Program-made: the position numbers and the translations under genes | Source of the DNA: Spirochaetaceae bacterium | Lineage (GTDB): Bacteria > Spirochaetota > Spirochaetia > DSM-2461 | DNA: 64,000 nt | NCBI GenBank assembly: GCA_965224705.1 | Contig: OZ245056.1 | Location: forward strand, 2,144,001-2,208,000 | Reading direction: 5' to 3' | Part shown: piece by piece, positions 1-64,000 of the stretch | Position numbering within the stretch: the first letter of the stretch is position 1 | How the letters are laid out: each line of letters starts with the position of its first letter | The notes under the pieces: generated by a model | Databases searched by the model: none | Seen by the model: the letters and a program-made list of their open reading frames with translations, nothing else | What the model was told of the DNA's origin: nothing

Positions 1-16
1 CAACAATCAGCGGGGA

Positions 17-1015
17 TTGATGGCCTATTTTGTCAATCAGGATTCCCTGCCTCAGATTCTCAGTCAGTGGCTCTGGGTTCTGGCCGCTCTTTATTTCATC
101 GCCTGTCTTTTTTTCCCCCTCTACATCAGTTCCCGCTTAATCATGCAGCTGCGTCGATCTGTGAGCCGTCTGGAAGAAGGGGCAAGGCAGGTGGAGCAGG
201 GTAACTTCCATTTCAGTATGGAAAAACTCAGTCACAGAGATGAACTGAAACCCCTCTCTGATGCGTTTCAGGCCATGCAAAAACAACTCCGTGAGGAGCA
301 AAATCAAAAAAAACGTTTTCTGATGGCGATCTCTCATGATTTGAAGACACCCCTCACCTCCATTAAAGGTTACCTGGAAGCCATTGAGGATGGAATGGCC
401 GACAATCCTGAAAAACTGGATGAGTATCTGAAAATTCTTCAGAGAAAATCAAATATTCTGGAAGCAAGAATCAATAGTCTGATTGATTTTTCCTGTCTGG
501 ATACGGAGTCCCTGAAACTGAAATCCTCTATTCCGATGAACCTGAATACCTTCCTCAATAGTCTTATACGAGATTACAGGAAGGATATGGAGATTTCGGG
601 GCATATTTTTCATTCTGATTACTCCCTGCCCAATTCAGCTGAGATTATGGCTGACCCAAACCTTTTGTACAGGGCATTCGAAAACATTCTGAAGAATGCA
701 CAGAATTACTGTGCCAGGGGATCAACAATTGAGCTGCGATCCTATCTGGAAGGAAACAGAGTCGTCTTCTTAATTACGGACAGGGGAAGGGGAGTGAGTG
801 AAGAGGAGCAGGCCCTCATCTTTGAACCATTTTTTAGAGGTGATTCAAGCAGGAATCAGGGCGGCATGGGGCTGGGACTGGCGTCTACAGATTTCATCAT
901 CAGGAATTATGGTGGAACTATCGAATACAAAAATCACCGCGGCGGCGGAGCAGAATTTCATATCACTCTGCCCCTTTATCAGGCAATAAACCAACCCCCG
1001 GGAGAGATAGAATGA
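17..1015 (+). CDS. Sensor histidine kinase (TM-HAMP-HisKA-HATPase); the frame is open to the window edge, so the true start is probably upstream
   Basis: H-box ISHDLKTPLTSI, N-box FENILKNA, G1 DRGRG, F-box IFEPFFR, G2 GMGLGL; HAMP-like segment after a TM helix. Confidence 0.93.
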   Translation: MMAYFVNQDSLPQILSQWLWVLAALYFIACLFFPLYISSRLIMQLRRSVSRLEEGARQVEQGNFHFSMEKLSHRDELKPLSDAFQAMQKQLREEQNQKKRFLMAISHDLKTPLTSIKGYLEAIEDGMADNPEKLDEYLKILQRKSNILEARINSLIDFSCLDTESLKLKSSIPMNLNTFLNSLIRDYRKDMEISGHIFHSDYSLPNSAEIMADPNLLYRAFENILKNAQNYCARGSTIELRSYLEGNRVVFLITDRGRGVSEEEQALIFEPFFRGDSSRNQGGMGLGLASTDFIIRNYGGTIEYKNHRGGGAEFHITLPLYQAINQPPGEIE

Positions 1016-1521
1016 GGAGAAGACTTATTGCAGTCGTCTTATTTCTTGTTCTGGCGGCCAGGATCTCAGCAGAAGAGAATGTGACAGGTCTGTGGAAAGG
1101 TGTTGGTAGTGGAAAGAAAGCCAATACAACATTTTTCGTCTATATCTATCAGTACATGGGCAGGATTTATGGCCGCCTGATTGCTACATTCACCGATGGT
1201 GTTGTTACGGACAGCATTAACAATCCAGTTGATCGCGGGAAGAAATGGGAGGGGAATCCCTATGTTTTCGGCATGGATATCATCTGGAAAATGGAACGGC
1301 ATGGATCCCGGTGGAGGAACGGCAAGATCTGTGATCCTCAGAGAGGAGGAATCTACGATGCTCAGGTATGGCGTGATGGTAAGAACCTGATTGTTCGAGG
1401 ACAAATAGGCCCTTTCGGGCAGAAAAAAATCTGGCATCCTGTTCAGCTGCATGAGATTCCTCCGAATCTGGATTACGGTGATCCTGGTACCTGGATACCG
1501 GCCATTCCTGAGAGGAAATAA
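1012..1521 (+). CDS. Secreted DUF2147-family protein
   Basis: Signal peptide; GLWK...IYGRL...GMDIIW...GKICDP.RG.IY...L.VRG pattern; ATGA overlap with the kinase gene. Confidence 0.75.
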   Translation: MRRRLIAVVLFLVLAARISAEENVTGLWKGVGSGKKANTTFFVYIYQYMGRIYGRLIATFTDGVVTDSINNPVDRGKKWEGNPYVFGMDIIWKMERHGSRWRNGKICDPQRGGIYDAQVWRDGKNLIVRGQIGPFGQKKIWHPVQLHEIPPNLDYGDPGTWIPAIPERK

Positions 1522-1596
1522 AATCAGGTGCCCGGAATACAATCATAGGCCATTGGGAAAGTGGTTGTTAAACGGGCTGTCGCGGCAGCAGGAAAA

Positions 1597-1638
1597 AAGG
1601 GCAAAAATCGAGCCGTGAGGCGTAAGTTCAACAGGCTC
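1597..1638 (+). repeat. Isolated right end of MITE family 1 (IS1182-like ends)
   Basis: aagggcaaaaatcgagccgtgaggcgtaagttcaacaggctc matches the right end of the 45337-45576 element. Confidence 0.75.
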
Positions 1639-1657
1639 CCAGATTCCAGGCCAGACT

Positions 1658-2902
1658 TCAATTGAAACGCAGGCTGCCCGGGATGTCCATTCTCAGTATT
1701 CTATGAGTGGAGAACATGGCAACCAGAACAGCCATACCCACACCCATGAAAAAGGCGAGTACCATGGTCAGTACATCCCATTCTCCATACATCTGTCCCT
1801 GAATTCTGTAGCCGAAACTGGTATCCCTCATAATCGCTGAATAGTCAATACCAAATCGGACCAATGGCCAGTTAATCAAGGCTCCAATTCCAACTCCAAT
1901 AATTCCACCGATGAATCCTATCCCTGCTGATTCCCAGAGAAAAAGACTGCGAATCTGTTTGTCTTTCATCCCAAGAGCCCGCATCATTCCCAGTTCCCTG
2001 ACTCTCTCATATACGGCCATCAGCATGGTATTGGATATTCCAACTCCAGCGATTATGAGAATCAAGAGTATTATAACTCCCGAACTGCCAGCTTCCGCCT
2101 GTGACATGGTAATGAAGTCTTCTCCAAGAGTTTGCCAGTTCAATGCCTCCAATCCTGCTTCATTGATTTTGGGGACTAAGGCTGCAAATTTACTGTCAGC
2201 AGCAGAGTTCTCACCAAAAGAGACATTGATCTCAGTGACCATTCCCCCCATCTCCAATAATTCATCCGCTGTCGACAGGGGAAGGAACATCCCTGATCGG
2301 GTGATTTCGGGGTTTGGGCAATTGATGATGCCCACGATTTCCAGATCAAATACTTGAGCATAATTGTCTTTGGTCTGGGTTTCCACGAGTACCATGCTGC
2401 CAACTTCGGCGCCAATGTCTTCTGCGAGCCAATGACCGATAACAAGACCGTACTCGTCTTCTCTCAACCATCGGCCTTCCACAAGACTTTCATGTACCTT
2501 GAAGACTTCAGCGTCCTGTATTGGGTGGATGGCAGTGAATTTCCCTGGAATACTTCCATCCTCGGGGAAGGGATCTTTGTAGAAGATCAGATCTCCGCCA
2601 AAGCTTACTCGCGGAGTGTAGGATGCCCCGGAATCCGCGAGGAGAGATTCTACCAGGGCTGGATCAAAGGACTTTCCCAGAGGAAGAGTACTTCTCTTTT
2701 CCCAGTATCCTGGAGCCATAATTCGGCCAGAAGCCGTTTCATATAAACGCAGATTCTTAATTGATTCTGAATTGACACCGAGAAGGAGGGAACGGACCAG
2801 AATGAGCATTGAAAGTCCAAAGGCAATGGCTCCAGATGTGATCATTGTGCGTTTTCTGTAACGGGTCAGGTTCAGCAAAGCTATCTTTGGAATGAATCTC
2901 AT
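1658..2902 (-). CDS. ABC transporter permease, FtsX/MacB/LolE family
   Basis: N-terminal NLTRYRKRT plus TM helix, large periplasmic domain, C-terminal NTMLMAVYERVRELGMMRALG motif with 3 TMs. Confidence 0.9.
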   Translation of the reverse strand: MRFIPKIALLNLTRYRKRTMITSGAIAFGLSMLILVRSLLLGVNSESIKNLRLYETASGRIMAPGYWEKRSTLPLGKSFDPALVESLLADSGASYTPRVSFGGDLIFYKDPFPEDGSIPGKFTAIHPIQDAEVFKVHESLVEGRWLREDEYGLVIGHWLAEDIGAEVGSMVLVETQTKDNYAQVFDLEIVGIINCPNPEITRSGMFLPLSTADELLEMGGMVTEINVSFGENSAADSKFAALVPKINEAGLEALNWQTLGEDFITMSQAEAGSSGVIILLILIIAGVGISNTMLMAVYERVRELGMMRALGMKDKQIRSLFLWESAGIGFIGGIIGVGIGALINWPLVRFGIDYSAIMRDTSFGYRIQGQMYGEWDVLTMVLAFFMGVGMAVLVAMFSTHRILRMDIPGSLRFN

Positions 2903-2943
2903 TATCGAGCCTCATGAATACATTCGTCTTCAAGGTTCTATAC

Positions 2944-3016
2944 AGGCGCCGAGCGGATTCGAACCGCTGCATGATGGATTTGCAATCCACTCCCTTAGCC
3001 ACTTGGGTACGGCGCC
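2944..3016 (-). tRNA. tRNA-Cys(GCA)
   Basis: Minus strand GGCGCCG/CGGCGCC acceptor stem, anticodon loop TTGCAAA, AGCGG-TTCGAAT-CCGCT T arm, U73 discriminator; CCA not encoded. Confidence 0.97.
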
Positions 3017-3262
3017 GGATTTAAGGAAATATAAAGCTTTGCTGGATGAATGTCCACAACGTTTCTTTAGAAAGTCACTCTTTTCATAAAATGTCGAGAA
3101 CTGCCCGGAAAGTCTCTGTGATGCCTTCATGGACATTGCCTGGAAACCATTCATTCTGGTGCATCTTCTGCACAAAGAATCATTTCACCCTGGCTGTCTG
3201 CTCGTTCAAGAATCAATTCCCGGGCAGGTGGGGCTGATTCCAATCCATTGAAGTCATCAGAG

Positions 3263-3315
3263 GAGTCTGTCGGACTTTAAGACTTCGAGCCGTGAGGCGG
3301 AAGTCCGACAGGCTC
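3263..3315. mobile_element. 53-bp MITE, family 1, with 4-bp target duplication AGAG
   Basis: TIR GAGTCTGTCGGACTT / AAGTCCGACAGGCTC; AGAG on both flanks; near-identical copy at 39757-39809. Confidence 0.85.
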
Positions 3316-3459
3316 AGAGGGTAATGCTGTCAGTTATCCATCAGCAAAGCAGGATCTCCAAAGTACAGACCCGGGTTTCCATATTTCTGCATTTCTTCAG
3401 TCAACATATCTGCGGTCATGGGATTCAGGTAATTCGCCAGGGGGAATTTGATTGCTATG

Positions 3460-3680
3460 CAGTGTCAGGAAGCCTGTAAGAGTCTGGTTTCATCAAAACT
3501 CGGTTAGGTGACGATTCATACCTGATATAACAGCTCAATACTTCTGCATCGCTGTAAATCGGCAAATCACAATTTGGAATGATAAGAGATCCCGTGGCAG
3601 GAGATATGTAATCTCTTATCCTATCAGATATAATTCATAGGTGGGAACACTCGTTTCATTTAACAAGCTTCCTGACACTG
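3460..3680. mobile_element. 221-bp inverted-repeat element, family 2 (CAGTGTCAGGAAGC ends)
   Basis: CAGTGTCAGGAAGCCTGTAA ... TTAACAAGCTTCCTGACACTG; interior alignable in reverse orientation to 50879-51102. Confidence 0.8.
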
Positions 3681-3688
3681 GGAAATCC

Positions 3689-6574
3689 CTACAGGAATCT
3701 CCGTCTTTGTGCTTCATCCATTAGAAGCTTATTCCAATGATTTGCATTAAGCCATGCATGTTTGGTTTGACTATCGTCAATTCGACCTGCACGAGTTTGG
3801 AGGTCGTTGAAAGCACGACTTATATGACGGGTGTGGAAAGCTGTTTCATCCTTCGGTGCTCCGAGGGCTGCCCACAATGCGTATTGGTAACTAAAAGGTT
3901 TCAAGCTTCGATGTCCACCTCTTTTCAACAGGGATTCCAGACGGTTTATGTTCTCAGTTTCTCCTCTACAAGAAAGGAAATAAGACTTCATCCCAACGAT
4001 TTGTTCACCCAGTACATCGAGAGGCGTTGACATATCGGCCAACCTTCCCTCAATTGGAAAATATCCATCAGACCAGTCATCAGCTTCCCCCTGCAGTTTG
4101 ACACTGTGTCTTTCTTTTTCAGTTGCCAGATGCAGTAATGCTATTGCTTCGTCAGAATTTCCATTCAGCCATGCGTGTTCGGCAAGGAAGGCAAGAGCTT
4201 CTCTATGCGTGCGATATTGTTCAAGAATTCTCCTGCCATTACTATCATTCTGAGCCAATAAACAACGTCCTTTCCATATTGTCATTACGCGGTGTTCGGC
4301 TGTTAAACTGTAAAATTCAGCAACTTTGCAGCCTTCAATAGCAATTGAACAGGCATTACTATATGCCCCTGTCTCCCAAAATATACGCAATTCAATGAGA
4401 GTTAAAAGCAGCCAGAGATCCACTCGTTTTTCCTTCTGGGCAGAGTTGCAATTTAACCTGCATTCCTGAGCACATTTGGAGAGATTTCCGAATATGAATT
4501 GAGCTACAGTTTCCAGTGCTGCCGCTCTTAATACTCCCCAGGTTGCACCTATCTGTGTGCCAATTCTGTGTGCAATACTGAAATGCTCCAATGCTTCCCG
4601 AACATTGCCAAGTGCAAGAAGTGCCAGAGCCAATTCAATATGAGCATAGGTTTCACTTTTATGATTCCCAGCTTTCTGATATTCAAATAGAGCTTCTTTG
4701 CTTGTGCTCAGGGCATTTTTCCAATTACCAACCGAGTATGAATACAATGCATCATGCAAACCAGACGTTTTGCCTGAATGGTTAAACGCCTTATCAATGT
4801 CACCAGAAAGAAGATTCAGTCTCATCCTGGCATTGCTGAGAATGCTCTGCAGGAGATCTGTTTCTTTCCCGTCAAGTTTGGCTGACAGATTATGAGTATC
4901 ATTGAGGAGTTTTCCAGCCAACTTCAGATTTCTCTGGGTAATCAAAGAATCCAGAAGCCTGTCAAGAATAACAATACTGTAATTAATCGGCCCCCAAATT
5001 GCCAGATAATGGTAGAGATGTAATGGATCAATCGGGTTCCCTGATTCATAGAGCTGGTAAAGATATCGACCAAAGTTTTCAGCCTCTTTCAAATAATCAG
5101 AATTCTTACCAGGAATTTTTAAGTCCGCATCCGGGAAACTACGAATTCGGCCATCTTGTTCTTCATGGATTAATCCCAGAGAAAGCAATTCATTAATGCG
5201 TCCCAGTTCATAAATCTGATCATCAGTATCGGAAAACCTCTGAATTATTAATTCCCGGGTGATCATCCCGGATGCAGAGAAGGCGAGAAACAGTGTTGTG
5301 CGTGAAGCCGCACTCAAAGTTTCAACCAGTGTCTGGCAGGAGTTTGAAGCCAGTTTGATTCCAGATTCTCTGTTCAGAAGCATATGGAACAGCTTGTAAA
5401 GATTACCAGCACATTGATCGGCGATACTCTTCAGTTCCCGCCCTCCGGGTCCATCATCAATGGATGCATCCTTAATTACCTGGACCCATGCTTTTGAAGT
5501 GGAGAAATCAAAGCCAACTTCACGTCGCATACCAGGTAGTGGGATATCCTCTGAGTAGTCACTGGAGTCCCGGATAATAATCAATCGGAATCCCTTCTCA
5601 TCAATCAATTCAGTCAGGATTGACCTGAGCAGAACAACGGATTCCGATCCTGGATTCAAACCATCAAAAATTATATAGGCAGGTCTTCCTTTTTTATATC
5701 GACTCCCACTGAATGCTTTGAAGTAAAGACTGTAGGCATGAACTACATCAACAGATTGTTGATCGGAAACTGATTCCCAATTCTTGTTTTGTTTCAGTTT
5801 CTGGATCAATTTGCTGCCTGTTGAATGCCACCATTGAACTTCTTCCTGGTTCAAATAATCTTCAACTGAAAAACTTGTATTCATCACAGCTCGGGAGAAA
5901 GGTTCCATTGGGTTTCCGTATCGGTCAGAACATGGCAGGATCACGGATGCACCTCCATCATCCGGGTAAAGCTGCCGTAATGCCTCAAACAGTGTTGCAC
6001 GTTTACCGGAGCCTGGTTTTCCACGAATGAGAAGTACACGATTGTCAATATTCTTTTTCTCCATTGTTTCCAGGATCCTCTTAACTATATTGAACTTATC
6101 ATGACGAATTAAAAGTTTTGGAAGTCTTTCTTCCAGTCGTAAGCCAACATCCTTCAGAGAATCAATCCGCATTATTTCACCAAAGTCTGAAAGATTAAAA
6201 AGAGTCTTGAAGTCCTGCTGCAGTGACGGAGCCAACCACATTCTATTATCATCAGACGTATGCAGGATAAGGGATTCAAAGTCTTCCATTGGTGAGAACT
6301 CATCCCCCCCTCTTCCAACAAGTACAGTTGTTCCATATAAATCATTGCCCCTCTGCTGAAGCATCGATTGCATGGCACAGGCTGCTTCGGCTGTTCTTCT
6401 CACAGACTCGCTGGGAGCATTTTGAAATCGGTAGAGATACTGCTGTTCAAGGCAGCCACCAAACCGAAAGGCTATCTTATCAAGATTTTGAGAAATCTGC
6501 TGAACAAGATCCGGGTAGAGTTTTGTTAGTTGATCAATATGGGATATCCCAATATAAATTATGTAGGAATGCAT
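3689..6574 (-). CDS. Large P-loop NTPase-like protein with C-terminal TPR-like helical repeats
   Basis: 961-aa ORF; LLIRGKPGSGKR Walker A-like, YIIFDG Walker B-like, Ala/Leu-rich helical repeats in the C-terminal third. Confidence 0.6.
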   Translation of the reverse strand: MHSYIIYIGISHIDQLTKLYPDLVQQISQNLDKIAFRFGGCLEQQYLYRFQNAPSESVRRTAEAACAMQSMLQQRGNDLYGTTVLVGRGGDEFSPMEDFESLILHTSDDNRMWLAPSLQQDFKTLFNLSDFGEIMRIDSLKDVGLRLEERLPKLLIRHDKFNIVKRILETMEKKNIDNRVLLIRGKPGSGKRATLFEALRQLYPDDGGASVILPCSDRYGNPMEPFSRAVMNTSFSVEDYLNQEEVQWWHSTGSKLIQKLKQNKNWESVSDQQSVDVVHAYSLYFKAFSGSRYKKGRPAYIIFDGLNPGSESVVLLRSILTELIDEKGFRLIIIRDSSDYSEDIPLPGMRREVGFDFSTSKAWVQVIKDASIDDGPGGRELKSIADQCAGNLYKLFHMLLNRESGIKLASNSCQTLVETLSAASRTTLFLAFSASGMITRELIIQRFSDTDDQIYELGRINELLSLGLIHEEQDGRIRSFPDADLKIPGKNSDYLKEAENFGRYLYQLYESGNPIDPLHLYHYLAIWGPINYSIVILDRLLDSLITQRNLKLAGKLLNDTHNLSAKLDGKETDLLQSILSNARMRLNLLSGDIDKAFNHSGKTSGLHDALYSYSVGNWKNALSTSKEALFEYQKAGNHKSETYAHIELALALLALGNVREALEHFSIAHRIGTQIGATWGVLRAAALETVAQFIFGNLSKCAQECRLNCNSAQKEKRVDLWLLLTLIELRIFWETGAYSNACSIAIEGCKVAEFYSLTAEHRVMTIWKGRCLLAQNDSNGRRILEQYRTHREALAFLAEHAWLNGNSDEAIALLHLATEKERHSVKLQGEADDWSDGYFPIEGRLADMSTPLDVLGEQIVGMKSYFLSCRGETENINRLESLLKRGGHRSLKPFSYQYALWAALGAPKDETAFHTRHISRAFNDLQTRAGRIDDSQTKHAWLNANHWNKLLMDEAQRRRFL

Positions 6575-6610
6575 AATTTAAGTCCTGTTTCATCCTGAAA
6601 GGCAAAAGTA

Positions 6611-7219
6611 ATGAATTACATATTATACGGAAGTAGAAAGCTTAAACAATTCACCATGCTGTTCAGTCATAAAGAAAAGTCTTATAGAATAATAGAACGA
6701 GTCAACAGGATTAATATACCCTTTGTACCTCTTGCGGATGAATATATTCATTATGCACTTCAGGAATTACTTGATAACTCATGGCAGGCACACCGGAATA
6801 AGGGAATCACGGGTTGGATCAGATTGATGCTCAGGGTGCAGGACAGCAATCTTGAAATTACAATTACAGATCAGGGAGGAGGATTTGATATCTCTAATCT
6901 CCCGTATAACTGGAATGACAATGTAAACGATATTGATACGACCGGTGACCCGTTCAAAAATTACAGAATGAAGCACAACTACAGGAAATGTGGCGTAGGA
7001 CTCATTTCTGTCAGGCGGCTTTTCCCGGTGTTTGATCTATCCTTTTACAACAGAGATGGTCAGGATGTGCCCTGGTCGTCCGGCGATGCGGCAGGAACCA
7101 GGGTCTCCGTGCTGCTTGAGGGATCATCAGCTTCGGCAGGAACTTCCGTTACTGGTAGTTTTGAGAGATCCAGAGCCCACTGTTCAACAAACCAGTTCGT
7201 ATCTTCCAGGATCAGATAA
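6611..7219 (+). CDS. Stand-alone HATPase_c (GHKL / RsbW-like) ATP-binding protein
   Basis: ALQELLDNS (N box), ITDQGGGFD (G1), GVGLISV (G2), GTRV; no HisKA domain; start may be 6656. Confidence 0.7.
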   Translation: MNYILYGSRKLKQFTMLFSHKEKSYRIIERVNRINIPFVPLADEYIHYALQELLDNSWQAHRNKGITGWIRLMLRVQDSNLEITITDQGGGFDISNLPYNWNDNVNDIDTTGDPFKNYRMKHNYRKCGVGLISVRRLFPVFDLSFYNRDGQDVPWSSGDAAGTRVSVLLEGSSASAGTSVTGSFERSRAHCSTNQFVSSRIR

Positions 7220-7644
7220 ACATGACCATATTCAAACCTGTCGTCAATAGATAAACGAATGGGCAGAGTAACGCGATCTTCATTCCTCTCCGGCAGCCCA
7301 TAGCAGCGATCCGCTTCCCGAGAACCAGCTTCAAGCAACTGGAGAAATTCTCTTTTCAAGGGCAGTTCCACTGTTTTGTAAAAAACCTCGGATGGGACCT
7401 GCCCCTCTTCTACTGCGTTAAACACAGTTTCGCATGCTTCCCAGGCTCCTTCCCAGGACACATCTCTTTTTCGGATGTCAGCCAGTTTTCCCATCTTTTC
7501 ATCATCAGGTAAACTTGTTTGACCATGATGAATACTGATGAATTCCTCCCAACGCTTATTGAGAGGAGATTGCCCGAAGAGGACAGCACATGAAGCTGTA
7601 AAAAGGCTGATAAGTATAAAAAATCGCCGATACCTGAATATCAT
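7060..7644 (-). CDS. Hypothetical exported protein
   Basis: Signal-peptide-like N-terminus; ATGA coupling to the upstream gene at 7641-7644. Confidence 0.6.
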   Translation of the reverse strand: MIFRYRRFFILISLFTASCAVLFGQSPLNKRWEEFISIHHGQTSLPDDEKMGKLADIRKRDVSWEGAWEACETVFNAVEEGQVPSEVFYKTVELPLKREFLQLLEAGSREADRCYGLPERNEDRVTLPIRLSIDDRFEYGHVYLILEDTNWFVEQWALDLSKLPVTEVPAEADDPSSSTETLVPAASPDDQGTS

Positions 7645-8747
7645 AGCTTCAAAAGATCACTGATATCATCCATCGAGATATCAAGATTACCAGAATTATC
7701 CCGTTCCTTTGCAGGCAGGTATTCTTCATTATATATTCTTGCCAGTCGATACGTTTCATCAGTCGAGTAATCAGGATTGATTTTCACTTCCAGATTGTAA
7801 CTTTTCTCTGACATGCCTCTCATCATGACATTGACTGGATCACTTGTTGTCAGTGCAAGGTGTGTGCTGTATGAGATGAGTATCATCAGTATCACCGCCA
7901 GAGTTGTGAGGAAAACAGTAAGGTTTAACTTTGCACGGGATACTGCAATTGGTCTGGTATCGAACCAGACAGTGTAGGAGTTGACATTGCTAATGAGATA
8001 ATCGCCCGGTCCCAAATCATTTATCAATGACATCCCTGTGCCCTGCGGATAAATTGCTCCATTGCCGTCTTTGATCGTTAATATCATGGGTCGAGTTCGA
8101 ACCAGGGTTTCTATTTCGCTTGATTCTGTTCTGTCAGAATGTAATTGTCCCAGGTATCCCATGGCGGCTTGCTGCTCTGTCTGCATTGACTGCTCAACAT
8201 CAGCGTTATCCATCAATGTAAAAGCAGCGCCGATGATCATGTTTGTAATGATCAAAGTTGCCGCAACAGTTGTAATTATTCTTATTGTATGACGTTGAAT
8301 CATGACGGAATTAGCAAATCGTATACGTTGGAACAGCTTCAGCAGCCGGAGTAAGCGAAGAATTCTGGCTATGCGGACAACCTTCACGATTTTGAGCATG
8401 CTCATCAAAGAACCAGTTCCTGCGAATGTGGAGTTGCTGAGATAGGAAAGAAATTCCGGTGTTGATGAAAACAGGAGCAGGGGTACCGATGCCGCAAAGT
8501 CTACCCAGCCGTTCCTGAATAGCAGGTACCGGCCAAATTGTTTGTGACTCAGAGCATTCCAGCTGCGCACAAGGAACTCAATAGTAAAAAATAGATCAAA
8601 AGCAAAGCCGGTCAGGATGAATATCCTCCGTATTTCCCAGGACTTTCCCAGTATCACCATCGAATCTTCAAGAAGAGTTTGCATTAAAACCAATACTATG
8701 GCTGTAGTGACCAATCCTTCAAAGAAAGATGAAAACTTACTTTTCAC
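7641..8747 (-). CDS. Membrane protein with an Ion_trans-like voltage-sensor (S1-S4) domain and a HAMP-like tail
   Basis: DLFFTIEFLVR (S2), NGWVDF (S3), KVVRIARILRLLRLLKLFQRIR (S4, basic residue every third position); two more TMs flanking a soluble loop; no GYG pore signature. Confidence 0.7.
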   Translation of the reverse strand: MKSKFSSFFEGLVTTAIVLVLMQTLLEDSMVILGKSWEIRRIFILTGFAFDLFFTIEFLVRSWNALSHKQFGRYLLFRNGWVDFAASVPLLLFSSTPEFLSYLSNSTFAGTGSLMSMLKIVKVVRIARILRLLRLLKLFQRIRFANSVMIQRHTIRIITTVAATLIITNMIIGAAFTLMDNADVEQSMQTEQQAAMGYLGQLHSDRTESSEIETLVRTRPMILTIKDGNGAIYPQGTGMSLINDLGPGDYLISNVNSYTVWFDTRPIAVSRAKLNLTVFLTTLAVILMILISYSTHLALTTSDPVNVMMRGMSEKSYNLEVKINPDYSTDETYRLARIYNEEYLPAKERDNSGNLDISMDDISDLLKL

Positions 8748-8750
8748 AAC

Positions 8751-9662
8751 TTACCATCCATTTTCAGCAGCAATATATTGAAGTTCATACAGCATATCCA
8801 GATCAAAACCATGAAATTTATAATTTTTGCGGGCAACACTGAACCAACTCTTATCTGAGGTTTCTGCCCCTCTCTCAATTGCCATACCAGATCTCATATT
8901 ATAGCATCGGTGGGAAAAAATTGAAGCCAGGCGAGATGTCGCTTCCATCCGGGGGTTTTCAGCAAATTTCAAATAACTGTTAATCCCCGATAGAATTAAA
9001 TCTTTTGGAAGAAAGCGAATTTTTCTCATGAGCTCAAGGGTGACTTTGTCAATAACAGCTTGATTTATTTTTAACTGCTCACCACTCACCGGAGCATAGT
9101 AATGTACAGCAGCCCTGAGCAGCATTGTCATTTTAACGAAGTTGAAAATCTGTTTGTGCTCCATATTCAGTCTTTGAACCTTTTTCAATGCTATGCTTAT
9201 GTGTTTGTTTCGATGAAACGAATGGGTTAGGTATCGATCGATCATTCCTGAGGCGATACAAATCGCAGGGCCAGTCAGTTCCTTCCTTGATTCGGGCTTG
9301 CTTGACAGTGTCAGCAGAAGTTGACCAATTTCGGCTTCATATTCAGCAACATCGACAACTCGGGTATTCATGGTTCGAATGAATTTGAAATCAATGTGGT
9401 TATTCGTAAGCGATTGGAAGTATTCCTGAAGACTCCCGTTTCCCAGTTGAGTTATCGATTCTTTGAGATGCGACTTGATAATAGACCATGAAATACCCGG
9501 GAAGAATGCGGGAGATGTCATGGTGTTCTGCAGCACATCGGCATTGACATCAATGAACAGATGGAGTTGAGCTTCCTTTTGAAGTGGAGATAAACCACTG
9601 AGAGATGGATTTTCCCACAGTCGTCGAACAAATTGTTCTACTTTGTTTTCATCAATATACAT
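8751..9662 (-). CDS. Hypothetical protein
   Basis: 303-aa ORF with natural composition, first gene of a tightly packed 3-gene minus-strand operon. Confidence 0.7.
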   Translation of the reverse strand: MYIDENKVEQFVRRLWENPSLSGLSPLQKEAQLHLFIDVNADVLQNTMTSPAFFPGISWSIIKSHLKESITQLGNGSLQEYFQSLTNNHIDFKFIRTMNTRVVDVAEYEAEIGQLLLTLSSKPESRKELTGPAICIASGMIDRYLTHSFHRNKHISIALKKVQRLNMEHKQIFNFVKMTMLLRAAVHYYAPVSGEQLKINQAVIDKVTLELMRKIRFLPKDLILSGINSYLKFAENPRMEATSRLASIFSHRCYNMRSGMAIERGAETSDKSWFSVARKNYKFHGFDLDMLYELQYIAAENGW

Positions 9663-9695
9663 AACAGTTTGTTAAGACCCTTTTCCACACTCATT

Positions 9696-9814
9696 TATAG
9701 TCCGGTACTCCGTGATACTCCGAGAAAAATGTACTGTCAGGTATGAAACACAGAGTATCTCCGGGAACTCAGTCTGTCCTGCGGGTCCATACCTGCTGTT
9801 GGACAGAGACTATA
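9696..9814. ncRNA. Candidate structured RNA (three-way junction with loop-loop pairing); family unknown
   Basis: Nested complementary pairs 9696-9702/9808-9814, 9714-9720/9753-9759, 9773-9779/9801-9807, plus loop pair 9738-9745/9788-9795. Confidence 0.4.
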
Positions 9815-9872
9815 GCATTCATATACAACCAGAATCATAGTAGCAACTGGCAATAATTATTACACTGCCAAT

Positions 9873-11645
9873 ATGACATACAAGATAAAGAAAAATCTAC
9901 CAGATGTCCAGATTCTGTCGAGAACAGTCTCTCAGCGTATTGCAGCTGGTGAAGTGATTGACCGGCCTTATGCAGCAGTCAGAGAATTACTCGATAATGC
10001 CATCGATGCAAAGGCAACCGATATATCAGTATACATCCAGAGCGGCGGTATTGATGAAATCCGAGTTTCGGACAATGGGCATGGAATGAGTGAAGAAAAC
10101 CTGGCACTTTGCTGGCTGCCTCATGCAACCAGTAAACTTTCCACCATTGATGACCTTGAGAGAATAGCCACTCTGGGATTTCGGGGGGAAGCCCTTTCCA
10201 GTCTTGCTGTCTGCTCCCGTCTGGAGATCATATCGAAGCCATTTGAGGAGGCATTCCGGCTGTGTGTCCATGGAGGAAAAGTTCTCGAACAGGGTATTTC
10301 ATCCGGACAGCCAGGAACAACGGTTTCTGTGAAGAATCTATTCTTCAATCTTCCGGCCCGAAGACAGTTTCTCAAAAGCACACGGGCCGAAACAACTCTT
10401 TGCCGCCGTGCATTCCTTGAAAAAGCAGCAGCACATCCGGAAATCAATTTCAGACTGTTTATTGATGGTCAATTAAAAACGTTCCTCCCATCGGGGTCTT
10501 ACATCGATAGAGTGAGTCTATGCTGGCCAGGGCTGGGATCTCAATCAACATGGTGGGAATCAAATCATATTTCGGATGACTCCTCGGTAACCATTATACA
10601 TGCCAGACCGGAAATAAGCCGTAAGGATAGAATGTACATCCACATCAATGTTAATCGACGACGAATTGATGAGTATTCCCTGGTTCAGGGTGTTGTTCAT
10701 GCCTACGATTCCTGGCTGCCTGGAGGTACCTTCCCCATTGCCTTTGTGTTCATTGAAATTGATCCACAACTTGTTGACTTCAACATTCATCCTGCCAAGA
10801 GAGAAGTACGGTTTCGAGATTTACCCTCAATCCGTCACCAGGTTATCGAGACCATCAAAGACCGTCTGGACAGGGAGTCGTACGAAAAGCGTTCCTCAAT
10901 CAAAGCTCCTCTTAAAGAAAATAATGCCTATTTGCCATCCTGGAAATCGGCAGAAACTTACGAATATACGGCATATAATCAGACCTCCTATCGAGCAAAA
11001 CCCCAACAGGCCGAGATTTTTGCGGAAACAACCAGGAAGTTAAGAGAATCAGATCACAAACATGAGCCATTCAAACGTTTCAATCCCGTTCCTCTTGAGA
11101 AAAACACCGAATTTCGCTACCTGGGGCAGGTAATGGGGGTCTTTCTGTTAGCGGAATCATCCGATTCACTTTTTATCGTTGATCAGCATGCTGCCCATGA
11201 GCGCATTCTTTATGAGAAATTGTGCAATTCAGAGCCTGTTACCGAGCATCTTTTGTTTCCTTTGCGGTTAAACCTCGATAGAACAGCATTGATGCGTCTG
11301 GAACTCCGGATGGATCGCCTTGAAAGAATGGGCTTGAAGTTTGAAAAAAATAATGATGAGTGGGAACTGACCGCTCTCCCCCTTGCGGCCAAAGGTCTTG
11401 AGGGGGAATTGGTAGAATCCATTGAAGATGGTATTGGAAGTCCTGAAGATTTTGAGAAATCATTATGGGCCGATGTTGCCTGTAAAACCGCCGTAAAGGA
11501 TAGAAATGTTCTTGATGATGATGCCGCCCGTCAAATACTGCGCGATGCGTTTAATCTTGATACTCCGCGATGTCCCCACGGGCGGCCGATATGGTTTGAA
11601 ATAAGCCGTAACGAACTTTTTGAATTAATGGGACGAAGGGTTTAA
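9873..11645 (+). CDS. mutL: DNA mismatch repair endonuclease MutL
   Basis: IAAGEVIDRP, ELLDNAIDA, HATSK, GFRGEAL, DFNIHPAKREVRF, DQHAAHER, ACK, CPHGRP. Confidence 0.98.
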   Translation: MTYKIKKNLPDVQILSRTVSQRIAAGEVIDRPYAAVRELLDNAIDAKATDISVYIQSGGIDEIRVSDNGHGMSEENLALCWLPHATSKLSTIDDLERIATLGFRGEALSSLAVCSRLEIISKPFEEAFRLCVHGGKVLEQGISSGQPGTTVSVKNLFFNLPARRQFLKSTRAETTLCRRAFLEKAAAHPEINFRLFIDGQLKTFLPSGSYIDRVSLCWPGLGSQSTWWESNHISDDSSVTIIHARPEISRKDRMYIHINVNRRRIDEYSLVQGVVHAYDSWLPGGTFPIAFVFIEIDPQLVDFNIHPAKREVRFRDLPSIRHQVIETIKDRLDRESYEKRSSIKAPLKENNAYLPSWKSAETYEYTAYNQTSYRAKPQQAEIFAETTRKLRESDHKHEPFKRFNPVPLEKNTEFRYLGQVMGVFLLAESSDSLFIVDQHAAHERILYEKLCNSEPVTEHLLFPLRLNLDRTALMRLELRMDRLERMGLKFEKNNDEWELTALPLAAKGLEGELVESIEDGIGSPEDFEKSLWADVACKTAVKDRNVLDDDAARQILRDAFNLDTPRCPHGRPIWFEISRNELFELMGRRV

Positions 11646-11648
11646 ATA

Positions 11649-11677
11649 CTAATATCACGCACATTGCCGGCCGATGA
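11649..11677 (+). promoter_or_regulatory. Putative sigma-28 (FliA) promoter of the flgN-flgKL operon
   Basis: cTAAT-N16-GCCGATGA resembles TAAA-N15/16-GCCGATAA, 24 bp upstream of flgN. Confidence 0.5.
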
Positions 11678-11701
11678 TGAAGGGATGATTCAGGAGTCAA
11701 T

Positions 11702-12187
11702 ATGAGTGATGAACGTCATATCTGGGATCAATTAATCTCACTTATGAGCCAGGAATGCAATCTACTGGAAGAAATTGCTGAAACTGTGGGAAGATTGAGA
11801 ACAAGTATTCACCGCAGGGAGTGGCCTGGTCTGGAAGAATCCTTCAAACTCATGGAAAAAAAAACGGAGTTCTTCAGTTCCCTGGAACAAAGCCGGGAAG
11901 AATTGACCGGCAGGATTTGTGGTGAAAGGGATTTCAATCAAATAGTCTCGGAACTTGAACCAGAGTTCCGAAACAGTGTGAACAGGATTAAGAGTGAACT
12001 CAAAACTCGATTACTTATGGTTAAAAGCCGGACCCGGGGAGTAGTCGATTATGCTGATTCTCAAGGACGCTTGAGCCGGGAAATCATGGAGGTATTCTAT
12101 CCATCAACCCGAGGCCGGATTTACAATCAGCAGGGTCGATCTGATTCTGAAAAACTGAACCCTGTAATCCTTTCCCATCACCTGTAA
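11702..12187 (+). CDS. flgN: FlgN-like flagellar export chaperone
   Basis: 161-aa helical protein directly before flgK; C-terminal IYNQQG motif. Confidence 0.7.
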   Translation: MSDERHIWDQLISLMSQECNLLEEIAETVGRLRTSIHRREWPGLEESFKLMEKKTEFFSSLEQSREELTGRICGERDFNQIVSELEPEFRNSVNRIKSELKTRLLMVKSRTRGVVDYADSQGRLSREIMEVFYPSTRGRIYNQQGRSDSEKLNPVILSHHL

Positions 12188-12197
12188 GGAGGTCGGT

Positions 12198-14075
12198 ATG
12201 TCAGGTACATTCAGCGGCATTGAGATTGGGAAACGCAGTCTCAATGCTCATCAAAAAGGATTAACAACGATAGGGCATAACCTTTCCAATGCCTCAACAG
12301 AGGGTTACAGTCGGCAAAGAGTTAAACTGGGTACAGTCGATCCTCTTTACAGGCCTCAACTCAACCGGGCAGAAGCTCCGGGTCAAATCGGCCAGGGGGT
12401 GGGTGCTGTCAGTATTGAACGAGTTCGTGATGAGCTTCTGGAAAACCGTATTATTGCTGAGAGCGACCTTTCCTCTTACTGGAGTACACGGGATTCCTAT
12501 CTTTTACAGGTAGAACAGGTGCACAAGGAGCCCTACGATACCTCGGTTCGTTTCATGATGGATAAATTCTGGGAGGGATGGCAGGAACTTTCCATGCGTC
12601 CGAATGGACAGGCTGAACGTCAGGGGGTTTTGAGGCGGGGTGAAGCCCTGATGGATGGGATCAACCTGCGATACTCAAGGCTTCAGCAGATTCGAAAAAT
12701 GGTTGATGAAGATGTGGTGGTTTCTGTTGGAGAGGTCAACGGAATTCTTTCAGATATCAAGGCTGTCAACCAGGAAATCATAAAATCCGAGGCAGTGGGA
12801 GACAATCCTAACGATCTTTATGACAGGCGGGATCTACTGGTTAACAAACTTTCAACCTACATTCCGGTCACTGTGGAAAACAGGGATCCTGATGAATTTC
12901 AAATTCATACCGGGGGGCTGCATCTCATTCAGGGTAAACTGGTATCCTATCTGGATACAGATCCCAATCCCAATAACGAAGGCCATCATGACATTGTCTG
13001 GGAATCCAATGGACGGGAGTTTACCATCAAATCAGGAAAACTTGGGGCCCTCATTGAACTCCGTGACCTGGATATTCGCGGAGAAATACAATCCTTTGAT
13101 GAAATGACCATGTCCTTTGCTGACCTCGTAAACGGGATCCATCGGGATGGGTGGTCTGACAATGGTGCCACTGGATACAATTTTTTCGAGGAATATCCTT
13201 TCGTGGATAATTTATCAGGTAACTACGACCGCAGTGGTGACGGAGAGTTGGATTCCACCTATGTGTATCGTCTTACGGGTATGCATGAACTGCAAAGTGA
13301 ATCTCCTGTTGGATTTGCTGGAGTAATTACCATTGATGGAAATGATGGACCTGTCAATATTCCATATAATGCCATGGATACAGTGGGTATGATACTTGAT
13401 CGTATCAATGCTTCACCTGCGGAAGTGACGGCCCGATTGGACAGGGAGGGACGTCTGGAACTCAGGGCCGGCATAACAGAAACCAGGGATAACCCGGATT
13501 TTGTTATTCGTCACGTGGAGGATTCAGGTCAGTTTCTCACCGGTTATGCAGGTTTACTTGGAGGCAGTGGCCCTGAGGGGGCTTACGACTGGCAGACTCC
13601 TGATGCTGTGCTGGCACTGAGACCTGGAGGAACAGCCTACTCTGTGTCTCCGCTCAATCATCCCTCGGGGTGGTTGAGGGTTAACAGGGAGTTGTTGACA
13701 GATCCGTCCAAAGTGGCTTCGGGTTTGAGCGATACGGGCCGCAAACCTGCCGATGGAGATAACCGGGCGGCCGTTGACATTGCCCAGCTTAGACACAGAC
13801 CTGTACTCAGCGGCAGGAGTGCGTCATTTGATGATTGGTTTTCTCTGGCTGTTGCAGATATAGGACTCAAGGGAGAAGTGGCCTCACAGACGGCTGACAG
13901 TCATAAGCTCATGATGCAGGAACTTGAGATCCTTCGACAGTCCATCTCCGGGGTCAATATGGACGAAGAATTCTCGGAAATGATTAAATTTCAGCATGGG
14001 TATAATGCTGCTGCACGATTTATAACCAATATTGACCAGATGCTCGACACTATAATTAACAGGATGGGGGTTTAA
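12198..14075 (+). CDS. flgK: Flagellar hook-associated protein 1
   Basis: GHNLSNASTEGYSRQRV N-terminus; SISGVNMDEE...FQHGYNAAAR C-terminus. Confidence 0.97.
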   Translation: MSGTFSGIEIGKRSLNAHQKGLTTIGHNLSNASTEGYSRQRVKLGTVDPLYRPQLNRAEAPGQIGQGVGAVSIERVRDELLENRIIAESDLSSYWSTRDSYLLQVEQVHKEPYDTSVRFMMDKFWEGWQELSMRPNGQAERQGVLRRGEALMDGINLRYSRLQQIRKMVDEDVVVSVGEVNGILSDIKAVNQEIIKSEAVGDNPNDLYDRRDLLVNKLSTYIPVTVENRDPDEFQIHTGGLHLIQGKLVSYLDTDPNPNNEGHHDIVWESNGREFTIKSGKLGALIELRDLDIRGEIQSFDEMTMSFADLVNGIHRDGWSDNGATGYNFFEEYPFVDNLSGNYDRSGDGELDSTYVYRLTGMHELQSESPVGFAGVITIDGNDGPVNIPYNAMDTVGMILDRINASPAEVTARLDREGRLELRAGITETRDNPDFVIRHVEDSGQFLTGYAGLLGGSGPEGAYDWQTPDAVLALRPGGTAYSVSPLNHPSGWLRVNRELLTDPSKVASGLSDTGRKPADGDNRAAVDIAQLRHRPVLSGRSASFDDWFSLAVADIGLKGEVASQTADSHKLMMQELEILRQSISGVNMDEEFSEMIKFQHGYNAAARFITNIDQMLDTIINRMGV

Positions 14076-14078
14076 TAC

Positions 14079-15326
14079 ATGATGCGAATCAGCACGAATA
14101 TGCCAATGCTTGATAATCGTTTTCAGATGTCCAATCTGGATTTTTTGATGAACAGGGCACAGAATGGGATTTCTTCTTCCCGATCCATTGGCAGTCTTCG
14201 AGATGCACCGATTGATGCGGCCCATGCTACACGTCTGGATTCTGCAGAAATGCGTGCTTCACGCTATATAAAAAACATTGATTATGCCCAGGGCCGAATG
14301 GCACAGGCTGAGGGCTATATGAGCGAGGCTATCACTCTGATTCATCGTTTCAGGGAACTGGCTATTCAGGGATCAAATGGAACCAACTCACCGGAAACAT
14401 TGAGTATGATGGCTGTAGAAGTCAATGAACTCCTTGAAGAGCTTACCAACGTGATGAATGCCAAAGGAGGAGATGGACAATTCCTGTTTGCTGGAGATGA
14501 TACAACAACACCGCCCTTTCTAGTGCAAAAGGGCAGAATCCCCGGTCTTGGCTCAGCGGCTATTTCCAGTGTTTCCTATGCCGGTGATTTGAGCCGCAGT
14601 ACCATGGAAATAAGCGATGGCAGGACTGTCAGGTTGAATCTTCAGGGCAATGAAGTCTTCTGGTCTGAGTCGCAGCAAATCTTCGGTGCCAATGACACTG
14701 AGGGATTCATTGTCAGGGAAACGAATCGATTCCTTCTGGATGGAAATGAAATCAATCTGGAACCGGGCGATAATATCAAAACAGTTGTGAGAAAAATCAA
14801 CAATTCAGGAGCGGCCGTCAAAGCGTCTCTGGATCCGGTAACGGGCTCATTGAATCTAAACACTACTATTCCTCATCAGATCTGGCTGGAACCGGTTGAA
14901 GGCAGGGCACTGGTTGACATGGGCCTGTTGAGAGAATTTGGAAACACACAGCCGCAGAATAACTGGCATCCTGATGCTACGGTGTCCGGAGGCGGACTGG
15001 TTCACCAGGTCATTTCCTTGAGGGATGCTCTGTTAGCCGGGAATCAGGAAAGAATTGGCGGTGCCATTGTTGGCGGCCTGGACAAGGGACTGGATTCTTT
15101 GCTGAGAAACATCGCTGATCTGGGGGCTGAATCCAATCGGCTGTCGATAAATGCCAGTCGAATGGATGAAAACATGGAATCTCTTGGAAACTGGAAATCC
15201 AGTATTACGGACCTTGATGTAACTCAGGCAATCACGGAAATGAAAATGCTCCAATACACACAAAAAGCAGCATATCAGGTTGCAGGACGAATCCTTCAGC
15301 CGTCGTTGATGGATTTCTTAAGGTAA
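14079..15326 (+). CDS. flgL: Flagellar hook-associated protein 3
   Basis: MRIST start, RELAIQGSNGT, GQFLFAG, C-terminal ILQPSLMDFLR; follows flgK. Confidence 0.96.
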   Translation: MMRISTNMPMLDNRFQMSNLDFLMNRAQNGISSSRSIGSLRDAPIDAAHATRLDSAEMRASRYIKNIDYAQGRMAQAEGYMSEAITLIHRFRELAIQGSNGTNSPETLSMMAVEVNELLEELTNVMNAKGGDGQFLFAGDDTTTPPFLVQKGRIPGLGSAAISSVSYAGDLSRSTMEISDGRTVRLNLQGNEVFWSESQQIFGANDTEGFIVRETNRFLLDGNEINLEPGDNIKTVVRKINNSGAAVKASLDPVTGSLNLNTTIPHQIWLEPVEGRALVDMGLLREFGNTQPQNNWHPDATVSGGGLVHQVISLRDALLAGNQERIGGAIVGGLDKGLDSLLRNIADLGAESNRLSINASRMDENMESLGNWKSSITDLDVTQAITEMKMLQYTQKAAYQVAGRILQPSLMDFLR

Positions 15327-15330
15327 TATA

Positions 15331-15789
15331 ATGTTAGTAGATACAAAGGCTTATGGTCAGATTGAAGTTGATGAACGGCAGCGAATTACCATTCCATCCG
15401 GTCTGTACGGCTTTGATAATATGGTTGAGTACATACTGATGAATGCTCAGCAGCATCCTTTCTACTGGCTGCAATCCCTTGATGTGCGGGATATTGCATT
15501 TGTCTTGATTGATCCGGAAATAATTCGTCCAGACTACAAGCCATGCCTGGATCCCATCGATCTTGAAGCTCTGAAACTGAATGGTATTGAGGATGAGAGG
15601 CTGTTGAAATTTGCCATAGTCACCATACCGGACGACCACCAGTATATGACTGCCAACCTGCAGGGTCCTGTCATATTGAACAGGGAAACCCGGGTGGGCC
15701 GTCAATGCATCTCCAGTGACGAGAGTTGGCAGGTCAGGCATAATATTATGGAAGAAATAGCCGCTTCCTCTGCCAGAAACGCATGCTGA
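15331..15789 (+). CDS. fliW: Flagellar assembly factor FliW
   Basis: GLYGF, PFYWLQS, AFVLIDP, MTANLQGPVILN; precedes csrA. Confidence 0.95.
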   Translation: MLVDTKAYGQIEVDERQRITIPSGLYGFDNMVEYILMNAQQHPFYWLQSLDVRDIAFVLIDPEIIRPDYKPCLDPIDLEALKLNGIEDERLLKFAIVTIPDDHQYMTANLQGPVILNRETRVGRQCISSDESWQVRHNIMEEIAASSARNAC

Positions 15790-16010
15790 TTCTATCCCGC
15801 CGTAAGAATCAAAGTGTTATTATCGATGAACGCATTGAGGTAACAATTGTTGATATTAAAGGTGATCAGATAAAACTTGGAATACAGGCACCGCCGGATG
15901 TCTCTGTGTTCAGGAATGAGGTTTTTCTTGCTATTCAGGATGAAAACCGGGCTGCTGTTTCTGCTCCAGTGAATCTCCCTTCCCTGAATCTGCCGGGGAG
16001 AAAAAAATGA
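15783..16010 (+). CDS. csrA: Carbon storage regulator CsrA
   Basis: MLILSRR...IKLGIQAP.DVSVFRNE. Confidence 0.97.
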   Translation: MLILSRRKNQSVIIDERIEVTIVDIKGDQIKLGIQAPPDVSVFRNEVFLAIQDENRAAVSAPVNLPSLNLPGRKK

Positions 16011-16262
16011 GTGTCCGGAAGCCTGTAAGGCCATTTCGGAACCCCAATTGCCTCCTGAACCCTCACATTCAACGGATACATACAGCGGGGCATAACAACA
16101 CGATTCCACAAACCATTTTTTTGCTTTGAGGCACTGGAATTGATATATTTCGGGTTGGGGCAGTGAGAAAATAACATAGTAAATCTCCTTGTAGATCGTT
16201 TTCTCCCCAGGATATAACGAGGTTGGCCAGGGTTTTTCTTGCGTTAACAAGCTTCCTGACAC
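16010..16262. mobile_element. About 250-bp inverted-repeat element, family 2 ends
   Basis: AGTGTCCGGAAGCCTGTAA ... TTAACAAGCTTCCTGACAC; begins at the csrA stop codon. Confidence 0.7.
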
Positions 16263-16463
16263 AGGTGAATTCTCTGGTTCTCATTTCGTATGAGTTCATT
16301 CCAATGCTGGAATAATTCTATTTATTTTCATTCTTCATATAGAGATATGAAGAATAGGAATAGTTATATAACTTTTCTCGATTTGCCTGTCTCAAAAACT
16401 CTTGAATCTTGCCGGAGTATAAGTATAGTATATACCATTGGCAACCGCTTCAGGAGGATTGGC

Positions 16464-16751
16464 ATGGATATTACTGATATTCGTATCAGAAAGGTTCATT
16501 CGGAAGGAAAATTGAAGGCCTATGTGACCATAACGTTTGATGACTCGTTTGTTATTCACAATTTGAAGATTATTGATGGTGATAATGGTTTTTTCATTGC
16601 TATGCCGAGCCGTAAAACAAAGAACGGTGATTACAAAGATGTTGCCCATCCCATCAATACAAGTTTCAGGGTTAAGATGCAAAGCCGAATTCTTGACGAA
16701 TATAATAAGATGGGAGATGCTGACGAATCCATCAATGGAGAAATTCAGTAA
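16464..16751 (+). CDS. spoVG: SpoVG nucleic-acid-binding protein
   Basis: MDITDIRIRK...LKAYVTITFDD.FVIHN...FIAMPSRK...YKDVAHPI; AGGAGG RBS before ATG 16464. Confidence 0.96.
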   Translation: MDITDIRIRKVHSEGKLKAYVTITFDDSFVIHNLKIIDGDNGFFIAMPSRKTKNGDYKDVAHPINTSFRVKMQSRILDEYNKMGDADESINGEIQ

Positions 16752-16770
16752 GAAGAGCGAGCACAAACGA

Positions 16771-16842
16771 TAGGACGTCGGCAAGCGGTAAGCCACCGGG
16801 TTTTGATCCCGGCATTCGCAGGTTCGAATCCTGCCGTCCTAG
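16771..16842 (+). tRNA. tRNA-Gln(TTG)
   Basis: TAGGACG/CGTCCTA acceptor, CCGGG-TTTTGAT-CCCGG anticodon arm, GCAGG-TTCGAAT-CCTGC. Confidence 0.97.
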
Positions 16843-16894
16843 CTAATGGATACCGATGGGTTTTATTGAGTAATAATGGAGGAATGATAGATTC

Positions 16895-17536
16895 ATGGAA
16901 AGAATGCAACTGGTAGTTGAGTCCCGGAATGTGAAGAATAAAGGGAGCATCAGGCAATTAAGGAGAGAAGGCAGGATACCTGCGATTCTCTATGGAACAG
17001 GCAGTCCAAGTGCTGTTTCCGTCGATGCGAAGGAATGGATGAGCAGATTTCGCAGTATTTCCAATAATACTATAATTGAATTGAAGCATGGGAAAAAAGA
17101 GCATAAGGTGCTCATCAAAGACACACAGGATGATATTCTGACTGATTCAGTTTATCACATTGATTTCTATGCCATTCATGCCGGCAGGAAACTCCATACA
17201 AAGATTCCCATACATCTTGAAGGAACTCCGAATGGTGTTCGAGAAGGCGGAATTCTGGAGAATAAGATATCGGAACTTGAAGTTGTTTGTCTTCCCAAAG
17301 ATCTTCCATCAAATTTTTCTGTAAACATAGATCACCTTGAAGTTGGAGAATCCCTTCATGTGAGAGAAATTACAATTCCGGAAGGGATTGAAGTAAGGAC
17401 GGATCTGAATCTTACAGTCGCCGTTGTTTCCCTGGCGGGAGGGGAGATTGAAACCGACCAGGAAGGCATTGAGGATGATATTTCTATCGAAGCTGATTCG
17501 GATATCGGTGATCAAGAGGGTAGTGGAAAGGATTAA
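16895..17536 (+). CDS. rplY: 50S ribosomal protein L25 / Ctc
   Basis: LRREGRIPAILYG, HIDFY, GVREGG, CLPKDLP; acidic tail. Confidence 0.96.
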   Translation: MERMQLVVESRNVKNKGSIRQLRREGRIPAILYGTGSPSAVSVDAKEWMSRFRSISNNTIIELKHGKKEHKVLIKDTQDDILTDSVYHIDFYAIHAGRKLHTKIPIHLEGTPNGVREGGILENKISELEVVCLPKDLPSNFSVNIDHLEVGESLHVREITIPEGIEVRTDLNLTVAVVSLAGGEIETDQEGIEDDISIEADSDIGDQEGSGKD

Positions 17537-17537
17537 C

Positions 17538-18128
17538 ATGGGTGACCCCATGTTTGTTATGGGGTTGGGAAATCCTGGAACACGCTATCAATTTACCCGC
17601 CATAATGCTGGTTACAGAGTTGTGGATACCATGATGCAGGAGAAGGCAGTGGTGTTTCGTCATCGCCGATTCTCAAGGATCTATCAATCTGACATCCCAG
17701 GAGATGAGTTCAATCGTCCTGTTTCCTTTATTCGCTGGTCTGGATATATGAATGAATCTGGAGGAGTTGCTGGTTATCTCAGGCGAAAATACTCTCTGGC
17801 ACCGGAAAATCTCTTCGTTGTATTGGATAACATGGATCTTCCACCGGGAACTTGCAGGCTTAAGACTGCCGGAGGGAATGCAGGTCATAATGGATTGAAA
17901 TCGCTGATTCGCTCCCTGGGGACAGGGTCTTTCAATCGAATGTACATTGGTATTGGCCGTCCGAAAGCAGATTGGAGTGTTGTAGACCATGTTCTGGGCA
18001 GACCCGATAAGATAGAAAGAGAGGCCATTGATGGGGCTTGTGCAAAGGCGGCCATGGCTCTCTGGGAACTGAGGAGCAGCAGCTTTGAGAGAGTTTCTGA
18101 GTTTGTGAATCGGCGTGTTACTTCTTGA
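17538..18128 (+). CDS. pth: Peptidyl-tRNA hydrolase
   Basis: GLGNPG.RY..TRHNAG, YMNESG, GHNGLKS, IGIGRP; start taken at ATG 17538. Confidence 0.95.
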   Translation: MGDPMFVMGLGNPGTRYQFTRHNAGYRVVDTMMQEKAVVFRHRRFSRIYQSDIPGDEFNRPVSFIRWSGYMNESGGVAGYLRRKYSLAPENLFVVLDNMDLPPGTCRLKTAGGNAGHNGLKSLIRSLGTGSFNRMYIGIGRPKADWSVVDHVLGRPDKIEREAIDGACAKAAMALWELRSSSFERVSEFVNRRVTS

Positions 18129-18255
18129 GTAGCACAGGGAAGGCAAAAACTCTTCAGAAGGATTCCTGTTCCAGTTAATAGTTTATGATCTGTGTTCGCT
18201 GGATTATCTGGTTAAGGTTAGGGTATGAGAGATTCGGGAAGAGAGTTTTTTTGAG

Positions 18256-19533
18256 GTGTCTGCAGCTTCAACAGAGAAAGCATTTCAGGATGCATTGAAA
18301 ACGAATAGTATTGGAAGAAATTCTGCCTGTTTGATTGGGCTTTCTGGTGGAGGGGATTCAGTTTCTCTCCTTGCCCTGGCAGCCCGTACACCAGACCTGA
18401 CTGTTCATGCTGCCCGGGTTGCTCATGGAATACGCGATGGTGTTGAAGAGGAGGCCGAGAGTCTTTTATGCAGAAATCTATGCCGTCAGTTCAATGTCTC
18501 CTTCACAGATATTAAGCTGTCATCCCGTGAGGTAGATGATGTCAGGAAAAGGCTTGGGTGCGGTATGGAACAGGCTGCTCGACAGGCCCGACTGTTTCAT
18601 CTGGAGCAGCATAGACACAGTGTCAGGGCCCATTTCATTTTTCTGGGGCATACAGCAGATGATCAGTTGGAAACAATCCTGATGCGTTTACTGACAGGCT
18701 CAGGTCCGGAAGGGCTCAAAGGAATCCCAATGAGAAGAGGCCGAATAATACGTCCTCTGATATTTGAAACCAGGAAAAATCTACGCCTCTGGCTGAAGAG
18801 CCAGGGAATTCAATGGGCAGAAGATCCCTCGAATGATTCCAGTAGACATCGCCGTAATCGCATACGAAATGAACTCATACCACTGCTTACATCAATTATT
18901 CCGGGCTGGGAGAAAGCGGCTCTTACTCTGGCAGAACGTTCAAGGGAGGTCCATAGAACTCTGAAAACCGTGCTGCAAAACACTGTGGAATGCCAATGGA
19001 CCAGCAGGGATGGCCGGTGGTTAGCTGCAAAGTGGGATACAGCCCCCCAATACATCAAAGCCATGGTCTTGTGGGAGGCATTGAATCGTTTCGATGATTC
19101 CAGTATTCCGGATCGCCGTTTCCCCTGGGAAACCATTACAGCTGCGCGGCGAATTCTTGATACTTCGGGAAAATGGATGGGCTTTGGTGTTTCTATTCAT
19201 CGGCAGAATGATTATTTTGTTGTGAGGTCTTGTCATTCGGATGCCGGAAGGGTAAGAATTGTCGTTGAGAGAGAAGATCTAATTGATGAATTCAATGAAC
19301 TGTTTGGTTCCTGGAGTATTCGTATCGGGCAGGGCAGTTCCGCTGCTGCTGTCTGCTATTATGTTAGAAACAGCGATTGGCCGCTTCTGCTTGAACTTGA
19401 GCAGCGTAATGGCAGAGTCTTAAAAAAACTATCAGGACGAGGTGGAAAAATTACAAGAAAGTCAGACTTGCATGTATACGATGACGTTGAAGCTAAAAAG
19501 ATATATATTGGGGTAGATGAGTATGTCAGATGA
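18256..19533 (+). CDS. tilS: tRNA(Ile)-lysidine synthetase
   Basis: SGGGDS PP-loop, GHTADDQLET, IIRPL, EDPSN, RNRIR; upstream of ftsH. Confidence 0.93.
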   Translation: MSAASTEKAFQDALKTNSIGRNSACLIGLSGGGDSVSLLALAARTPDLTVHAARVAHGIRDGVEEEAESLLCRNLCRQFNVSFTDIKLSSREVDDVRKRLGCGMEQAARQARLFHLEQHRHSVRAHFIFLGHTADDQLETILMRLLTGSGPEGLKGIPMRRGRIIRPLIFETRKNLRLWLKSQGIQWAEDPSNDSSRHRRNRIRNELIPLLTSIIPGWEKAALTLAERSREVHRTLKTVLQNTVECQWTSRDGRWLAAKWDTAPQYIKAMVLWEALNRFDDSSIPDRRFPWETITAARRILDTSGKWMGFGVSIHRQNDYFVVRSCHSDAGRVRIVVEREDLIDEFNELFGSWSIRIGQGSSAAAVCYYVRNSDWPLLLELEQRNGRVLKKLSGRGGKITRKSDLHVYDDVEAKKIYIGVDEYVR

Positions 19534-21379
19534 CAATAATAACAAAGATAAGAAAAACGGCTTCAAAATTGAATTTGGAAACCGAACAGCTCTCTATCTG
19601 GTGGTTGGTTTAGCACTTGCTTTTATTCTGTTTGTTACCTTTTCAAGGTCATCCGGCCGTGAAGAGATAAGCTATTCGGCATTCCTGATGGAACTTCAGT
19701 CAGGGAATGTTGAAGAGGTAACCATTTATGACATGAGGGAGGTTCATGGCATCCGATACAGTCCGGACGGCCGCAACACATCATTTGTTACCATAATTCC
19801 ATATTTTGATGAAACGCTGCTGCTCAGTCTGGAAGAGAGCGGGGTCACGATTAAAGGGGACTCCAAAGGGGTCTCATTGTTTGCCATGGGACTTCAGGTT
19901 CTTCCAGTCATCCTGATCATTGTTTTCATTGTCTGGATGTACAGAAATGCCAGGGGTGGTAATCAAGCCATGTCTTTCGGCCGGAGTACTGCGAAGCGGT
20001 ACGATGTATCCGATAATAAAGTTACCTTTGCAGATGTTGCTGGACAGAAAGAGGCAAAATACGAGCTGCAGGAAGTGGTGGCATTTCTCAAAAATCCCGA
20101 GCGATTCACACGGATTGGTGCAAAAATTCCAAAAGGCGTGTTACTGGTTGGACAGCCTGGAACAGGTAAAACCCTGTTGGCTAAGGCTGTTGCGGGTGAG
20201 GCTGATGTTGCTTTCTTTCACATGTCCGGGTCGGATTTCGTTGAGATGTTTGTCGGTGTCGGTGCCAGTCGAGTTCGCAATCTTTTCGAACAGGGCCGCA
20301 AGAATGCCCCATGCATACTGTTTATTGATGAAATTGATGCTGTGGGCCGTACCAGGGGAGCCGGTTACGGAGGGGGGCATGATGAGAGAGAGCAGACACT
20401 CAACCAGCTCCTTGTGGAGATGGATGGCTTTGAAACCGATGCAGGAGTTATCATTATTGCTGCAACCAATAGACCGGATGTTTTAGATCCTGCTCTACTG
20501 CGGCCAGGGCGATTCGATCGCCAGGTTGTAGTGGCCATGCCCGATGTCAAAGAACGTCTGGCGATTTTCAAAATACATTCAGCCAGGCTGCAGCTTGCAA
20601 AAAGTGTTGATCTTACTGTGATTGCCCGTGCTACACCAGGTTCTTCCGGAGCGGACATTGCCAACATTGTCAATGAAGCCGCTTTATATGCCGGCAGGGC
20701 AAACCGAAAAAGGGTTGCCATGGAAGACTTTGAAGAGGCTCGGGACAAAATTCTCATGGGCATTGCCAGGAGAAGCATGGTAATGGCAGAAGAAGACAAA
20801 CGCATGACCGCCTACCATGAGGCTGGTCACACCCTGCTGCACTATGTTCAGGAGAAAGCCGATCCTGTGCACAAAGTCACGATAATTCCCCGGGGACAGG
20901 CATTGGGGGTAACGTTCAGTCTGCCTGAGCAGGATCAGTACAGCCGGGGCGAGAGCTGGATCAGAGCCCGGCTCGTTGTGATGTATGGCGGATTTGCTGC
21001 CGAAGAACTCATATTTAATGAAACAACGACTGGGGCACAGAATGATATACAGCAGGCAACCGATCTGGCGCGGAAAATGGTTTGCGAGTGGGGCATGAGC
21101 AACCTTGGCCCTGTGGCATTGGGAGGCGGTGATTCCCCCATATTCATAGGGAAGGAAATTGCTCAGCATGCTGATTACTCGGATGGTACTGCAGAAAGAA
21201 TCGATCTTGAAATTCGCTCCATCCTTCAGGATGCCCTGGATACAGCTCGAAAATTTATGAAACAGAAACGGGAATATCTGGAAAGTCTGACAGAAGCATT
21301 GATTGAAAGAGAGACTATGGATGACATGGAAATTCGAGAGCTCTGGGGTTTGAAAGATGGCAGGGCTCTTCTGGTGTGA
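19517..21379 (+). CDS. ftsH: ATP-dependent zinc metalloprotease FtsH
   Basis: 2 TMs, [29 protein letters not shown]. Confidence 0.98.
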
Positions 21380-23097
21380 GCCTTCGCTGTCTACTATGCC
21401 CATTTTTGTTTTCCTCCATAGTATTAACCGGATTCTCCAGCGATGATTTAGCGCGTATATGGATTGGCAGAGCTGCCGATCTTTTGAACAAATCTCAACT
21501 GGATCAGCAGGATCTCATGGAAGCTGACAGGGCATTGGACATTGCGGAAGAATTCCAGGCACCCGGTCCTGATGCCCTGTATCTCAGGGCCCTGACAGTT
21601 AAAGATGGGCGCATCCCTGTGGAAGGAATACCGACACGTCTGGCCTATGATCTGTCTCTGGCTGCTCTTGACAGTGATGCAGTTCCGGGTGCTTCTGCTG
21701 AGATTTCGTTCAGAGAGCGGGCTTTTTTGTATGCCGCTATGGCACTGCGATTGAAAAAATATGAAGACTACCTTGATGAATATACCTCATGGCCGAAGGG
21801 AGAAAGGAATGCCATAACCATACTGTATGCGGCGGCCCGTTCAGCCCTGTTTCTTGGGTATCAGGACCAGGCAATCGATCTGGCCCTGAGAGGTGAATCC
21901 CTTTCAGGGGAAACAGATAGTCTGGCTGGATTTGAACTCAATCTGGACCATCCATTGTCGGCATTTCGAGCCATTGCAGTGGCGGCCGGTGATGAAAAAC
22001 TGACAGGAACATTTGCTTCAGCCCGGAAACGCTGGGGACAGTCTCTGGAAGATGCCATCATGCCCTGGATTCTTTCCGGCAGGGTCAGCGGAAATACAAT
22101 CAGGGTAATTCTCCCTTCACTCAGTGAATCGGCAGGCAAACTGGCCAATGCCGTTATCGGCCTTGAACCCCTGGCCGACATTCAAGGCGACCTGGCCCTG
22201 GCCCGCATGCTGGAAGACTCATATCCCCTGGAGAAAAGGCTCACATCTTTTACGGGTGTATTGACTGCTGATGCCGAATACGATGGGTATGAGGAAGAAA
22301 GAATTGAAGTGGTTAACGGACAGCCTGTTTACCGGGTGATTGATGCAGACCAGGATGGGCAGTACGAATGGGAAATTCATTTCGAGGATGGCATTCCTGA
22401 ACAGATTCGTCTGGATGGCGGTCGTTTGGAGATTCTCTATGATGAGAAATCATACCCTGAGGTACATTCCATCAACAGCACTGATGGGAGTGCTCATGGA
22501 AATGCCATATTTCTCCCGGGGGCCTTCTCCTGGGATCCTGGAAACGGAAACCATTTATCCATCCAGCTTGATAGGCCTGATTGGGTTGATAATGACCTCT
22601 GGCCCTTCATGAGTAGAATTTCCCTTCAGGCGCAATTGAATGATGGCAGGGAGTTGGGCAGGATATTCATCTGGCTCGACAAAGGTATCCCGGTCAAGTC
22701 TGTTGAGGTCCATTATTCGGATTCCAATCAGGAAGATCCACTCTGGGTTAAGGAGCTTCTTTACGAGGATGGCATTGTAACGGCGGGGAGAAGGTCATTG
22801 CGGAAGATATCGGGAACTGAACGTCTATGGGAACTCTACGAACGGTATGAAAATGGAGAAATTGTTGGCCTGGCCTGGGATCCCGGGATGAGAGGGACAC
22901 CAGTGTATCTGAAAGACTGGGCTCTTGAAACCTACCTGCAAATCCACGTCTGGAATCTTGATGGGGATGACTGGATGGATATGAGACGTTTTGTCAGTAC
23001 TGAGATTGGAGACTCCGTCCGTGAGCTCCATATAACGGAGGCTGGTGAAAGTGATCTTTTACCGTGGTCTTCCGATAGCTGGTATCCATGGGAATAG
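21376..23097 (+). CDS. Hypothetical exported protein (helical N-half, acidic beta-rich C-half)
   Basis: 573-aa ORF coupled to ftsH (GTGA) and to the downstream protease; DADQDG and DAEYDG loops. Confidence 0.65.
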   Translation: MSLRCLLCPFLFSSIVLTGFSSDDLARIWIGRAADLLNKSQLDQQDLMEADRALDIAEEFQAPGPDALYLRALTVKDGRIPVEGIPTRLAYDLSLAALDSDAVPGASAEISFRERAFLYAAMALRLKKYEDYLDEYTSWPKGERNAITILYAAARSALFLGYQDQAIDLALRGESLSGETDSLAGFELNLDHPLSAFRAIAVAAGDEKLTGTFASARKRWGQSLEDAIMPWILSGRVSGNTIRVILPSLSESAGKLANAVIGLEPLADIQGDLALARMLEDSYPLEKRLTSFTGVLTADAEYDGYEEERIEVVNGQPVYRVIDADQDGQYEWEIHFEDGIPEQIRLDGGRLEILYDEKSYPEVHSINSTDGSAHGNAIFLPGAFSWDPGNGNHLSIQLDRPDWVDNDLWPFMSRISLQAQLNDGRELGRIFIWLDKGIPVKSVEVHYSDSNQEDPLWVKELLYEDGIVTAGRRSLRKISGTERLWELYERYENGEIVGLAWDPGMRGTPVYLKDWALETYLQIHVWNLDGDDWMDMRRFVSTEIGDSVRELHITEAGESDLLPWSSDSWYPWE

Positions 23098-23099
23098 AT

Positions 23100-24821
23100 A
23101 TGAAGCTTCATACAGTATCCTGTACGGTAGTCCTTCTACTCATTTCCTGTGCAGGAATCCCGGAGTCTGATCTTCCAGGTCTTCCAGTTACCGATTCTTA
23201 TTCTAGGCGCATTGAATCTCTTCTGGCGGAGGGAGACAGTTTACGAGCTATACCGCTTATACAGGCCTGGGAAAAGGAAAGCGGTAAGAATCATGATTTA
23301 TATCAAACCGCTATTGACCGCATCAAAACGGATTGGCATACGGTTCGTGATGACGGCGACTGGAAGCGGGCCATTGCTTATCTCCGTTCATTCAAGGTAT
23401 TGAGTGATTTAACTCATCTCACGGATGTCACAGAAGTAGATCTCTTTGTCCAGGGTGCAATGGACTACATCAAATCAAGCAGAATTGGAGCGGCCGCAGC
23501 ATTGATTCAAGCCAATATTGATCCAGATAATCTGGATGACGAGACAAGAGAAGAACTGGCCGGAGTTTTTTCTGACGCCGGATATACATCATTGTCGGCC
23601 ATGTTACGGTCCGAACCCATACCCGAATCACCGGGAATGGAACCCTTAATAAATGGAACAATCACCGTCTGGGTTAACAGGGGACTACGCCTTGAGGGAA
23701 ATGTGGGCGTGCCGGACAGAGGAATTGGTTCAGGCTTTTTTATCGATTCAAATGGCTATCTTCTGACAAATTACCATGTCATCGAGAGTGAAGTGAACCC
23801 ATCGTATAAGGGCTATTCCAGGCTCTTCATCAAAACCGATGAGGAATCCGGAGACCGGATTCCTGCCAGAGTGGTTGGTTGGGACAAAAACTTTGATCTT
23901 GCTCTGTTGAAAACCGAAATGGATGTACCCTATGTTTTCAGCTTTGCCAATCAGGAAATGCCTGAACTTGGGGACAGGATCTCAGCGATTGGCTCACCAG
24001 GAGGCCTGGCAAAAACCCTCACTTCCGGAACCGTTTCGGCATTTGCCAGATCTGTACAACCCCTGGCCGGTTCTTTACAGATTGATGTCCCCATCAATCC
24101 TGGGAACAGTGGAGGCCCTCTGCTCAACAACAATGGTGAGATCATAGGTGTTGTATTCGCCGGAATAACAGATTTTGAGGGGATAAATTTTGCCATTCCC
24201 GGACAATATGCCCAGAGTCTTATACCGGCCCTGTATGAAGGGGGACAGATTGAACTCCCCTGGCTGGGTGTCTCAGCCTGGGATAATTCAGGAGAGATTG
24301 ATGTTATCTATGTGGTTCCCCACACTCCAGCAGCCGATACAGGTCTGCTTCCCGGTGATGTAATCAAGAGTATTAATGGCCAGTCTCTGGTCAGTATACG
24401 GCAGGTGCAGGAGTATATGATTACCTGTATTCCCGGAACTCTTGTCTCCATTGAGTGGGGCCGTGATGGAGTAGATCATCAGGCTGCAGCATACCTGGAT
24501 GTTCGGCCTGAAATCCCATTGAAAGAAGCCCTGTCCATGGATGCCCGTGAGCATCTGCTCGCACCATTGTTTGGATTCACTGTAGAGCGAATAGACGGCT
24601 GGGGTTTCAGGCAAAAATACCGGATAGTATCAGTTCTTCAAGGTTCCACTGCTGATGAGGCAGGATTCTCTGCTGGAGATGCCATTTCGCTGAAGAGATG
24701 GCGGTATGTAAAAGAAATTGATGCGGTGTTTATTCAGCTTAATCTCAAAGGACGAAAAGCAGGTTTCCTGGAATCCGCTGTTCAATTGGGTTCGTATTTG
24801 AATATCAATACAGTCTTTTAG
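23100..24821 (+). CDS. Trypsin-like (S1C/HtrA-type) serine protease lipoprotein with PDZ domain(s)
   Basis: LLISC lipobox, GSGF, LTNYHV, DLALLK, INPGNSGGPL, PWLGV PDZ. Confidence 0.9.
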   Translation: MKLHTVSCTVVLLLISCAGIPESDLPGLPVTDSYSRRIESLLAEGDSLRAIPLIQAWEKESGKNHDLYQTAIDRIKTDWHTVRDDGDWKRAIAYLRSFKVLSDLTHLTDVTEVDLFVQGAMDYIKSSRIGAAAALIQANIDPDNLDDETREELAGVFSDAGYTSLSAMLRSEPIPESPGMEPLINGTITVWVNRGLRLEGNVGVPDRGIGSGFFIDSNGYLLTNYHVIESEVNPSYKGYSRLFIKTDEESGDRIPARVVGWDKNFDLALLKTEMDVPYVFSFANQEMPELGDRISAIGSPGGLAKTLTSGTVSAFARSVQPLAGSLQIDVPINPGNSGGPLLNNNGEIIGVVFAGITDFEGINFAIPGQYAQSLIPALYEGGQIELPWLGVSAWDNSGEIDVIYVVPHTPAADTGLLPGDVIKSINGQSLVSIRQVQEYMITCIPGTLVSIEWGRDGVDHQAAAYLDVRPEIPLKEALSMDAREHLLAPLFGFTVERIDGWGFRQKYRIVSVLQGSTADEAGFSAGDAISLKRWRYVKEIDAVFIQLNLKGRKAGFLESAVQLGSYLNINTVF

Positions 24822-24850
24822 TTTTCAATATTAATTGATATGGTTCTTTC

Positions 24851-26665
24851 ATGCCCATAGATCAGTCCCTCATTCGAAATTTCTGTATTATTGCCCACAT
24901 TGATCATGGGAAATCCACACTGGCCGATCGTTTCCTCCAGCATACTCATCTGGTAAGCGACCGTGATTTCCACGACCAGATGCTTGATTCCATGGATATT
25001 GAACAGGAACGGGGAATTACTATTAAGAGCCAGGCGGTTACCATTGATTTTGAAGCTGCTGATGGTAAAACCTACAGACTGAACCTTGTAGATACCCCCG
25101 GGCACGTTGATTTCTCCTATGAAGTGAGCCGGGCGATTTCTTCGTGTGAGGGGGCCCTGCTGCTCGTTGATGCTACCCAGGGGGTGGAGGCCCAGACCCT
25201 TTCCAATATGTATGTGGCCCTTGAATACAACCTGGAGATTCTTCCTGTGATCAATAAAATCGATCTACCCAGTGCAAATATTGAAACAGTACGGCACCAG
25301 ATTGACCATGATCTAGGACTGATCGGTGAGATGGCCATGCCGGTATCAGCGAAAACAGGTGAGGGGATTACCGAACTTCTCAATTCCCTTGTAGAGAACA
25401 TCCCGGCTCCAGAGGGTGATCGACAATCGCCGCTCAAGGCCCTGATTTTTGATTCTCACTATGATGCCTACCGAGGAGTCGTTATCCATGTCCGTGTATT
25501 TGAAGGCAGTGTAAAGAGTGGGCAATCCATACGTTTTATGGCCGGGGGATCTGAGTACAGAGTGGAAGATGTTGGCGAATTCCGTCTCGTATCTGAACGA
25601 ACTGATTCCCTTGCTGCCGGAGATGTCGGCTGGCTGATTGCAGGGATCAAAAACATATCTGATATACGAGTAGGCGATACTGTAACTGACGTAGAGAATC
25701 CGGCAGCGGAACCCCTGGCAGGCTTCCGGGATGTTAAACCCGTTGTGTTTTCGTCAATCTATCCAGTCGATACCAATCAGTATGAAGAATTACATATGGC
25801 CCTGGATAAGTTGAAGCTCAATGATTCCTCACTTGTATGGGAAAAAGATGCTTCCATGGCTCTGGGTTTCGGGTTTCGCTGCGGTTTTCTTGGTCTGTTG
25901 CATTTAGAGGTGGTCCAGGAACGTCTGGAGCGTGAATATGGCCTGAACATTGTTCTGACCAGCCCATCGGTCCGGTATCGTATCATACCGGTCAGAAAAG
26001 AAGCATACTATCTGGATAATCCAGCAGAATTCCCGGATGTCACCACGTTAGCTGGTGCTGAGGAACCCTATATCAAGGCTTCCATAATTACTCCGGTCGA
26101 TTATCTTGGTCCTCTGATGAATCTTTGTATGAACAAACGCGGCATTCAGCTGGACATGACCTATCTTGATGAGACCAGAGTAGAGCTTGTCTATGAGTTA
26201 CCTCTTGGGGAAGTTCTGTTTGATTTTTATGATAGGTTGAAATCAAACAGCCGTGGATATGCGTCGTTTGATTATGAGTTGACTGATTATAAAAAGACAG
26301 ATCTTGTAAAACTGGACATACTGGTCAATTCCGAACCCGTCGATGCCTTGAGTCAACTGGTGTTCCGTGATAACGCCCAGCGTCGAGGTCGGCAGGTGTG
26401 TAAAAAATTGAAGGAAGAGATTCCCCGGCAGCAGTTCAAAATTCCTGTTCAGGCCGCTGTAGGGGGAAGTATTATCGCACGGGAAACTGTCAGTGCTTTG
26501 AGAAAGGATGTGACAGCCAAGTGTTACGGAGGTGATATAACCCGTAAGCGGAAACTGCTGGAGAAACAGAAGGAAGGTAAAAAGCGCATGAAAATGGTGG
26601 GAAACGTTGAGCTGCCCCAGAGTGCCTTTCTTTCAGTCCTGCGAACAGATGAGAACGATGGTTGA
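24851..26665 (+). CDS. lepA: Elongation factor 4 (LepA)
   Basis: AHIDHGKST, DTPGHVDF, GFRCGFLGLLH, KCYGGDITRK.KLL. Confidence 0.99.
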   Translation: MPIDQSLIRNFCIIAHIDHGKSTLADRFLQHTHLVSDRDFHDQMLDSMDIEQERGITIKSQAVTIDFEAADGKTYRLNLVDTPGHVDFSYEVSRAISSCEGALLLVDATQGVEAQTLSNMYVALEYNLEILPVINKIDLPSANIETVRHQIDHDLGLIGEMAMPVSAKTGEGITELLNSLVENIPAPEGDRQSPLKALIFDSHYDAYRGVVIHVRVFEGSVKSGQSIRFMAGGSEYRVEDVGEFRLVSERTDSLAAGDVGWLIAGIKNISDIRVGDTVTDVENPAAEPLAGFRDVKPVVFSSIYPVDTNQYEELHMALDKLKLNDSSLVWEKDASMALGFGFRCGFLGLLHLEVVQERLEREYGLNIVLTSPSVRYRIIPVRKEAYYLDNPAEFPDVTTLAGAEEPYIKASIITPVDYLGPLMNLCMNKRGIQLDMTYLDETRVELVYELPLGEVLFDFYDRLKSNSRGYASFDYELTDYKKTDLVKLDILVNSEPVDALSQLVFRDNAQRRGRQVCKKLKEEIPRQQFKIPVQAAVGGSIIARETVSALRKDVTAKCYGGDITRKRKLLEKQKEGKKRMKMVGNVELPQSAFLSVLRTDENDG

Positions 26666-26786
26666 CGAAACTGACGGTGTGGGCTTCATCATTTTTGTAT
26701 GTCAATAATGTAATTTTCTGGAATTGTTTCAATAGAAGTATTATAGTAATATGTGTTTGTTCTGTGTCAGGGAGTATGAAGTTGAT

Positions 26787-29700
26787 ATGAAAGTCTTTGA
26801 TCAATTGTTTTTTCGTTTGATCCTGGCGGTTTTAATCATTTTTACAGTCACAGGTTGTTCCGAGTTCCTGCCTGGAGATCGGTTGGAGCCAGGCGATGAT
26901 TCTACGGTCGCTACACGGATCGGAACCATACACCATCTGACATGGGACACTGTGGAAGATGCCATTGGTTATCAGGTACAAATCGCTGAATCTGAGGCCG
27001 AATTGGAGATGGTGCCCGTCGTCAATGTCGAGAAACCCTCCTACAGCTTCGGGACACCTTTGGCTGTCGGAACAGCTCTGTACTGGCGTGTACGGCCAAA
27101 GACTTTTAACCAAGGAAACACCGAATGGAGTACGGTTTATGTTTTTTTCGTAAACACACAGAAAGATTCCGGTCAGGAATCGGAAGATACGGACGAAGAC
27201 GATGTTGAGGATGAAGAAAACAGGGAAAAACATGGCGATAAATCCAGGGAAACAGCTAACGAAAACGACAGAGAAAATAATTATGATAAATCTGATGAAC
27301 ATATTTACATAGATCCATCTGAAATCCCCATGAAGGAATGGAAAGATCTTATGGGTGAGTTCTTCGCCTGGGATGCTGCATCCGATCTGCCGCCGAACGA
27401 GTTTGATTTCAGGGATGCGATTGAGTTCTGCAACCGCCGCAGTTCAGCCGAAGGAAGGGATCCCGCTTACAGGCTCTTTTCTGGAGAAGTTATTCTGCTC
27501 CCATGGGCAGACGGCTATCGATTGAAACCATTGGCTGACTGGGGAGGGCACTATAAGGAAAGGCAGGAGAATAAACGTAAGGGCCGATGGCCACATTGGG
27601 ACTCCTCTGACAGAGATGGATATCGGAAAGGTAAGAGGCCAGATCATGAATCTCCAGCCCGATGGGACAGCAGCATGAGTTCTCTGAGCCCTTCGGGAGA
27701 TGAGATTGTCACCAGTGCCATTGTCCCGTTCCATTGGGATTCTGTGGATGGTGCAGCCAGCTATCAGATTCAGATATGGGATGCCAGGATGATGGTCAAT
27801 ACGCATTCAGTGGAAGTTGAAGACTCTTTTCATGCAATTGAAGCATTGCCGAATGGTACCTGGCATTGGCGTGCAAGAGCTATTGGACAGAAAGGCGAGG
27901 AAGGTGATTGGAGCGATATCATACGATTCAGAAAACGATGGGGAGCAGTGAGAGGTCTGCAGCCTCCAGTCAATTCCGAGCTAGCGGATAGGACACCCAC
28001 ATTGAGCTGGGATGCGGTGAGCGATGCCGCTTTCTATCAGCTTCAAATCACCCGGCCCAGTTCTTCATTTATGAGATCGGATATCATTGATTTGTCCGAA
28101 CCATACTACACACCCGACAACCCCCTGGATGCAGATCAGATGTATTTCTGGCGAGTCAGAGCAGTGGATGTGTATGGTCAGGTTGGATTCTGGAGCAAAG
28201 TGTTGTCATTTATGATAATCTGGTCCGGTGAGATTAACGGATTGAATCCGGCTGATGGCAGCTCAACTCTCAACCCTGCCCCCACTTTCAGTTGGAATCC
28301 TGTGGATGGAGTGGACGGTTATCAAATGCAGATAGCCGCCGATGAAGCGGATCTGGCCACGGCCAGGGAGATTGACCTGAAAGTCCCCTTCTACACATGG
28401 CCAGAGCAGCTGGATTCCGGAACAACATATTACTGGAGAGTGCGGGCTCTGAATTCTGACGGTCAGCCAACTCTCCGGAGCGAAGTTTCCTCTTTCAGCG
28501 TTGATTCTCCCCCTGTTGTCAGCGGATTGAAACCTGATGACGATGCTGTTACATATAACACCAGACAATCCCTCAGCTGGGAACCTGTAGATGATGCGGC
28601 AAAGTATCAGATTCTTCTTACAAACAGCTTGAATACGGTTGCGGCATCGACTCCTGTCGATGTTATGTCAGGGGAGAAGTATCTGCCGCCTCAAGATTTG
28701 TCCCTGGATGTCTGGTACTGGCAGGTTCGTTCAGTAAGTGAATATGGAACTGTTTCCCAATGGTCTCCAATACAGAAGTTTTCGGTAAGTGATGGCCGAT
28801 TGAGCCTTGTAGAACCTGTCAATGATGAGTTCCTTTTTGATCAAACCCCCAGTTTTGCCTGGAGTAGTGCGGCAGGTGCTGCATCCTACAGATTGCAGAT
28901 TGCTGAAGATTCATCCAGTCTTGCCTCTGCTCCTGTCATCCCGGTGTATGGTACAGGCCATACCCCTGCTGATAGTGAAGCCCTGGCTTTCGGCCGATAC
29001 AATTGGCGAATTCAAGCGGTGGATACTTTCGGTAACAGCGGCAGTTGGACGGCTGACTGGCCGATAAACATCGTAGACAGTCAAATCAGCGGCCTAACCC
29101 CTCTGTATGCGATGACCGACAGCAAGCCCTACGAACTGAGCTGGGATGTGGTGCAGCACGCAGAGACATACGAAATCCAGCTTGTCGATGACAGGTCTCA
29201 ACTTGTGGATACATCAATTTCCACCATAGTGGAAGAAGCCCGTTATCAGCCATCCTCATCTTTGAGTCAGTACAAAGTTCATTACTGGCGTGTCCGTGCT
29301 CTGGATGCCGGAAAAAATCCGGGACTGTGGAGTCAAACGCGAGTGCTGGTCGCTTATGATTCCAGTCAGCATGGAGAAAACATGGTAATACTGGCGGATG
29401 GTACTCAGTTCAATTCCATTGAAGATCTTGAAGACGGCTATGTTTTTGTACCAGGCAGCACTTTTATGATGGGTGAGAATTCCGATCAAGAGGTAACTTT
29501 ATCGTCGTATTCCATTAATCCGATGGAAGTAACCCATGAGGAGTTTCTGCAATTCCTGAATGATACCAGCGTGGAAATACAGTTTGAGCAATCGCCATCT
29601 GGCCGTTATATCACCATTGACAACATCCCGGTATTTGTTTTTGAGGTGGGAGTGCCTTATCCGATTATACAGGATGATACCGGCAGCCAGAGATTTGTTT

Positions 29701-30314
29701 TTCAAGGTAATAGAATGGCTCCGGATATCAGAATCTCCGTTTTCAATGTGTCCTGGTATGGAGCATTGAGATATGCTAATTGGCTGAGTGGACAGAGAGG
29801 ATTGGAAAAGGTTTATACCTTTGGTTCTGGCGGTGCTGATGAAGTAACGGTGAACTGGAATGCCAATGGCTTTCGGCTGCCGACAGATGCCGAGTGGGAA
29901 TATGCCGGTCGTGGAGGCCCAATATCAATGGGCTATAAATATGCAGGAAGCAACAATCATGATGATGTCGCCTGGTATTGGGATAACAGTCATTATGGAG
30001 AGAATGCTCATATTGGGGGCGAATTACGGCCAAACGAATTGAATCTATTTGACATGAGTGGAAACGTAAGAGAATTCTGCTGGGATTGGGTAGGATTTGG
30101 ATCTACCTATGCCTATTCCCGGGATGGCCAGACCGACCCAACAGGCCCATCAAAAGATGAAGTAATCAGTAGTCTGAGCTGGGGACGCACCGTTAGAGGA
30201 GGGGGAATTAGTGACTGGAGTGATCAGTTGCTCTGGTTTGAGACAACCTTCCCCTATCCTTCACTGTATGATATACCATCACAAAATAGTGGAATCCGTC
30301 TGGTCAGACAATAG
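26787..30314 (+). CDS. Large lipoprotein with seven FN3-like repeats and a C-terminal FGE-sulfatase (SUMF1/C-type-lectin fold) domain
   Basis: FTVTGC lipobox; 7x (L/F)SW..V..A..YQ.Q...YWRVRA....G.WS; FRLPTDAEWEYAGRGG, PNELNLFDMSGNVREFCWDW. Confidence 0.85.
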   Translation: MKVFDQLFFRLILAVLIIFTVTGCSEFLPGDRLEPGDDSTVATRIGTIHHLTWDTVEDAIGYQVQIAESEAELEMVPVVNVEKPSYSFGTPLAVGTALYWRVRPKTFNQGNTEWSTVYVFFVNTQKDSGQESEDTDEDDVEDEENREKHGDKSRETANENDRENNYDKSDEHIYIDPSEIPMKEWKDLMGEFFAWDAASDLPPNEFDFRDAIEFCNRRSSAEGRDPAYRLFSGEVILLPWADGYRLKPLADWGGHYKERQENKRKGRWPHWDSSDRDGYRKGKRPDHESPARWDSSMSSLSPSGDEIVTSAIVPFHWDSVDGAASYQIQIWDARMMVNTHSVEVEDSFHAIEALPNGTWHWRARAIGQKGEEGDWSDIIRFRKRWGAVRGLQPPVNSELADRTPTLSWDAVSDAAFYQLQITRPSSSFMRSDIIDLSEPYYTPDNPLDADQMYFWRVRAVDVYGQVGFWSKVLSFMIIWSGEINGLNPADGSSTLNPAPTFSWNPVDGVDGYQMQIAADEADLATAREIDLKVPFYTWPEQLDSGTTYYWRVRALNSDGQPTLRSEVSSFSVDSPPVVSGLKPDDDAVTYNTRQSLSWEPVDDAAKYQILLTNSLNTVAASTPVDVMSGEKYLPPQDLSLDVWYWQVRSVSEYGTVSQWSPIQKFSVSDGRLSLVEPVNDEFLFDQTPSFAWSSAAGAASYRLQIAEDSSSLASAPVIPVYGTGHTPADSEALAFGRYNWRIQAVDTFGNSGSWTADWPINIVDSQISGLTPLYAMTDSKPYELSWDVVQHAETYEIQLVDDRSQLVDTSISTIVEEARYQPSSSLSQYKVHYWRVRALDAGKNPGLWSQTRVLVAYDSSQHGENMVILADGTQFNSIEDLEDGYVFVPGSTFMMGENSDQEVTLSSYSINPMEVTHEEFLQFLNDTSVEIQFEQSPSGRYITIDNIPVFVFEVGVPYPIIQDDTGSQRFVFQGNRMAPDIRISVFNVSWYGALRYANWLSGQRGLEKVYTFGSGGADEVTVNWNANGFRLPTDAEWEYAGRGGPISMGYKYAGSNNHDDVAWYWDNSHYGENAHIGGELRPNELNLFDMSGNVREFCWDWVGFGSTYAYSRDGQTDPTGPSKDEVISSLSWGRTVRGGGISDWSDQLLWFETTFPYPSLYDIPSQNSGIRLVRQ

Positions 30315-30557
30315 GAGGAGCTTTCTATAGGGCACCTCTAGCCCCTATTTCTCACCAACATAAAATTGCATAAAAATCCTGGAGGATTTCTGTTCTCTCC
30401 GCTAATATATCAAACAAAAAGTTTCCAGTTGATTGATCCTTGTTATTTCCGTCCAATTTAAGTCGATTTCTTCTGATTTTTTTGCATTTTTTCAACCCTC
30501 GGTGCACACCTTCCCCAGGGATTCCAGATGAGAACTCTCAACTGTTTTTATTACCCC

Positions 30558-31683
30558 TCAGATGGCCCGGGATGTTCGTATCCAGATGTCCCACCAGGGA
30601 AAACTCTCCGGCAGACTGATCCAGACTCGGCGAACCGTAATCTTTACAGCGGCCGAAACTTTAAGCATCCTTAATCGGATTGTAGAGGACATGCTTCGGG
30701 TTTCATCACCGCTGACCTGCAGAATTGTTCTTCGAAGATGGACAAAGAAAATATAGGCGATTGTCGAGAAATACAATCGGAGCTGATTCGAACTCACCCA
30801 ATAGCTGGAAGTGCGGTCGGCAAACAGATAAAGTTGCTGTTCTTTGATGCGATTCTCCATATCGCCGCGTGCACAGTAGACATCACCTCACACTGTTTCA
30901 GGATACTCTCACGGCAGAAGCCCGAGTCTCCACGGAAAATGATACGGACATCAGGAAATCTGGCCCTGATCGCGCCAACCAGATTGACCAGAATCCCTTC
31001 CCTGGTTTTTTCATCCAGCTCATGGCCGAGTTCCAATCTGTTCAGGGTGCTTTTTCCGGCAAATGGAGTTTTATCATCCCGCCCGCATATATATTGAAGC
31101 AGCGGATCATCGCGCAATCGTTCATGATCATTGAGATCTTCATAGCCCTGACAGATTCCGAAGATTCTCTGTTTCAGAAGAGCACCCAGGCTATGTGTAA
31201 TTTTATTCTGGTCTCTTTTATCGATGAAGAAATCTAACAGCTTTTCAATCATTCTGTGCTTCTGCTCAACCTGCTGGAGCAGAAGAAATCCGGCATCGGA
31301 GCAGGGCAATCGCATCTAAAATCCACATTATAGAAGCCGTATTCATATTTTTTCAACCGCAGAGGACGCAGAGTGTTCAAGGTAATTATTGACCAATCCT
31401 TTTATTTTTCTCTGCGCACCTCTGCGATCTCTGCGGTTAATTACTGCTTTTAGGAGATTCCATATTCTTTGAGAAACCATGAAAGCCTTATTCATGGTCT
31501 TTTATTCTTTTGGGGATGGAATTAGATGCAATTGCCCTGGGCATCGGAACTGTTGACCTTGCCGTCATTCTTTACAATAATTTTGCGGGATTTTCCGATT
31601 TCCAGCCCTTGCAATTCGAGCTGATGGGCTTTACACTCTGTATTAGCAAAGCGGGCTTCTTTTCGTTTGATATTTTTTTTCAT
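30558..31683 (-). pseudogene. IS1380 transposase pseudogene (MITE insertion, internal deletions, frameshift)
   Basis: TEC...QLELQG...SSDA/G.LLL, QRIFGI..GYEDLNDH.RLR.DP, STLNRLE, RGDSGF, YC.RG.MENRIKE, spread over several frames. Confidence 0.85.
31302..31539. mobile_element. 238-bp MITE, family 3 (ISAs1-type CAGGG ends), inserted in the IS1380 transposase gene
   Basis: TIR CAGGGCAATCGCATCTAA / TTAGATGCAATTGCCCTG; flanks GGCATCGGAG and GGCATCGGAA form a 10-bp duplication with 1 mismatch. Confidence 0.85.
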
Positions 31684-31741
31684 GTAAATATTTTAGCATG
31701 GGAAGCCTGCTTTGTCTCAAGGTCTTGGTGAGAAATAGGGG

Positions 31742-31813
31742 TTAAGTTTTGTCGACTTGCATCAGGAAGAAATCATCAAGAATCGCCTTGAAGTCTTAAA
31801 TCCCGACAGACTC
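31742..31813 (-). repeat. Left-end fragment of MITE family 1 abutting the IS1380 end
   Basis: Reverse complement gagtctgtcgggatttaagacttcaaggcgatt...cctgat aligns with 45337-45410. Confidence 0.75.
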
Positions 31814-31939
31814 CTTGGAAAGCGAAAAAGAGAGATTTCCAATCATGCTGATTTTTCATCATCTGATGAATGAATATCCCTGGAAAACCCGGATTGGCTT
31901 CTCCCCTTCAGAGAGCAATCTTTATTTCCCTACAAATGA

Positions 31940-31967
31940 TTCATATTTGGTTCATATCTGATTCATA
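31940..31967 (+). promoter_or_regulatory. Three TTCATA direct repeats at 11-bp pitch; putative OmpR/PhoB-type regulator site
   Basis: TTCATA at 31940, 31951 and 31962, about 40 bp upstream of the ABC operon. Confidence 0.55.
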
Positions 31968-32008
31968 CGATTGGTTAATCGTACAGGAGAATAAGTATTG
32001 GAGGAGTT

Positions 32009-33277
32009 TTGGTACATTTACACTACGCAGGGGCCGAATATTCCTACCGCTGGCGGCGCTATCTGGCGGCAATTCTCAGCATGGCCTTGGGTCTGGCTCT
32101 CTTTTTGAGCTTACAGGCATACGCCAGTGCTTATCGACAGGCGGCGCGAGCACCGTTAACCCAAATAGGAGCCGATATTGCCGTTCAGCGGCAGGGAGAT
32201 ATTCCTTTGGCGTTTGAGGGACCGGTATTTCCTCATTCAACCGCGCCCATTCATCCCGATGAAATATCCGCCATCAAAAAAATTCCCGGCGTTGTAAAGG
32301 TTGGCCAGGCCGTTCTATTTTGGGACTTTGGTCCTGATCAGTTTTCAGTGGTACTGGGACTTGAACCGGCCTCTTCTGTGGACGAGGCCACCGGTCCGGC
32401 GCGCCTGCAATCCGCCGTTGTGGAGGGACGGTTTCTGCTCTTGAATGAACGCGGCGCGGCGGCGGCGGATATAAGTTTTGCCCAGGAACACAATATCGGA
32501 TTAGGGGATTCTCTTGGTATAGCCAATAAAACTTTTACCATCGTGGGATTGGTTGATACCAGTTATGCCGGACAAGTAGCCAATGCCAACCTTTACATTC
32601 CCCTGGCCGATGCCCGCGATATCGCCAGTACGGCATCCAACGTGTTGTCCGTGCATGACTTTCGTCCAAATGATGCCAATATCCTGTTTGTTAAGGCCAA
32701 TCAGGCGCGGGCCGAGCGGGTAACAGCCGCTATTGCCAGCTTACTCGGTGAGCAAGCATTGATTTCTTCAAGCCGCTCTTTCATTGAAGTTTTAGGAGCC
32801 GGATTTGCGCTGATAGATCGGTTTAGCTGGCTTGTTGGATTGCTGGGAATGCTGATTGCCGTGGCGGGATACCTGCGTTCAGTCGCGGTTAGCCTGGGCG
32901 AACGCGGCCGCGACATTGCCCTGATGCGCGCCCTGGGGTGGCAAAGACGCGATATTATGAGTCAAATAATAGCAGAAGTACTGATACTTTTCATCCTCGG
33001 CGCACTTGTGGGTATAGGATTATCCCTTATCGCCACCCTAATCCTGAGTCAGGGGGAGGTCAACATTCCTGTGCCATGGGAACTAAGCCCAACCCCTCAT
33101 TTTCTGCCCGGAGGTGCCGAGGAAATGGGATTGACCATTCCCCTTCCGGCTCGAATCCATGGATCAGCAATTCTTACATCTCTGGTATTAGCGTTCATTT
33201 CCTGTTTAGGTGTTGGCATTATGATGGTCAGGCAGGCTGCGAATAAAAAACCCGTGGAGGCATTAAAAAATGAGTGA
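32009..33277 (+). CDS. ABC transporter permease (MacB/FtsX family)
   Basis: TTG start after GGAGG; TM, periplasmic domain, ERGRDIALMRALGW plus 3 TMs. Confidence 0.88.
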   Translation: MVHLHYAGAEYSYRWRRYLAAILSMALGLALFLSLQAYASAYRQAARAPLTQIGADIAVQRQGDIPLAFEGPVFPHSTAPIHPDEISAIKKIPGVVKVGQAVLFWDFGPDQFSVVLGLEPASSVDEATGPARLQSAVVEGRFLLLNERGAAAADISFAQEHNIGLGDSLGIANKTFTIVGLVDTSYAGQVANANLYIPLADARDIASTASNVLSVHDFRPNDANILFVKANQARAERVTAAIASLLGEQALISSSRSFIEVLGAGFALIDRFSWLVGLLGMLIAVAGYLRSVAVSLGERGRDIALMRALGWQRRDIMSQIIAEVLILFILGALVGIGLSLIATLILSQGEVNIPVPWELSPTPHFLPGGAEEMGLTIPLPARIHGSAILTSLVLAFISCLGVGIMMVRQAANKKPVEALKNE

Positions 33278-33977
33278 GGTTCTACAAGCAAAAAATCTGT
33301 ATAAAACATTTGCTAACATTACCGCTGTGCGGGATGTTTCCGTGGATATTTATCCTGCTGATTTTTTGGCCATCACCGGAAAATCAGGATCCGGCAAAAC
33401 AACGGCCCTTCATCTTCTGGCTGGTCTGGATAAACCCTCTTCGGGGCAGATTCTGTTTCAGAGCCAGGACATCAGCGGTTTCAGCGAAGATGAACTGGCT
33501 CTCTGGCGTCGGGAACATGTGGGCCTGGTGTTTCAGGCCTTCCATCTTATTCCGGCCCTCTCCGCTCTGGAAAACGCGGCTTTTCCGCTTTATCCAACGG
33601 CTAAAACAACTCATCAGCGGTATCAGTTGGCAAGGGAGCGCCTGCAGCAGGTGGGCCTTGGGCTTCGCCTTCATCATCGTCCCGGCAAACTTAGCGGCGG
33701 CGAACAGCAGAGGGTGGCCATCGCGCGGGCATTGATCAACAATCCCGGAATCATACTGGCCGACGAACCAACCGGGAATCTGGACAGCGAAACAGGAGAA
33801 GGGGTCATCAAGCTGCTGCAGAAACTCAATCAGGAAGAAAAAGTGGCCATCGTTATAATAACCCATGATTCGGAAGTGGCCGCCGCTGCGAAACGGGTTG
33901 TGGAAATGAAAGACGGCGGTCTTGTCGGGCCGTCAAATGGAAAAAAAGCATTGGAGGATAAAAATGAACAAGTTTAA
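33270..33977 (+). CDS. ABC transporter ATP-binding protein (LolD/MacB type)
   Basis: [38 protein letters not shown]. Confidence 0.96.
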
Positions 33978-34389
33978 ATACCTGGTATTGATCACCCTGA
34001 TTATCGCGGTCGGGCATAGTCCGATCATGGCACTTCCCGGCGTTTCATCGAAAACAGCAACAGTGGAAATTCTTTATCTTAACCACTGGCCGGTGAAAAA
34101 AGTTCTGAACGATGTAGACAAGATACTCCTTGACTACGGGAAACGTCTTAATATTATCCGCTATGACTATGACACGCCGGAAGGAAAGAAATTCGTTCGG
34201 AAACGAAAACTGCATGGGCATGTGCCTTTGGCCATATTTATCAACGATTCAATGGAATTCAAAATAAAGAATCAAAAAGTTAAGTTCTACAGCTTCCCCC
34301 AAGGGCAGGGAACACCACTGGCTGCTGATGGAGGATGGACAATGGAAGACCTAAAACAAGTTCTAGAACAGGTTTTAGCCGAAAAATGA
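33964..34389 (+). CDS. Small exported protein, possibly thioredoxin-like fold without cysteines
   Basis: Signal peptide; VEILYLNHWPV ... HVPLAIFIN ... GWT.EDL; overlaps both neighbours in the operon. Confidence 0.65.
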   Translation: MNKFKYLVLITLIIAVGHSPIMALPGVSSKTATVEILYLNHWPVKKVLNDVDKILLDYGKRLNIIRYDYDTPEGKKFVRKRKLHGHVPLAIFINDSMEFKIKNQKVKFYSFPQGQGTPLAADGGWTMEDLKQVLEQVLAEK

Positions 34390-35603
34390 CACGCTCCTGT
34401 GCTCTCGCGCAGTTCCTCTATCGGCCGGCAAGAACACTGGGCGTGATCGGGGCAGTTAGTCTGGGCGCGGCACTGTTTGTTGCCCTGACCGCCCTTGGAA
34501 ATGGATTCCGCCGAGCCGCAGAAGCTCCTTTGGCGGATGTGGCTGCGGATTTACTGGTGACCCGCCCGCTAGCCGATGAAAAAGCCGCCGCGCAAACAAC
34601 ACGAGGAATAAGGCTGCCCTTTGGTTCCGGTCTATTTCGACCGGATGAAGCGGCGCAAATCCAATCTGTTGACGGAGTCGCCGATCTGGCCGCCGTACTG
34701 GAAATATGGGACTTCGGTGCCAGTCGGTATCAGGTTATTCAGGGAATTCCCCCCGGTCAAAACCATATAGGGCCAGGGTACGCGCTGCAGAGCGAATTGG
34801 TCGCCGGGCGTATTTTTCGAGAAGATGAAACAGCGGCCGCTGTGGCGGACCGGCATTATGCGGCTCTTTTGGGTTTGAAACCAGGCTCGGAAGTAGGTAT
34901 TGGCAGCAGCCGTTTTCAAATAGTGGGTATTGTTGATCAGCAGGGAAAAAATCAGGCTGCGGCCGCCAATTTATACATTCCCCTGATAGAAGCACAGAGA
35001 TTGGTCAATATAAAGAGCCAGCAAGTCAATCAGCTATACATTCGTGTTAACAATGCTAGCCGGATTGATGCTATTGCCGCCGAACTCACTGAGCAATTGG
35101 GAACAATCAGTGTAATCAGCCAAAACAGCATTTTGCAAGTGATGGGTGGAATGGCCCGTATTTCGGCGAAATTTTCTCATCTGGCCGGATGGGTGGGAAT
35201 GATTGGCGGCAGCCTTCTGGTCTGGACGGCTCTTGCCGGACTGCTTGCCGAGCGGCGGAGGGACATCGGAATCATGAAGGCCACAGGCTGGACAGGGGGG
35301 GATATAATTCGAGTTTTTATGGCTGAGTTTTTTCTGATGGGACTCATTGGGGCCTCGCTTGGCCTCGTTCTTGGCCTGTTTTGGGCGGATCTGTTGGGAA
35401 ATTTACCGGTTCCAAATACTTCCGTGACTGAAACACTCCCCGGTCTGACGTTTGAGGCGGATGCATTGGTTGAAACACTGCCGACAACAGTGCCGCCGGG
35501 TACTCTTCTCCTCTCCCTGTGTGTGGCCGTTTTCAACGTGCTGCTGACTGGATGGCTTTCCCTTCGTCAGGCCGTCAGAATGAACCTAATTGATATGAAG
35601 TAG
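34386..35603 (+). CDS. Second ABC transporter permease (MacB/FtsX family)
   Basis: ATGA-coupled start; ERRRDIGIMKATGW; paralogous to 32009-33277 (shared ANLYIPL..A motif). Confidence 0.88.
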   Translation: MTRSCALAQFLYRPARTLGVIGAVSLGAALFVALTALGNGFRRAAEAPLADVAADLLVTRPLADEKAAAQTTRGIRLPFGSGLFRPDEAAQIQSVDGVADLAAVLEIWDFGASRYQVIQGIPPGQNHIGPGYALQSELVAGRIFREDETAAAVADRHYAALLGLKPGSEVGIGSSRFQIVGIVDQQGKNQAAAANLYIPLIEAQRLVNIKSQQVNQLYIRVNNASRIDAIAAELTEQLGTISVISQNSILQVMGGMARISAKFSHLAGWVGMIGGSLLVWTALAGLLAERRRDIGIMKATGWTGGDIIRVFMAEFFLMGLIGASLGLVLGLFWADLLGNLPVPNTSVTETLPGLTFEADALVETLPTTVPPGTLLLSLCVAVFNVLLTGWLSLRQAVRMNLIDMK

Positions 35604-35621
35604 TTGTTCGTTGTTGTATTA

Positions 35622-35654
35622 AGGGGAAGCTCTAAACGTTTTTAGAGCTCCCCT
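35622..35654. repeat. Short palindrome after the ABC operon (terminator-like or collapsed MITE)
   Basis: AGGGGAAGCTCTAAA-cgtt-TTTAGAGCTCCCCT; a related half-site TAGGGCACCTCTA is at 30328. Confidence 0.5.
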
Positions 35655-35709
35655 ACAGGGTAAAGAGGAGCGATTTGTTTTTCATTTTACCCCGGTGCAT
35701 TCCTCCTGG

Positions 35710-35990
35710 TTAAATCTCGCCGTGGAAGAACGAATACGCAGACAAATCTGGAGAAGCAAAGAAGAATTGGAGAAAGCGATTATAGCTGGTTATCCGTACA
35801 AAATGAGTCAGAATCACACTTTTTTCCTTCCGTGAGGCTTTTCTATACCGTACAGCCTCATCTCTTGTTAATTCCCGTCTGGTTTTCATTGTCAACCTCA
35901 TAACTCGACCTCTTACCTCAAAGGTCGTTCGAGTAGATTTTAGTTATGAGGCAACCACACACTTTCGAGTAGATTAATTATGAGACAATT
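35710..35990 (-). pseudogene. 5' remnant of an rve/ISNCY-like transposase with its repeated left-end motifs
   Basis: MRLTMKTRREL....A.RYRKASRKEKS.IL..F...T.YNR; tandem end motifs TTCGAGTAGATT..TTATGAG.CAA at 35928 and 35964. Confidence 0.65.
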
Positions 35991-36033
35991 CGAGTCCTTT
36001 TCAATACTCCCGGAATACTGTATCCTTTCCCAC

Positions 36034-36615
36034 ATGGGATTACCAACAAGGAAAGATGCATTAGCACTCTTAAGAACTTATACTAAATCCGAGAATCTGA
36101 TTAATCATGCAAAGGCTGTGGAAGCCGTCATGAGGTTCTATGCTGAGAAGCATGGAGAGGATCCAGACAAATGGGGACTTATCGGATTAGTTCACGATCT
36201 GGACTGGGAGCAGTTCCCTGAGGAACATTGTGATCGGACAGGTTCAATTCTACGTGATGAGGGATGGCCTGAGGATTGGATTCGTTCGATCCGCAGCCAT
36301 GCCTGGGAAATGTTTACCAGCGAAAAACCAGAATCACAGATGGAAAAAGTTCTCTACACTATTGATGAACTGACTGGACTCATCCATGCGACGGCACTTG
36401 TTCGTCCTTCCAGGAGTATTCTTGACATGAAAATCAAGTCGATTAAGAAGAAGTGGAAGGAACGATCCTTTGCGGCGGGAGCCGATCGCGATCTCATCAC
36501 CAGGGGGGCAGAAATGCTGAATGAGCCACTTGATGATGTTATTACAAACACATTGACTGGTATGCAGATGGTTGCGAAGGAAATTGGATTGGCGGGGAGT
36601 GTTGACAGTGCATAG
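36034..36615 (+). CDS. HD/HDIG-domain hydrolase
   Basis: NH..AVEAVM, GLVHDLDWE, IRSH, DELTGLI.A.ALVRPS, FAAG. Confidence 0.88.
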   Translation: MGLPTRKDALALLRTYTKSENLINHAKAVEAVMRFYAEKHGEDPDKWGLIGLVHDLDWEQFPEEHCDRTGSILRDEGWPEDWIRSIRSHAWEMFTSEKPESQMEKVLYTIDELTGLIHATALVRPSRSILDMKIKSIKKKWKERSFAAGADRDLITRGAEMLNEPLDDVITNTLTGMQMVAKEIGLAGSVDSA

Positions 36616-36861
36616 AGAGGAACCTGTGAAGTTCCTCGTGCGACCCTGTAAGTGAAGCTGTGATGTGAAATTGAATGTTCAAATAGAGGCATGAAAAGAT
36701 CTTCTATTATGGGATTTACAATGTGTTCATCGAATTCAACGGCTTCGTATCCATAGTTCCTTCCCATCCAGAACAGTTTTCAATGGGGGAAAATGCGATG
36801 CTTCACCTTCTTCTGAAAACATGATACAATTCCTGAAAGCTATACAAAAGGGAACCAGAGC

Positions 36862-37857
36862 ATGACCTTCAGCGAAAAAATGATAGAAAAAGCATGTACA
36901 ATGGGCAGTACCCTTGTTCTTCCTGAAAGCACGGAACCGCGAACATTAAACGCCGCCCGGATCATCATTGATAAAAAAATTGCCGGGACTGTTTACCTTG
37001 TCGGTGATGCTGATGCTGTAGAACAAGCCGCCAACAGTGCCGGAGTGAGTACAGATGGCTTTTCCATTGTCAACCCGGGGACGGCTGACAAACTGGGATT
37101 CTACGCCAGAGAATACCATGCTTTGAGGAAACACAAGGGGCTGAGTTCAGATGAAGCTCGGGAAAAAATCATGGATCCGATCAACTGGGGGGCCATGATG
37201 GTTGCACAGGGGGATGCCGATGCTCTGGTGGCCGGAGCAGAGAGTGCCACAGCGAAAGTATTGGTTGCCGGTTTTACAATTATTAAAACAGCACCGGGAG
37301 TGCGTTCGGCATCATCGTGTTTTGTTATGGATTTCCCGGACAAACAGAGGGGTGAACATGGTTTGTTTATTTTTTCGGACTGTGCCACTATCCCGGAACC
37401 CACAGTCGATCAATTAGTAGAAATCACTCTGGCCGCAGCATTATCCTGCCGTACTTATCTTCAAACCGAACCCAGAGTCGCCATGCTTTCCTTTTCCACG
37501 AAAGGATCAGCATCACACCCTCTGGTTGACAGAGTTCTCAATGCGTTAGAACTTGTACGTCAGAGAGAGCCGGATTTGATTGTTGATGGGGAATTGCAGC
37601 TGGATGCCGCAATCGTTCCTTCTGTTGGTGAGAAAAAGGCGCCCGGTTCACCTGTTGCAGGGCGGGCAAACACCCTCATTTTCCCAGATCTTCAATCCGG
37701 AAACATTGGCTACAAACTTGCTCAACAGTTTTCAGGAGCTGGTGCCTATGGTCCATTTCTTCAGGGATTCAATAAACCAGTCAGTGATCTTTCCAGAGGT
37801 GCCTCTGTTGATGACATTGTCAATACCTGTGCTGTCACTCTGGTCCAGGTGAAGTAA
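36862..37857 (+). CDS. pta: Phosphate acetyltransferase
   Basis: LVLPE, SSCFVM, FSDC, PRVAMLSFSTKGS, DGELQLDAA, GNIGYK, DLSRG. Confidence 0.96.
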   Translation: MTFSEKMIEKACTMGSTLVLPESTEPRTLNAARIIIDKKIAGTVYLVGDADAVEQAANSAGVSTDGFSIVNPGTADKLGFYAREYHALRKHKGLSSDEAREKIMDPINWGAMMVAQGDADALVAGAESATAKVLVAGFTIIKTAPGVRSASSCFVMDFPDKQRGEHGLFIFSDCATIPEPTVDQLVEITLAAALSCRTYLQTEPRVAMLSFSTKGSASHPLVDRVLNALELVRQREPDLIVDGELQLDAAIVPSVGEKKAPGSPVAGRANTLIFPDLQSGNIGYKLAQQFSGAGAYGPFLQGFNKPVSDLSRGASVDDIVNTCAVTLVQVK

Positions 37858-37858
37858 G

Positions 37859-38614
37859 ATGAAAGTTGTAATTACAGGCTATGGACGAATGGGAAAAATG
37901 GTTGAGGAGCATCTCAATAGGCGAGGGCATTCTGTGCTGCAGCGAGTGGATTCTGCTGGTTCAGGTGATGTTGAAAGGCTGACGAGTTCTGTCCTTGAAG
38001 GAGCCGATGGTGTTATTGAGTTTGCTCTGGCCGGGGGGATGGCAGACCGATTGGAAGTCTATGCCGCTTCCGGCTTGCCCGTTGTTATCGGTACTACTGG
38101 CTGGGACAGCCTGGCTGACAGGGCCAGATCTCTCTATGAGAATAATTCTGGTGCCCTGCTGCAGGGATCTAACTTCTCAATAGGTGCCCATATCTTTTTT
38201 CACTTAACAGCTGCTGCCGCCAGACTTATTAACAGGCTGGAGGAATATGATGTTTCCCTGACTGAGTACCACCACAGAGGTAAGGCCGATTATCCATCAG
38301 GAACCGCCATTACGGCGGCTCAAGGTGTACTGACAGAACTGGACAGGAAGAATAGAATAATGAAGGATTTACCGGATGGTCCTATTCCCGGAGATGCCAT
38401 CCAGGTTGCAGCTGTCCGTGTTGGATCTGTTCCTGGTATACATGAGATGAGGATGGATTCTTCATCTGATTTCCTCACAATTGAACATCAGGCTCGCCAG
38501 CGTGGAGGATTTGCTTCAGGTGCGGTTCTTGGTTTAGAATGGCTGAGGAATAAAACTGGTTGGCATGGAGCCGATGAATTCTTTAAAGATTTTCTGAAAG
38601 GACCACCTCTGTAA
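37859..38614 (+). CDS. dapB: 4-hydroxy-tetrahydrodipicolinate reductase
   Basis: GYGRMG, VIGTTGW, NFSIG, EYHH..KAD.PSGTA, R.GFA.GA. Confidence 0.93.
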   Translation: MKVVITGYGRMGKMVEEHLNRRGHSVLQRVDSAGSGDVERLTSSVLEGADGVIEFALAGGMADRLEVYAASGLPVVIGTTGWDSLADRARSLYENNSGALLQGSNFSIGAHIFFHLTAAAARLINRLEEYDVSLTEYHHRGKADYPSGTAITAAQGVLTELDRKNRIMKDLPDGPIPGDAIQVAAVRVGSVPGIHEMRMDSSSDFLTIEHQARQRGGFASGAVLGLEWLRNKTGWHGADEFFKDFLKGPPL

Positions 38615-38706
38615 AACGGTCATGGTGATCCGGAGAAGAGATTGTTGCTGATACATGACAGTTCCGGAATGGAAGTTTTTTCAGAGATGCTTGATGTAAC
38701 AGGAGG

Positions 38707-39588
38707 ATGGAAATGTATTCAGGTGTTTTAACGGCGTTGGTAACACCCTTTAGAAAAGATGGCTCAATAGATGGCGAAGCTCTTGACCGTTTAATTGACT
38801 TCCAGATTGATAACGGTGTCAATGCTCTGGTTCCAATGGGAACCACAGGTGAGAGCCCGACAGTGAGTCATGAAGAGAATCTGGCTGTTGTGGAACGTGT
38901 ACTCCGCAAAGCTGATGGCAGGATTCCTGTCATTGCAGGAACGGGATCAAACAGTACCGATGAAGCAATTCGCATGACGAGAATCGCAAAGAATCTTGGG
39001 GCGAGTGCCAGCCTGCAAGTTGCTCCTTATTACAACAAACCAACACAGGAAGGACTTTTCCGGCACTATACTGCTATCGCTGATGCTATTGATTTACCTC
39101 TCGTTGTTTACAATATAAAAGGTAGGACAGGGGTCAACATCGAAACCTCAACACTATTAAGAATTGCTGCTCACCCGAATGTTGTTGCTGTCAAGGAGGC
39201 TTCTGGGGAACTGAGTCAGATGATGGATGTGCTGGAATCCAAACCTGGGAACTTTGCTGTTTTTTCAGGTGATGACAACATGGCCCTCCCCCTTACGTTG
39301 ATGGGAGGTGATGGTGTTATTTCCGTTGCATCGAACATTATCCCCAGGCAGATGAGTGAAATGATCAATGCCGCAATCAACGGTAAACTGGCTCAAGCCA
39401 GATCCATGCATTTTGAATTGCTCCCTCTCTTCAAAGCCATGTTTCTGGAAACAAACCCCATTCCAGTGAAGTATTGTCTTTCAAAGATGGGCATGATAGA
39501 ACCTATCTGGAGGCTTCCCCTCTGCCCTCCCATACATGATACAGTCAAGGAGCTTGATCGGATGCTGAAAAACATGAACCTGGGTTAA
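38707..39588 (+). CDS. dapA: 4-hydroxy-tetrahydrodipicolinate synthase
   Basis: ALVTPF, GTTGES, PYYNKP, YNI.GRTG, VKEASG, SGDD, NPIPVK. Confidence 0.97.
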   Translation: MEMYSGVLTALVTPFRKDGSIDGEALDRLIDFQIDNGVNALVPMGTTGESPTVSHEENLAVVERVLRKADGRIPVIAGTGSNSTDEAIRMTRIAKNLGASASLQVAPYYNKPTQEGLFRHYTAIADAIDLPLVVYNIKGRTGVNIETSTLLRIAAHPNVVAVKEASGELSQMMDVLESKPGNFAVFSGDDNMALPLTLMGGDGVISVASNIIPRQMSEMINAAINGKLAQARSMHFELLPLFKAMFLETNPIPVKYCLSKMGMIEPIWRLPLCPPIHDTVKELDRMLKNMNLG

Positions 39589-39756
39589 CCGGCTTGTCGT
39601 CCGCCTCGTCAGGCCAACCTGTGCAGTATCATATTCACAAACCCCAATATATCCAGGGCAGGCAGCATTCTTCTTACAGAAATGCTGGAATAAGCAGCCA
39701 GAAAGTATTGCATGTCAACAACCCGAAAATTGTCCGTCACTCAATGTGCACCATAG

Positions 39757-39809
39757 GAGTCTGTCGGACTTTAAGACTTCGAGCCGTGAGGCGTAAGTCC
39801 GACAGACTC
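39757..39809. mobile_element. 53-bp MITE, family 1, with 4-bp target duplication ATAG
   Basis: Perfect 15-bp TIR GAGTCTGTCGGACTT / AAGTCCGACAGACTC; ATAG on both flanks. Confidence 0.87.
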
Positions 39810-39946
39810 ATAGAATACTGCCGGTAAGGGGTTCTTAACGGATTCAGATGTGACGGTCCCGGGTATAGACATGATAATGATATTTCCTGTACATTTTTCA
39901 GTGCAGTGATGATTGCAATTCATTCCATGTTTTCTAAGGAGGAAAA

Positions 39947-40468
39947 TTGGGCGTAAAAGATATGCGGATCAATGAAGTTATTCGCGTTCCTGAAGTTAGA
40001 CTCATAAATCAGAATGGAGAACAGGCGGGTATTGTACCTGTTGCTGATGCCCTGGATATGGCCAGAGATCTGGGATTAGATCTGGTGGAGGTTTCACCAC
40101 AGGCGAAGCCGCCAGTTTGCAAAATACTGGATTATGGCAAGTACAAATACGAACTGGAAAAGAAATCCAGGGATCAGAAGAAGAAATCAAGTCAGGTGAA
40201 ACTGAAAGAAGTTCGTATGCAGCCTAAAATTGAGCAGCATGACATGGCGTTCAAGGCAAAGCATGTTCAAGAGTTCCTGGATCAGGGAAACAACGTCAAA
40301 GTAACTATCCGCTTTAGAGGACGTGAATTTGTACATACGGAGTTGGGTAAGAATAAACTTGATAGAATACTGGAAATCCTTAATGATGATTCATTTAAGG
40401 TCGACAGTCCTCCACGAATGGAGGGCCGTTTCATGAATATGATGCTCAGCCCGAAGTCAAAAAAATAG
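39947..40468 (+). CDS. infC: Translation initiation factor IF-3 (TTG start)
   Basis: [57 protein letters not shown]. Confidence 0.98.
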
Positions 40469-40506
40469 GCTGACAGAGTTGAGCTGAAGGAGAACAGGGT
40501 AAACAC

Positions 40507-40704
40507 ATGCCTAAATTTAAAACAAGAAAAAGTGCCGCCAGGCGTTTTAAGAAAACAGCTACCGGGAAGTTTAAGTATAAGAGTCAGGGTACTCGTCACA
40601 TCCTTACCAAGAAATCCCCGAAAAGGAAGCGGAATCTCAGACACAGGGTCGTTGTCAGTCAAACAGAAGTGCCTCGCTTGAAACGTATGCTGACCTACAT
40701 GTAA
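40507..40704 (+). CDS. rpmI: 50S ribosomal protein L35
   Basis: [21 protein letters not shown]...[14 protein letters not shown]. Confidence 0.98.
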
Positions 40705-40728
40705 AAAACAGATATTCAGGAGATAATT

Positions 40729-41085
40729 ATGCCAAGAGCAATTGACGGCACTCGCCGCAAAAACCGCCGAAAGAAAATACTTGACCAGGCAAAGGGTTAT
40801 TGGGGAAGACGCAGTAAACTCATGCGTACAGCAAAGGATGCAGTACGCAAAGCCGGTCAATATGCATACCGGGACCGCAAAGTTCGAAAGCGGGAATTCA
40901 GACGGTTATGGATTGCCCGGATTTCTGCTGCCACCCGAAGTGAAGGACTTTCGTATTCTCTGTTCATGAATGGTTTAAGTAAAGCTGGTATTGTGCTGAA
41001 CAGAAAAACTTTGTCAAATATGGCCATTGAGAGTCCGAGTTCATTTAAAGCCCTGGTGGAAACAGCCAGGAAAAGTCTCGAATAA
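40729..41085 (+). CDS. rplT: 50S ribosomal protein L20
   Basis: AKGYWGRRS, YAYRDRK.RKREFRRLWIARI, LNRK.LSNMAI. Confidence 0.98.
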   Translation: MPRAIDGTRRKNRRKKILDQAKGYWGRRSKLMRTAKDAVRKAGQYAYRDRKVRKREFRRLWIARISAATRSEGLSYSLFMNGLSKAGIVLNRKTLSNMAIESPSSFKALVETARKSLE

Positions 41086-41098
41086 CAGGAGGAAGACC

Positions 41099-41503
41099 AT
41101 GATCAGTCTGGATCAAGTTCGACAATTGGAAACACGCATAAAAAAAATAGTTGATTTTGTAAAAGCATTGAGTGCGGAAAATGAGACGAATAAACGGCGG
41201 GTGGAGGAACTTGAAGCTGATTTGGATAAGCTGCGCAGTGAAGCGATGAAGCATCAGGCCGATGAGGAAAAGCTGGAGGCCAGCTTCCAGGGAGTCATTA
41301 ACATACTGGATGAGGTTGAAGAAACGACAGCAGGATTCGAGTCTCCAGTATCCGATGAAGAAGATACTGCAAATAATCTGCCGGAACCTGTGCTCGAAGA
41401 AACAGAAAAAACACCATTGGAATCTGATACTGAACAGATTTCAGAGGAAATTGCTGAAAACACAGGTGAAGATGATGAACAGTCCATGTTTGATATATTC
41501 TGA
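41099..41503 (+). CDS. zapB: ZapB-like coiled-coil cell division protein
   Basis: MISLDQVRQLE.RI coiled coil with acidic tail, upstream of zapA; AGGAGG RBS. Confidence 0.65.
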   Translation: MISLDQVRQLETRIKKIVDFVKALSAENETNKRRVEELEADLDKLRSEAMKHQADEEKLEASFQGVINILDEVEETTAGFESPVSDEEDTANNLPEPVLEETEKTPLESDTEQISEEIAENTGEDDEQSMFDIF

Positions 41504-41814
41504 TGGCTGGTATAAATCAACTCACAATAAAACTGCTTGGAACTTCTATCTCCATTCGGTCCCGTGAAGAACAGGATTATCTTAACCGGGTCTTACAGTA
41601 TCTTGAGAATAAGGTGGAAGAGACGAAAAAGCAGGTCAAAATAGACGATCCGCTTAAAATTGCCATTCTTACAAATGTATATATTATCGATGAATTGTTT
41701 CGAGCTGAGGGTCAGGATGATCATGACTCTTCAATCCCGGAGACTGAGTCAGAAGAGATGGAGCGTATCACATTAAAAATGATAACAGATATTGATGAGT
41801 TGATCGGAATGTAG
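41503..41814 (+). CDS. zapA: Cell division protein ZapA
   Basis: I.LLGT...I.S.E...YL..V..Y...K...DPLKIAIL...I.DEL. Confidence 0.85.
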   Translation: MAGINQLTIKLLGTSISIRSREEQDYLNRVLQYLENKVEETKKQVKIDDPLKIAILTNVYIIDELFRAEGQDDHDSSIPETESEEMERITLKMITDIDELIGM

Positions 41815-41862
41815 CCGCCATTGTGATTGACTAAACTCAAATCAATCCTTACATTGTTTTAA

Positions 41863-42672
41863 ATGCCATATCTTTCGAACAGTAGAAATATCAACGAATT
41901 TTATGAATCATACAAGAATATCGAGATATCCTTCACAAAAAATATCTATGAATCTCTTAAACTGGTCCATAATCAGATTTCTCTTAAGACCAAAGAAGGA
42001 CATAAATCCTGTATCCTGTATTCTTCCTCCTGTAGTGGTGCCAAGGTAATTCTTTCAATGTCAAATGATATGGTCCGGTATTTAAGGCGGCATAAAACGG
42101 TTTCGCTGCGGTACAGCTTCTATAAAGACTTCTCTAAAAATGACTTTTTCAGCTTCTTTGTTTCATGCAGTATTACTGACATCACTCAGTATGAAAACAA
42201 GACGGGATTTTACTTTGTTCAACTAGTGTTTACTCAGAGACCGCCAGATGATCTTATTCTGATCCTGGGCAGCCTGCTTGATGCAAAGAAGAATTCATCG
42301 AAAAGACGTGAAGAACGCATAATACTTGATCCTGAAGCATTAAGGCATTTAGAATTGACTACAAATCGTATCACCATTGTTATCGATGGTATCCCTCGGA
42401 ACTGTATATTAAGGGATCTATCATTTGGGGGTGTAAAGGCTATTATTCTCGGCAATCCCAAATATCTCATTGACAAGGAAGCTGTCGTTAATCTGACACT
42501 GACCAATAAATCTCCTATTTCAGTTAAAGGCAGGGTACTTCGTCATGAGCCAGTTGTTGGCCGGAGGGATCTTGTGGCGATTGTTGTACAGTTCAGCGAA
42601 GAAAATCTCTCCTTAGAATACAATATGATGATCAATGAATATCTTACCAGCTTTGGCAAGAAATCGAATTAG
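41863..42672 (+). CDS. PilZ-domain c-di-GMP receptor (spirochaete PlzA-like)
   Basis: RREERI (RxxxR) and DLSFGG (DxSxxG); CILYSSS and FTQRPPDDLI in the N-terminal half. Confidence 0.85.
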   Translation: MPYLSNSRNINEFYESYKNIEISFTKNIYESLKLVHNQISLKTKEGHKSCILYSSSCSGAKVILSMSNDMVRYLRRHKTVSLRYSFYKDFSKNDFFSFFVSCSITDITQYENKTGFYFVQLVFTQRPPDDLILILGSLLDAKKNSSKRREERIILDPEALRHLELTTNRITIVIDGIPRNCILRDLSFGGVKAIILGNPKYLIDKEAVVNLTLTNKSPISVKGRVLRHEPVVGRRDLVAIVVQFSEENLSLEYNMMINEYLTSFGKKSN

Positions 42673-42716
42673 ACTACGCATGACAGGTTGAAAACAAATG
42701 TTCATTCAGAATAAAT

Positions 42717-44159
42717 ATGGAATACACTCCGCTTCTAACCGATCTTTATGAACTGACGATGACTCAGGGCTACTTCCTAGAAAACAAGGATACCCCGGTT
42801 GTTTTTGAGATGTTTTTTCGCCGCCCCCCCTTTAATGGAGGGTTTTCTGTATTTGCAGGACTTGAAGAACTTCTAATCAGACTGGAATATCTAAGGTTTC
42901 GGGAAGAGGATCTTGTCTATCTTCGGAGCCTGGGTATTTTCAAGAATGAATTCCTTTCTTTTCTCCGACAGTATCAATTTTCCGGTGACCTCTACTCCAT
43001 GGATGAAGGCTCCATCGTTTTTCCCGGGGAACCAATTCTCCAGGTTCATACAACTATGATCGAGGCCCAGTTGATCGAAAGTCTCCTGCTGAATCAGGTG
43101 AATTTTCAAACCCTCATCGCAACAAAGGCCGCACGGATTTATAACGCTTCCGGTGAGGGGAAGATCCTGGAATTTGGTTTAAGGCGTGCCCAGGGAATTA
43201 ACGGTGCTCTTTCGGCCTCACGGGCTGCCTATATCGGTGGATGTTCTGCTACATCCAACACTCTGGCGGGTTTGAAGTATGGAATACCTGTATCGGGAAC
43301 AATGGCCCATTCATGGGTAATGGCTTTTGACAGTGAACTGGAAGCATTCAGGGCATACGCTGAAATATATCCCGATAAGACTGTGCTTCTTCTTGATACA
43401 TACGATACTTTGGGTAGTGGTATTAAAAATGCAATTATTGTAGGAAAGGAACTTAAAAAGAGGGGGAAGAACATTGGAGTTCGCCTTGATTCAGGAGATC
43501 TCCAGTATCTGAGTATCAAAGTCCGGGAAAAACTGGATGCGGCAGGCTTGGAAGATGCTTATATCTGTGCTTCCAATGACTTAACTGAAGAAATCATATG
43601 GCAGCTAAGAACGAATAATGCTCCGGTCGATATCTGGGGCATCGGTACCCAACTGGTCACAGGAGGGCCGGATGCGTCCCTCACCGGAGTGTATAAAATG
43701 ACAGCAAGACAGGTAGGAAACTCCCTGAAACCCGTCATCAAGCTTTCTAACAATCCCGAAAAGATCACCAATCCTGGTGTAAAACAGGTGTATCGATTCC
43801 AGGATGACCGGGGAGTATTCCTGGGAGATCTTATCTGTCTGGAGGATGAGAACATAGGTAAAGGTCATGCGATCAATTTCAATCATCCCATGTTTCGGAA
43901 CAGTTACTCCCTGCTGAAACAGTATGACTCATACGAACCACTTCTCAAGAAACGGATCAGTGGCGGTCGAATGAAGTCCACACCTCCCACACTGGAAGAG
44001 ATAAGGGGCAGGGTCATCGAAGGTATGCACAGGCTGGATGATTCCCATAAACGGTTATTGAATCCCCATATCTATAAAGTCTCTATTTCCAATAAACTCA
44101 GGGATCTCAAATTCAACCTTGTTGATGAACGTATGAATCAGGGTAATCGAAAACTGTGA
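42717..44159 (+). CDS. pncB: Nicotinate phosphoribosyltransferase
   Basis: LLTDLYELTM, EFGLRRAQG, GTMAHSW, LLDTYD, GVRLDSGD, KLSNN.EK.TNPG. Confidence 0.96.
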   Translation: MEYTPLLTDLYELTMTQGYFLENKDTPVVFEMFFRRPPFNGGFSVFAGLEELLIRLEYLRFREEDLVYLRSLGIFKNEFLSFLRQYQFSGDLYSMDEGSIVFPGEPILQVHTTMIEAQLIESLLLNQVNFQTLIATKAARIYNASGEGKILEFGLRRAQGINGALSASRAAYIGGCSATSNTLAGLKYGIPVSGTMAHSWVMAFDSELEAFRAYAEIYPDKTVLLLDTYDTLGSGIKNAIIVGKELKKRGKNIGVRLDSGDLQYLSIKVREKLDAAGLEDAYICASNDLTEEIIWQLRTNNAPVDIWGIGTQLVTGGPDASLTGVYKMTARQVGNSLKPVIKLSNNPEKITNPGVKQVYRFQDDRGVFLGDLICLEDENIGKGHAINFNHPMFRNSYSLLKQYDSYEPLLKKRISGGRMKSTPPTLEEIRGRVIEGMHRLDDSHKRLLNPHIYKVSISNKLRDLKFNLVDERMNQGNRKL

Positions 44160-44289
44160 TGTAAGAGGCCCTGGCGAAGAATCCACTATGGTTGGGGCAA
44201 GTTCTATAAATGAAACCGGTAAGCTGTAAAACTCTGACTGATACTCTGAAACTGTTGTATGGGTGAAGAAATCGGAGTATAATCATCTC

Positions 44290-45336
44290 ATGGAATATAG
44301 AAAATTAGGAAATACCTCCATTGAGGTGAGCAAAATATGCCTGGGCAGTATGACATGGGGTTGCCAAAACACAGAAAAAGATGCCCACGAGCAGATGGAT
44401 TATGCCTTCTCCCAGGGTGTGAACTTCATTGATACAGCAGAAATATACGCTGTACCACCGAGTGAGAAAACTTATGGCCTTACTGAACAATACATTGGCA
44501 ATTATCTTAAAAAACATCCTGAGTTGAGGAAAAACCTTGTACTGGCAACCAAAATGGCAGGTCCCGGGGCAGAGTACATACGGAACGGAGAAGGATTCAC
44601 ACCACCTGTCAACATTGAAAAAGCCGTACAGGGCAGTTTGAAACGACTTAAAACTGACTACATTGATCTGTATCAACTCCACTGGACTCAACGTATGACT
44701 CCCCGTTTTGGCGCCCTGGATTATCATGCGAACTGGTTCAAGCAGGATGATAAACTGGCTGAAACCCTTGGAACTCTGGGAAAGTTGAAAGAGAAAGGTT
44801 TGATTCGTGAAGTGGGATTATCCAATGAACATCCCTGGGGGGTTATGCATTGCCTGAGACTCCATGACCAGGACTCCCAAATTCCTCAGGTACAATCGGT
44901 ACAAAATGTCTATAATCTGGTCAGCAGGGTTGTTGATATAGCACTTGCAGAAGTACTGGTGAGAGAAAGTATCAGTCTGCTCCCATATTCTCCACTGGCG
45001 GGTGGATTACTCTCAGGGAAGTATCAGGGAGGGAAGCAACCTGCAGGAGCAAGATTCAGTACCTGGGGAAAAGATAGAATGACCCGATACATAAACAGCA
45101 AAACAGATAAGGCTGTCAATGCCTATGTTGACCTGGCCCACAGCCAGCAACTGACTCCAGCCCAAATGGCCCTGTCATTTGTAAACGAAAGGGTGTTTGT
45201 GACAAGCAGTATCATCGGGGCAACGACCATGGATCAGCTTAAAGAATGCATCGCATCCGAATCTGTAAAACTGAATCAAGAGACAATTGATTCAATTGAG
45301 AAGATTCACCTGAGCAGTCCTAATTCCTCTGTCTAG
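44290..45336 (+). CDS. Aldo/keto reductase (Tas-like)
   Basis: CLGSMTWG, FIDTAEIY, YIDLYQLHW, GLSNE, YSPLAGG.LSGKY, IIGAT. Confidence 0.93.
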   Translation: MEYRKLGNTSIEVSKICLGSMTWGCQNTEKDAHEQMDYAFSQGVNFIDTAEIYAVPPSEKTYGLTEQYIGNYLKKHPELRKNLVLATKMAGPGAEYIRNGEGFTPPVNIEKAVQGSLKRLKTDYIDLYQLHWTQRMTPRFGALDYHANWFKQDDKLAETLGTLGKLKEKGLIREVGLSNEHPWGVMHCLRLHDQDSQIPQVQSVQNVYNLVSRVVDIALAEVLVRESISLLPYSPLAGGLLSGKYQGGKQPAGARFSTWGKDRMTRYINSKTDKAVNAYVDLAHSQQLTPAQMALSFVNERVFVTSSIIGATTMDQLKECIASESVKLNQETIDSIEKIHLSSPNSSV

Positions 45337-45576
45337 GAGTCTATCGGACTTTAAGACTTCAAGGCGATTTTCGGTGATTTTTTCCTGATACAGGGCGGCA
45401 AAAACTTAAGCGCAACTGGGCTGGTGAGTATTTGGGCAGCGCAGCTCGCATACCGAAGAGAGTGCAGAGCGATGGCGGCAAAAACGAACGAAGGCGGCTC
45501 TCCAGAAGCAAGCAGGAGGCTTGCTTCTGGAGAGAAGGGCAAAAATCGAGCCGTGAGACGTGAGTCCGACAGGCTC
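45337..45576. mobile_element. 240-bp MITE, family 1 (long form), inserted at the reductase stop codon (CTAG)
   Basis: GAGTCTATCGGACTT ... AGTCCGACAGGCTC; internal 15-bp hairpin TCTCCAGAAGCAAGC / GCTTGCTTCTGGAGA. Confidence 0.82.
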
Positions 45577-45590
45577 CTGAGGAGAATTTA

Positions 45591-46022
45591 ATGCTGAGAA
45601 ACATCGATCCGATTATCTCGCCAGAGCTTCTGAATGTACTTTTCAGGATGGGACATGGGGATGAAATCGTTCTCGCCGATGCCTTCTTCCCTGGAGACTC
45701 AATGGGTAAGAGAGTGGTACGAGCCGACGGTATCACGGTGCCCCGTCTACTGGAGGGTATCATACCTCTGATCACGCTGGATTCTTACGCCGAGACCCCT
45801 CTCTTCATGATGGAGCCGGTGCCTGGAGATAAGCGCGACATGGGAGTAGAAGAATCCTACCGGGCGGTGATAGATAAAACCTGGCCAAACACGCCGCCGG
45901 TCGCCCTCGTTGAACGTTTTGCTTTCTACGCTCAAGCCAGAGAAGCTTACGCCGTGGTGATGACTGGGGAAGTGAGGAAGTACGGGAACCTCATCCTCAA
46001 GAAGGGTGTGATCAATCGTTAG
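45591..46022 (+). CDS. RbsD/FucU-family sugar mutarotase
   Basis: SPELL..L..MGHGDEIVLADA.FP, ERFAFY, TGE.R.YGNLILKKGV. Confidence 0.93.
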   Translation: MLRNIDPIISPELLNVLFRMGHGDEIVLADAFFPGDSMGKRVVRADGITVPRLLEGIIPLITLDSYAETPLFMMEPVPGDKRDMGVEESYRAVIDKTWPNTPPVALVERFAFYAQAREAYAVVMTGEVRKYGNLILKKGVINR

Positions 46023-46032
46023 TTCTCAATCA

Positions 46033-46923
46033 ATGACTGTGACGATGAATCTGGAGACCATTCTTCTACAGCTTTTTGGTGACGGGGGCCGCATCGTGTC
46101 ACGGCGGTCCGTGAGCGGCGGCGATATCAATGCCGCCGCCCAGTTAACCCTTGCGGAGGGCCGGGAAGTTTTCATCAAAGAAAACCGTGCCGACCTCGAA
46201 AACATGTTCATCGCGGAACCCCTCGGTCTGCGGGCACTCGGGGAAGTGTCAAAGAGATCCTCTTCACCGCCAGTCCCGGAAGTCCTCGCGTGGGGACAGG
46301 ACGGGATGCGCGCTTTCCTTCTTCTCCAGTCGATTCCGACCGGGAAACTGAAGTCCGGGGAAGATTTCGGCAGAGCAATGGCCGCCCTTCATCGGGAGGC
46401 CCGCCGGGACGAGTGCGGTTTCGATTCGGATAACTGGATAGGCTCTACGGTCCAGATAAACAAGGCCCATGCCTCCTGGCTTGATTTCTTCCGGGACAGG
46501 CGTCTTGGCAAGCAGTGGGCACTCCTGCGGAGAAACGGGTTCGGCGACACCCGGTCGGAGAAAGATATGCAATCCCTCCTCAAGCATCTTCCAGAGCTTC
46601 TGCCGGATGTGGATGACGGCAGGCCAAGCCTGCTTCATGGTGACCTCTGGGGCGGGAACTGGCTGGCAGGCCAGGATGGCCGAGCCTGGCTAATCGACCC
46701 CGCGGTGTATTACGGCCACCGAGAAGCGGACATAGCGATGACTCAGCTCTTCGGTGGTTTCCCGCCGGGTTTCTACCGGGCCTATGCCGAGACCTGGCCG
46801 ATGCAGGCGGGATTCGCCGAACGGCGAGACATCTACAATCTTTACCACTTACTCAATCATGTGAACCTTTTCGGCTCGGGTTACTGGATGGGGGCAAAAG
46901 ACATAATTCAACGCTACGCTTAA
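46033..46923 (+). CDS. Fructosamine kinase family protein
   Basis: VSGGDIN, DNWIG, PSLLHGDLWGGN, LIDPAVYYGHREADIAM, YNLYHLLNH. Confidence 0.94.
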   Translation: MTVTMNLETILLQLFGDGGRIVSRRSVSGGDINAAAQLTLAEGREVFIKENRADLENMFIAEPLGLRALGEVSKRSSSPPVPEVLAWGQDGMRAFLLLQSIPTGKLKSGEDFGRAMAALHREARRDECGFDSDNWIGSTVQINKAHASWLDFFRDRRLGKQWALLRRNGFGDTRSEKDMQSLLKHLPELLPDVDDGRPSLLHGDLWGGNWLAGQDGRAWLIDPAVYYGHREADIAMTQLFGGFPPGFYRAYAETWPMQAGFAERRDIYNLYHLLNHVNLFGSGYWMGAKDIIQRYA

Positions 46924-47004
46924 ACAGTGATGATCTGGAATATAAGATTGGGAAGGGAAATTTCCCCAATGTCGCAAACTTTGTCACAAATATGTCGTAA
47001 ACTT

Positions 47005-48042
47005 CTATAGCTCTATTTTCAGCCGATATTTCTGATGGTGAGTAGCCCCTTCTCCTTCAATTAACCCCTTCTCCAACAGATCTTTCAGATCCCTCTGCAA
47101 ACTGCGCCGGGTTACACCGGGGCAGATTTCCTCATAGTCCTGGATTGTCAGATTTCCCTTTTCAAGGAGATAATCCAACACCTTTATCTGGCGGTCGTTC
47201 AGAGAATGTTTACTCTTTAAAATATCTCGCTTGATGACCCACGCGCCTCTGTTTTTCACCTCAATCATCTGGGTTTCCAGACCGACACAGTAATACTCCA
47301 GCCATCCGGTCATATCCATACCCTCTTCCCGGACGCTCTGGATGGCACGGTAAAAGGCGGGTCGATTCCGATCGTAGTACTCGCTGATAGTGAAAAGCCG
47401 CTTAAAGTCGTAACCGGCCCGGTAGAGGTAAAGGGTGGAAAGTAGTCGGGAGGTTCTCCCGTTACCATCGAGAAATGGGTGGACGTGAACCAGTTGAAAC
47501 TGGGCGATACCGCTTTTCAGGATGGGATGGGTTCCGTTTTGGATATTGAGCCACTCTACCAGTTCCGCCATCATAATTGGCACGTCGTGGGCTGGCGGCG
47601 GTGTGTAGAGGATTGCTCCGGTTGCGGCATTGGCAACGTAGTTTTGCACTTTGCGATAGTTGCCCGGATCGGCGGAGCCGCCTCTGACACCTTCGACCAG
47701 CTTCTTGTGGATTTCGCGGATCATTCCCTCGGAGATGGGGTATCCTGTTTCAAGGGATTCGGAGACGAACTGAAAGGCATCCCGATAGTTGAGGAGTTCC
47801 CGCTTATCGTCGGGATCAACCTCCGGGAGGTTTTCACCCCGGAGCAGCTTTTCCGATTGGTCTATCGTGAGCTGAGTTCCCTCGATATGGGTGGTGTGGT
47901 GAGCTTCAAGAAGCAGGGCGCGGTCGCTCATCTCTTTGATCCACTGTTCGGAGAGGGTGGCGGCTTCAAGGAAGCCTCTGGCACGCTCAATCCGGGTGAG
48001 AGCGGCGGCTATGCTGTCTGTTATGGTGTAGGCGGGGTTCAT
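47005..48042 (-). CDS. Fic-family protein with C-terminal HTH
   Basis: [12 protein letters not shown]ic motif; [10 protein letters not shown] inhibitory-type motif; [15 protein letters not shown]; start placed at MNPAYTIT. Confidence 0.92.
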
Positions 48043-48049
48043 GGGGTGT

Positions 48050-48463
48050 TTCTCATCCATCAACACAACCAGATCGTCCATCTCCCGCAGAATAACCGAA
48101 AAGAGGCTCCAGGTACTCATTAAAACGGTGAAAACGAAAATCCGCATCACCCCGTTTGAATATTTTGCTGATATTGAAGAGGAAGAAAAAGTTGCAGTAT
48201 CCTTTGGTTTTGTAGAGGTAGTAGATAGATGCTCCCATCAGCCGGGTTTTGCCGACACCGGTGGCCAGGGTAAAGCAGAGAGAGGGGAAAACCGTATCAA
48301 AGGTGATCTCTTTTTCGGTTATTTCGGCAGCACGGCGGGCCACTTTCTCCGGGGCGGTTTTGCGATAATTGATGCCGTTGCTTACCCGGTGAAGCCGTTC
48401 CTGAGCTTCTGTCTGGGGTTGGCGGAGACTCATCCATTTCTTGATTTGGCCGGGGGTGGTCAT
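48050..48463 (-). pseudogene. Internally deleted remnant of a type III restriction (Res) helicase gene
   Basis: [38 protein letters not shown], then LVVLMDE (Walker B) in another frame. Confidence 0.7.
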
Positions 48464-48883
48464 CTATTGGTCTCCTGCTTCTAATATTTCCGGGGGGAGA
48501 TGGTTACGCACGGTATCTCTCATCTCTTTGGCAAGCGAAACGGCTTGTTTCGCTTCCGCTGTATCAATGGACTCCCAGATACCCGGATATCGAGTCTCCA
48601 CGGCATATCGATTCAAAGGATATAATTTGTTGATAGAGAGAGATGTTTTATCATCAAGAAGGTTAAAGAGAACTATCAGATCATGGGTTCTCGGTACGGT
48701 TTTCTCCTGGAGTGTAAGCAGGGCTTTCAGATATTTTTCAACACACTGCTGGCAATGGAAACAGACGGTATCGGTCGGGCAGTCGCGCTTCATGGTGAGT
48801 ACATACTCGGCGTTGCGCAGATCGTTTTCCGCCTTTTTCACCCATTGCCTCACCAGCGGAATCACTTTACGAGGCTCGTTCAT
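48464..48883 (-). CDS. HEPN-domain protein
   Basis: W..KAE.DL..A, CFHCQQ.VEKYLKALL, PRTHDL..L, YAVETRYPG. Confidence 0.9.
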   Translation of the reverse strand: MNEPRKVIPLVRQWVKKAENDLRNAEYVLTMKRDCPTDTVCFHCQQCVEKYLKALLTLQEKTVPRTHDLIVLFNLLDDKTSLSINKLYPLNRYAVETRYPGIWESIDTAEAKQAVSLAKEMRDTVRNHLPPEILEAGDQ

Positions 48884-49196
48884 AGAGTATCCTTCCTTCG
48901 TGAGCCGCTTCAAAGACCACAGTGCCGATCATCTCCTTTTGTTCCTCGTATTGGTTGGGAGTTATCACGATCAAATCCATCGGAACGGTACGGTCAGAGA
49001 GGGAAAGGTCAATCTCATTGGCTTTGGAACGGCAGGAACCTTGCGCGGGCATGACGATAAGAAGATCGAGGTCGCTGTCGGCGGTGATCACTCCTCTGGC
49101 AAGGGAGCCGAAGAGGATAATTTTATCAGGGTGGAAGTTTTCCACTATGCGGTTTACCGTTTGATCAAGGATGGTTTTCAGTTCGGTTTCAGACAT
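48867..49196 (-). CDS. Minimal nucleotidyltransferase (MNT), partner of HEPN
   Basis: PDKIILFGS.ARG....DSDLDLLIV; overlaps the HEPN start. Confidence 0.9.
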   Translation of the reverse strand: MSETELKTILDQTVNRIVENFHPDKIILFGSLARGVITADSDLDLLIVMPAQGSCRSKANEIDLSLSDRTVPMDLIVITPNQYEEQKEMIGTVVFEAAHEGRILYERAS

Positions 49197-49250
49197 GGGG
49201 GGATTCCCTCCTCAAACTCACACCGCGCCAGCAGACTCCTGGGTATGCGC

Positions 49251-49994
49251 TTAATCTCTATATTCGGCGGCAGGATCAGGTTCTTTGAGTGTCTGGTGCA
49301 GTATATCAGAAGAGCCTCGTCTTCGGCGAGGGCGCGCTGTCTCATTCTCGGCGATCCGCAGAGCAGTGAAGGTCTTCCCGGTACCGCAAGCCATAATCAG
49401 CTTACCTCGTTTTGCATTTTGAAAATGTTGATGGGTTGCTTCAACTGCCTCCGTTTGGTGGGGACGAAGACTCTTCTTCCCGCTCCGGACTTTATCCCCC
49501 GATATCCCGGCGGCAAGAGCTTCCCAATCGAGGGGAGCCGCCTCCAGATGGTAGAGATCAATCCTCTGTACAGGAATCGCTTGATGAGTGATCGCCTCCT
49601 CCGCCTTGCCGCTCCACTTATTGGTTGTTGAGATCACCAGACGATTGGAGAAACCCCTTTCCTGACCGGAATCGTCGTTGAATAGTTTACTCGAAGTGGA
49701 GAGAAAACTGTCCAGAGCCGGTTTATCGACCTGCGCAGTTTCCGCATAGCATTTGCACTGAACCGCCCAGAACTCCTTTTCCGCCGTCAGAGCCACCAGA
49801 TCGATACCGATATCACTACCGCCGAACTGTTTCCGGTAGGGGAACTCCTTCCACAGCCAAACCCTGTCCAGAGTCCCCTCATAGGTAGGGTAGTTATTGA
49901 GAAACGCCTGGGTCAGCCGTTCAAAACGGTCTCCCTTATCCCGCTTGGAGAAGGCTTCTTCTCTGTATTGGTTAATGACGCTTTGGAAATTCAT
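49251..49994 (-). pseudogene. N-terminal fragment of a type ISP-like restriction enzyme (Mrr-like nuclease plus helicase motif I), truncated
   Basis: KGDRFERL, D.GIDLVA, AVQCKCY, DSFLSTS, LRPHQ, RGKLIMACGTGKTFT.L; the frame degenerates right after motif I. Confidence 0.82.
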
Positions 49995-50037
49995 TTTATA
50001 ACTCCTGGGGAGAAGTTGGGGTACTCTCATATAGCTC

Positions 50038-50388
50038 TTGCTGGAGTTCTTGAAAGCGCAGTTCAGAAGGGTATACCTGAATCCGTATAAAAACTCAGTT
50101 AACCCAGAAGGTGAACCTTATGAAGATAGATACTACCACAGAAACTTTAACCCGCATAGAAGAGTAGCACTGGCAGAAAAAGTATTTAAAGAGATTGAAC
50201 TGGATTTCACAGCCCCTGAGAAATGGGTTGATATTAGCCGTGCTATGGGAGAACGTAATGTACCAAGGGAGGGAAATACGGATTCAGGTCCCCCAATACA
50301 TTTTCCTGCCCGAGGGCAGGATGCGCGTGAAGAGCCTGAAATCGGCCCTGAATCTCATTCTCACTCTTTGTCGACAGGGCGGATTTGA
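50038..50388 (+). pseudogene. ORF fragment, possibly a tyrosine-integrase remnant
   Basis: Lies against the tRNA 3' end; the segment ending ERNV resembles the stretch preceding HxxR in spirochaete integrases, but no catalytic motif is retained. Confidence 0.25.
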
Positions 50389-50443
50389 ACCCCCGACCCC
50401 ATGTCCCCCAGACATGTACGCTAAACCCCTGCGCTACAGCCCG
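50371..50443 (-). tRNA. tRNA-Pro(GGG) with degenerate 3' end (probable pseudo-tRNA or att scar)
   Basis: CGGGCTG-TA-GCGC D arm, CATGT-CTGGGGG-ACATG anticodon arm, GGGGG-TTCAAAT; the 3' part CCGCC-CTGTCGA mispairs. Confidence 0.8.
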
Positions 50444-50529
50444 ATGTCCTATAGACCGGGAGAGTTTTGCTCCTTCCGGCAGACATGTTAACGGGCTAAC
50501 CCAAAAAAGAGGGCCGATGCATTGCCCAG

Positions 50530-50570
50530 AAGTCTGTCGGACTAACGCCTCACGGCTCGATTTTTACTCC
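50530..50570 (-). repeat. Right-end fragment of MITE family 1
   Basis: aagtctgtcggactaacgcctcacggctcgattttt is the reverse complement of the family-1 right end. Confidence 0.75.
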
Positions 50571-50582
50571 TTTCCTCTGCTG

Positions 50583-50809
50583 ATGAAGAACGCGGCAAAA
50601 ATGATACGCCAACACAAGCCCCTGATACTCAACTGGTTCAAGGCAGAAAATGACCCTCAAGCGTGTTGTTGAGGGATTAAATAACCAAATAAAAGTCACT
50701 GTCAAAATCTTATGGTTTTAGAACCTTTCATGTTCTGCAAATCGCTTTATTTCATGATTGAGCCAAGCTTCCGATTCCTCCTCCTACCCACACATTCTGA
50801 CAGGAATCC
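50583..50809 (+). pseudogene. 3' remnant of an ISL3-family transposase
   Basis: A.MIR.H.PLILNWF, VVEGLNN.IK, SYGFRTF, LP.P..THTF*, in shifted frames. Confidence 0.75.
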
Positions 50810-50878
50810 GATTTTTACTTGCTGTTTGATAAACCGGATTTTGGTGTCGACATGGGACTCCTCTTCATGATTCTTATG

Positions 50879-51102
50879 CAGTGTCAGGAAGCCTGTTAAA
50901 TGGAGCAATTGCTTCCATCAAAAGAATTAATATATTATGGAACAATATTTACAAAACATCTTGCCGAAGAGACTTCTCATCATTCCAGATGAGTAATTTG
51001 CTGAATCACAACTATCGATGAGTATTGAACGGCGTATTGGGCAAGGATCCTCATCTAACCGAATTTAAATGGAACCAGGTTTTTACAGGCTTCCTGACAC
51101 TG
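50879..51102. mobile_element. 224-bp inverted-repeat element, family 2, overlapping the ligA 3' end
   Basis: CAGTGTCAGGAAGCCTGTTAA ... TTACAGGCTTCCTGACACTG; diverged homolog of 3460-3680. Confidence 0.8.
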
Positions 51103-53071
51103 GTTTTTCATCAACAATAATACCTTCTTCGGATAGAAATTCATCGTAGGAAACAATCTGAATCTTGTTCGCACGAGCTTTTTCCAGTTTTGCGGAAGTT
51201 GCGTTTGGATCGTTACAGATTACCTTCACAGTGTTTTTGGTGACAGTCCCGGTTACTTCCCAGCCGTTTTTTTTAAGAGCTGATATGAGAATTTTGCGGG
51301 GTACGGGTGCCTTTCCTGTCAGGCAGAGAGAATCTTTAGCCTGTACACTGAAGGAACTTTCATGAATCTCAATGATTTCCAATAATTCCTGAACCATTGC
51401 CATGTTTCGTTCCATACTCTTCCATTCTATAATACGTTTCCCGATGGTATATGTCTCATCATTGAAATTCATGAAATCTTCAATTGATGTGATGCCAAGG
51501 CGGCTGAGGGACTTTTCCTGGACCATGGGTATGCCTAATCGGCCTATGAATTCAATGGGTGTCATGGTTTTGCGTCTGGCAGTCTGTTTGAGGAAGTTTT
51601 CAGTTCGTTTCTGACCAAATCCTTCCAGATTCTTAAAATCTTCTTCTGTCAATGTATAAAGATCTTTTACGGATCGGAGCTTGCCGGAATCGTATAATAA
51701 TTCAAGGGTGTGCAATGCAATTTGTTCCATGTCATTCTGCCTTACCCAATAGAGGATGGACTGCAATACCCTGTCACGGCATTCAGGATCAGGGCAGATG
51801 ATGTTCACACCGGATTCGACTGGTTTGGCACCACAGGATGGGCAATTTTCCGGCCAGAGTGTTGAATCTCGAAAGCCTTCTGGCCTGGAGGAGGCATCCG
51901 GATTGCCCCGGATATAGGGTATGACATCATTCGCCCGTTCGACCAGGATTGAATCCCCAACGGATAATCGGAGTTTCCGTACATTATCGGCATTGTGAAG
52001 GCTTGCCCGTTCAAGAGTAGCTCCCCCCAGGAAGACAGGACTGAACTGAGCAACAGGAGTAATATTCCCCTGACGGCTGACCTGCCAGATGATGTCTGTG
52101 AGAGTGGTGACTGCAGACTCTGACGGCGGTTTGAAGGCCAGAGCGTAGTGGTGATGATGACTGACTATCCAGCGATTGTCGATGGACTCATGGAGAAGAT
52201 TGTTGTCAACCAGAATGATGAGGCCGTCAGTCTCATAGTTCCATTTATTCCTTAGATTGATGATGTAGCTGTTATAGATATTTTCCAGCTGGCGGATAAT
52301 GCCTCCAATGCGGGAATCGGCATCCGGAGTCAACAGCCATTTTTCAAAAGTATAGAATCCGGACTCGGTCAGTATGTCCAGTTTAGCAAACTCTGAGTTA
52401 AAACGCTGATCCATATTCGCGATATACGGGGGGGGGGCCGATGCTCCGGACTGTTTGCTGTCTGACTGCGGCCAGATTATTTGATAGGCAAGGAATCGAA
52501 CATATTGAAGATCTTCGCGATGTGTTTTTCTGTTGATTAAGCCAACACAATTGTTTCGCAGAGGACGGTTGTCTGTGTTGTATTCGGTATCTTTGGGTAG
52601 ATGGAGTTCCCCTCTTACTTCCACAGGATCAGAAGTAAAGGTTATTTTTTCGGGAATATCCCTGATGAATTCAGCAACATGGGTGATGTCCTGACCAACA
52701 GATCCATCACCACGGGTAGCCACACTGGTCAGGCGGCTATTGGTATAGCTAAGGGTGGCCGATAATCCATCAATCTTTGGTTGAACGGTCAGGGCCCAGG
52801 AGGGATGGGGATCCAGGCGCCGCAGCCATTTCTCCACTTCCTGTAGATTTTTTGCCTTCGCCATGGAGAGCATGGGTACCTTGTGCTGAATTTTGCTGCT
52901 GGTCTCTGCTCCTATTGCCCCAACAAGGGAAAAATACTCATGGTTGGGATCGATGCTTCTCAATTCCTCTTCGAGGGCATCGAATTCCGCATCGTTCATC
53001 AGCGGGCTGTCTCTATTGTAATATGCCTCGCGGGCTTCCTGGAGGAGATTGACCAGTTTACTGGTTTTCAT
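51083..53071 (-). CDS. ligA: NAD-dependent DNA ligase
   Basis: AYY...PLM.DAEFD.L, H.VPMLS, KIDG, TRGDG..G.D.T, EVRGE, DG, A.K, CPSC zinc finger, C-terminal BRCT. Confidence 0.95.
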   Translation of the reverse strand: MKTSKLVNLLQEAREAYYNRDSPLMNDAEFDALEEELRSIDPNHEYFSLVGAIGAETSSKIQHKVPMLSMAKAKNLQEVEKWLRRLDPHPSWALTVQPKIDGLSATLSYTNSRLTSVATRGDGSVGQDITHVAEFIRDIPEKITFTSDPVEVRGELHLPKDTEYNTDNRPLRNNCVGLINRKTHREDLQYVRFLAYQIIWPQSDSKQSGASAPPPYIANMDQRFNSEFAKLDILTESGFYTFEKWLLTPDADSRIGGIIRQLENIYNSYIINLRNKWNYETDGLIILVDNNLLHESIDNRWIVSHHHHYALAFKPPSESAVTTLTDIIWQVSRQGNITPVAQFSPVFLGGATLERASLHNADNVRKLRLSVGDSILVERANDVIPYIRGNPDASSRPEGFRDSTLWPENCPSCGAKPVESGVNIICPDPECRDRVLQSILYWVRQNDMEQIALHTLELLYDSGKLRSVKDLYTLTEEDFKNLEGFGQKRTENFLKQTARRKTMTPIEFIGRLGIPMVQEKSLSRLGITSIEDFMNFNDETYTIGKRIIEWKSMERNMAMVQELLEIIEIHESSFSVQAKDSLCLTGKAPVPRKILISALKKNGWEVTGTVTKNTVKVICNDPNATSAKLEKARANKIQIVSYDEFLSEEGIIVDEKPVSGSL

Positions 53072-54525
53072 TATTCCCCTTCAGGGATTGCTTCCTGTTC
53101 CTCATTGCGGAGAATTCGGTATAGAGTGAGATCTCCATTTCCAGAAATACGAGGAACTGGAGATGGATGCATTTCAGACCATTCATCATTGATGGAATCA
53201 TATCCTCCTGGAGACCAGGATTCAATAACGTCGGGATGGATATAGGGTGTTATCTGAGAATTACTGGACTGGGGGGAACCTGTCGATCGGGCAAGCATTC
53301 TTGCCAGTGGATAATTTCTACTACCACGGTTTTTGTAGCCGTTTTCAATACCGGACTGACGGTCTCTGTCAAAGGCGGCGAGACTCCATGCCAGGGCTGT
53401 TCTACCTGATTCATCCTGAGCTGCGGCATTGTTTGCCAGGGGGAGGAGTTTTCTTACGGCAAATGAGTCACTCATCCAGGCGGCAAGCATCAACAGGGTT
53501 ATCCCCTCCCGGCCTTCATCCGGTAGGGGTAATTTGAAGGAAATAAGGCGTTCCAATATGCCGGGATGTCCTGATATAACAGCCCAGTAGTAAGGAGATG
53601 TTTCCAGTGTTTTCTTTTGCAGGACATTGCGTTCAAAGCGGGTTGGATTGACAATCATTTCACTTGTGAGTAGTTGATCAAGTATGGTGATAGTTCCACT
53701 GATTACAGCATAGCTGATTGCATCCACACCGTAGCGGTCAATTCTTCCTGCAGAAGCACCCCGCTGCAGCAGCAGAGTTATCAATGGTTGATGCCCGTAC
53801 CAGGATGCGATCATGAGAGGGGTTATGCCCTGAGAATCGCTTTTATTGGGATCTGCCCGGCGATTGAGAAGACTCACCGCTGTATACCAGTTTCCATCCC
53901 GGACTGCCCTGTGGAGGCCCCATTCTTCCGATACCCAATCCGGTGAATTCACATTGTCTTCGAGCCGGGCCAATCCTCTCCAGATTCGATTATCCAGGGG
54001 GATGCGGCATACGGGGAGATTCAGGGGATTTCCTGTCTCCGGTTCTCCAAGAAGTAATCCATCGGCACCGGCTTCTATCAACCGGCGAGTGATGGAGAAT
54101 TCCCCCCTGTCGATGGCCATGGTCAGGGCAGAGGCCGGTTTGTCAGCCATAACATCTGTAATCACATTGGGGTTGGATCCTGAGTTCAACAGCTGCATAA
54201 GTAAATCTGCCCGACCCATTCTGACCGCTGTCATCAGAGGTGTCAGGCCGCTTCGGCCGATGAGATCTGAGTCTGCTCTGGCCTTCAGTATTCTTTGAAC
54301 CAGTCTGTATTGACCAGATTTTACCGCATATATCAGGGGAGTTTGTCCTGTGGCATCCCTCTGGTCTGGATTGGCACCCGAGAGAATCAGTTCATCAATC
54401 AGGCTGAGATCACCTGCTGAAACAGCCATGGCCAGTTCGCCTGCCTGGGGAATGCTGTTCGCATGGAGCATTATGGAGAGGAGGAAGAAAGTTAAGGTCT
54501 GTATCCTGAAGGAAGGGAACTTCAT
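53071..54525 (-). CDS. Exported ankyrin-repeat protein
   Basis: Signal peptide; repeated G.TPL..A...G....V..LL..GA units. Confidence 0.88.
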   Translation of the reverse strand: MKFPSFRIQTLTFFLLSIMLHANSIPQAGELAMAVSAGDLSLIDELILSGANPDQRDATGQTPLIYAVKSGQYRLVQRILKARADSDLIGRSGLTPLMTAVRMGRADLLMQLLNSGSNPNVITDVMADKPASALTMAIDRGEFSITRRLIEAGADGLLLGEPETGNPLNLPVCRIPLDNRIWRGLARLEDNVNSPDWVSEEWGLHRAVRDGNWYTAVSLLNRRADPNKSDSQGITPLMIASWYGHQPLITLLLQRGASAGRIDRYGVDAISYAVISGTITILDQLLTSEMIVNPTRFERNVLQKKTLETSPYYWAVISGHPGILERLISFKLPLPDEGREGITLLMLAAWMSDSFAVRKLLPLANNAAAQDESGRTALAWSLAAFDRDRQSGIENGYKNRGSRNYPLARMLARSTGSPQSSNSQITPYIHPDVIESWSPGGYDSINDEWSEMHPSPVPRISGNGDLTLYRILRNEEQEAIPEGE

Positions 54526-54699
54526 TATTGGAGTTATCGGCTGGAATGGGTATTATCCTCAACGGACTTACCTGACTTTCTTAGATAGGATCAATCGTAT
54601 GCTATAAACTCTCCAGGAGTGGACGATAGGAGCAATATCCGGCTGCCGAAAAGTTGAATTATACGTCCTATTAAACTACCAAAGGAAACAGTGAACGGA

Positions 54700-55248
54700 T
54701 TAATCCCTCTGGACCCTGACAATAAGGACCGGCACTTTTGAGTGTTTGGCAACATGAAGTACGGTATCTCCCATCAGGGTCGCTTTGATCAGGCCGTGCC
54801 CATGGGAGGCCATCACAATGAGATCGTAGTGATTCTCTTCAGCTTCCTTTAGAATCTGATCCACCGGGCGGCCCATTCTAACTTCGATACGATAGGTGAT
54901 ATCCGCATTCTCATCTCCAATGAATTCCTGCAAATCTTCATGAAACTGGCTGACACATTCCTTTATGGCAGCATTATCTCTTTTGCGGTTGATCAGAATA
55001 CTTCTTACTTCTTCCAGATTCCGTGTTTTGATCTCGTCCCATAGTTTTTCATCCACATACCCAAAGAGACGGCTGTCCAATTCCATGCCGCCTTCAATAA
55101 CGTGAAAAACAGTGAGTTCAGCTCCATATCGGCGGGCCAGACTTGCTGCGTGATGGAATGCGAAACGGCCACTCTCTGACAGATCTGTTGTATGAAGGAT
55201 TTTCTTATACGCTATCTCCGGTATTCTATTGGGAACTTTTTCTTTCAT
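54700..55248 (-). CDS. Universal stress protein (UspA family)
   Basis: YKKIL.TTDLSE, DLIVMASHG, LMG.T...V.KHS.VPVLIVR. Confidence 0.93.
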   Translation of the reverse strand: MKEKVPNRIPEIAYKKILHTTDLSESGRFAFHHAASLARRYGAELTVFHVIEGGMELDSRLFGYVDEKLWDEIKTRNLEEVRSILINRKRDNAAIKECVSQFHEDLQEFIGDENADITYRIEVRMGRPVDQILKEAEENHYDLIVMASHGHGLIKATLMGDTVLHVAKHSKVPVLIVRVQRD

Positions 55249-55283
55249 GTTTCTCCTCTTTTATTTATGACCTTCAAATGCAT

Positions 55284-57002
55284 CTAGACAGCTGCGTTCT
55301 TTAACTTCGGTATCCAGATGCCGCTTAACAGCCAACTATATGCATATGTACCAAGAATAATCAATACAAATGCCTTAACGATATCCATTGTGCTGCCATC
55401 CAGCGTGAATCCCGGCACGTAGCCAAAAAGGAAGGCTCCAAGGTATAGAAACTTTGCAAACTTGAATGCCGAAAAAGCTGTCTGCCACATATTGGCCTTG
55501 GCTATTGTTGCGCCCGCAAACGCGGCGATACAAACTGGCGGCGTGATATTGGAATCCTGGGAAAGCCAGTAAACAATCATATGTGCCGCAATCTCATTAA
55601 CCCCCAGATGTGTTAAGGCGGGAACAGCCACAACGGCTGTAATAAGGTAGGCCGCCGTAACGGGCACCCCCATACCCAGCACGAGGGAAACCAGTGCTAT
55701 CAGGAGTATTGTCAGGAAAAGCTTCCCGGCCGCAAGCTCAATAACGATGTCGGCAATGGTCAGCATCAGCCCGCTGTAGGTAAGAACGCCGATGATAATA
55801 CCAATCACCCCAATCGTCGCCCCTATCTTGAGACTGCTCTCTGTGCCGGATCGGGCGGCTTCCAGAAATCCTTTAAGGCCGATCCGTGTGTCTTTCTTAA
55901 ACAAACTGACCACGTAACAGGCAATAATTCCTAATATGGCTGAATAGGCAGGGGAGTAGCCGGCGAGCATGAATGCCGTAATGACAACCAGTGGAAGAAT
56001 GTAGAACCACTCTTTTTTCAGAATTTGAATGGCGCCTACCCCTGATCGTTCACCTGTAATGTTATTCTTTTTCGCATAGAAGTGTACCATCAGATACACG
56101 CTGTAGAAGTACATGACTGCAGGGAAAATAGCAATGAGCATGATTCTTGAGTACGGCATGCCCGTGAGTTCCGCCATGATGAATCCGCCGGCGCCCATAA
56201 TAGGAGGCATGAACATCCCGCCAATAGAAGCGGCCGGTTCAATGCCCCCGGCTATGTGGGGTTTGAATCCCGCCTTCTTCATCATGGGGATGGTAAACGC
56301 TCCGGTGGAAACTGTATTGGCGATCGCACTGCCGGAAATTGATCCAAATAGACCGCTGGCAATGACCGATACTTTGCCGGGGCCGCCGGTTTTATGCCCA
56401 ACTGCCGCAAGGGGATAATCGATGAAAAACTTCTCGGCACCGCACTTTTCCAGGAAAGCTCCAAATATAACAAAGAGAAGTACATAGGTGGCCAATACAT
56501 TGGCCATGATTCCAAATATACCATCACTCTTGTAGAAGATGCTCACACATAATTCCGGAAAAGTATCCCCTGCATGGGAGATTAAATCAGGCATGAATTC
56601 GCCATAAACGCCATACAGAATCAGCGATATTCCCAGGATGACGAATACCAGTCCGACAACTCGTCTTGCCAGCTCAATTCCTATAAGTACGCCGATAACA
56701 GCCATGGCCATGTCTAATTGTGTTTCCGCCCCGGTGCGGTAGTTAATCAATTCAAAATTCAGTATCCAGTAGCCAATGCTGACGATGGAAAGCAAAATCA
56801 GCATGTAGTCAAGAATGCGCATAACAGGTTTTTTTGACCTGTAGAGTAGAAACACAAGTACATAGGTTATAATAACATAGATGCCTCGGTGAAACTGGGT
56901 GGAGGCGGGTTTCAACACTGCCGAGTAGGAATAGAAAAGGACAAGACAGACGGCACATATATCGAAAAAGATCTTCTCAACTTTGTTCAAGTTTTCATAC
57001 AT
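55284..57002 (-). CDS. TRAP transporter fused permease (TAXI-associated DctM)
   Basis: GGPGKVSV.AS.LFGSISGS..AN..STG.FTIPMMK, E.AAS.GG..MPPIMGA, ITPPVC.AAF. Confidence 0.93.
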   Translation of the reverse strand: MYENLNKVEKIFFDICAVCLVLFYSYSAVLKPASTQFHRGIYVIITYVLVFLLYRSKKPVMRILDYMLILLSIVSIGYWILNFELINYRTGAETQLDMAMAVIGVLIGIELARRVVGLVFVILGISLILYGVYGEFMPDLISHAGDTFPELCVSIFYKSDGIFGIMANVLATYVLLFVIFGAFLEKCGAEKFFIDYPLAAVGHKTGGPGKVSVIASGLFGSISGSAIANTVSTGAFTIPMMKKAGFKPHIAGGIEPAASIGGMFMPPIMGAGGFIMAELTGMPYSRIMLIAIFPAVMYFYSVYLMVHFYAKKNNITGERSGVGAIQILKKEWFYILPLVVITAFMLAGYSPAYSAILGIIACYVVSLFKKDTRIGLKGFLEAARSGTESSLKIGATIGVIGIIIGVLTYSGLMLTIADIVIELAAGKLFLTILLIALVSLVLGMGVPVTAAYLITAVVAVPALTHLGVNEIAAHMIVYWLSQDSNITPPVCIAAFAGATIAKANMWQTAFSAFKFAKFLYLGAFLFGYVPGFTLDGSTMDIVKAFVLIILGTYAYSWLLSGIWIPKLKNAAV

Positions 57003-57070
57003 ATCTTTCCATACCTCCCGCAGCGTTCAGAGGTGGCAGGCACCACCCCTGAAGTTTAATTCTTACACGG

Positions 57071-58084
57071 CTAAAGTATACCTTTCTCTTTCCAGAATCT
57101 TTCAGCGCCGGGATGAATTGGCGTGACGATACCTTTTACCCCATCTTCGACACTCATTGCAGCGAAGGTCTTTTTCTGACTGACCATGTATGCCAGGCCT
57201 TCATCGGTGAATATCAATGACATGAGTTCATAGACAATGTCTTCCGGTACATCCTTGTTCACAACCCACAGAGTTGAGTCGAAGAAAGACGGGGTCTCGT
57301 AATCGACTCCTTTGTACGTGTCGGCCGGGATTGTAAGCTGTCCGAAATAGGGATATTTATCGAAGTATCCACTGTCCTGTGCATCTCTGCCAAGATCGAT
57401 GAGGGCGATATCAGATGTCTGCGCGGCCATGATAACAGCACCGCTCGGGAATGCTGTGAATAACCAGAATGCGTCCAGCTGATTGTTGCCAAATGCCTGG
57501 GCGGCATCGTTGTACCCCATGGCATTTCTTTCAACACTGTCCCAGATCCCAAGGTGAGTGAAGAACATCTCACAGTTGGCAAATGCTCCGGAACCTGCAT
57601 TCCCGACACCGACTTTTTTGCCGACAAGATCCTTCGTGCTTTCGATCCCCGAATCCTTTTTGACGACAAGTTGGGCCGGGGCACCATAGAGGTAAGAAAC
57701 CGCCATGACATTCTCATACTTGACAGTGTCATTTTTCATCAGTCCATTTCGTCCAAGGTATACATGACCGGAATAGACCACTGAGAAATCATGCTTTCCG
57801 GAATCGGCCTTTCTCAGATTTTCTACCGAACCGGCTGACGACTGAGCTTTAACGGTGAATCCCTCCACATTTTGGACCGGATCGTAGGTCTGTATGGCAT
57901 TGGCAACCACCTGGAAAGTCCCTCCGGCAGGCCCGCCTCCAAACACAATCCTTCTGGCTTCAACTTCCTCCTCCTTCTCGACTGCAGCAGGCTCCGTGTC
58001 TGCTGTTTGACTCTTTTTCGCACATGCTCCGGTCATCATAACCAGAAGCAGAACCATCGCGAAAAACAGGGCCTTCTTCATCAT
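57071..58084 (-). CDS. TAXI-family TRAP solute-binding lipoprotein
   Basis: MTGAC lipobox, GG.AGGTF, S.GSVENL, DL.GKKV.VG..GSG, P.HPGA.RF..E. Confidence 0.93.
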   Translation of the reverse strand: MMKKALFFAMVLLLVMMTGACAKKSQTADTEPAAVEKEEEVEARRIVFGGGPAGGTFQVVANAIQTYDPVQNVEGFTVKAQSSAGSVENLRKADSGKHDFSVVYSGHVYLGRNGLMKNDTVKYENVMAVSYLYGAPAQLVVKKDSGIESTKDLVGKKVGVGNAGSGAFANCEMFFTHLGIWDSVERNAMGYNDAAQAFGNNQLDAFWLFTAFPSGAVIMAAQTSDIALIDLGRDAQDSGYFDKYPYFGQLTIPADTYKGVDYETPSFFDSTLWVVNKDVPEDIVYELMSLIFTDEGLAYMVSQKKTFAAMSVEDGVKGIVTPIHPGAERFWKEKGIL

Positions 58085-58349
58085 ACGACTACTCCTCCTC
58101 TATTATTGAATCATCTCAATGACCATGAAACATTCCTGGTTCACTGTAAGATTGACTACAATATCTATTCTGGATGTAACTCATGGAAGGGTCAAGGGGC
58201 AGGACAATCGTATCTAATTATATCCTGAAAAAGAATGAAAATAATAATTCTGAGGGTCGTCAGGAAATGCTGGTGTGTCTCGGATTGGGTTAAGAACGAT
58301 TTCACCGCCAGGCATAAAAAGCTGGCAGGGATAATGACTATCTGCTTTC

Positions 58350-58375
58350 TGTGGATTTTAGATGCGATTACCCTG
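58350..58375 (+). repeat. Isolated terminal fragment of MITE family 3
   Basis: tgtggattttagatgcgattaccctg matches the reverse complement of 31302-31327 with one mismatch. Confidence 0.7.
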
Positions 58376-58435
58376 CATTCGTCTTCTTGCCTCCTCCCAA
58401 AGAATCAAATAAAATGCCCCTTATAAGGAATTTGA

Positions 58436-58548
58436 AGTGTCAGAAAGCTTGTTAAAACAAAGAAATGCCTCTTCAGTACAACTCTGTCAATGGCTTAAAA
58501 CCCTGTAATAACTGGGAATAATTAGAATTTAACAAGCTTTCTGACACT
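58436..58548. mobile_element. 113-bp inverted-repeat element, family 2 ends
   Basis: Perfect 21-bp IR AGTGTCAGAAAGCTTGTTAAA / TTTAACAAGCTTTCTGACACT, 24 bp upstream of the caspase gene. Confidence 0.78.
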
Positions 58549-58572
58549 CCGTAAGAAACTGGAGGCCCCGAA

Positions 58573-61500
58573 ATGAAAAAAATTACCCTTCTACTGATGC
58601 TACTAATCATCGCCGTACTAACCCTACCGGCCCAGGAGAAAGTGGCCCTTGTTATCGGCAACAGTGCCTACGAGCACGCGGCCTCGCTTAAAAACCCGTT
58701 AAACGATGCCCAGGACATCGGAGCCACGCTGGAAAATCTGGGCTTCTCGGTTACCCGGGCCCTGGATGCCAGCCGGGGAGAAATCCAGCAGGTGGTGGAC
58801 CGCTTTCAGGAGGCATCTTCCCGAAGGGGAACCAAGGTGGCCCTGTTCTACTACTCCGGCCACGGGGTGGAATACGAGGGAAGCAATTACATAATTCCCG
58901 TGAATGCGGAGATCCGCAACGAGTATGAGCTGGTGGACCAGGCCTTTAGCGCAGACCGGATTGTGAAGGCCATGGACCGGAACCGGGCCGCCTTTAACCT
59001 GGTGATACTGGATGCCTGCCGGGACAATCCATTTTTTTCAAGCCGAAGCGGCAGCCGGGGCCTGGCCTCGATGAGCGGGGGAGGGCGGAGCATGATAGTC
59101 TTTGCCACCAGTCCAGGCCAGGTGGCCGCCGATGGTTCGGGCCGCAACAGTCCGTTTACCAAAGCCTTCATTGAGCATGCCGCCACGCCGGGTTTGGAAG
59201 TCACCGCCATGATGAAGGCCATCAACGGGACGGTGCAGAAACTCACCAGCGGCAGACAGGTGCCCTGGTACACAACATCTTACTCTGAAGACGTGTTTTT
59301 AAGCGCAGCCGAAGAACTGACCGGCGCGGATGGCCTTGTGGGCAGGGTGAACCGGGAAATCGCCGCCCTGGAAGCGGCCATTGCCCAGAGGGAGAAGGCC
59401 ATTGCCTCGGCCCGGACCGAGGCGGAAAAGCGGCTTCTGGAACTGGAACAGCGGCGGGCACGGGCCGAGGAAAGTGCCAAAAGGATGCAGGCCGAACAAC
59501 TGGCGGAAATCGCCCTTCGCGCCAAAGATTTCCTGCAGCAGAAGGAATCGGAAGATGCCCTCCGTGCGTCAATGGAAAAACAGCTCTCCGCCCAGAAAGC
59601 CGCGCTCACCGAGCAGGCAAAGGCACGGCGTGGAGAGCTTCAGAAGCTGAACGAAAAGAATGCAGCGGAGGCGGGAATATGGTTACGGCTTGAAAAAATC
59701 GTCAGTGTAAAAAATGCGATAGCCGAAATAGGCCAACGCTTTGATGCGGCCATTGCCAAAATGGAAAAAGAGGTGAACGCTCTCTACGATCAGCAGAAAA
59801 CGGCGGTGAAGGTCGAAAACCCCAAGGAACCCTTTGAAACCCAGGAAGAATACGAGACCCGTATCCGGGGAATGGAGAGGAGCATCGAAGGCAAAAGAAG
59901 GACCGAATTAAACCGCCGCCGCCGTGAGTTCAACAATACCCGCAGCACGGAGTTGGCGGACTTCCAAAAACAGCTTCCCGAACTCAAAAAAGATCTGGAT
60001 GGCCGCCGGTTTACCCTTGATTTCTCTGCCACGACGGTGGAGGTGTCCCCATTTAATGCCAAAACCAAGCAGTTTCCCATGGAAGTAAGACCGACCGACC
60101 AGCGGTTCAAATTTGCCGTACCGGTGGCCCACACCCTGAAGGCCTCTGGCTTTGAGGCCATGAAGAAGGCATACTATCAGGTGTATCAGGCCGACCAGAC
60201 CGGCGGATTGGCCGGAGAGCTAACCTACACGGCCAAAGAGGCCCATCCCGACATCTGGGTGCTGGAGGCTAACCGGGCCCGGGTGGTGAATCTGCTGGAA
60301 AACGATGCGGAAGTCGTCCGAACGGTGACGCCGGAGGAGCAGATGCTGGTGAGCACGGCCGGGGGCAAGGTAGACACTCTGGCCGCCGCGGTGATGCTGG
60401 AATCGCAGGGTGGACGGGCCAATGTGAGTGTCAACGGCAAACCGGCGGGCACCACGCCGGTGCTCTACACCCTGCCGGACTATGCGGGAACGGTGAAGGT
60501 GGAATACAGCTGGGGTGCATCCCAACGGGTGTTCTCCATCGTCCTGCATTCCGGGTTGAATGCTCCTGCCATTGCCTCCACCCAGAGACTTGAGCGGCGC
60601 TGGGGCAGGGCCGACACCGCCCGGCTGGGGCTGGCCGTAGAGGGCCTGTCCCCGGCCAACAAAAGTAAAACCGAGAATGCTACGCCAAGTTTGAGCTGGA
60701 ATGCCGCCTCTGGGGCGGCGGGTTACCAGGTGCAGATGGCAAGTAGCCGGGGAGGGCTGGAAAAGGCTTCGCCTGTTGGGGTTGCCTCTCGCCGAAGAAG
60801 CCGTGGAGCCTATACCCCTGCGGAACCGCTGAAAAGGAATCAAACCCACTACTGGCGGGTGAGGGCCGTGGATGGAAACGGGCATTTTGGAGCATGGAGT
60901 GCCGTTGAGTCAATCGCCGTCGTGCCAATCGCCGTCGCGTCAATCAATGTACATCCAGTTCCTGTTCCTGATGGCTATGTGCTGGTGGAGGGGGGGACGT
61001 TTCGGATGGGGAGCCCTTCCAGTGAGGATGGCCGAGATGGCGATGAGAAACAGCATAGCGTAACGGTGGGATCGTTTTACATGAAGGCGACCGAGGTAAC
61101 GCAGAAAGAATGGCGGAAGGTGATGTGGAGGAATCCTTCCCGTTTTAGGGGGAATAACCGACCGGTGGAGAATGTGAGCTGGTTTGATGCGGTGAAGTAC
61201 TGCAATGCCCTGAGCAAGAGGGAGGGGCTGACGCCGGTGTACCGGATAAATGGAGATAGTGTAACGGCGAACTGGAGTGCGGACGGGTACCGCTTGCCGA
61301 CGGAGGCAGAGTGGGAATATGCGGCCCGGGGAGGGAGCCAATCACAGGGGTATAAGTATGCGGGAAGTAATAATGTGGATGAAGTGGGTTGGTACGGTGG
61401 TAATTCCGGGAGTAGCCCGGTGAAGGACAAGAAGGCCAATGAGCTGGGGCTGTATGACATGAGTGGGAATGTCTGGGAATGGTGCTGGGACTGGTATGGG

Positions 61501-61677
61501 GATTATTCAAGCGGGAGTCAGAGAGACCCCAGAGGGCCGTCGAGCGGGTCGTACCGGGTGTACCGCGGCGGCAGTTGGTCCGGCAACGGCAGGGACTTGC
61601 GGTCTGCCAATCGCAGCGACTTCTCGCCAGGTAATAGCAGCAGCTATCTGGGCTTCCGCCCCGTTCGGAGGACGTAA
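58573..61677 (+). CDS. Secreted caspase-like (peptidase C14) protein with coiled coil, PEGA-like, FN3-like and C-terminal FGE-sulfatase domains
   Basis: Signal peptide; KVALVIGNSAY, LKNPLNDA, YYSGHG (His), ILDACR (Cys), NSPFT; V.VNG...GTTP; SW...YWRVRA; YRLPTEAEWEYAARGG, NELGLYDMSGNVWEWC, RGGSW, GFR. Confidence 0.93.
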   Translation: MKKITLLLMLLIIAVLTLPAQEKVALVIGNSAYEHAASLKNPLNDAQDIGATLENLGFSVTRALDASRGEIQQVVDRFQEASSRRGTKVALFYYSGHGVEYEGSNYIIPVNAEIRNEYELVDQAFSADRIVKAMDRNRAAFNLVILDACRDNPFFSSRSGSRGLASMSGGGRSMIVFATSPGQVAADGSGRNSPFTKAFIEHAATPGLEVTAMMKAINGTVQKLTSGRQVPWYTTSYSEDVFLSAAEELTGADGLVGRVNREIAALEAAIAQREKAIASARTEAEKRLLELEQRRARAEESAKRMQAEQLAEIALRAKDFLQQKESEDALRASMEKQLSAQKAALTEQAKARRGELQKLNEKNAAEAGIWLRLEKIVSVKNAIAEIGQRFDAAIAKMEKEVNALYDQQKTAVKVENPKEPFETQEEYETRIRGMERSIEGKRRTELNRRRREFNNTRSTELADFQKQLPELKKDLDGRRFTLDFSATTVEVSPFNAKTKQFPMEVRPTDQRFKFAVPVAHTLKASGFEAMKKAYYQVYQADQTGGLAGELTYTAKEAHPDIWVLEANRARVVNLLENDAEVVRTVTPEEQMLVSTAGGKVDTLAAAVMLESQGGRANVSVNGKPAGTTPVLYTLPDYAGTVKVEYSWGASQRVFSIVLHSGLNAPAIASTQRLERRWGRADTARLGLAVEGLSPANKSKTENATPSLSWNAASGAAGYQVQMASSRGGLEKASPVGVASRRRSRGAYTPAEPLKRNQTHYWRVRAVDGNGHFGAWSAVESIAVVPIAVASINVHPVPVPDGYVLVEGGTFRMGSPSSEDGRDGDEKQHSVTVGSFYMKATEVTQKEWRKVMWRNPSRFRGNNRPVENVSWFDAVKYCNALSKREGLTPVYRINGDSVTANWSADGYRLPTEAEWEYAARGGSQSQGYKYAGSNNVDEVGWYGGNSGSSPVKDKKANELGLYDMSGNVWEWCWDWYGDYSSGSQRDPRGPSSGSYRVYRGGSWSGNGRDLRSANRSDFSPGNSSSYLGFRPVRRT
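61549..61677 (+). other. Candidate DGR variable region (VR)
   Basis: S-x-RV-x-RGGSW-xxx...RSANR-xxx-P...xxx-LGFR with all x positions encoded by NNC/NNT; GGA-loop hairpin at 61711-61725. Confidence 0.55.
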
Positions 61678-61954
61678 ATTTTTGGTTTTTTACCTTTTTA
61701 CCTTTTGCAGAAGCACGGAGTGCTTATCTGATGCGCTAGCGGCATGGGGGAAGAGGAGCCGATGGCTCAACGTAAAAGCCGCCGTTAGGCGGCATTAATA
61801 AAAACTGCACGGGCGTAAGCCCGTGCTCCCTACCTGCCGGTGCCAGGCCGTTAGGCCCGGTGCCAGCAGGTTTTGTCCGCCATCGGCGGACCGAAATTTC
61901 CCGGGTTTTTGGGGCGTGTTCAATGCTGTTATTGTCACGATTCAATGATACCAG

Positions 61955-61973
61955 AAGTCTGTCGGATTTTAAG
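61955..61973 (+). repeat. Isolated left TIR of MITE family 1
   Basis: aagtctgtcggattttaag. Confidence 0.55.
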
Positions 61974-61982
61974 GCAGCGATG

Positions 61983-62211
61983 CAGGGCAATCGCATCTCA
62001 TACTATCCCCAAAAAATAGAAAACACTGATTCTGGGGGATCGATAGGAAATTTCTCGTGTTTCAAAGAATGTGAAATCTCCTAAAAGCGACACTAAACCA
62101 CAGAGTTACGCAGAGAAAAACCAGGTAAAAGCTTGGTGATTATTAACTAATAAACCCTCTGCGCTCTCTGCGTCCTCTGCGGTTAAAAAACCATGAATAA
62201 GGCTTTCATAA
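61983..62211 (+). mobile_element. Second, diverged copy of MITE family 3 lacking its right TIR
   Basis: CAGGGCAATCGCATCT start; blocks tcaaagaat..aatctcctaaaagc, cgcagagaaaaa, ctctgcgtcctctgcggtt and atgaataaggc are shared with the reverse complement of 31302-31539. Confidence 0.75.
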
Positions 62212-62338
62212 CAGGTTTTATTTCTCATCGCTAAAAAAGGAAACGGTTCGTAAGCGGCTCGGGCCGGGTGAAACGGGCGACGGCTGCGGGTTTCGCCGCA
62301 TCCCGGCACTTAACCGCCTGGCGGGAGAGCCGCCTAAA

Positions 62339-63129
62339 TCACCATGACTTCAGATACCCGTTGGCTACCTCAATATGATCGCCCTGCTGGGTAATAAGAT
62401 AGACACCCGCCTTTTTTGATGATTTGATCAGGGCTTCTCTGGCGACCATTGAAGCAATACCGAAATGGAGGGTGTGGTTACGGTATTGAGTGTATTTATT
62501 TCTAAAAAACTTCGTTTTCCCTCTGGCCAGTTCTTCAACCTGATCCGGATGGGCCTTGTACTTCACTTCCAGAATCATAACATGCGACCCGTTGATGAGC
62601 ATCATATCAAATTCCGGGGACTTATTGGACAGGCGCACATTGCTTTCAATGGAGTCAAATTGAATACCCGCCAGCTTCAATGTTTTGCTTACACTGCTGA
62701 AGAAAAATTCTTCGGCCGATTGTCCGGTGGTAAGGCCAATGGCCGCCAGTTGGGCTCCCACACTGTCCAATTTTCGAGAAGTTTCCTCCATCTGCTTGCT
62801 TGTTTTAGCCTGGAATTGTCGGAGTTTTTCCATCTCCATGTCAAATTTTTTACCGGATTCAGCCTGGGATTGGCGGAGCTGGTCAATCTGTTTGCTGGTT
62901 TCAGCCTGGAATTGTCGGAGTTTTTCCATCTCCATGTCAAACTTTTGGCCGGATTCAGCTGGGATTGTCGGAGTTTTTCCATCTCCATGTCAAACTTCTT
63001 GCCGGATTCGGCCTGGGATTGCCGGAATTTGTCCATTTCCATGTCAAACTTTTTACTGGATTCGGCCTGGGACTGGCGGAGTTTGTCAATTCCCTGGAGA
63101 ATATCCTGCATATTAAGTTCCCTGTCCAT
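62339..63129 (-). pseudogene. Coiled-coil-repeat protein with a C-terminal PD-(D/E)XK-like domain (DUF3782-like), split by a single-base deletion
   Basis: 54-bp repeats encoding SQAES.KKFDMEMEKLRQ; AEEFF, EFD....NG....ILEVK motifs; one repeat reads cccagctgaa instead of cccaggctgaa near 62958. Confidence 0.75.
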
Positions 63130-63259
63130 GAGAAAAGAATACTGAATGCCGGGGAATAAGTCAAAAGTATTTGTTGCGATTCACTCCGGGTGATGCCTTT
63201 GAATGCTGGAGCACTCAAGAATCCCTTGCATCCCTTAAGAAACAAATCCTTAAGTTCCT

Positions 63260-63981
63260 TCTCGTCCTTTTTCTCAATATCTTCAATGCCATAGTGGTGC
63301 CTGGTTCTTTCAACAGCGCAGTATATCCTGGGCCCCTTTCCATCGTTTTCGGCTGTGCTTGCGGCATATTCGCTGTAATACCCTGTATCAGTACAGACAC
63401 TCTCAATCTCTCTAATCTCCGCATCAACCGAATCGATAGCAGGATTAAGTTCTTTCTTATCATTGGTATGATTGGTTATATAGGATGCAAGAATGAGCAT
63501 GCTTCCCTCGGTGTCCACGACCGCCTGGGCATTATAGCATTGCTCATAGTCATTGCCGCCTCCACACCTCATAATTCGGCTCTCCTCATCGGTGAAATTC
63601 ACCTGCATCTTATCAGGGACACCTTCTTCATCCTGGGGTCTTCCAGGCTTGCGTCCCACCTTCTTGCCAGCTTTCTTCATCTCCTCCCTGTGCGCCGTCT
63701 GCTTCTCGTACTCTGCCTTCCTATCCTTTTTTTCCTGTTCATACCTTTCTTCTATTATTCTTCGGGCCTCTTTCAGTTTCTTCTTTCTTTCTTCTCGCCT
63801 TGAAAGCTCTTCAGGGATGGTCAAACCATCCTCCAGCGGTGTGCTATCGGCTTGTTCCGCTACCCACTCCCGGAGATCCGGGGGAAACAGCATGGGCGTT
63901 TCCCTGTCTACAGTGACAAATTTTGATGACATAACTTTGAGTGTAAGCGTTTTATGCATTCTCTTAAAGTCCGACAGGCTC
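63260..63981 (-). mobile_element. IS1182-family remnant (left IR plus internally deleted, 3'-truncated transposase)
   Basis: IR GAGCCTGTCGGACTTTAAG at 63981-63963; F...DR...MLFPPDLREW joined directly to AE.AD...DG..IPEEL.RRE.R; NFTD.ESRIM, YNAQA.VD, DTGYYS. Confidence 0.85.
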
Positions 63982-64000
63982 CATGGGCAGGGAACTGGCG

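Follow-up and report, generated by a model that had tools for sequence, protein, structure and literature searches.

A predicted exported caspase-like protease of a spirochaete whose lectin-type end is a variable repeat of a diversity-generating retroelement

The DNA analysed here (the window, 64,000 nucleotides) covers positions 2144001-2208000 of a single-contig spirochaete genome, and it contains a 1034-aa open reading frame (gene A, 58573-61677, plus strand, as are all of its features) that, from the ORF list and Pfam, has the order leader, caspase, helical stalk, Ig domain and C-type-lectin (CLec) domain of the formylglycine-generating enzyme (FGE) type, and is almost certainly a target of a diversity-generating retroelement (DGR). 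The host is marked as a spirochaete by the source names of homologues and by three matches to FlaA, a protein specific to spirochaetes, for which 14 control genomes gave no match. A Sec-type signal peptide is predicted at 58573-58635 from a hydropathy rule and visual inspection, its start being basic and its core hydrophobic, with no Cys of a lipobox; it is followed by a Peptidase_C14 domain (aa 23-239, 58639-59289; Pfam, E=4e-40) whose closest solved relative is MALT1. The His/Cys dyad, described as intact in an earlier note on this DNA, is indeed present in this domain as His97 (58861-58863) and Cys149 (59017-59019), and both residues are invariant in an alignment of 64 sequences. Judged by sequence, gene A encodes a C14 orthocaspase/paracaspase-like protease with its dyad intact and with presumed proteolytic activity, and we consider it probable that the product is both exported and active. 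A long alpha-helical stalk (about aa 258-478, 59344-60006) was seen in a single-sequence structure model of the mature protein, in which the mean pLDDT is 40 and only the stalk is mostly above 50; prediction of a caspase-domain homodimer gave a score of 0.41 (mark 0.42). An Ig/FN3-like domain (PF25788 in Pfam, aa 690-781, 60640-60915) and the FGE-type CLec domain (aa 801-1032, 60973-61668) complete the protein, the latter having TvpA (2y3c, E=1e-42) as its best solved match, in line with the FGE-type, TvpA-like fold named in the note. Identification of gene A as a formylglycine-generating enzyme (SUMF1) was rejected: the segment after the RGGS motif, where SUMF1-type FGEs carry their catalytic cysteines, is here the variable repeat (VR) and has no Cys.

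The main proposal of the earlier note, that the 3' end of gene A is a DGR target, was borne out when this end was searched against the genome by BLASTN: nine other places matched, among them a non-coding copy differing mainly at adenines, the template repeat TR1 (genome 2210369-2210486, plus strand; 33 adenines, 14 AAY codons, AAC-rich), beside avd and a DGR-type reverse transcriptase (RT) gene. The VR (118 nt, 61543-61660) aligns with TR1 ungapped and differs from it at 14/33 adenines and 2/85 other bases (Fisher p=1.3e-7), so that 14 of the 16 mismatches fall at TR adenines; the replacement letters there are 7 G, 6 T and 1 C, and both non-A mismatches are synonymous. With 18 variable codons, about 6e18 proteins are possible. 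From 61549 onwards, the final 42 codons agree with the note's quotation, and the 12 NNY codons that it derived from AAC or AAT all face AAC/AAT in TR1, 11 of them changed and one (61585) unchanged; two more AAT codons that are still as in TR1 (61609 and 61633) had escaped it. Codons ending in C or T make up 29/42 of the last codons and 60/140 of the preceding ones, and the compositional seam reported at the VR boundary is real (C 16% in 61100-61542 vs 31% in 61543-61660, Fisher p=9e-4). We regard it as almost certain that the 3' end of gene A is a DGR target.

The constant 3' end of the alignment (61646-61677) is a putative IMH, and TR and VR diverge beyond 61660; on its 3' side TR1 is flanked by the terminal part of a dispersed repeat, and an IMH* behind TR1 is therefore not definable. 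A hairpin with a GGA loop lies at 61711-61725, its first base being the 34th after the stop codon as the note had counted, in a 290-nt flank common to targets A, B and D, and its stems are longer at paralogous targets. A degenerate form of this hairpin has six matches in the whole genome, five of them immediately downstream of an end resembling a VR or TR and one, non-palindromic, elsewhere. Hairpins with a GRA loop are described in PMC4372165 (this and the other published sources are cited from their partially available text). BLASTN further detected a degraded vestige of the beginning of the TR together with its 5' flank (62233-62286, plus strand, 80% over 54 nt), which occupies the place behind gene A that TR1 has behind gene B. 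The note's statement that the window holds no RT, Avd or template thus stands for RT, Avd and the full TR, which all lie outside, and fails for this 54-nt vestige. About 12 copies of a 7-nt unit were seen upstream of TR1 (genome about 2210195-2210275) and only about two before a second template copy, TR2; the array is possibly a slippage tract near a TR promoter.

The cassette continues past the window edge (genome 2208000), where all of its parts are on the plus strand; the whole order is gene A, a transposase remnant (opposite strand), gene B, hairpin, 7-nt tandem repeat, TR1, avd and RT. Gene B (genome 2208082-2209902) encodes a 606-aa leader-caspase-CLec target (Pfam) with a VR that differs from TR1 at 18/33 adenines and 5/85 other bases. 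The avd gene (genome 2211243-2211599, plus strand) is intact (PF22296, bAvd E=6e-16) and its product has a pI of 9.4; a weak (E=4e-4), broken HRDC-like remnant lies between TR1 and avd. The RT gene (genome 2211596-2212753, plus strand) was recognised as DGR-type from the motifs GLPIGNLTSQ and YMDD and from a structure-database match of one RT half to 8ub7 (E=5e-26), presumably the RT of a Bordetella phage DGR, the next match being a group II RT (2e-15). In a tree, the DGR-type RT stands apart from two group-II-like RTs; 7/9 inner branches are open, and for this reason the RT is given no DGR clade. A contig scan with the RT half as query returned three distant loci only, and an Rfam search of the cassette gave just two matches, both far below the gathering score. 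A stretch of 40 nt behind the RT gene (genome 2212825-2212864) matches, at 88-90%, a segment of the sequence that follows targets B, C and D.

TR1 lies 4.7 kb downstream of the gene A VR and 2.4 kb past the window edge, and RT 5.9 kb from the VR. Gene A is thus cassette-linked, the first of two targets ahead of template, avd and RT on one strand, and its VR is the best match to TR1 in the genome; "remote", the term used in the note, was rejected on these distances and the shared strand, although gene A is borderline by the rule given in the available text of PMC7517822 (remote targets lie >5 kb from the RT). The transposase remnant between A and B (62955-64000, minus strand; weak DDE_Tnp_1 match in Pfam) has at 63967-63982 the same terminal repeat as an element found inside the RT. 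An ORF at 62339-63129 (minus strand), split by a frameshift, shows by eye tandem coiled-coil repeats and a nuclease-like tail, and a 198-aa part of it had no Pfam match.

The RT gene is interrupted by this element, an inverted-repeat sequence of 163 bp (genome 2211910-2212072, plus strand) present in 96 full-length copies in the genome. A second DGR RT (526.6-527.5 kb, behind an HRDC gene) is likewise interrupted, by another repeat, and ends after YMDD; it was rejected as a working cassette, being interrupted and truncated and having no A-rich template in BLAST searches. Three other RT matches in the genome are just about 25% identical to a DGR RT. Of 13 sequencing runs that hold the region (labelled mollusc metagenome or bearing coded names), five were examined and the RT junction was compared in four; four RNA runs and one other run hold small shares (0.10-0.14) of the region. 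In runs X1, X3 and X5, from two studies, contigs join across the RT site and skip exactly 165 bases, i.e. the element plus two; the comparison scores the intervening bases as not known, yet a 340-base contig at the junction is accounted for in full by 274 + 66 bases. Run X4 has the insertion and shows no differences. Close relatives therefore differ in whether they carry the insertion. In this genome the RT is very probably off, and since both DGR RTs are interrupted the repertoire is probably frozen. That the DGR is still active here, through an RT acting in trans or through loss of the element in part of the population, is quite unlikely: the intact avd, the uninterrupted junctions of X1, X3 and X5, and the trans activity reported for other systems (PMC10907252, in the text available) speak for it, and against it are the interrupted, truncated second RT, the low identity of the other three RT matches, the unchanged insertion in X4 and the broken HRDC-like remnant.

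Six other genes of the genome have VR-like ends (B, C, D, E, F and G2), and three of them (B, C and D) carry caspase domains, E, F and G2 being stand-alone CLec targets without protease. Compared with TR1, the VRs differ at 18/33 adenines and 8/85 other bases in C (2.908 Mb), 20/33 and 19/85 in D (1.54 Mb), 21/33 and 18/85 in E, 22/33 and 22/85 in F, and 22/33 and 19/85 in G2 after removal of a 3-nt gap; three further FGE genes have 3' ends without a TR-like VR. The alternative that the pattern comes from the usual divergence of FGE paralogues, or from gene conversion between them, has in its favour the 18-22/85 non-A mismatches of the older paralogues D-G; against it stands the A-rich non-coding template beside avd and RT (p=1e-7), which refutes this explanation for gene A and leaves it next to no probability. 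The second A-rich TR copy, TR2 (genome 1539360-1539243, minus strand), lies behind gene D in a region (L007, genome 1539360-1539180, minus strand) that has the TR 5' flank, yet is followed by a target-type end and hairpin. As template of gene A it was rejected (11/85 non-A mismatches vs 2/85 for TR1), and part of its 3' half has letters common to B and C and absent from A; TR2 may be a recombinant of TR and VR that remained when avd and RT were lost. We infer that a module of target, hairpin, spacer and TR was probably duplicated and its copies rewritten at different times, A last.

Gene A itself has a traceable origin. Residues 6-676 match one gene, G1, with 54% identity and residues 676-1034 match another, G2, with 56%, the switch of identity placing the approximate seam at aa 676 (60595-60605, plus strand). 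G1 and G2 adjoin with a 4-base overlap at genome 217.4-221.9 kb (217433-221862; L010:5434-9863), followed by an HRDC gene; the G1 product, predicted to be membrane-anchored, consists of leader, caspase and stalk and carries two hydrophobic helices at its C-terminus, and that of G2 resembles a lipoprotein and has Ig and CLec domains, its gene having an end like a VR. By these matches gene A is a fusion of two genes found adjacent elsewhere in the genome, and it has neither the lipid anchor of G2 nor the two C-terminal hydrophobic helices of G1. In another genome (G012, L023) a G1-like caspase gene precedes an Ig-Lcl_C gene, which has another lectin fold. In the gene A fusion, the G1/G2 pair and the G012 pair, the protease is thus coupled time after time, as pair or fusion, to a lectin-fold partner with a leader of the export type, and the pair of caspase-stalk and Ig-CLec proteins may be a general spirochaete surface module. 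A similar gene pair without caspase was seen by eye in G027 (L024).

Past diversification of the gene A VR is established. An orthologue (P0055, 1025 aa) has a caspase domain identical to that of gene A at 221/224 residues, and in the VR 12/18 variable codons differ vs 1/21 fixed ones (p=5e-5), all of its variable residues being reachable from TR1; the whole C-terminal half is below the caspase in conservation (Ig 81/106, 76%; CLec core 165/192, 86%). Among the contig variants listed on the gene A VR, 20/30 places are TR adenines (33/118 expected) and 27/37 variant rows within the VR fall at TR adenines, with paralogues and TR copies mixed in; only 6/37 of the listed variant letters occur in none of the paralogues and templates of this genome. 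Because of this mixing, and because most letters occur in the genome's own copies, the contigs do not establish hypervariation specific to the locus.

The architecture is spread among relatives. In the best 120 homologues of gene B, 75 (B included) have the caspase motif; a hydrophobic leader is present in 74 of these 75, and 74 retain the two dyad motifs. When 301 genomes of the class were compared with the alignment, 35 matched at 1e-100 and 13 (the present genome included) have one match spanning both domains. A full DGR-type RT was found in G012 only among the 16 genomes searched with the RT query; most carriers therefore seem to be orphaned, without the machinery, and the fusion would persist in them in the absence of diversification. 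Screening of 107 loci gave, besides the present genome, three (G012, L041 and L042) with an A-biased repeat pair and a full-length RT. Their targets are of the leader-caspase-CLec type: that of G012 differs from its template at 14/32 adenines and 1/97 other bases; the three tandem caspase-CLec targets of L041, the first of which is cut by the contig edge, at 9/32 and 0/91, 12/33 and 0/90, and 22/33 and 13/90; and that of L042, a 952-aa caspase-PEGA-FN3-CLec protein, at 17/38 and 1/83. The VR of a multi-Ig CLec gene in G009 (C1:163181-163298, L037) differs from the G012 template at 12/32 adenines and 0/97 other bases, and a search of G009 for a DGR RT found an RT fragment only; on this match we propose a recent loss or transfer of a DGR. 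In 50 caspase-CLec proteins, K, E, Q, M and W take 28/700 of the AAY-aligned positions vs 19% upstream, a depletion that is only suggestive, the control being poor.

From these data it is fairly likely, taking all parts together, that the end of gene A is the VR of a DGR whose template, avd and RT lie 5-7 kb downstream and that the tip of a predicted exported caspase-like protease selects a surface or a substrate. Following DGR rewriting as established in PMC5758913, RT-Avd would copy TR RNA into cDNA, making errors opposite adenines, and this mutagenised cDNA would replace the VR, guided by IMH and hairpin; in DGR variable proteins the variable residues form the CLec binding site (PMC5006420). 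The caspase-CLec protein would be exported by the Sec route, and a self-maturing protease would be tethered by its variable tip, across the long helical stalk, to an extracytoplasmic partner. This genome would keep a frozen set of variants, and relatives with an intact RT would still diversify.

Whether the tip serves targeting rather than triggering or self-release is about evenly balanced. Targeting is favoured because no effector or NTPase gene was recognised nearby, because short paralogues have no stalk, and because the orthocaspase MaOC1 processes itself without a trigger (PMC5756287). The same three points (for the first, no effector, STAND or MoxR/vWA gene beside A or B) weigh against a sensor-effector in which a multivalent foreign ligand would cluster the tips and switch on the caspase for envelope defence or signalling; Pfam scans of A and B, and inspection of the neighbours by eye from ORF lists, gave no NTPase, vWA or adaptor component. 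Such a ligand trigger, the reading suggested in the note, is doubtful, even though the protease domain has MALT1 as its nearest relative of solved structure, paracaspases are activated by dimerisation (PMC5756287), the gene A model shows a long stalk, and DGR targets have been proposed as antigen sensors, some of them periplasmic or secreted (PMC10907252). The caspase might instead serve self-processing only, maturing or releasing a variable adhesin whose tip directs no cleavage of other proteins. Orthocaspase self-cleavage is documented (PMC5756287), protease-free CLec targets (E, F and G2) occur in the same genome, and most clade-5 targets are presented as surface binders in the available text of 10.1101/2020.04.01.020958; a soluble gene A fusion lacking the G2 lipid anchor and the G1 helices has, however, no anchor from which it could be released, and we rate self-processing alone as improbable. 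A wider reading is put forward tentatively, as possible and by no means likely: a recurring class of adaptive exported proteases, in which several lineages rewrite the tip of a secreted caspase by DGR in an antibody-like manner, so that an animal-associated spirochaete would re-aim or trigger proteolysis as the surfaces of host, competitors or phages change, the polymorphic RT insertion splitting the population into diversifying and frozen lineages.

Related systems are known from the available text of several sources. The Treponema denticola DGR and its target TvpA (2Y3C; PMC4891356, PMC5006420) share with the present system a chromosomal location in a spirochaete, an FGE-type CLec fold that has the VR at its C-terminus, a set of seven targets in the genome (for T. 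denticola, in several strains), targets that are exported or, here, predicted to be so, an HRDC-type accessory gene, and gains and losses that leave orphan targets; TvpA-type targets are described as lipoproteins for the most part, whereas four targets here have an N-terminal caspase and a non-lipoprotein leader, and the present cassette has avd and an interrupted RT. Caspase-CLec DGR targets are already published from cyanobacteria (PMC7517822), with Peptidase_C14 fused to a DGR-varied CLec domain, both as cassette targets and as remote ones, and with transposases nearby. Those proteins are described as mostly cytosolic, one remote target being putatively non-cytoplasmic (AFW94847.1, Table S3 of that paper), in contrast to the hydrophobic leader in 74/75 caspase-bearing homologues here, and the present fusion can be traced to a pair of membrane-caspase and lipoprotein genes. 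The antigen sensors of Thiohalocapsa PB-PSB1 and the VMAP ternary systems (PMC10907252, PMC7159879) also combine a CLec tip with protease effectors and have duplicated and partial cassettes and MITE-like elements around DGR loci; they differ from the present case in that the host here is a spirochaete and no STAND NTPase, MoxR/vWA, TIR or adaptor genes were recognised. The metacaspase-FGE-sulfatase architecture of 2012 (PMC3501461) includes the two-domain fusion in 33/671 sequences, with N-terminal helices read as signal peptides, and took the FGE part as a sulfatase-modifying enzyme; here the FGE domain lacks the cysteines and is predicted to be a binding domain rewritten by a DGR, which corrects the older view of caspase-FGE fusions. 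No description of spirochaete caspase-CLec DGR targets was found in the literature as available, and the supplementary target tables of PMC5758913, PMC10907252, PMC11661182 and the Roux preprint may list them. New are a form that bears a leader throughout and whose templates were identified in four DGR loci, its counterpart split into two genes, and the polymorphism of the RT insertion. As a case open to testing the genome is complete, with template, accessory gene, RT and four or more targets that bear a caspase; it also supplies tips that vary naturally and a protein that occurs naturally in split form, and so gives a direct way to ask if a DGR-varied domain controls the attached enzyme, which the literature, in the text available, proposes and does not test; the natural on/off polymorphism of the RT could serve to measure the worth of diversification in a host-associated population.

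Other caspase-like genes of the genome were noticed by eye. At about 1508.5-1515.6 kb (minus strand) lie two near-identical leader-caspase genes with beta-barrel-like C-termini ending in Phe, possibly surface-displayed caspases, and just behind the decayed second RT locus (L009:16352-19114) a lipoprotein-like WD40 protein has a C-terminal caspase-like stretch.
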